DNA of 25,471 bases. It comes from a virus (taxonomy: Duplodnaviria; Caudoviricetes). The position numbers and the translations under genes are program-made. The notes under the pieces were generated by a model. It did not search any database. It was not told the DNA's origin and saw only the letters and a program-made list of their open reading frames with translations. Below, piece by piece: positions 1 through 25,471 of the stretch; the stretch's first letter is position 1, and every line of letters starts with the position of its first letter. The stretch lies in IMG/VR virus record IMGVR_UViG_3300020043_004494, positions 1 to 25,471 of that record, one strand, 5' to 3'.

Positions 1-217
1 CAATGGCAACAAAAGCATTGGTGACAATGGATTGATTGCTGGAGTTAATAACGGAGACACTATTGTGGTACTCGCAAATGCTGGAATCGAAGGTGACCAA
101 CTGCGTGACTACTACGCACGAATCAACTTAACCAACAGCAGCACGTCTGAAATCGAGCTGTATGCTGTCAACGCAGTATACGCAAAAAGTAATCTACACA
201 ACGAACTGGGACAATAA
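1..217 (+). CDS. 3' end of a phage structural protein, probably tail stabilization/nozzle type (partial)
   Basis: Frame is open from position 2 to TAA at 215-217. The C-terminus EGDQLRDYYARINLTN..EIELYAVN resembles tail-protein ends of Bacteroidota podoviruses (recalled), and it lies directly before ejection-type genes. Confidence 0.5.
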   Translation, partial: NGNKSIGDNGLIAGVNNGDTIVVLANAGIEGDQLRDYYARINLTNSSTSEIELYAVNAVYAKSNLHNELGQ

Positions 218-221
218 TTAG

Positions 222-229
222 TACCTTTG
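222..229 (+). promoter_or_regulatory. Bacteroidota -7 promoter box TACCTTTG
   Basis: Matches TAnnTTTG, is intergenic and lies 4 nt before the ATG at 234. Confidence 0.6.
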
Positions 230-233
230 TAAT

Positions 234-1217
234 ATGCGACCAAAGAAGAGTAAAGAACCAAAAAAGTATGCTGTAGGCGGTATGGTTGCCGGAGCACTGC
301 TTGGCGCAGGTCAGGCAGGTCTTGGCATCTACCAAATGATTCAAGGACAGCAAGCTGCTAAACGAATTAAGGAAGCATCAACTGCCCGTCCATCTGAGTA
401 CGCAGAGCTGCTAAAGCAGGCACGTAATGCTGAGCTGGAGCAACGACGTCTAGAAGAACTTAATCGTTCAATTTCCACCGGAATTGCTGCCGCCCAAGGC
501 GCAGGTGGGCGCACCTTACTTGGTGTGCTTCCCAAAATGGTGCAAGCTGGAGATGCTGGTGCACTTGACATTTTAGGACAACGCCGCTCTGATACAATGC
601 AGGCTCTTCAGTTTGGAGCACAAGGTGCTGAGCGTGAGATTGGTCGTGAGATTAATCGTGAGATGATGGAGCGTGGTGCTGCTCAGGCTGCGATTGAAGG
701 TGGACTGCAAAACTTTGCTGGTGGTCTTGGACAAGTTGGATCAGCTGCTATTTATAGCGAATTAGGAAAAACAGTTAAGGATGTAGAGAAAGAAATTTCG
801 CCAAATCCTGAAGATGCTATACGGCAACAAACTATGAGGTCTTTGGGTAAGACCCAAAGAGAGCGTGATAAGATTGGAGAAAGTTTGGTCGATCTTCAAG
901 GTCAGCTTGACGAAGACCGAGTTCCGCTCCTTGCAGCAAACAGATCTAAAGTTGCGAATATACTTGCACCAGAAGAAGACGAATTTAATCTCGGAAGCAG
1001 ATTGTTTCAACTTCCATCTCAATTAAAGGATGGTGGTATGGTTACTGGCGGTAAGTTTGACCACAAGACCAACCCTATCGATATCATCCACGCTGGACGC
1101 AAGGTTGGTGAGATGACTGGAGGAGAGGTAATCCTCAACCCAGAACAGCAGAAGAAGCTAAGTAAGGAGAGCAAGTACTTCCGTACCTTGTTAAAGAAAT
1201 TCAATAAGCAGAAGTAA
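234..1217 (+). CDS. Putative internal virion/ejection protein, 327 aa
   Basis: Gly/Ala-rich hydrophobic N-terminal and central segments, coiled-coil Q/A/E stretches and a C-terminal GGMVTGGKFDH..GEMTGGE module. First of three consecutive increasingly large ORFs after the tail gene. Confidence 0.6.
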   Translation: MRPKKSKEPKKYAVGGMVAGALLGAGQAGLGIYQMIQGQQAAKRIKEASTARPSEYAELLKQARNAELEQRRLEELNRSISTGIAAAQGAGGRTLLGVLPKMVQAGDAGALDILGQRRSDTMQALQFGAQGAEREIGREINREMMERGAAQAAIEGGLQNFAGGLGQVGSAAIYSELGKTVKDVEKEISPNPEDAIRQQTMRSLGKTQRERDKIGESLVDLQGQLDEDRVPLLAANRSKVANILAPEEDEFNLGSRLFQLPSQLKDGGMVTGGKFDHKTNPIDIIHAGRKVGEMTGGEVILNPEQQKKLSKESKYFRTLLKKFNKQK

Positions 1218-3037
1218 TGGCGAAACTAATTCCAAGTGGTGTAGTAAACCTACCGAACTTCGCAGAGCTACAGTACAATCTCAATCGTCAGCGTCAAGCT
1301 GATGAGCTTGCTGTTGCTAAAGACGTAGCGCAATTCAAGCAGCGAGAAGGAATCATTGCGCCCGGCGCTATGCCGCTTGTACAAGCTGAGTTTGATGATT
1401 GGCAAAATAAAGCAAAGAAATATGCTGCAGACCCAAGTGCTGCAAACTATACTGCGCTTAGTGGAGCATATGACAAATACTCAAAGGCACACGGAACAGC
1501 AAAGTTTCTATTTGATACAGTAAAGGAGCGAGACGCAAAATACTATTCTGACCCAACAAAGTGGGGCATATCAGCTGATCAATACGCCAGTGATTCTGAT
1601 GGTCTTATTCGAAATCGCTACAATAGTTTTGAAGAGCTAATGACTGCTGCGTCCAACATTAGCGAACTTAGTCCAAGAAAAAATATAAACTTTTCTATGG
1701 CAGAACAGTGGGTATCGTCCACACTTTCTCCTGCTTGGGAAAAGGTTTATGCAAGCCTTGATTTAAAAGGTACTGGACGAGTTACCGAAGCGCAAAGAAA
1801 AGAATGGTTTAATCAAGCTTATACAGGTCAAGTTGAAGCTAATGAAGATTCAAAAAAAGAAGCTATACTTGGAGAGGTTCAACGTCAAGGAAGATTTGGA
1901 CTGAATAGAGATGGATCTCCAATAAACTTAACGCAAGAACAAATAAATGAGGTTCTTTCTAGTCCAGAGCTGAGCGCTAAATATCTTTTAGATCATAAAA
2001 ATAGAGCAGAAGCACTATTTAATCAAGGTGCAGCACTTGAGTATGTAACTCCATACGTATCACGTAGGGACGCAAGAGATTATAATTTGCAGGTAGCTAA
2101 ACTTTACGGCGATAGAGATAAAGATCAATTTACTGGAACTCCAGAAATATATCTTACGTCTGCAAATCAGGGTATGGTTGCATTACCGGCCCCAGTAAAG
2201 ATTGGTGATCGAGAGATCTATCAGTATGGAACCGATGCTGCTGGAAATAAATATTTTTTTACATCTCAAAAAAATGAACTCGGTCAAGAAGTTCAGAAAG
2301 TAGTAAAGGCAACAGATGAGGAATTCAGAACAACTGAAGCACTACTTAACAAAGAGTTTAAAGATCCAAACTTCTTTAGTCGCAACTTAGCTATGGCTCG
2401 ATTGCGTATTCCAAAATCTGAAGCAGAAATGTCTAAGATGGCTAAAGAAACACCTATGGCTTCATCAAGAGCGTTAGAGGTTCAATATAAAACAGATAAA
2501 GGACTTATTGGTCAAATGACTGGATCTATTCGTCGCAGTCCACAACAAGCAGCGAGCACAACGCAGCAGCTAGCAAATAAATATCCAGATGCATTTACGC
2601 GCTCTGGAGTAGATCTGAATAACTTAACAGTTGAAGATGTTGACCGCTTTGCTGAAGAGATTGCTGCTGATCAGTCTGGATCTGTAACTAAAGCAAAGGG
2701 TGCAGAAAAGGCTGTTACAGTTTCAAAGAAGTCTGCTCAAGAAACAAAAGAGTACGATAAGCTTTCTGCTCTTACTTTTGAAGTCGGATCAGCACTTGGT
2801 GTCCGTCAACGTGCAGAAGAAACTTCAGATAAATACTTTGAAAGAATCAAAAACAAGGCGTCGGAAATTATGTCCGACACGTATAGGTCTCAAGGAGTAT
2901 ATAAGTCCAAGAGTGGAAACGAAGAGAATGCACGCCTGCGTCGCATTCTAGAATTTAGAACTCCATATCAAGAGGCATCTAGAGCATACAATGACTTCAT
3001 TGATGCTGCTGAAGAACTTGAATCAGCGAGGAAGTAA
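1217..3037 (+). CDS. Putative internal virion/ejection protein, 606 aa
   Basis: Long helical, Cys-free ORF coupled to the upstream gene by a TAATG overlap; function inferred from synteny only. Confidence 0.55.
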   Translation: MAKLIPSGVVNLPNFAELQYNLNRQRQADELAVAKDVAQFKQREGIIAPGAMPLVQAEFDDWQNKAKKYAADPSAANYTALSGAYDKYSKAHGTAKFLFDTVKERDAKYYSDPTKWGISADQYASDSDGLIRNRYNSFEELMTAASNISELSPRKNINFSMAEQWVSSTLSPAWEKVYASLDLKGTGRVTEAQRKEWFNQAYTGQVEANEDSKKEAILGEVQRQGRFGLNRDGSPINLTQEQINEVLSSPELSAKYLLDHKNRAEALFNQGAALEYVTPYVSRRDARDYNLQVAKLYGDRDKDQFTGTPEIYLTSANQGMVALPAPVKIGDREIYQYGTDAAGNKYFFTSQKNELGQEVQKVVKATDEEFRTTEALLNKEFKDPNFFSRNLAMARLRIPKSEAEMSKMAKETPMASSRALEVQYKTDKGLIGQMTGSIRRSPQQAASTTQQLANKYPDAFTRSGVDLNNLTVEDVDRFAEEIAADQSGSVTKAKGAEKAVTVSKKSAQETKEYDKLSALTFEVGSALGVRQRAEETSDKYFERIKNKASEIMSDTYRSQGVYKSKSGNEENARLRRILEFRTPYQEASRAYNDFIDAAEELESARK

Positions 3038-3045
3038 AGTCTTCG

Positions 3046-3053
3046 TATCTTTG
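3046..3053 (+). promoter_or_regulatory. Bacteroidota -7 promoter box TATCTTTG
   Basis: Matches TAnnTTTG in the 32-nt gap before the giant ORF. Confidence 0.55.
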
Positions 3054-3069
3054 TCGAAAGCCAAGATGA

Positions 3070-6000
3070 ATGGAAGACGAAATCAAAGGCATTGTTGACT
3101 TAGCAATCAAGAATGGTTACAATCAGGAAGATATCAAGAATATCTTAACCGAAGGGGGCTTTGACCCTAAGCTAATATCTTTAGCTGTAACCGAGCTTGA
3201 AACTAAAAAAAAAAGTCCGAGCCAAAAAGATTTAGAGGAATTAAAGTTAAAGTCGGAAGAAAAGTTTTTTGCTTCGGATATATCGAGTAGCCAACCACGT
3301 GAGGCTGCTGTAGAGCTTTACAATGCCGTAGTAAAGGGCAACCTTAGTGATGCTGTCGTATCTAAAGATAAGGATCGATACAATTCACTATACAATGTAT
3401 ATCGTCAAACATCGTCTGATCCATCTGTTCGGTCTTTGCCCGCGTCTTTATTTGATGAGAACGGCAACGTAAATAACGATGCGTTTTCTCGGCTTCGCAG
3501 GGATTCATTTCGCCAGCTTCAATACCAAATTGATGAAGATAGGAAATCATACGAAGAACGAGAGGAACAAATAGCAAAACGACAGAAATCTCGTGTTCCT
3601 GTAATTAGCCCACTTATTGATGGAGCTGAATCTATTCTTGGTGGAATTATAAATCTAGCTGGAGAAGTATCAGGTAGCGAAACGCTTAGCGAAGCTGGAT
3701 CATATCTTCTTGAAGATGTACAGCTCGGAACCGTAGCTGGTCTACGAAGTTCAGGACTCACAGATGAAGAAATCAATAAGGGATTTCTAAATAATGTAAT
3801 GGAGGGAAACATCGGAACTGGACTCACGATTCTTGGACCGCAATTACTTCAACAAATACCACAGCTAGCCCTTATTGCAGCAACTGGTGGAACAGCTGGT
3901 ATTAGTGTTCTTGGCGCTTCGTCCGCTGGCTCTGCACTTGAATCTGTAGAAAAGCGCAAGGATATGACAGCTCAAGAAAAGATGCTTTATGGCGTTGGAG
4001 CTGGTCTTGCAGAGGCTTTATCTGAGCGATTGTTTATGGGCGATATTCGTATGCTTCGTCAAGCACTCGGAAAAGCTGGAGCTCAAAATTTGAGCAAGGA
4101 AGAAATAAAGCAATCGTTGTTTGCTAGCGTTCCACAATCTGTCCGTTCAACTTTAGAAGAGGGAGTTGAAGAAGCTGTTGCTAGTGTAGTCCAGCAAGGG
4201 TTACTAAATGTTATTGCTGGTGACGAAATTGATCCAATTGAAGTAGCTGAAGGAGCTATCATTGGTAGCATTATGGGAGGATCAACATATCTCTTATCTA
4301 AGGGTATGGGAGCAATTGGATCCTCTGCTACAATTAAAGAGCGTGCTGAAATAAAGAAGCAAGTTGACGACATTGAAAAATCAATCAATGACCCAGAAAC
4401 ATCCGAAGTAGAAAAGGATAAGTTAGAAGATTTGCTTGCTGAAGTAAATAATAGGAAGCAGGACATTGAGGCAATGGATGCCGCATTCTATTCTCAGATG
4501 ACAGAACAAGATAGGTTAGAGCTTTATAATCTAAACAACAACCTACTTAGAGAAGCTCGAAACTACAATAAATTCAAGGATAAAACCTTGAAGCAAAGGT
4601 CGTTGGACGAGATCAAACGCATCAAAGAATCTATTAACGAAATCGAAAACAGATATGATCGCGAAGAAGAAATCAGGGTACCAAGTCCTGTCGCAGAAGG
4701 GGAAGCCATTATCGAAGCCCAACCTATCGAAGGAACAGGCGAAGAAGCGCCTGAAGCAGGTGGAGTACTTCAAGTACCTGTCGAAGAAGGGCCTGAAGAA
4801 GTAGCATCACCAGCTGTCGAAGAAACTCCAGTTGCTGAAGAAGTAAAAGCTACCGTACCACAATCAAATAAACAATTTGAAGAAGAGAAAAAACGACTAG
4901 AGCAAGAGATAGTTCGTTTGATGGATGCGGAAACGGACGAGATTTCTAGAGTAAGACGAGCCATAAGAGTAGTTCAAGGAACTGATAAGTTAGCAACACT
5001 TGATGGAGTTATGGTTAGTGAAGGGACAATTAAACAAATTTATGGATATTATGAGCCCCTCATAGAAAATTTAAACAATCAACTCAGAGACCTATTAAAG
5101 TCATCTAAGCCTGAGGCACCAGTTCAAAAGCCACTTGCTGAACAAACTGACGATGAGCGCATTCAGCGTCTTATGCTTGACTCTTTAAAAAACAAAGCAT
5201 TCCCAGCTATACCAAACCTTCAATTAAAGGATGGTAGAAATACAAACATCCCATTAGGAACAACAGAACAGGAGTTGGTTTCAGCGCTAGAAAAAGGAGA
5301 AGTTCCAACGAATGATGGTGTTGTAAAGATTTCAGATATACAAAGTGTAACCGGTGATGGTCGGCGTTTTGAAAGAAAAGAAGTAACTCCAGTTGCCGAA
5401 CCAGTTGCTGAGGTTGTAACTCCAACTGTTGAACCAACTCAAGAGACTGCTCCTACCGTCTCAGATGAGGAACGGCAGCTACTCAATAATATCCAACTTT
5501 ATGAGGATGAGATTGATAATAATAAAAACGAAATACAGATAGAGAAGGGCAACATCAAGGAGGAATTAGATCGTCTCAAAGGTGAGATTGCGAACGTTCG
5601 CGCTCAGAAGCTACCAGCTGATGAGAAGCGTGACTTGATTGATGATCTCAAGGCCCAAATGGAAGACGCTAAAGATGCTCACGATAGTCTCGTTGAAATA
5701 TATAAAGAGGGTATTAAATTACTACAGTCTGATGTAAAGAAGGCACAGAGAAAGCTTGCCAAAATCCGTCAATCCCCAACACAGCAACAGGCAGAGCCAG
5801 CCAAGGAGCCATCACCTATGGAGGCTCGTAAAGAAACAGCTGTTAAGACTGATGCTGACGGTAACGCTTTCATAATGAAGGATGACTTCATAACTGAATT
5901 TCCCGCGCTGTATTCATTCTTTAATTCTGGTGAAATTTTCCGTCGCGTGCGTGGAGAAACTGACACAAGGGCTGAATATTTACGTGACAATGCTAAACGC

Positions 6001-9000
6001 GTAGCTTGGCTCAATCAAGCTATTCGCCTTAGAATAGATGTATCTAAGGATTTCTTAGTGATGATGTCATCTTACAAGCCAAGAACTCAAAAGGATGTAG
6101 AGCGATTCAATCAAGCATACATTGAGTCAGAACGTTTCTTGGCTCAAATGATGGCTGCCCAAAAGAATGATGCTGTCTTTAAAACAAAAGCTCAAGTCAT
6201 AGCTGTAATAAAGCGACAAGCTTCCCTTACTCCAGCTCAAAAAGAAGTAATGACTAAGGTTATCCAGTCGTTAAATTCAGAACAGCTATTCAATATAAAC
6301 TTTAAAGGTGAGAAGGACTTTTATCAATTTGCCACAAACTTATTTAAGGCGAATCACGGGTACACTATTATCCACGAAATCGGTCACTGGGGATACTTCA
6401 ATATTCTAAGCGCTCAAGAGCGTTTGGACTTTATGAACTATATGGCCAATAAGTTTATGGATGGCGAGACTGATGGACTTGTATATCCGATGTTTGGCAA
6501 TGCCATAAACGCAAAAGACTCATACCAAGAATACTTCGCTAACCAGTTTGACCAGTGGTACACCAACCAAGTTGGAGCTGAAGGTGTGCTAAAGAAGATG
6601 TTTGAGAAACTTGGTAAGTTTGTTGATCAACTTATTAACGCATTCAAAGAGGTTGGCTACAACAAAGATCTTACGATGTTCTTTGAGCGTATCGCAGATA
6701 CCACTAAGTATGGTATGGATAAGGCTAAAATAGATGCGATAGACAGCCAACTTAACGAAAACTTAAACACTGGCGGTGACTACATTGGTATGCCAAGCGT
6801 GTCATTAGAAAGTATTTCTGACCCAGAAAAAGAAAGTGAACTCGACACGGAACAAGAGACCGTAAAGGATAAATTTAAGAAAGCATTTGAGAAGACCATA
6901 CTTAGTGACAAGAATAAAAAAACTTGGCGCTCTATGTGGTGGAGTGACGAACAGCGTCAGGTGCGCGTGTATAAGGAGACATTGACATCAATGCTCAATA
7001 GAGAGGCGATGACAATAACTGAGTTTGCAAGCAGACTAGATAATCTTTTGTCTGGAGCAGACAGCGACACACTTGCTTTGGTTTCCAACATTATGGATGG
7101 AACCATAACTCCAGAACAGCGATCAGTTCTTGAGTCTAAGAAAGATGGTAAGTTGATATTTGGCTTGACTAATGCGATGCGTAACTACATTGATTCATTC
7201 AGTGAAAGCATTGTATCTAGTGAGGCATTTACTCGGCTATCGAAGGAGATGCAAGAGACTATTATTGAAAACATTGGAACTTACTTGCGTGGCACATATC
7301 GCTTCTGGAAAGACAAGCGCTTTATGCCGAGTGAAAAGACGATCAAAGCAGCTATTGAAGATGTCTACAATACAATGTATAATGACAAGTTCAATGAACT
7401 ACAAAAGCTGTTTAAGGTAGAAAAGGTAAGGAATAATATTGCTGAGCTTTCAGAGCTGTACGAGCAGATACGCGAGAACATTATTGAAGAGGAGCGCAAG
7501 CTTCCAGCTGGAGAGAAGACAGCTGAAATCAAGGCTTTGATTGCCAATCTTGACGACGTAGGAAAGAAACTAAACTCAGAGAGAAAACTAGCTGAGAAGC
7601 AGAAGAAGCTTATGAAGTCTTTGACTGGCAGCGAAGAAATGACGCCTGAGAATATTAAGCTGTTTGTTGACCAAAAGAACGACTACATATCAAAGGAAAT
7701 CAACAAGCTTGCTCCTGAGATTAAAGAGGAGGCTAAAGATTTTGTGAATGCGTATCTTGAAGAAGCTAAGAAGATTCGAGAGCGAGACGACTTCAAGGGT
7801 CTTGGTATGATTAGTCCATCCTCAATTAAGATCCCGAGTAAGCCATTTAGCCGCAGAAAGAATCTTCCAGAAACAATCAAGGCATTGCTCGGTGAAGAAA
7901 AAGATCCTATCATACGCTTTGTGGATACAGCTGTGTCTCTTAGCAACATTAAGTACAAGGGTGAGATGGTATCTAAAATTGCAACGCAATTTAGCGGTAC
8001 AGATTTCATAAAGAATAAGGCCAGTAAATCAGATATTGCCTCTGGAAAGTATAGGGTTGTGAGTGATAAGTTCTCTCCACTTAACGGAAAGTATGTTCAT
8101 ACTGACATATTTGAGGCTATTGTAGACCCAGAGATATACTCTGCAGAAACAGCTTGGTTGCAGACGTACTTTAATATACTTCTGTTAGGGCGCAAATCAA
8201 AAGTTATATACAACCTTCCAACTTGGCGTAAGAACCTTACTGGTGGCTGGTATACTATGATGGCAAATGGAGTTGTCAATCCTGAGTTTTTTAAGGATAT
8301 GAATAGAAGAGCTCAGCTTCTGCTTAGCCGACGAGCTGATCCGGAAACCGAGGCTCTTCTTGATGTTATGGCAAAGGAAGGATTGCTCGGTCAAGGTGTG
8401 GATGCTAACCTCATTGGGGCTGTTAATGTGATGTATAAGCGTGCTGCAACAGGAACTGATCTCGAATACCTAACGTCAATGCAAAGGCTTGGTGAAAAAG
8501 TAAAGGGATTTGACACTCAACTTGGTAATAAGTATGCGTCAGTTGATGACTACACAAAGTTGGTTGTGTTTAGAAGCGAGATAAAAAGCTTTGCTATTAA
8601 ATTGTTTGGAAAGGAATACGATTCTTTGACAGACGCTCAGAAGGATGCCGTCCATAAGCAGGCTGCTGAACGAGTAAAACAATCTACCCCAACATTCTCT
8701 CGCCTTCCGCCATTCTACTACAAGTTAGCTCGTATGCCACTTGGTGACTTCTTGTCTTTTGAGTTTGAAGCAATCAGGAGTTTTACTGCAAACTTTAAGA
8801 ATGGATACACCGATATTCAAACTGGAATTAACGACAAGAGTTTATCTCCAGAACAAAAAGCTGAATACATTAAGTCTGGAACTCGCAGACTTATGGGTAC
8901 AGCTGCTGTATTTGGAGCTCGTGCTGCTGTTCCAGCTATTCTTGCTGGTATAGCTCTTGGAGATGACGATGAACTTGAGGAGGACGTAAAAGCATTACGA

Positions 9001-9687
9001 CCAAACTGGATGGAAGGTCATAGTATTATACCTACGGCGATTGGCAAAGACGGGACAGCTACTGTTTATGACTACTCAATGGAAGATCCATACGGGACAA
9101 TTTTTGATGTTGTCACTGATCCGTTATCTTTCCCATCGCACGCATTGAATATGCTTAATCCTAATATGGCGATAACATTTTTGTTCAACCTGTCTGAATC
9201 TAGAGATGTATACGGAAGAGATATTGTGAACAGCTATGACAGTGGGTTTACAAAAGCATATAAGTATAGTGGATACACACTTAAATCACTTATTGTTCCT
9301 CCATTTATATCTTCAGCAGTAAGGGATGAATTAAGAACTGCTGAAGCAGAAGCAGAAACATATAGCCCACTAGATGCTGTTGGTCGTGTGGCTTCTAGAG
9401 CTGTTATTAGAGACTATAAGTATGACATTTCTTCTCAGTTGTATTTCTTTGGAAAAGAGTTTGCAACCAAAAAAGACCAATATACTGATCTTTCAGGAGC
9501 ATCAAGAAGCAACAGACTCGCTCAACTTGACGATATAAGAAATATGTATTTATCTCTTAACAATATAGCATTGCAGAAAGGAAATCTTAATTTAATTGTC
9601 GAAGCAAATAAGAATCTTAAGCGTCAGTTCAAACCATTTGAAGAAGCGTACATTTTATACGGTTATGAAATCCCCGAACAAGAATGA
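3070..9687 (+). CDS. Giant internal virion/ejection (polyvalent-type) protein with zincin-like metallopeptidase module, 2205 aa
   Basis: Gly/Ala-rich membrane-like N-terminal region, P/V/A/E linkers, coiled coils, IIHEIGH (HExxH, 6373-6387) with downstream EYFA (6529-6540), and a helical C-terminal region typical of large podovirus ejection proteins. Confidence 0.7.
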   Translation: MEDEIKGIVDLAIKNGYNQEDIKNILTEGGFDPKLISLAVTELETKKKSPSQKDLEELKLKSEEKFFASDISSSQPREAAVELYNAVVKGNLSDAVVSKDKDRYNSLYNVYRQTSSDPSVRSLPASLFDENGNVNNDAFSRLRRDSFRQLQYQIDEDRKSYEEREEQIAKRQKSRVPVISPLIDGAESILGGIINLAGEVSGSETLSEAGSYLLEDVQLGTVAGLRSSGLTDEEINKGFLNNVMEGNIGTGLTILGPQLLQQIPQLALIAATGGTAGISVLGASSAGSALESVEKRKDMTAQEKMLYGVGAGLAEALSERLFMGDIRMLRQALGKAGAQNLSKEEIKQSLFASVPQSVRSTLEEGVEEAVASVVQQGLLNVIAGDEIDPIEVAEGAIIGSIMGGSTYLLSKGMGAIGSSATIKERAEIKKQVDDIEKSINDPETSEVEKDKLEDLLAEVNNRKQDIEAMDAAFYSQMTEQDRLELYNLNNNLLREARNYNKFKDKTLKQRSLDEIKRIKESINEIENRYDREEEIRVPSPVAEGEAIIEAQPIEGTGEEAPEAGGVLQVPVEEGPEEVASPAVEETPVAEEVKATVPQSNKQFEEEKKRLEQEIVRLMDAETDEISRVRRAIRVVQGTDKLATLDGVMVSEGTIKQIYGYYEPLIENLNNQLRDLLKSSKPEAPVQKPLAEQTDDERIQRLMLDSLKNKAFPAIPNLQLKDGRNTNIPLGTTEQELVSALEKGEVPTNDGVVKISDIQSVTGDGRRFERKEVTPVAEPVAEVVTPTVEPTQETAPTVSDEERQLLNNIQLYEDEIDNNKNEIQIEKGNIKEELDRLKGEIANVRAQKLPADEKRDLIDDLKAQMEDAKDAHDSLVEIYKEGIKLLQSDVKKAQRKLAKIRQSPTQQQAEPAKEPSPMEARKETAVKTDADGNAFIMKDDFITEFPALYSFFNSGEIFRRVRGETDTRAEYLRDNAKRVAWLNQAIRLRIDVSKDFLVMMSSYKPRTQKDVERFNQAYIESERFLAQMMAAQKNDAVFKTKAQVIAVIKRQASLTPAQKEVMTKVIQSLNSEQLFNINFKGEKDFYQFATNLFKANHGYTIIHEIGHWGYFNILSAQERLDFMNYMANKFMDGETDGLVYPMFGNAINAKDSYQEYFANQFDQWYTNQVGAEGVLKKMFEKLGKFVDQLINAFKEVGYNKDLTMFFERIADTTKYGMDKAKIDAIDSQLNENLNTGGDYIGMPSVSLESISDPEKESELDTEQETVKDKFKKAFEKTILSDKNKKTWRSMWWSDEQRQVRVYKETLTSMLNREAMTITEFASRLDNLLSGADSDTLALVSNIMDGTITPEQRSVLESKKDGKLIFGLTNAMRNYIDSFSESIVSSEAFTRLSKEMQETIIENIGTYLRGTYRFWKDKRFMPSEKTIKAAIEDVYNTMYNDKFNELQKLFKVEKVRNNIAELSELYEQIRENIIEEERKLPAGEKTAEIKALIANLDDVGKKLNSERKLAEKQKKLMKSLTGSEEMTPENIKLFVDQKNDYISKEINKLAPEIKEEAKDFVNAYLEEAKKIRERDDFKGLGMISPSSIKIPSKPFSRRKNLPETIKALLGEEKDPIIRFVDTAVSLSNIKYKGEMVSKIATQFSGTDFIKNKASKSDIASGKYRVVSDKFSPLNGKYVHTDIFEAIVDPEIYSAETAWLQTYFNILLLGRKSKVIYNLPTWRKNLTGGWYTMMANGVVNPEFFKDMNRRAQLLLSRRADPETEALLDVMAKEGLLGQGVDANLIGAVNVMYKRAATGTDLEYLTSMQRLGEKVKGFDTQLGNKYASVDDYTKLVVFRSEIKSFAIKLFGKEYDSLTDAQKDAVHKQAAERVKQSTPTFSRLPPFYYKLARMPLGDFLSFEFEAIRSFTANFKNGYTDIQTGINDKSLSPEQKAEYIKSGTRRLMGTAAVFGARAAVPAILAGIALGDDDELEEDVKALRPNWMEGHSIIPTAIGKDGTATVYDYSMEDPYGTIFDVVTDPLSFPSHALNMLNPNMAITFLFNLSESRDVYGRDIVNSYDSGFTKAYKYSGYTLKSLIVPPFISSAVRDELRTAEAEAETYSPLDAVGRVASRAVIRDYKYDISSQLYFFGKEFATKKDQYTDLSGASRSNRLAQLDDIRNMYLSLNNIALQKGNLNLIVEANKNLKRQFKPFEEAYILYGYEIPEQE
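4655..4804 (+). CDS. Nested +1-frame small basic protein, 49 aa (MIAKKKSGYQVLSQKGKPLSKPNLSKEQAKKRLKQVEYFKYLSKKGLKK)
   Basis: ATG 4655 to TAG 4802-4804, translated by hand. A-rich leader (GAAAACAGAT), strong G/C-ending codon bias in this frame, and an AKKRLxQVEYFK motif recalled from small stand-alone phage proteins. Confidence 0.7.
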   Translation: MIAKKKSGYQVLSQKGKPLSKPNLSKEQAKKRLKQVEYFKYLSKKGLKK

Positions 9688-10097
9688 AACACATATCGAC
9701 TCTATTAGTAGCTGGATTACTTACTGGCTGCAGCGCAACGTGGCATTTGAAACAAGCAGCCAAGAAGGACCCTTCAATCTTGAAGCCCACGGTTGTTACG
9801 ATATGGGATACGATTGTGACACCACCAGTGTACTTAGTTGACACCGTTGCTGTTCCTGAGGTTGGTGACTCATCTGTAATCGACAACGATACCGTTCGTA
9901 TTGTCATCACAAAGTACCAAGACAAGCTACTCGTTAAGACTCAGCTTAAGGAGGTGCCTTACCCTGTAAGCGTACAGGCTGAGTGCCCACCACAACTTGT
10001 TCAGCCTGAGACTAAAGCATCTAAGGTTAAAGATTTCCTACTTTTGTTTTTAGCAGGAGCACTTGTCTTAATGATGTTCCTATATCGTTTCAAGTAA
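9684..10097 (+). CDS. Lipoprotein with C-terminal transmembrane helix; unimolecular spanin candidate
   Basis: Lipobox LLTG-C16, beta-rich V/T/D middle region and C-terminal FLLLFLAGALVLMMFLY followed by RFK. ATGA overlap with the giant gene. Confidence 0.65.
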   Translation: MKHISTLLVAGLLTGCSATWHLKQAAKKDPSILKPTVVTIWDTIVTPPVYLVDTVAVPEVGDSSVIDNDTVRIVITKYQDKLLVKTQLKEVPYPVSVQAECPPQLVQPETKASKVKDFLLLFLAGALVLMMFLYRFK

Positions 10098-10237
10098 TGG
10101 CAAAGACTAAAACCCAAACAGCCTCTACCTACAAGGCTAAGCCCAAGCAAAAGCGTCCGGGCGTTCACGCAAAGACCAAGACATCACAGCTCAAAACGTC
10201 AAAGCTTTATCGTAAGCTAAGCGTTGGGCAGGGCTAA
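10097..10237 (+). CDS. Small basic protein, 46 aa (MAKTKTQTASTYKAKPKQKRPGVHAKTKTSQLKTSKLYRKLSVGQG)
   Basis: TAATG coupling to the spanin-like gene, AAG-rich codons and TAA at 10235-10237. Below the ORF-track length cut-off. Confidence 0.75.
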   Translation: MAKTKTQTASTYKAKPKQKRPGVHAKTKTSQLKTSKLYRKLSVGQG

Positions 10238-10265
10238 AGAAAAAGGCCCGTCATATGACGAGCCT
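10236..10265 (-). terminator. Intrinsic terminator for the minus-strand arm
   Basis: Minus strand AGGCTCGTCA-TA-TGACGGGCCT (one G.U pair) followed by TTTTCTTT, at the convergence point of the two arms. Confidence 0.7.
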
Positions 10266-10341
10266 CTCGATCCAGCTGTAGTGGGCTGGTGTGAGACCAG
10301 ACCAACAGCTTGTGATGGTAACTGCGAGTACGCTAAGTGTT

Positions 10342-10356
10342 CTAACCGTCGCAGCT
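10342..10356 (-). repeat. Displaced copy of the nrdA 3' end (AGC TGC GAC GGT TAG = SCDG*)
   Basis: 14/15 identical to 11038-11052; begins at the base immediately after the endonuclease stop codon. Confidence 0.8.
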
Positions 10357-11001
10357 CTATTCGTCCCAACGCCAGATAAATCCTTTATGTGTTGCGTATC
10401 CAGCTTTTTGGTCGCAGCAATATATTACATATTTAGGATTGTATCCGTGGTCTTGTAGGATTCTAGCGTATGGCCAAACTTTTAATGTTTGACCGCTAAG
10501 CTTGTCAACTTGAATAACTTTCTTTTCGTGCTTAAATCTGCCGTTGCTTGGACCCTTTTTGCATTCGGACCAAACTTTTAACCTCTGCTGTTTATCTTCT
10601 TCTGATAGCCAATCTGGAAATGCGTTACACTTACGCCTCTCGTCTGGACTAGCATATCTTTTTTTATTTCTATCGCTTACCATCTTGCGTATTTTGTCTT
10701 GTTGGCTAATTGGCAATTGATTAAATATGTCTCCCCCCACACCACCTTTGGCTACATTATAGGTTCCATATTTATCTATGTATTCTTGCTCTATAGAAAA
10801 ACAATCTTCCTGCTCTAGTAGGACGTCGAATACAAAACTATCTTTCCCGTACTTATTGAAGTCACGCTGCATAAATATATTCTTATGATTGCCTTTCTTC
10901 AGTGATGAAATATGATCTTGTTTTCTCTTAATAAAACTACAAGTCGCGCCTATATAGACACGACCAGTAGCTTCATTTGTTATTCTATATATACATTCCA
11001 T
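10357..11001 (-). CDS. GIY-YIG homing endonuclease with C-terminal NUMOD1-like DNA-binding domain
   Basis: CIYRITN..GRVYIG, conserved R (KRKQDH), E (IEQEYI), YN..GG, and C-terminal KKVIQ..G..LKVW..CC..THKGFIWRW. More AT-rich than nrdA. Confidence 0.9.
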   Translation of the reverse strand: MECIYRITNEATGRVYIGATCSFIKRKQDHISSLKKGNHKNIFMQRDFNKYGKDSFVFDVLLEQEDCFSIEQEYIDKYGTYNVAKGGVGGDIFNQLPISQQDKIRKMVSDRNKKRYASPDERRKCNAFPDWLSEEDKQQRLKVWSECKKGPSNGRFKHEKKVIQVDKLSGQTLKVWPYARILQDHGYNPKYVIYCCDQKAGYATHKGFIWRWDE

Positions 11002-11005
11002 AATG

Positions 11006-11040
11006 CAAAGATAATGCGATGGATAATATCCATCACACTA
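11006..11040 (-). promoter_or_regulatory. Hairpin covering the nrdA stop plus TATCTTTG -7 box for the endonuclease
   Basis: Minus strand TAGTGTGATGGAT-ATT-ATCCATCGCATTA (13 bp with two G.U pairs, 11040-11012), overlapping TATCTTTG (11013-11006), which lies 4 nt before ATG 11001. Confidence 0.65.
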
Positions 11041-12816
11041 CCCGTCGCAGCTGATACACGTTGGATCCATCGCCTTACTAGCGATATCTCCACGTAGCAC
11101 TGACTCAGTTCGCATATAGTACAGCGTCTTTACGCCTTGACGCCAAGCCTCCATATGGACTTGGTTGATCCACTTTGGAGTTGCCTCAGATGGAAACGCA
11201 AGGTTAAGACTAACAGCTTGGTCAATGTACTGCTGACGTAGACCTGCTTGGATTACAAGGTCGAGCTGGTTGATCTCCTTGAAGGTCTTGAACACATCCT
11301 TTACCGGAACGCTGTCAATCATAGCATCAAGTTCGTCTTGGTGCACAAGCTTACCACGTTGGTAGAACCAAGGCTCAAGCGCATCAATCTCCTGAACAGA
11401 ACCTCCGTCGGCAAGAATCTGATCCCACACCTCTTTAGTGTTGGCACCAATCTTCTTCAGTAAGCGCTCCAATGTGGGGTTTTTACGAATGAACGTACCC
11501 TTAGCTGACTGCTCGGTAAACACGTTAGCTGCCCACGGCTCAATGCCTGCACTTACGTTACCGCTTAGTTTGCTGTTGGATACGGTTGGTGCGATTGCAC
11601 GCAGGTGGGTATTACGTACACCGAACCCACGGCACCACAAAGGCTCGCCATAGATGCGTGCCATATCACGACTCGCACGATCACTCTCCATCTTAATGTG
11701 AGAGAAGATCTTACGAGTCTCAAGCTGGGCCTGTAGGCCCTCAAAGGGTACTCCACGTTGCTGCAGGTAGGTGTGCCATCCGAGTACGCCCAGTCCAAGT
11801 GCCCGTCCCTTTTCAGCGGAGCGAACCGAATTTTCGAAGCCCTTCATATTCTTGGCTTTCTGGATGAACTCCTCTAGCACCCCGTCTAAGAAGAACGTGG
11901 AGTAGTAGACTAGATCTGTGTCCTTCCACTCCTCGTACTTAGCGAGGTTGAGTGAAGAAAGACAGCAGACAAAACTGTGTGACTCATCCGTGTGGAGTGT
12001 GATCTCCGAACAAATGTTGGTCATATAAACCTTCAGACCGTTGTGCTTGTATGGCTCAGGGTTCTGCTTGTTTACGTTGCCGCGGTACATAATGTATGGC
12101 TCACCAGTAGCCTTACGCTTTTGGATGACCTTAGACCAGCGCTTACGTGCCTCCTCATCGCCATCCTCCAGCTTACGCATAAACTTATCCGACACGATTA
12201 CACACTGGTGTAGGTTTAGAGACTGACGGTTTACGTCACCCTTTGGCTCGCGGATCTCAATCCAATCCCAGAAGTCTCCGTGCTCGATGTTAAGGTTAAC
12301 AGATGCAGCACCACGACGCACGTTACCTTGCGAGGTAGCAAGGATAGTTGAGTCATATATCTTACAGAAAGGAACTACGCCATCGGTTGTGCCATTGCTG
12401 TTGGAGATAGGTGACCCCGATGGACGAAGCATATTGACTCCGATGCCTACACCGCCACCGTGTTTAGCTAGCATCATCATCTCGAGGTTCTTAGCCCCGA
12501 TGTCGTGAACACTATCAGCAACGTCAATACCAAAACAGCTGATGGGTAGACCACGATCGGTACCCATATTTGCCAGTACTGGCGTCGCAAGACCAAGCCA
12601 GTTGTTCCAGATGTATTCAAAGAACTTCTCCGCAAGCTCAGGCTTGTAGAGTCGCTTTGCTGCAGCGTTAGCAGCACGCCAGTAGGCATCACGTGGTGTT
12701 TCGCCTGGCAGTAGGTAGCCCTTTGAGATTGTCTTGCAGTACACATCAGTGTTTCCCCATTCGGGGTAGTCGACACCCAGCACCCAGCCGAAGTCGTCTC
12801 CATAGTTTTTAGCCAT
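11038..12816 (-). CDS. nrdA: Class I ribonucleotide reductase alpha subunit, no ATP cone
   Basis: TPVLAN..GLPISCF, GGGVG, SQGNVRRGA, TNICSEI (NxCxE), R.LGLGVLG, AIAPT, DQAVSLN, KTLYY and C-terminal CISC. Start placed at ATG 12816, 2 nt after the nrdB stop. Confidence 0.97.
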   Translation of the reverse strand: MAKNYGDDFGWVLGVDYPEWGNTDVYCKTISKGYLLPGETPRDAYWRAANAAAKRLYKPELAEKFFEYIWNNWLGLATPVLANMGTDRGLPISCFGIDVADSVHDIGAKNLEMMMLAKHGGGVGIGVNMLRPSGSPISNSNGTTDGVVPFCKIYDSTILATSQGNVRRGAASVNLNIEHGDFWDWIEIREPKGDVNRQSLNLHQCVIVSDKFMRKLEDGDEEARKRWSKVIQKRKATGEPYIMYRGNVNKQNPEPYKHNGLKVYMTNICSEITLHTDESHSFVCCLSSLNLAKYEEWKDTDLVYYSTFFLDGVLEEFIQKAKNMKGFENSVRSAEKGRALGLGVLGWHTYLQQRGVPFEGLQAQLETRKIFSHIKMESDRASRDMARIYGEPLWCRGFGVRNTHLRAIAPTVSNSKLSGNVSAGIEPWAANVFTEQSAKGTFIRKNPTLERLLKKIGANTKEVWDQILADGGSVQEIDALEPWFYQRGKLVHQDELDAMIDSVPVKDVFKTFKEINQLDLVIQAGLRQQYIDQAVSLNLAFPSEATPKWINQVHMEAWRQGVKTLYYMRTESVLRGDIASKAMDPTCISCDG

Positions 12817-12818
12817 AA

Positions 12819-13814
12819 TTAGTCCCAAATTGATTCAAAGTCTTCACCTTCTCCTGCTTTGCTGTAGTCCGTTGGTCGAACAGCAAAGAAGTCAGTGTGT
12901 GTTACGCCTCCCGAAAGGTGGTTGAACCACTCAAGTTCAGACGCTTTCTCAGCATCGTATGGAATGATAGCCTCGTAGCCAAGCTCAACAAGCTTCTCGT
13001 TTGCACGCATCTTGATGAACTCCTTAAGGTCGTCTGCCTTCAGGTTATTAAGGTCACCCATCTCGAACATCTTGTCGATGAAGTTTACCTCTAGATCAAC
13101 AGCAATACGTGCTGCCTCTTCTACTTCTTTACGTACTTCAGCACGGATGGTAGGATACTCTTGGCATACGTGGTTGAATAGAACGCAACCCATCTTGCTG
13201 TGAAGGCTCTCGTCACGTACGCTCCACTTCATCTGCTGTCCAATACCTTTCAGTAGGTTACGCATCTGGAATGAGTAGAGAACAGCAAAGGATGAGTACA
13301 GAGCCACGCCTTCTGCAAATGCAGAGAACACAGCAATAGAACGAGCGATGTCCTTGCGTCCTACTGGACTGATCTTCAGCACGTTGTGATCGTATCCTGC
13401 CTTAGTGTTGACGAGGTTCTCAAAGCGTGCTGCGGTAGAAGGCTCGTGAAGGAATGCCTCGAAGTCTTCAAGTCCAAGCGTCTCGTTGAGGTAGCTGTAT
13501 GCTGCAGCGTGGATCGTCTCCTGAGATCCGAACATCATAGCCATCTGCTTGATCTCGTGCTTTGGGAACCACTTGGTTACCATACTGGTCCAGTAGTCGC
13601 CAACAGCAGTTTCTGTTTGTGCAAAGCCCAATAGGATGTTGCCAACTAGATTTCGCTCAGCGTCGGTAAGGTTCTCTCGGAAGTCCTTAACATCGCCCTG
13701 CATTGGGATTTCAGTGTGAAGCCAGAAGGCTTGTGCTTGAGGAAGCCATCCATCTGTGAAGTACACGTTGTACTCGAATGGCTTGTAATGGATTCGTTCG
13801 ACGAACAGTCCCAT
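12819..13814 (-). CDS. nrdB: Class I ribonucleotide reductase beta subunit
   Basis: YKPFEY, FW...E, QETIHAAAY (ExxH plus Tyr), EGVALYSSF, RDESLH and DFF..RPTDY. Start placed at ATG 13814 after an A-rich leader. Confidence 0.96.
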   Translation of the reverse strand: MGLFVERIHYKPFEYNVYFTDGWLPQAQAFWLHTEIPMQGDVKDFRENLTDAERNLVGNILLGFAQTETAVGDYWTSMVTKWFPKHEIKQMAMMFGSQETIHAAAYSYLNETLGLEDFEAFLHEPSTAARFENLVNTKAGYDHNVLKISPVGRKDIARSIAVFSAFAEGVALYSSFAVLYSFQMRNLLKGIGQQMKWSVRDESLHSKMGCVLFNHVCQEYPTIRAEVRKEVEEAARIAVDLEVNFIDKMFEMGDLNNLKADDLKEFIKMRANEKLVELGYEAIIPYDAEKASELEWFNHLSGGVTHTDFFAVRPTDYSKAGEGEDFESIWD

Positions 13815-13836
13815 ATTGATTGGTTTTAGATTAGAC

Positions 13837-13860
13837 AAAAAAGGGTCACACCTGTGACCC
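13837..13860 (-). terminator. Intrinsic terminator-like hairpin upstream of nrdB
   Basis: Minus strand GGGTCACA-GG-TGTGACCC followed by TTTTTT. Confidence 0.7.
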
Positions 13861-13886
13861 AAACGGAACGCGAAGATAAGAATATG

Positions 13887-14294
13887 CTACAAACCCAGCA
13901 AGTCTGTTATGTCTTTTCCTTGCAAAATATTATAGTAACCTACTACCTTGACAATCATATTGTTGTTAGAAAAGTGGGTAGTCTTTGGCATACGACGCTC
14001 TTCCCACGATGGCTCCGGAAGCTCCGTCAAACGGAACGACCACACCCCGATGGGAGTTGAGTTGATGTACACAGGCACTGTGCCGAACATAGATGCACGG
14101 TTAACGAGCGCATCATACTTAATCTTCTCTATAACTAAATCGTTATAGTGTCGATTTCTGCACTTGAGTTCGATGTCTGCGTTGTAGCTGATCGAGTAGC
14201 AGTCGTACTTAGACATCTGGTGTTCGCTAAGTTCCAAGTCAGGAGCTAGTCGTTCTTTGATGAGCTTGAACAGCTCCCGCTCGTACTTAATCAT
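13887..14294 (-). CDS. Putative PD-(D/E)xK nuclease
   Basis: SKYDC...DIELKCR motif followed by VIEKIKYD; 135 aa. Confidence 0.6.
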   Translation of the reverse strand: MIKYERELFKLIKERLAPDLELSEHQMSKYDCYSISYNADIELKCRNRHYNDLVIEKIKYDALVNRASMFGTVPVYINSTPIGVWSFRLTELPEPSWEERRMPKTTHFSNNNMIVKVVGYYNILQGKDITDLLGL

Positions 14295-14821
14295 AGGTAG
14301 TTGTAAAAAGATATGTATGCGTCAACCTTTAATATCGGACCAAGTTCAGAAGCCGCAATTGCATACTCTCCGTCGTGTGTGTAGTTTGTACTACATCTTA
14401 AGTCCTTGACGTACTTCCACTTACACATAAATGACGCTGAGTCTATGTTGCCGACAGCTGGTGAATCTGTTGCGTGAAGTCTCTTCTCTCCGTTCTTGCC
14501 TAGCTGTCCCCAAGTTATGATTGAGGCATCAGTGTCTACAAGTCCAGACACTGTGTTGTACCAGTCCGGATGTATTACGTTGTCGCTATCAAGCCAAAAT
14601 ATCCAGTCGTTGTTTTCGAATGGATAGTTGTCGAATGCGTAGTTTCTGTTGTGAGCTCCAGCAGCACCAGTCATACCAGACTCCATACAAACAGCACCGT
14701 CAACATCAATTGGCTCTACAGATGAATCAAAAACAATGATCCAGTTGCAGTCCTTTGGGATGCTTGACTTAATCTTTTCAAGATTGTCAGGGCGGTGGCA
14801 CGGAGTAAGTAAGTGGATCAT
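14291..14821 (-). CDS. Glycosyltransferase, GT-A/family 2-like
   Basis: LLTPCHR, WIIVFD, RNYA, FWLDSDN (DxD), IDSASF and HDG. Confidence 0.8.
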   Translation of the reverse strand: MIHLLTPCHRPDNLEKIKSSIPKDCNWIIVFDSSVEPIDVDGAVCMESGMTGAAGAHNRNYAFDNYPFENNDWIFWLDSDNVIHPDWYNTVSGLVDTDASIITWGQLGKNGEKRLHATDSPAVGNIDSASFMCKWKYVKDLRCSTNYTHDGEYAIAASELGPILKVDAYISFYNYL

Positions 14822-15777
14822 ACCAAGTACTTTATTCTCTTAAGGTTAACCTTGTCAAGGTTATAGTCCTCGTGGTCACGAAGGTCGTCAAACAGATTGT
14901 TGGCCATCTTTTTTGCACGCTTCTTGTCCATTGACTCAATAGCATCAGCCCACTCCTGCGGAGTACGACACAGCATACCAGTCTCCCCGTGACGGATGAT
15001 TCCGTTGTATGGACGGGTGTTTGATGCAATAACAGCTGTCCTTGTCCAAGCCGCCTCTGCAATCTTTAGGTCGCTTTTGCACCAGTTGAACTTGTTTGGA
15101 ACAAGCGGAACAAAGCTTACGTCGATGTCTCGGTATAGCTTTCCATAGGTCCAGACGTCACTTGCTGGAAGTATCTTGTTGTAGTTGAAGATGTGGTCGT
15201 ACCCCATATTCTCTACACCAACCGTGTAGATCTTGGAGTAGTCGTACTTAATCTCCATCACATCATAAAGGTGGCTAGAAGCCCCCATATAGCCAAAGCG
15301 GAGGCTACTAGAAGGATTTTTTCTTGGGTTTCCCCACTGATCTTCAGTTTCATCAACAGCATTGTTTACAAATTCAATAACAGCTTTTGGGTTCTCAGCC
15401 TGCATAATCTTTCCAAGGTACCTAGAAGGTGTCCAGATCACGTCTGCAATCTTGATAGTCTTCTTGATGTCTGGGCCGTAGTACGCCTCGTACAAAGCCT
15501 TCGATGGGTTCTCTGGATTAAGCACCCAGTAATCGTCTAGGTCAAGTATAAGCTTTACGTTGTGACGCTTAAGCATACGACTGAACTCCTTGTGGTTGTT
15601 CACCGAAACCTTACGTGACACAACAAGGTTATCCACCAGATCAAGGTTGATGTCCTTAAGGTCAGTCAACAATTGAACCCAGTGAACTTCAAGACCCTGC
15701 TCTTGCAGTCTTCGCATTGGCACTATAAGCCGATGGTAGTTTACACCACCAAGGCTGTCTAGATGAACAATGGTCAT
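14818..15777 (-). CDS. Glycosyltransferase, GT-B fold-like
   Basis: GVNYHRL..P, LDLDDYW, ADVIWTPS..L, NAVD, FGYMG..SH, FNWCKSDLKIAEA and VIASN..PY..GETG. Confidence 0.8.
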   Translation of the reverse strand: MTIVHLDSLGGVNYHRLIVPMRRLQEQGLEVHWVQLLTDLKDINLDLVDNLVVSRKVSVNNHKEFSRMLKRHNVKLILDLDDYWVLNPENPSKALYEAYYGPDIKKTIKIADVIWTPSRYLGKIMQAENPKAVIEFVNNAVDETEDQWGNPRKNPSSSLRFGYMGASSHLYDVMEIKYDYSKIYTVGVENMGYDHIFNYNKILPASDVWTYGKLYRDIDVSFVPLVPNKFNWCKSDLKIAEAAWTRTAVIASNTRPYNGIIRHGETGMLCRTPQEWADAIESMDKKRAKKMANNLFDDLRDHEDYNLDKVNLKRIKYLV

Positions 15778-16001
15778 CAGTCGTGTTGTTCGTTGTACTC
15801 CGTAAGTGCCGCACGAATCATATCAAGTTCAATACGGAATGATCGTGAGTACTTATTTGTTATCTCGCTTACTTGCTTTTGATCCAGAAGCGGGCTTCCC
15901 TTTTGGTCGTGTAGGTCTTCGTACAGATCCGCGCTTGCTGCCGAGATCCGGCTTGTCGCTATGAAGTAGATTCGGCTCAGTTGTTCTAGAGTCATTTTCA
16001 A
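15777..16001 (-). CDS. Hypothetical protein, 74 aa
   Basis: Fills the operon gap, is TGATG-coupled to the GT-B gene and has plausible helical composition. The start may be ATG 15995. Confidence 0.6.
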   Translation of the reverse strand: MKMTLEQLSRIYFIATSRISAASADLYEDLHDQKGSPLLDQKQVSEITNKYSRSFRIELDMIRAALTEYNEQHD

Positions 16002-16371
16002 TTAAAGTATAGTTGTAACAAATTATTTTAGCAAGATACTGATCCTTTTTAAGGTCGCCATCAAACGTGATTCTAAGGTCCACGAAATATTTAGGAGTAT
16101 CGTCGTGAACGTATCCATTATACCGTAAATAATCTGCAAGAAACTTAACAGCAACAATAGAGTTGTCAAGATCATACTTAGAATTGTAGCGTAGATGGAT
16201 AGCAAAACGGTCCATAGTCCATTTGTTAAATCCTTCAAGCGCTCTGGCAAGACCCTCGTAGTACTGTTCTTTTTGCTTGACGCGGTACGTCCAAAACTTG
16301 CCAGAGTAGAGCTGATTAAGTGACGGAGGCTTTGGTATTGATACTTCAATTTCATTGCATTCAATTGTCAT
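15853..16371 (-). CDS. RusA-like Holliday junction resolvase
   Basis: PPSLNQLY, DLDN....K...D.L...G.VHDD motif. The last ~50 aa overlap the next gene. Confidence 0.75.
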   Translation of the reverse strand: MTIECNEIEVSIPKPPSLNQLYSGKFWTYRVKQKEQYYEGLARALEGFNKWTMDRFAIHLRYNSKYDLDNSIVAVKFLADYLRYNGYVHDDTPKYFVDLRITFDGDLKKDQYLAKIICYNYTLIENDSRTTEPNLLHSDKPDLGSKRGSVRRPTRPKGKPASGSKASKRDNK

Positions 16372-16375
16372 TGAG

Positions 16376-16407
16376 CAAATATACTAGAAGGCTTCCGAAT
16401 ACGCAAC
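16376..16407 (-). promoter_or_regulatory. Bacteroidota-type promoter GTTG-N20-TATATTTG
   Basis: -7 box at 16383-16376 lies 4 nt before ATG 16371, with a TTG-type -33 element at canonical distance. Confidence 0.6.
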
Positions 16408-18210
16408 ACCTTCGAAGTTAATCTTCTGTGGCTGTTCTGCTTTGAGAATAGATGTAAACATCGGCTTACTGCTAAACTTGTTTACGAAGCCAGTGTTGAA
16501 CTTATTCATCTCAAACAGCACTGGGTAGTCAAGACTCGTTGGCTCACCACCAGACTCTGTCTCTCTGATCTTGCGTACGTGTACCTCGATGGTGCGTCGC
16601 ATATCGTACTCACTGTGCTGAATCTTGCGGTGGAACGTGAGGAAGTTGTCGCTCTTGTTGACGAACTTGCCGCCACCTTCAGTGTCCTCAGCGTACGGAG
16701 CCTGAGGTAGCCCGTCGTCTCCCTTCCTACGTTGAGCCTCTGTCACTGCGTGAGTGGACAGCCAGAGCGCCATATTGTGGGCCTGAGTAAACTTCAGGAA
16801 CTCTGATGCCGCCTCGTAGTGGTAGTCGTGTGTAGACAGGGCACTGCCGTGGCTCATACGGATGCTCAAGCTGTTGTACGGATCGATAAAGAATCCATCG
16901 TAGTTGCCCTGACGAATAAGCTTCTCTGCGAATATCATCAAGTCGGTGTACGAGTACAGGTTCTTGTTGCTGATGATGGTGAAGTGATCGTTCACCCACT
17001 GGTATGCAATCTTAAGTTCGTGTGGTCGTAGCTCCTTCACTGGCACGTTGGTAGCAAACTGGATGAGCTTCATCTTTACCGCGGCGGTTCTGTTCTCCGC
17101 AGAGTACACTATCCACCTCCAGTTGTGGCGAACAGCAGACGACACAATCATATACATCGTAAACGTAGACTTACCGATGTTTGATATGCCGTTGATGATG
17201 TTGAAGTCACGCTTGAACAGGAAGTGCTCGTCAAGTTTTGTGCATCCAGTGGACAGACCAAGAATAAGTTTGCCGTCAATATAGTCCTGAATCCATCGGT
17301 AGTCTTCGTCGTCTGAGGAGATGAACGACATATCGCCGTCGTTGATCATCATCTCCATCTTGACAGCGTTCTCGTTCTCGAGCACCTCACGGATTGGCAT
17401 CGTCTTACCCTTTTCTAGTCCGTCACGGATGGTGTTCCTTGCTGTTTCAATAGAGTCAACATCACGCTTAAGTATCTCACGCTCAAGTACGTGAATAGCT
17501 TCTTCTTCTTCCATACGACCAACAGCTACGTAGCCACCGCAAAGCATTGCGGCCTTCAGTAGTGTGGCGTGCTTCTCTCCGTCATCTGCACGACGGATCA
17601 TCGATGAGACAACAGCTAACTTGTTGTAGTCGGTGTAGTGGTCCTTCTGTTCAGCCTTCTGTGAGATAGCTTTCTCAGATAGCATCTGTCCAAAGACTCG
17701 TGAGTTCTCGTTGACTACGATGTCCATATCGTAGCTGTCAAAGCAGGCACGAGACTCGTTGATGCCAGTAGGGTCTACCTCAAGTCCGTACTCCTTGTCG
17801 AAGTAGGCTTGCAACGCACGGAAGTGGTCGCGGTGCAGGCTTGGGTTAGACACACGAACAAGGGCCTTCAGTCCCTCACCTGATGGCGATATCCAGCAGG
17901 CAAAGACGTAAGGATCTGTAGACAGTACGTTCTTGCTGTCGACTACATCAATGTGGTCAAAGTCAAGAACAATAAGTGTGCTGTGTTCTGTCAGTGCGTC
18001 GTCACGACGCGATTCAAACTCACCCGCCCATAGGATCACCGGAAGCTTTTTCTTCGCTTCTTTCTGTCCTGATCTTACTTGATCTACCAACGCTCGGTGT
18101 TTCCCACCAGTCGAGATTCTTTGGAGCGCTGAAGCTACCGTTATGTAGGCTGGTGTATCCGTCTGCGTTATGCTTGGGAAGATTGTGATTGATTGGTTGA
18201 GTACGTTCAT
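16384..18210 (-). CDS. Primase-helicase: BT4734/VirE-N-like N-terminal domain plus DnaB-like SF4 helicase
   Basis: KKKLP....G.F..R, LDFDH, ISPSGEGLK in the N-terminal part; Walker A GISNIGKST, YSAEN, FIDPYN, STH and GGGKFVNKSD in the C-terminal part. Confidence 0.85.
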   Translation of the reverse strand: MNVLNQSITIFPSITQTDTPAYITVASALQRISTGGKHRALVDQVRSGQKEAKKKLPVILWAGEFESRRDDALTEHSTLIVLDFDHIDVVDSKNVLSTDPYVFACWISPSGEGLKALVRVSNPSLHRDHFRALQAYFDKEYGLEVDPTGINESRACFDSYDMDIVVNENSRVFGQMLSEKAISQKAEQKDHYTDYNKLAVVSSMIRRADDGEKHATLLKAAMLCGGYVAVGRMEEEEAIHVLEREILKRDVDSIETARNTIRDGLEKGKTMPIREVLENENAVKMEMMINDGDMSFISSDDEDYRWIQDYIDGKLILGLSTGCTKLDEHFLFKRDFNIINGISNIGKSTFTMYMIVSSAVRHNWRWIVYSAENRTAAVKMKLIQFATNVPVKELRPHELKIAYQWVNDHFTIISNKNLYSYTDLMIFAEKLIRQGNYDGFFIDPYNSLSIRMSHGSALSTHDYHYEAASEFLKFTQAHNMALWLSTHAVTEAQRRKGDDGLPQAPYAEDTEGGGKFVNKSDNFLTFHRKIQHSEYDMRRTIEVHVRKIRETESGGEPTSLDYPVLFEMNKFNTGFVNKFSSKPMFTSILKAEQPQKINFEGVAYSEAF

Positions 18211-18466
18211 CTTCAATTGCGATTTTAAGTAGGATTAGGTAGCCTATGAGATCCTGAACTGTGTCTTCAGTTGCATCGTTGAGTCCCTTGTTTTTAATCC
18301 GCATCAACTTGTCGTCGATTCGGCAGGCGATGTTCTCGACAGCTGAACCACGAGCAAAGATGTTGGACGGCTTAAGTGCTGAGTCTCCGTATGCTGCGTT
18401 CTTCTGTAGGAGTAAGTCGCGTACGGAATTAGTTACCTCTATGATTCTTTCTGACGTTGGCTTCAT
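18020..18466 (-). CDS. DUF1599/nucleotide-modification-associated domain 1 (Nmad1)-like protein
   Basis: LLQKNAAYGDS, RIDDKLMRI and DTVQDLIGY motifs. Start placed at ATG 18466; the C-terminal tail overlaps the primase gene. Confidence 0.75.
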   Translation of the reverse strand: MKPTSERIIEVTNSVRDLLLQKNAAYGDSALKPSNIFARGSAVENIACRIDDKLMRIKNKGLNDATEDTVQDLIGYLILLKIAIEDERTQPINHNLPKHNADGYTSLHNGSFSAPKNLDWWETPSVGRSSKIRTERSEEKASGDPMGG

Positions 18467-18692
18467 ATTGAATTGCTTTACTGCGAAGTTGATCTTTTGC
18501 GGTGTCAAATGTATTCCAACCTTCCGAGATACGCAAGTTGCAAAGGAAATCATATCTACCTGACTTTGCTACCCTGAACAGGCCAAGATAGAATGGACAG
18601 TTTGGTTGGTCAAAGCTCATCGTGACGATGGCGTACGAACCAATGCGGTCGTACTCGGTGTGGTTTACACCATACTGCTTCCAAGTCTTCAT
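18429..18692 (-). CDS. Hypothetical protein, 87 aa
   Basis: ATGA coupling to the MazG-like gene; fills the operon. Confidence 0.65.
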   Translation of the reverse strand: MKTWKQYGVNHTEYDRIGSYAIVTMSFDQPNCPFYLGLFRVAKSGRYDFLCNLRISEGWNTFDTAKDQLRSKAIQYEANVRKNHRGN

Positions 18693-18991
18693 TGCTCCTT
18701 GATGAATACGCCGTCAACGGTCTTGCCCTTGCGGTCCTTGATCTCGTTGTATGCAGACTGAAGGCAGTCGTGTGCGCTGAACCCTGACTGAGCAGCGAGG
18801 ATGATCAGCGTAACGATTGAGTCACCAATGCCGTCCTTCAGTTCGTCGTGCTTACCACGAGCAAGTGCGGCCATAGTTTCACCAACCTCTTCCATAACCT
18901 TCAGTGCCTGACGGCCGCGATTCTCTGGGCTGATGATGTTGCGTTGTTCTGCCCACTCTTCGATGGCTAGAAATAGTTCTCCTGTTGTCAT
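18689..18991 (-). CDS. MazG-like nucleotide pyrophosphohydrolase
   Basis: WAEQRNI, KVMEEVGE, KDGIGD and AYNEIKDRKG...DGVFIK. Confidence 0.88.
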   Translation of the reverse strand: MTTGELFLAIEEWAEQRNIISPENRGRQALKVMEEVGETMAALARGKHDELKDGIGDSIVTLIILAAQSGFSAHDCLQSAYNEIKDRKGKTVDGVFIKEQ

Positions 18992-19146
18992 TGTAGGTCT
19001 TCTTGAAAAATGTAACCTTCGTGAAGTTCGTAGTTGATATTGTTAAACACCATCTCTGTGTTCTCATTATCTTTTACTGTTAGTTGAATCTCTTGTGTTC
19101 CAATCTTGATTACAAGTGTTTCTCCAATGTTTGCTTCTATTTTCAT
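18988..19146 (-). CDS. Hypothetical protein, 52 aa
   Basis: ATG 19146 has an ATGA overlap with the upstream 51-aa ORF, and the stop has an ATGA overlap with the MazG-like gene. Confidence 0.6.
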   Translation of the reverse strand: MKIEANIGETLVIKIGTQEIQLTVKDNENTEMVFNNINYELHEGYIFQEDLQ

Positions 19147-19298
19147 TGTTGTGTTTCTAAAATTAAACTGAGGGCTTGCACGTATCCATTCCAGTACATC
19201 TCCTGCTCTCGCTGGCGATTGTATTTGCATACGTTGCGGTTGTACTGAGCCTTGCGGTACTGCTCGGCCAGTGTTCTTTTATTTTTGATTGTCTCCAT
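19143..19298 (-). CDS. Hypothetical protein, 51 aa (METIKNKRTLAEQYRKAQYNRNVCKYNRQREQEMYWNGYVQALSLILETQQ)
   Basis: Hand-translated; fills the gap between neighbours with overlaps at both ends. Absent from the ORF track. Confidence 0.65.
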   Translation of the reverse strand: METIKNKRTLAEQYRKAQYNRNVCKYNRQREQEMYWNGYVQALSLILETQQ

Positions 19299-19578
19299 AC
19301 CAGTCTGAATACTTTAATCCGTACATTACATTAAACATTCTCATCTCTATATCTGCAAGCTTCTTGTTGAGCTTCATATTCTTCTGTAGGTACTCCATCC
19401 CCCACTCCTTCCACTGCTCGGCCTGAGCAACGGTCATAGTCCAGTCGGTGTACCAGTCGTCTGTCCGTCCCTTGATGTCATCATAGGTTACGTTGTGGCC
19501 TGCAATCTCAAACATCTTATTGATGAGGTCTTCACTTGCCTTGTTCCACTTCTCTTGTTTGGTTAGTCTCTTTGCCAT
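19279..19578 (-). CDS. Hypothetical phage protein, 99 aa
   Basis: ATG 19578 after an A-rich leader (AACAACACAAAAT); Trp-rich, globular-looking sequence. Confidence 0.7.
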   Translation of the reverse strand: MAKRLTKQEKWNKASEDLINKMFEIAGHNVTYDDIKGRTDDWYTDWTMTVAQAEQWKEWGMEYLQKNMKLNKKLADIEMRMFNVMYGLKYSDWYGDNQK

Positions 19579-19636
19579 ATTTTGTGTTGTTTTCGGACAT
19601 ATCCGAATTGGTACATAATCTGCCAAAACTATGTTT

Positions 19637-20389
19637 TTACTGCACATTTGGCGAGATATGGATTTCGTGTGCCGTTATCTCTCCGTCCTCGTAGGTGATG
19701 TACCCACCTGATTCCATAGCGTCAACAAGGTAGTATCGTCCACCCATAGACTTGTTGCAGGCTACGATGCTGTCGAAGATATTCTTCACTTGGGTGTGTC
19801 CAACAATCTGAATGAACATCTTCTTCAGGCCGCCCTCACCCTTGTTGCAGCCCATCAGTGAACGTGGCCGTATCCAAAGCGGTCCCTGCTTCGGTGAGTC
19901 TCCGTATGGGTCAAAGCTGTCTTGGCTGAAGTTGAATGCATTTGGCTGATGCTTGTACTTATCGTTGAGCAGTTCAACCAAGTTGTCTACGTTCCACTCC
20001 AACCCAAACGTATTGTCCATCCACACTGGGCTTACCCCTGCGTGAGAGAACAGCAGTTCGTCAAGCGAGTATGCAATCTGAATGTGATGCATATTCTTGG
20101 TCAGTGCATCCTGAAAGTCCCACTTGTGTGCGGCCTTGTACCCGCTGTAGGTCTCGCCTACATCAAGGTAGTGGTGGTCGTGGTTGCCTATGAGCATCAC
20201 AACCTCCTTGTCGGTAGACTCTTTGAAGCGAATGATTTCATTGAAGTTGTGCAACTGCTCAACACCGCTGATGTCAAACGAATCAAAGTAGTCACCCATA
20301 AAGACGATGCGACCTGCGTCTGGGTGTGCGTCAATCGCTTGCTTCCAGTTAGTGCGTCCGTGGGTGTCCCCTAAGATTATTGTTTTCAT
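19637..20389 (-). CDS. Calcineurin-like metallophosphoesterase
   Basis: GDTHG, GDYFD, GNHD, SHAG and GHT motifs. Confidence 0.9.
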   Translation of the reverse strand: MKTIILGDTHGRTNWKQAIDAHPDAGRIVFMGDYFDSFDISGVEQLHNFNEIIRFKESTDKEVVMLIGNHDHHYLDVGETYSGYKAAHKWDFQDALTKNMHHIQIAYSLDELLFSHAGVSPVWMDNTFGLEWNVDNLVELLNDKYKHQPNAFNFSQDSFDPYGDSPKQGPLWIRPRSLMGCNKGEGGLKKMFIQIVGHTQVKNIFDSIVACNKSMGGRYYLVDAMESGGYITYEDGEITAHEIHISPNVQ

Positions 20390-20501
20390 AGACTGATTGT
20401 AAGGTTGTAACTGATTTATTGGATATGAAAAAAGACTCCGTTAATCAGGGCGGTAGCTTGCCGCTTGCTGAAACCTAATGCGCCATAAGCGGGCGGAGTT
20501 C

Positions 20502-20735
20502 TCATTTCTCTTTGGTGTTAAAGGTTTCGTTGTAGTACGTTTCGCCCATCCATTGCACAAGACCTTCTTCATTGTAATCCCAACCTTGTTTAACTGCATT
20601 CTCAATAACCTCTTTCTCTTTCTCAAGCATTTCTTGTTCATTTTCAAGCAACATATCTATTGAGAATGCCAATCCGTACTCGTCCTTTCTTGACGCTTTC
20701 AGTTGGTCAAACATTTCTTGCATTGGTGTCTTCAT
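20502..20735 (-). CDS. Hypothetical protein, 77 aa, ending in ETFNTKEK
   Basis: MKTPMQE...LEKEKE.I..A...YYNETF pattern. The start lies in one repeat copy and the stop in the other. Confidence 0.8.
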   Translation of the reverse strand: MKTPMQEMFDQLKASRKDEYGLAFSIDMLLENEQEMLEKEKEVIENAVKQGWDYNEEGLVQWMGETYYNETFNTKEK

Positions 20736-20757
20736 TTCTCTTTTGTGTTAAAGGTTT
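20502..20757 (-). repeat. 26-bp direct repeat pair AAACCTTTAACAC(C/A)AAAGAGAAATGA
   Basis: Copies at 20502-20527 and 20732-20757, 25/26 identical, 230 bp apart. Confidence 0.9.
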
Positions 20758-21005
20758 TGAATTTGACCCAAGTACTTAGTTACATCATCTTCAGTCAGAT
20801 ATCCAATCACATCATCAGTAATAGGAGTATCATAGCAAATAGCATCATCTTTTATAACTGCTAATTCGTATAAATCCTGATTACCTCCGTAGCTGTACGG
20901 AGATCTAATAACACTAGCTCCGTACCCGTTATCAAAATTGATACGTGCTTGAATACCTACATCAAATTGCATAGGTTGAAAATCTAAGTCATTAAATGTT
21001 TTCAT
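20748..21005 (-). CDS. Hypothetical phage protein, 85 aa
   Basis: FDNGYGASV...SYGG..DLYELAV...YDTPITDDVIGYL pattern, recalled from many phages; start placed at ATG 21005. Confidence 0.75.
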   Translation of the reverse strand: MKTFNDLDFQPMQFDVGIQARINFDNGYGASVIRSPYSYGGNQDLYELAVIKDDAICYDTPITDDVIGYLTEDDVTKYLGQIQNL

Positions 21006-21630
21006 CTTCTTCTTTATTTTGTAATTTTTCCAATTGTTCTTCAAGGTGTTTGATGACAGTGAAAATAATTTTAGCATCTGGGTCAGGCTCGTACATAGCA
21101 ATGTCTCGCATTAGCTTAGCTCTGTATCCTTCATTGTAGTATCCCTGTTCAATCCAACTTGCTAAATTCTGCATGTGTTCAGTTCCTGAGATTGAAATAC
21201 GTAAATCGTAATCACACCACTTGGTTTTCCAGTCCCAAAACATAATACCTTTAGTTAGTTTTCGGTGTAGATCATGTAGTCTACGATTACGAACACGAAC
21301 CAATGATTTATCATTTCCAAACACGTGTAGGAAACGTAGAAACCATCTTGGACACCACCAAGGTTTTGCTTCATAATCCATTACTAATACAAGTGGTAGC
21401 AATACTTTATTGAATTCACTATCCTTGTAGAATGTGATGTTCAAGTATCCGTACTTGTCCCATTTAGCTGGGAAGAAGATATAACGAATATCACTCCATT
21501 CTAAATTACGAGTGGTGATATACTTCATCTTACGACCTTTCCAAAATAGGATAGTGTACTTTAAATCTTCCAATCGCTCTTTAAGCGTTGGTTTAGGAGG
21601 TGGAGTAAAAAATTTACTATTTTTGTTCAT
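20992..21630 (-). CDS. Hypothetical protein, 212 aa
   Basis: Long operon-consistent ORF, aromatic and basic (KPWWCPRWFLRFLH). Confidence 0.75.
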   Translation of the reverse strand: MNKNSKFFTPPPKPTLKERLEDLKYTILFWKGRKMKYITTRNLEWSDIRYIFFPAKWDKYGYLNITFYKDSEFNKVLLPLVLVMDYEAKPWWCPRWFLRFLHVFGNDKSLVRVRNRRLHDLHRKLTKGIMFWDWKTKWCDYDLRISISGTEHMQNLASWIEQGYYNEGYRAKLMRDIAMYEPDPDAKIIFTVIKHLEEQLEKLQNKEEDENI

Positions 21631-21632
21631 AA

Positions 21633-22319
21633 CTAAATAAATTCTAATTCGTTTGTTTCAGGATCCCAATCAATAGTAATTGGTTTGTTAGCGTATTTGT
21701 ATTTTTCATTCAACACAGCAGCATTAATGAAGTGTGTACCTTCGTGGAACTTGTAACCATAACCTGAATGAACGTGACCAAACACGTGAATTTTAGGTTT
21801 TAATTCATCTACTCGAGCACGAAGCAACTCACAACCAACATTTAAGTTACCATAAGGGGTAACATCTAAGTGCTCAAATGGAGGACCATGAGTTACCAAA
21901 ATATCAGTGTCATTTGGAATATCCTTCCATTTCAATTCCAACTCCCAACCATTTCGAGGCAAATTAAAAGCCCAATCGTAAAATTCTGGTTGCCAAGGTG
22001 AACCATAAATTTTTACCCCATCAATAACGTGAGACTGGTCTTGTAAGTAAATTAATCCACCACTGTAAGCATCCATCAACTGTTTAGCCAAATCAGGATA
22101 ATCTTCAAACAATCGATCGTGATTACCAGCAATAAACACTCGGTGTTTGTAATCCATTGTAAGCAATGAACTATACCAATTTACAAAATCAGCTACGTCT
22201 TGTGACTCATAACCTGAATTCATAAAATCACCAGCGTGAATGATCAAATCACCACCAGGAAGATCTTTATTGATTTCCCTGTGTTTAGTATGAGTGTCGC
22301 TGATGAATGTGATTTTCAT
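21633..22319 (-). CDS. Metallophosphoesterase (239FB/MPPED-like)
   Basis: ISDTH, IHAGD, IAGNHD, IYGSPW.P, THGPP and FGHVH motifs. Confidence 0.9.
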   Translation of the reverse strand: MKITFISDTHTKHREINKDLPGGDLIIHAGDFMNSGYESQDVADFVNWYSSLLTMDYKHRVFIAGNHDRLFEDYPDLAKQLMDAYSGGLIYLQDQSHVIDGVKIYGSPWQPEFYDWAFNLPRNGWELELKWKDIPNDTDILVTHGPPFEHLDVTPYGNLNVGCELLRARVDELKPKIHVFGHVHSGYGYKFHEGTHFINAAVLNEKYKYANKPITIDWDPETNELEFI

Positions 22320-22320
22320 T

Positions 22321-22392
22321 TTATTTGGTTTTAGGCATTCGCTCTAGGATTGCCATTAAGAGAACAATAACTATAATTCCAATTACTATCAT
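22321..22392 (-). CDS. Small membrane peptide, 23 aa (MIVIGIIVIVLLMAILERMPKTK)
   Basis: First ATG after promoter 22407-22438, with an A-rich leader. Single hydrophobic helix plus basic tail; the stop lies 1 nt before the next ATG. Confidence 0.55.
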   Translation of the reverse strand: MIVIGIIVIVLLMAILERMPKTK

Positions 22393-22406
22393 AACTTTTA
22401 TTTTGC

Positions 22407-22438
22407 TAAATATAACATCTTATTTTGCAGTATCCAAA
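22407..22438 (-). promoter_or_regulatory. Promoter TTTGG-N19-TATATTTA (copy 1)
   Basis: Same boxes and exact 19-nt spacer as the copies at 23138 and 23598. Confidence 0.75.
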
Positions 22439-22716
22439 CTCTCAACAACAGGTTTTACTGTGTCTTTAACTACAGGTACTGGTGGAGGCACAGGTGTTGG
22501 TTTGACAACTGGAGCCGATTTAACTACAACAGGTACTGGTTTAGTTTCTTGGACTACAATTACAGTATCTGGTTTTTCTACTTCAACTACTTCTTCTACA
22601 ACTTCAGGTTTTGAAGCTAAAGTAGCCCAAAAAATCAAAATAGCACCAATTACTAAAATGATAGGAGATAGTACTGTAAGAGTACCTACAATTTGGAGAT
22701 GTTTAAACTTGTTCAT
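22420..22716 (-). CDS. Membrane-anchored Pro/Val/Glu-rich protein, 98 aa
   Basis: N-terminal transmembrane helix followed by a low-complexity extended stalk. Confidence 0.7.
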   Translation of the reverse strand: MNKFKHLQIVGTLTVLSPIILVIGAILIFWATLASKPEVVEEVVEVEKPDTVIVVQETKPVPVVVKSAPVVKPTPVPPPVPVVKDTVKPVVESLDTAK

Positions 22717-23119
22717 TAAGCAGGTTTTGGTAAATGTTAGACAATGAGTGTTTAATATTAGCTCGAATTTCAGTCTCCATTACATTACGGCGTGCCTCTA
22801 CTTCCATATCAAACATTCGAATCAAACGCTCATGAGATTTACCCTCCATTGGAATAACATAGCTGTAGGAGTGGTTTACAATTGTAACCAAGTGTCCATC
22901 AATAATAACATGGATTTGATTATCTTTACTTCTAATGTAACGTTTACCTGAGATAGGTGACATTAGCAATGTACTTGTTTTTCGAGCTGATAGTCGCTTA
23001 CAAATAGCGAGTGCTTCTGCCTCGTATTCATTTTTAGGTGCTTCGTATTTGCTTGGATCTGTCATTCGAAGCAATCCAATAGCTACCTTTTGAGTAAAAC
23101 GTTTAAACCTGTGATTCAT
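22703..23119 (-). CDS. Hypothetical protein, 138 aa
   Basis: Directly downstream of promoter copy 2, with an AAATAAAGG leader. Confidence 0.75.
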   Translation of the reverse strand: MNHRFKRFTQKVAIGLLRMTDPSKYEAPKNEYEAEALAICKRLSARKTSTLLMSPISGKRYIRSKDNQIHVIIDGHLVTIVNHSYSYVIPMEGKSHERLIRMFDMEVEARRNVMETEIRANIKHSLSNIYQNLLNEQV

Positions 23120-23137
23120 GACCTTTATTTATTTGTC

Positions 23138-23169
23138 TAAATATATAAAATATAGTTGGGTAAGCCAAA
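23138..23169 (-). promoter_or_regulatory. Promoter TTTGG-N19-TATATTTA (copy 2)
   Basis: Intergenic, with exact motif and spacing. Confidence 0.75.
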
Positions 23170-23170
23170 C

Positions 23171-23581
23171 CTATTCATAGAAATAATAAACTTTCTTATG
23201 GGCTTCAACATAAATGCCAATTTTAAACATCCCGTTAATTGTACTAGCAATAATCAAAACTGGTGCTTGAATTTTTTCATTGTATGAATCCATTACCACC
23301 ATTGAAACACCGTCTCGCTCTTCAATTCTAGTTTTATTTACTCGGTAAGTAATACTGCCTGAAGTAACAAATCCTTCTCCAGTTGATTCATCCAACACAA
23401 TATCCCAAATTGCTCCTTGCTCGTGGTAATCATGATTATCAAAGAATAGTGTTTGTTGGTCTACCTGACTCCATATCATTGCTGAGGTAAAAGCATAGTG
23501 AGTGGTTTTATGCCACTTTTGTAGTTGCCCAAACGAGCTAAACGTTGCCAATAAGGCAACCATTGTTAATAGTTTTTTCAT
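23171..23581 (-). CDS. Secreted beta-rich protein, 136 aa
   Basis: Signal peptide MKKLLTMVALLATFSSFG followed by Gln, a typical Bacteroidota cleavage site. Confidence 0.75.
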   Translation of the reverse strand: MKKLLTMVALLATFSSFGQLQKWHKTTHYAFTSAMIWSQVDQQTLFFDNHDYHEQGAIWDIVLDESTGEGFVTSGSITYRVNKTRIEERDGVSMVVMDSYNEKIQAPVLIIASTINGMFKIGIYVEAHKKVYYFYE

Positions 23582-23597
23582 TTTTCCTTTATTTATG

Positions 23598-23629
23598 TAA
23601 ATATAAGAAGCCCCTTTCGGGGCTCCAAA
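23598..23629 (-). promoter_or_regulatory. Promoter TTTGG-N19-TATATTTA (copy 3)
   Basis: Intergenic, exact motif; the spacer is a GC hairpin. Confidence 0.75.
23599..23624 (-). terminator. Terminator-like hairpin after the lipoprotein gene
   Basis: Minus strand AGCCCC-GAAA-GGGGCT followed by TCTTATATTT. Confidence 0.6.
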
Positions 23630-23648
23630 TATTAATATGTTATTGAGT

Positions 23649-24803
23649 TTAGAACTTTCCAGCTTGTTTAGCCCAAGTCCACCCTAAAGTTGAGGTATTA
23701 GCTTTAGGTAATTTACCTGCTACCACTAGTGGTGGAACTACTCCATTTACGTAATTCTCTACAGTATCAACGTCCAAAATAATATTATCAAATACTACTC
23801 CAGGAGCTGTTACTCTATTGATTTTACTATTAGTAGTAGGAATGTCTGTAAAGTATAGATTAGATAGAGTTACAATTGAGTTAGCATCTACGTTAATTAA
23901 GTCCTGACCTGTACCTACAAAAATATCCCCGTGAGTAATCAAGTGACCTGCTGAGTAGGAACCCTCAGGTCCGTCTAATTCAAAGCAGTGACCTGCAGGA
24001 GAAATAACTACAAAGTTATTTAGAGTACCACCCCAAGATTGGTCTGTATCAATTGCATCATCACCTACATTCCAAACAGCAACGTAAGATACATCTACTT
24101 TACCTCCAAACCATTCAATACCATCATCTTGGTTAGCTACAATCTCAATGTTATTAATTGAGGTGAGTGAACCTACTCCCCCTAATGTTAAGCCATTGAT
24201 TTCATTTCCTGAACCGATATTAGCACCTCCGTGTCTGATTGATACAAAGGAGAAAATACCGCTATTGTCGTTATCATCGTTACCGCCGTAGAGTCCGTTA
24301 GCATCTGAAGTTGGAATGCCTTCGATCTGTACTGCTGTTACTTCTCCTGTTGCATCAGGCTTAGGAGAGATCTTTGCATTACCCAGAATAATAACTCCTC
24401 CCCATAGTCCGTTGATAGTTGGATCTAAATTAGGAGAGATAAAGTTACCGGCCTGAATGTCGGCTGGCATGATCTCATCAGCTACTGAGGTGAATATGAT
24501 CGGGAGTGTGGGAGTACCCTGAGCAACAATGTTTGCATCTCTTGCAATAACTAGAGCAGTTGCATTAGAACCTGTACCTGCTTCACCTTTGATGATGGTA
24601 CCTGGCTCGATAGTTAAGGTAGCACCGGCCTCAACGGAAATTCTTCCTGCTAGCTGATATACCGTATCCGAATACCAGGTAGTGTTACCGGTGATGTTAG
24701 AGGTTATAACCTTGTTTTGGGTTGGGATTGGATCGATAATCACTTCCGGGTCACAGGCAGTGATTGCAAGGGCTGCTAAAGCCCATAACGAGAACTTTCT
24801 CAT
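23649..24803 (-). CDS. Surface lipoprotein with probable beta-helix, resembling phosphate-starvation lipoproteins that accompany TonB-dependent receptors
   Basis: Lipobox ITA-C17 followed by acidic DPE. Motifs LTIEPGT, G....PIIFTS, WGGVIILG.A, EG......YGG..D.DNSG...VSIRHGG, NEINGLTLGGVG and DDGIEWFGG. Confidence 0.7.
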   Translation of the reverse strand: MRKFSLWALAALAITACDPEVIIDPIPTQNKVITSNITGNTTWYSDTVYQLAGRISVEAGATLTIEPGTIIKGEAGTGSNATALVIARDANIVAQGTPTLPIIFTSVADEIMPADIQAGNFISPNLDPTINGLWGGVIILGNAKISPKPDATGEVTAVQIEGIPTSDANGLYGGNDDNDNSGIFSFVSIRHGGANIGSGNEINGLTLGGVGSLTSINNIEIVANQDDGIEWFGGKVDVSYVAVWNVGDDAIDTDQSWGGTLNNFVVISPAGHCFELDGPEGSYSAGHLITHGDIFVGTGQDLINVDANSIVTLSNLYFTDIPTTNSKINRVTAPGVVFDNIILDVDTVENYVNGVVPPLVVAGKLPKANTSTLGWTWAKQAGKF

Positions 24804-24882
24804 ATAAATTAATTTTAAGTTAAATCTATAATAAGATATGAATAAAGCCTTCTACCAAGTTTAACTTAAGATTATGGCTAGT

Positions 24883-25471
24883 TTATAAAACCACCATCTT
24901 TTCGTGACCCACAATCACTGAAGGGTCAATCCAAACATCGTATCCTTTCTCCTTAATCATTTTACAGAAGGCAACATCCTCCATTGTAAAGTCTCTAACG
25001 ATCTTTCCATCGATGTTGTATTCCGTCCAGACGGGCTGGAACCAAGGATACTGTAGAGATTCAAATACTCCTTTCTTAATCAGCACCCATCCAAAGCCTG
25101 TGTAGTCGGCGGTAAAGAGCTTGCCTTGCTTGGCTTGAACCATCTCTCGGTTAAGGAATTGAAAGTGACCATGCTTTAAGAAGAACTCATCATCCCAATC
25201 CTCGACTGTAGCGTAGTGGGTGTTGTCGGACATCATGTAAAGTCCCGATACAATGTCTTTATCATCCTGGAGTAGCTTGAAGAAATGATCAGGAGTAAAT
25301 ACTACATCGGAATCAATCCACATAATGTAGTCGTAATCAAATTGACCACCGAACGGCTTCTGATCTATGCCTCTTAGATTGTCACCCCCTAAACACATAT
25401 TGCGGACGTAGTACAGCAGGGGGGAGTAGTGCTGGGACATAATCGGCTGGATGCCATTCTGCAAGCATGCA
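24883..25471 (-). CDS. Glycosyltransferase, GT-A/family 2-like (5' partial)
   Basis: MWIDSD (DxD), IVSGLY, GFGWVLIK, YPWF, MEDVAFC and IDP...VGH. The frame is open to the window edge. Confidence 0.85.
   Translation of the reverse strand, partial: ACLQNGIQPIMSQHYSPLLYYVRNMCLGGDNLRGIDQKPFGGQFDYDYIMWIDSDVVFTPDHFFKLLQDDKDIVSGLYMMSDNTHYATVEDWDDEFFLKHGHFQFLNREMVQAKQGKLFTADYTGFGWVLIKKGVFESLQYPWFQPVWTEYNIDGKIVRDFTMEDVAFCKMIKEKGYDVWIDPSVIVGHEKMVVL

Follow-up and report, generated by a model that had tools for sequence, protein, structure and literature searches.

Phage phiX174, whose single-stranded DNA genome is limited in size, carries gene E nested in gene D, an overlap that arose by de novo overprinting, and co-packages a small basic protein, J, with its DNA. 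In embedded spanins of the lambda Rz/Rz1 kind, a complete small gene lies in the +1 frame of a larger gene on the same strand and is commonly missed by gene callers; embedded genes are thought to derive from separated ones, and no spanin family in which embedded and separated members are mixed was found in that study (Kongari et al., 2018; PMC6139136). For polyvalent proteins, packaging and injection have been predicted (Iyer et al., 2017; PMC5512222), and a word search of the main text of that paper gave neither "overlapping" nor "linker". In crAss001, the genes for cargo proteins follow the muzzle gene (Bayfield et al., 2023; PMC10172136), and the T4 head contains small basic accessory proteins, the T4 system comprising internal proteins, a capsid-targeting sequence and a protease that cuts after Glu (PMC9026906; PMC5694885). 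A literature search returned no description of the nested gene family reported here.

The window, meaning the whole stretch of 25,471 nucleotides that was analysed, contains the following features in and before one giant gene:

2..217, + strand: 3′ end of a muzzle-like tail gene, which clusters with L001:3-3893, a gene matching PF25729 crAss_MUZ_C and phrog_14478
234..3037, + strand: two unannotated genes (327 and 606 aa), likely smaller cargo proteins, in the interval between muzzle gene and giant and syntenic in relatives; role taken from the crAss001 gene order (PMC10172136, available part)
3070..9687, + strand: giant gene, 2205 aa, likely coding for a virion cargo (ejection) protein of the polyvalent class; HExxH at residue 1102, position after the muzzle gene
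4630..4654, + strand: leader, likely an internal initiation region; A at 12 of 25 positions, no Shine-Dalgarno motif, minimum folding energy −1.5 kcal/mol
4654..4806, + strand: host-frame linker, acidic and composed of Glu, Pro, Val, Ala and Gly; residues 529-579, 2 K+R and 15 D+E
4655..4804, + strand: putative nested gene, 49 aa, from ATG 4655 to the TAG ending at 4804, in the +1 frame of ORF 3070-9687 and starting at host residue 529

Searches of Pfam and PHROG gave no match for the window's own giant, and polyvalent Pfam domains were confined to other giants hosting the nested gene, which carry LPD38, LPD23, ART-PolyVal or InPase domains and in many cases HExxH motifs. From its own HExxH motif and its gene position, the window's giant is likely a virion cargo protein. 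The minus strand of the window encodes ribonucleotide reductase, primase-helicase and related genes; a GIY-YIG homing endonuclease (10357-11001, − strand) lies directly after the gene for the ribonucleotide reductase large subunit and is missing there in close relatives such as L001 and L009. A further relative, G006, carries terminase, portal, putative capsid, adaptor and muzzle genes. The best matches to its capsid candidate were Flavobacterium and Cellulophaga phages (83 of 85 records; best identity about 30%), and the genomes of the relatives, about 60-70 kb, are Flavobacterium/Cellulophaga-phage-like. The window phage is probably a Bacteroidota podovirus. Two nested copies were found within a Prolixibacteraceae genome assembly.

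Evidence for the nested gene

The first-pass annotation, made from the DNA of the window, had proposed that a small gene runs complete in the +1 frame from ATG 4655 to TAG 4804, and its coordinates and 49-aa peptide were reproduced exactly. The product has 16 K+R and 2 D+E. Codon usage had been offered as a sign of selection on the hidden frame; the G/C-ending bias is present (43 of 50 codons), but by itself this is circular evidence because position 3 of the nested frame is position 1 of the host frame. In another linker of the giant, residues 771-810, which has no nested gene, position 1 is G or C in 30 of 40 codons and thus almost as biased. When the host codons were redrawn synonymously 20,000 times, 9.5% of the redraws had an open frame with an ATG, and identity to the real nested peptide averaged 38% with a maximum of 61%. 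The +1 frame of the giant contains two stop-free runs longer than the nested ORF, and three other long +1 runs (83, 74 and 66 codons) were interrupted by stops in every relative matched. The case for the nested gene is one of homology and selection, not of codon bias or openness.

With the 49-aa peptide as query, 102 of 103 candidates matched at E ≤ 0.001 (41-76 aa long, 58-90% identical), and a profile search placed 2,075 cluster representatives in the family; Pfam, PHROG and NCBIfam gave no family match for the peptide. The first-pass annotation had pointed to stand-alone small phage proteins carrying a particular motif, and such homologues were indeed retrieved by sequence search, at 60-80% identity. 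The best 80 of 142 viral matches comprised 43 copies nested in an ORF of at least 900 codons, 29 alone, 5 in-frame domains and 3 under mid-length ORFs. A distinct set was then defined from these 80 and two further scans (the second covering 80 of 362 matches), with the window included. It holds 92 viral copies, 57 nested, 29 stand-alone, 4 as in-frame domains and 2 under mid-length ORFs, a split that does not represent population frequencies because matches were ranked by their likeness to the window, which gives nested copies an advantage. In the 57 distinct nested copies a complete ORF lies inside another with both frames open, and a host-frame stop was present in 0 of the 33 checked; the host giants range from 0.9 to 3.3 kaa. 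Members of the family occur in T4-like myoviruses and siphoviruses as well as in bacteria and archaea. No nested form was found among the cultured phage records searched.

Several individual loci are recorded here in their own right. Cultured Aeromonas phage 1233 carries an unannotated stand-alone copy (L190:5001-5132; positions 54721-54852 of the phage record, − strand), with one annotated gene in the surrounding 10 kb. In proteins P0151, P0198, P0271 and P0277 the domain is repeated, as a second full copy or an additional half copy. The nested copies of L064 (8001) and L065 (3412) have a loop variant, GRNLGEFP, in giants homologous to that of L017, whose copy reads GKPLSKPNL; replacement by another subfamily at the same site is possible. 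At L054:5870-13094 and L057:5870-10583 two large genes, separated by a gene of 63 aa, take the place of a single giant, and the first of the two contains the nested copy. The host frame of L291:44-240, on a 1.2-kb low-coverage contig, ends just past the nested gene, probably through an assembly error. The giant of L034 has a GGDEF domain and a 1023-codon antisense open frame across the nested gene, and that of L079:6296-15163 has ART-PolyVal and 2H-phosphoesterase/Acb1-like domains. In L027:6512-8004, a reverse transcriptase gene and a small gene immediately precede a stand-alone copy and are themselves preceded by a gene whose end is Hoc-like; this locus looks like a diversity-generating retroelement.

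Divergence and stop avoidance were compared in the two frames, and the constraint that had been supposed to act on the hidden frame was found. Among 33 indel-free nested copies, protein identity was 74% in the small frame and 49% in the host frame. In 16 aligned host pairs, which are not independent, host-frame pS was 0-0.14 in a 40-codon core and 0.27-0.72 in the remainder of the gene; pS exceeded pN in the small frame in all 16 pairs (one marginally), and pN exceeded pS in the host frame in 12. Purifying selection on the inner frame is thus accompanied by suppressed synonymous change in the outer one.

Codon choice differed between nested and stand-alone copies. A synonymous T that would make a host stop occurred at 0 of 603 sites in nested copies versus 84 of 304 in stand-alone copies, and a synonymous T giving a host sense codon at 38 of 668 versus 131 of 389. 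Where the choice was between A and G, the host Glu:Lys ratio was 147:26 in nested copies versus 52:33 in stand-alone ones. Stand-alone copies had 18% T at position 3, and −1-frame stops in 19 of 20. From these contrasts we conclude that the small protein sets the sequence and that the freedom left at third positions serves the giant, whose frame is thereby kept open, acidic and without aromatic residues. In the window the linker has a net charge of −9 versus a null mean of +0.7 (p ~0.001). The proposal that the acidic linker is a by-product of a basic gene is therefore largely right, but the linker is not purely passive, being kept stop-free, acidic and non-aromatic by selection.

A reading without a second gene, in which the +1 frame is the by-product of a linker rich in Glu, Val and Ala, agrees with the ease with which such linkers yield open Lys-rich +1 frames, as in the 9.5% of redraws above, and with a nested product known from sequence alone. 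It is hard to reconcile with stand-alone homologues, or with DNA identity across 28 hosts with unrelated upstream flanks, which rises from 0.28-0.36 before the ATG to 0.62-0.69 inside the ORF. The difference in protein identity between the frames and the frozen synonymous sites of the host frame effectively refute it, and we give it almost no weight. One RNA run contained a 200-nt piece from another part of the giant and none from the nested ORF. We conclude that 4655-4804 is very probably a real gene, putative at the protein level.

Initiation and origin

Bacteroidota leaders are A-rich and lack Shine-Dalgarno (SD) motifs. A leader of this type had been proposed for the nested ATG; the sequence is indeed A-rich and unstructured (−1.5 kcal/mol versus a control mean of −6.2), but it does not stand out as a start site, its matrix score being ordinary and equalled by 34% of control ATGs. 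An SD-like motif preceded 0 of 25 other starts scanned within the window. Initiation signals belonging to the nested gene itself were evident at the level of the family. The start codon was kept in 57 of 57 nested copies (55 ATG, 2 GTG), with an in-frame stop upstream at a median distance of 7 codons. Across 47 SD-poor loci, A made up 55% of the 20-base stretch before the nested start versus 34% before other +1 ATGs, and upstream folding energies were −1.65 versus −6.18 kcal/mol. SD-like motifs preceded nested starts in 6 of 12 SD-using loci versus 2 of 43 SD-poor ones (p = 7e-4; control 86 of 793), with a threshold picked after the survey of starts and leaders and with two loci having fewer than three starts dropped.

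A programmed +1 frameshift into the small frame would instead place a basic C-terminal tail on the N-terminal 530 residues of the giant. Precisely this kind of fusion exists as a single database protein, P0120 (395 aa); all six DNA loci found with the P0120 junction were nested, and none was fused. The invariable start codon, the nearby upstream stop, leaders that fit the host's initiation style and the rarity of slippery-like motifs (2 of 57 copies) also argue against frameshifting, which we consider very improbable.

The annotation had called the gene overprinted, implying birth de novo within the giant. This was not upheld: the family is older and wider than the giants, and some homologous giants lack the gene. 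Of 29 homologous giants, recovered through the upstream region, 12 had no cassette in the DNA compared. Five genomes with cassette-less giants, three of them complete, contained no copy anywhere, and positive controls were found in 5 of 5. One homologue, L106, aligns on both sides of the cassette and has in its place a linker of comparable length and unrelated sequence, with no remnant. Giants lacking the nested gene contained no cassette remnants, and a profile of the host-frame linker peptide had no matches in them. Where present, the cassette lies anywhere from residue 66 to 1587 of its host, behind 28 unrelated upstream flanks. When 15 other nested carriers were searched with the G006 capsid candidate, it was detected in 7 of them and not in 8, so nested copies also occur in phages whose capsid gene escapes this query. 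On an unrooted tree of 44 columns, nesting has to change state 11 times, 5 or more of these by well-supported branches, and monophyly of the nested copies was rejected (p-AU 0.013; a short, unrooted tree).

For de novo birth, the inner gene should be younger and narrower than the outer one; the inner family was found in many phage groups and cellular phyla. Overprinting in one giant, with later escape giving rise to stand-alone and fused copies, would be consistent with the prevalence of nested copies in the nearest viral relatives (57 of 92) and with an unrooted tree in which gains and losses are indistinguishable. The reach of the family to T4-like myoviruses, siphoviruses, bacteria and archaea, the stand-alone copies that carry no codon signature of nesting and the cassette-less giants without remnant all make such a birth improbable. 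Capture of an existing gene, followed by shuffling of the module with loss or escape, is the most economical reading because cassette-less homologous giants exist and the nested copies do not form one clade; capture rather than de novo birth is the probable origin.

Fold, fusions and proposed function

AlphaFold2 predicted with confidence a beta-hairpin (residues 2-5 and 8-12) followed by a helix (26-44; pLDDT 94.8). A structure search with this fold gave no clear solved relative, and structural or profile comparison yielded no clear assignment to AP2/integrase arm-type or YegP-like small domains. In BFVD no look-alike reached E ≤ 0.001; those returned were a prohead protease, an XkdF-like protein, cytidyltransferases and uncharacterised proteins. 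The 49 residues include no Cys and no hydrophobic signal, unlike the o-spanin lipoprotein of the Rz/Rz1 pair, which has a lipobox Cys and lies inside an inner-membrane i-spanin within a lysis cassette.

With a divergent copy as query, 285 cultured phage records matched at E ≤ 5, many weakly; the 40 best and 50 spread among these matches were inspected. The domain forms the first 41-45 residues of prohead proteases, the C-terminal end of portals, one end of in-frame polyvalent proteins and, in RB43 and KP15, a C-terminal extension of Acb1/gp57B placed right after the residues ITE. The gp57B proteins of these two phages (207 aa; L194:1506-2129 and L195:1503-2126) start with MKSFLE, which in RB43 seems to be a T4-type N-terminal capsid-targeting tag. 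The MKSFLE start and the domain after ITE suggest that RB43/KP15 gp57B is an anti-CBASS enzyme loaded into the head. Judged by eye, an N-terminal capsid-targeting sequence with gp21 cleavage after Glu, as in T4-type internal head proteins, seems present in RB43/KP15 gp57B and in the P0271 and P0277 fusions and is absent from the window protein. By analogy with T4-type proteases, which cut after Glu (PMC5694885, available part), the domain that follows ITE may be freed in the head. Of the 29 stand-alone loci, 16 have a terminase, portal or capsid gene no more than about 3.5 kb away, several loci being near-duplicates and some assigned by cluster.

Cellular genome assemblies gave 223 matches. 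Of the best 80, 69 were stand-alone and 48 came from Acidobacteriota; the commonest neighbours across these 80 were housekeeping genes, and a 23S rRNA gene lay downstream in 23. In six Acidobacteriota loci (L281, L238, L287, L258, L241 and L242) the gene lies at 5001 and the 23S gene starts at about 5750-5890, 0.6-0.8 kb downstream, within a 23S-5S unit. The 10 kb examined at each contained no 16S gene, so that these are probably unlinked rRNA operons. In L241 and L242 a group I intron lies inside the 23S gene.

The chromosomal bacterial copies call for a function beyond capsids, and nucleic-acid binding likely fits the phage and cellular settings best. On the evidence of fusions and neighbours, a DNA-condensing or co-ejected role is plausible, and the chances that the small protein is a head-borne nucleic-acid binder seem about even. 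Alternatively, the product may target a conserved host machine, either the ribosome or RNA polymerase, once it has been ejected or in the course of infection, and a domesticated copy in cells would serve the same target; we regard this as rather unlikely.

The domain might also be a tag that docks proteins, by protein-protein contact, to the shell, scaffold or portal inside the prohead, resembling a capsid-targeting sequence, with the free form a small core or scaffold helper. Its terminal place in the head proteins of siphoviruses, myoviruses and podoviruses would agree with this, as would the prohead protease and XkdF-like proteins among the BFVD look-alikes, none significant. The capsids of the carriers are very different, however, as the capsid search indicates (7 of 15), while the domain is 60-90% identical; the cellular copies have no capsid, and RB43 gp57B seems to own a T4-type N-terminal tag already. 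Although T4 uses a short tag likewise (PMC9026906, available part), a docking role appears decidedly unlikely.

The best explanation, to which we assign a probability of about 0.5, is a separately startable gene nested in a giant cargo gene, the predicted hairpin/helix product of which binds nucleic acid and travels in the head. Observed directly is that both frames are kept open and that the small frame bears the sequence constraint. Ribosomes would start internally at the A-rich leader on late virion mRNA, so that the small protein is made alongside the cargo. The domain would then stick to packaged DNA, its free form neutralising charge or accompanying ejection; fused to a portal, prohead protease, Acb1 or polyvalent protein, it would tether its partner in the head. 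The gene would be older than the nesting and have been absorbed at a domain boundary, after which the −1 frame may have been cleared of stops and tuned to an acidic linker. Later the cassette would have moved among cargo genes as a module and been lost, or never gained, in sister lineages. More tentatively, the gene may be a ready-made one hidden in a linker, its stop-free −1 frame allowing a cassette with a host-adapted start to move between unrelated giants, and the domain may be a general head-loading or ribosome-targeting module of podo-, sipho- and myoviruses that was domesticated by soil bacteria.

Significance and comparison with known systems

Free, nested and fused copies, together with hosts that have or lack the cassette, constitute a natural series for the origin of an overlap by capture versus de novo birth. 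The nested overlaps of this family occur in genomes without obvious size pressure. Acidic low-complexity linkers of giant phage proteins can conceal conserved genes that are lost in annotation, and an unnamed 43-residue domain is exposed on portals, prohead proteases, cargo proteins and Acb1 of cultured phages; it could provide a new capsid-loading tag.

Like Rz1 within Rz, the 49-aa gene is nested in the +1 frame, on the same strand, inside a larger phage gene. Unlike Rz/Rz1, it has no lipoprotein or lysis context, its neighbours being muzzle and cargo genes; its host is 0.9-3.3 kaa long, with an overlap that reads as a replaceable linker at no fixed position, and its family has nested, free and fused members. 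Other host giants resemble polyvalent proteins in their LPD38, LPD23, ART-PolyVal or InPase domains and, in many, HExxH; the window's own giant differs in having no Pfam match. As in crAss001, the window has the order muzzle-like gene, two mid-sized genes and one giant. Unlike crAss001, the relatives of the window phage have genomes of about 60-70 kb and resemble Flavobacterium/Cellulophaga phages, no RNA polymerase was detected in the giant, and the available part of the crAss001 paper (PMC10172136) describes no nested gene. With the T4 system the family shares the ITE just before the domain in RB43/KP15 gp57B, where cleavage may occur; the window phage is not T4-like, and the likeness to internal proteins lies in general features rather than in a sequence match to IPI-III. 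With phiX174 it shares a nested architecture and a small basic protein for which co-packaging with DNA is proposed; the window phage differs in having a dsDNA genome of roughly 60 kb and a gene that was likely captured.
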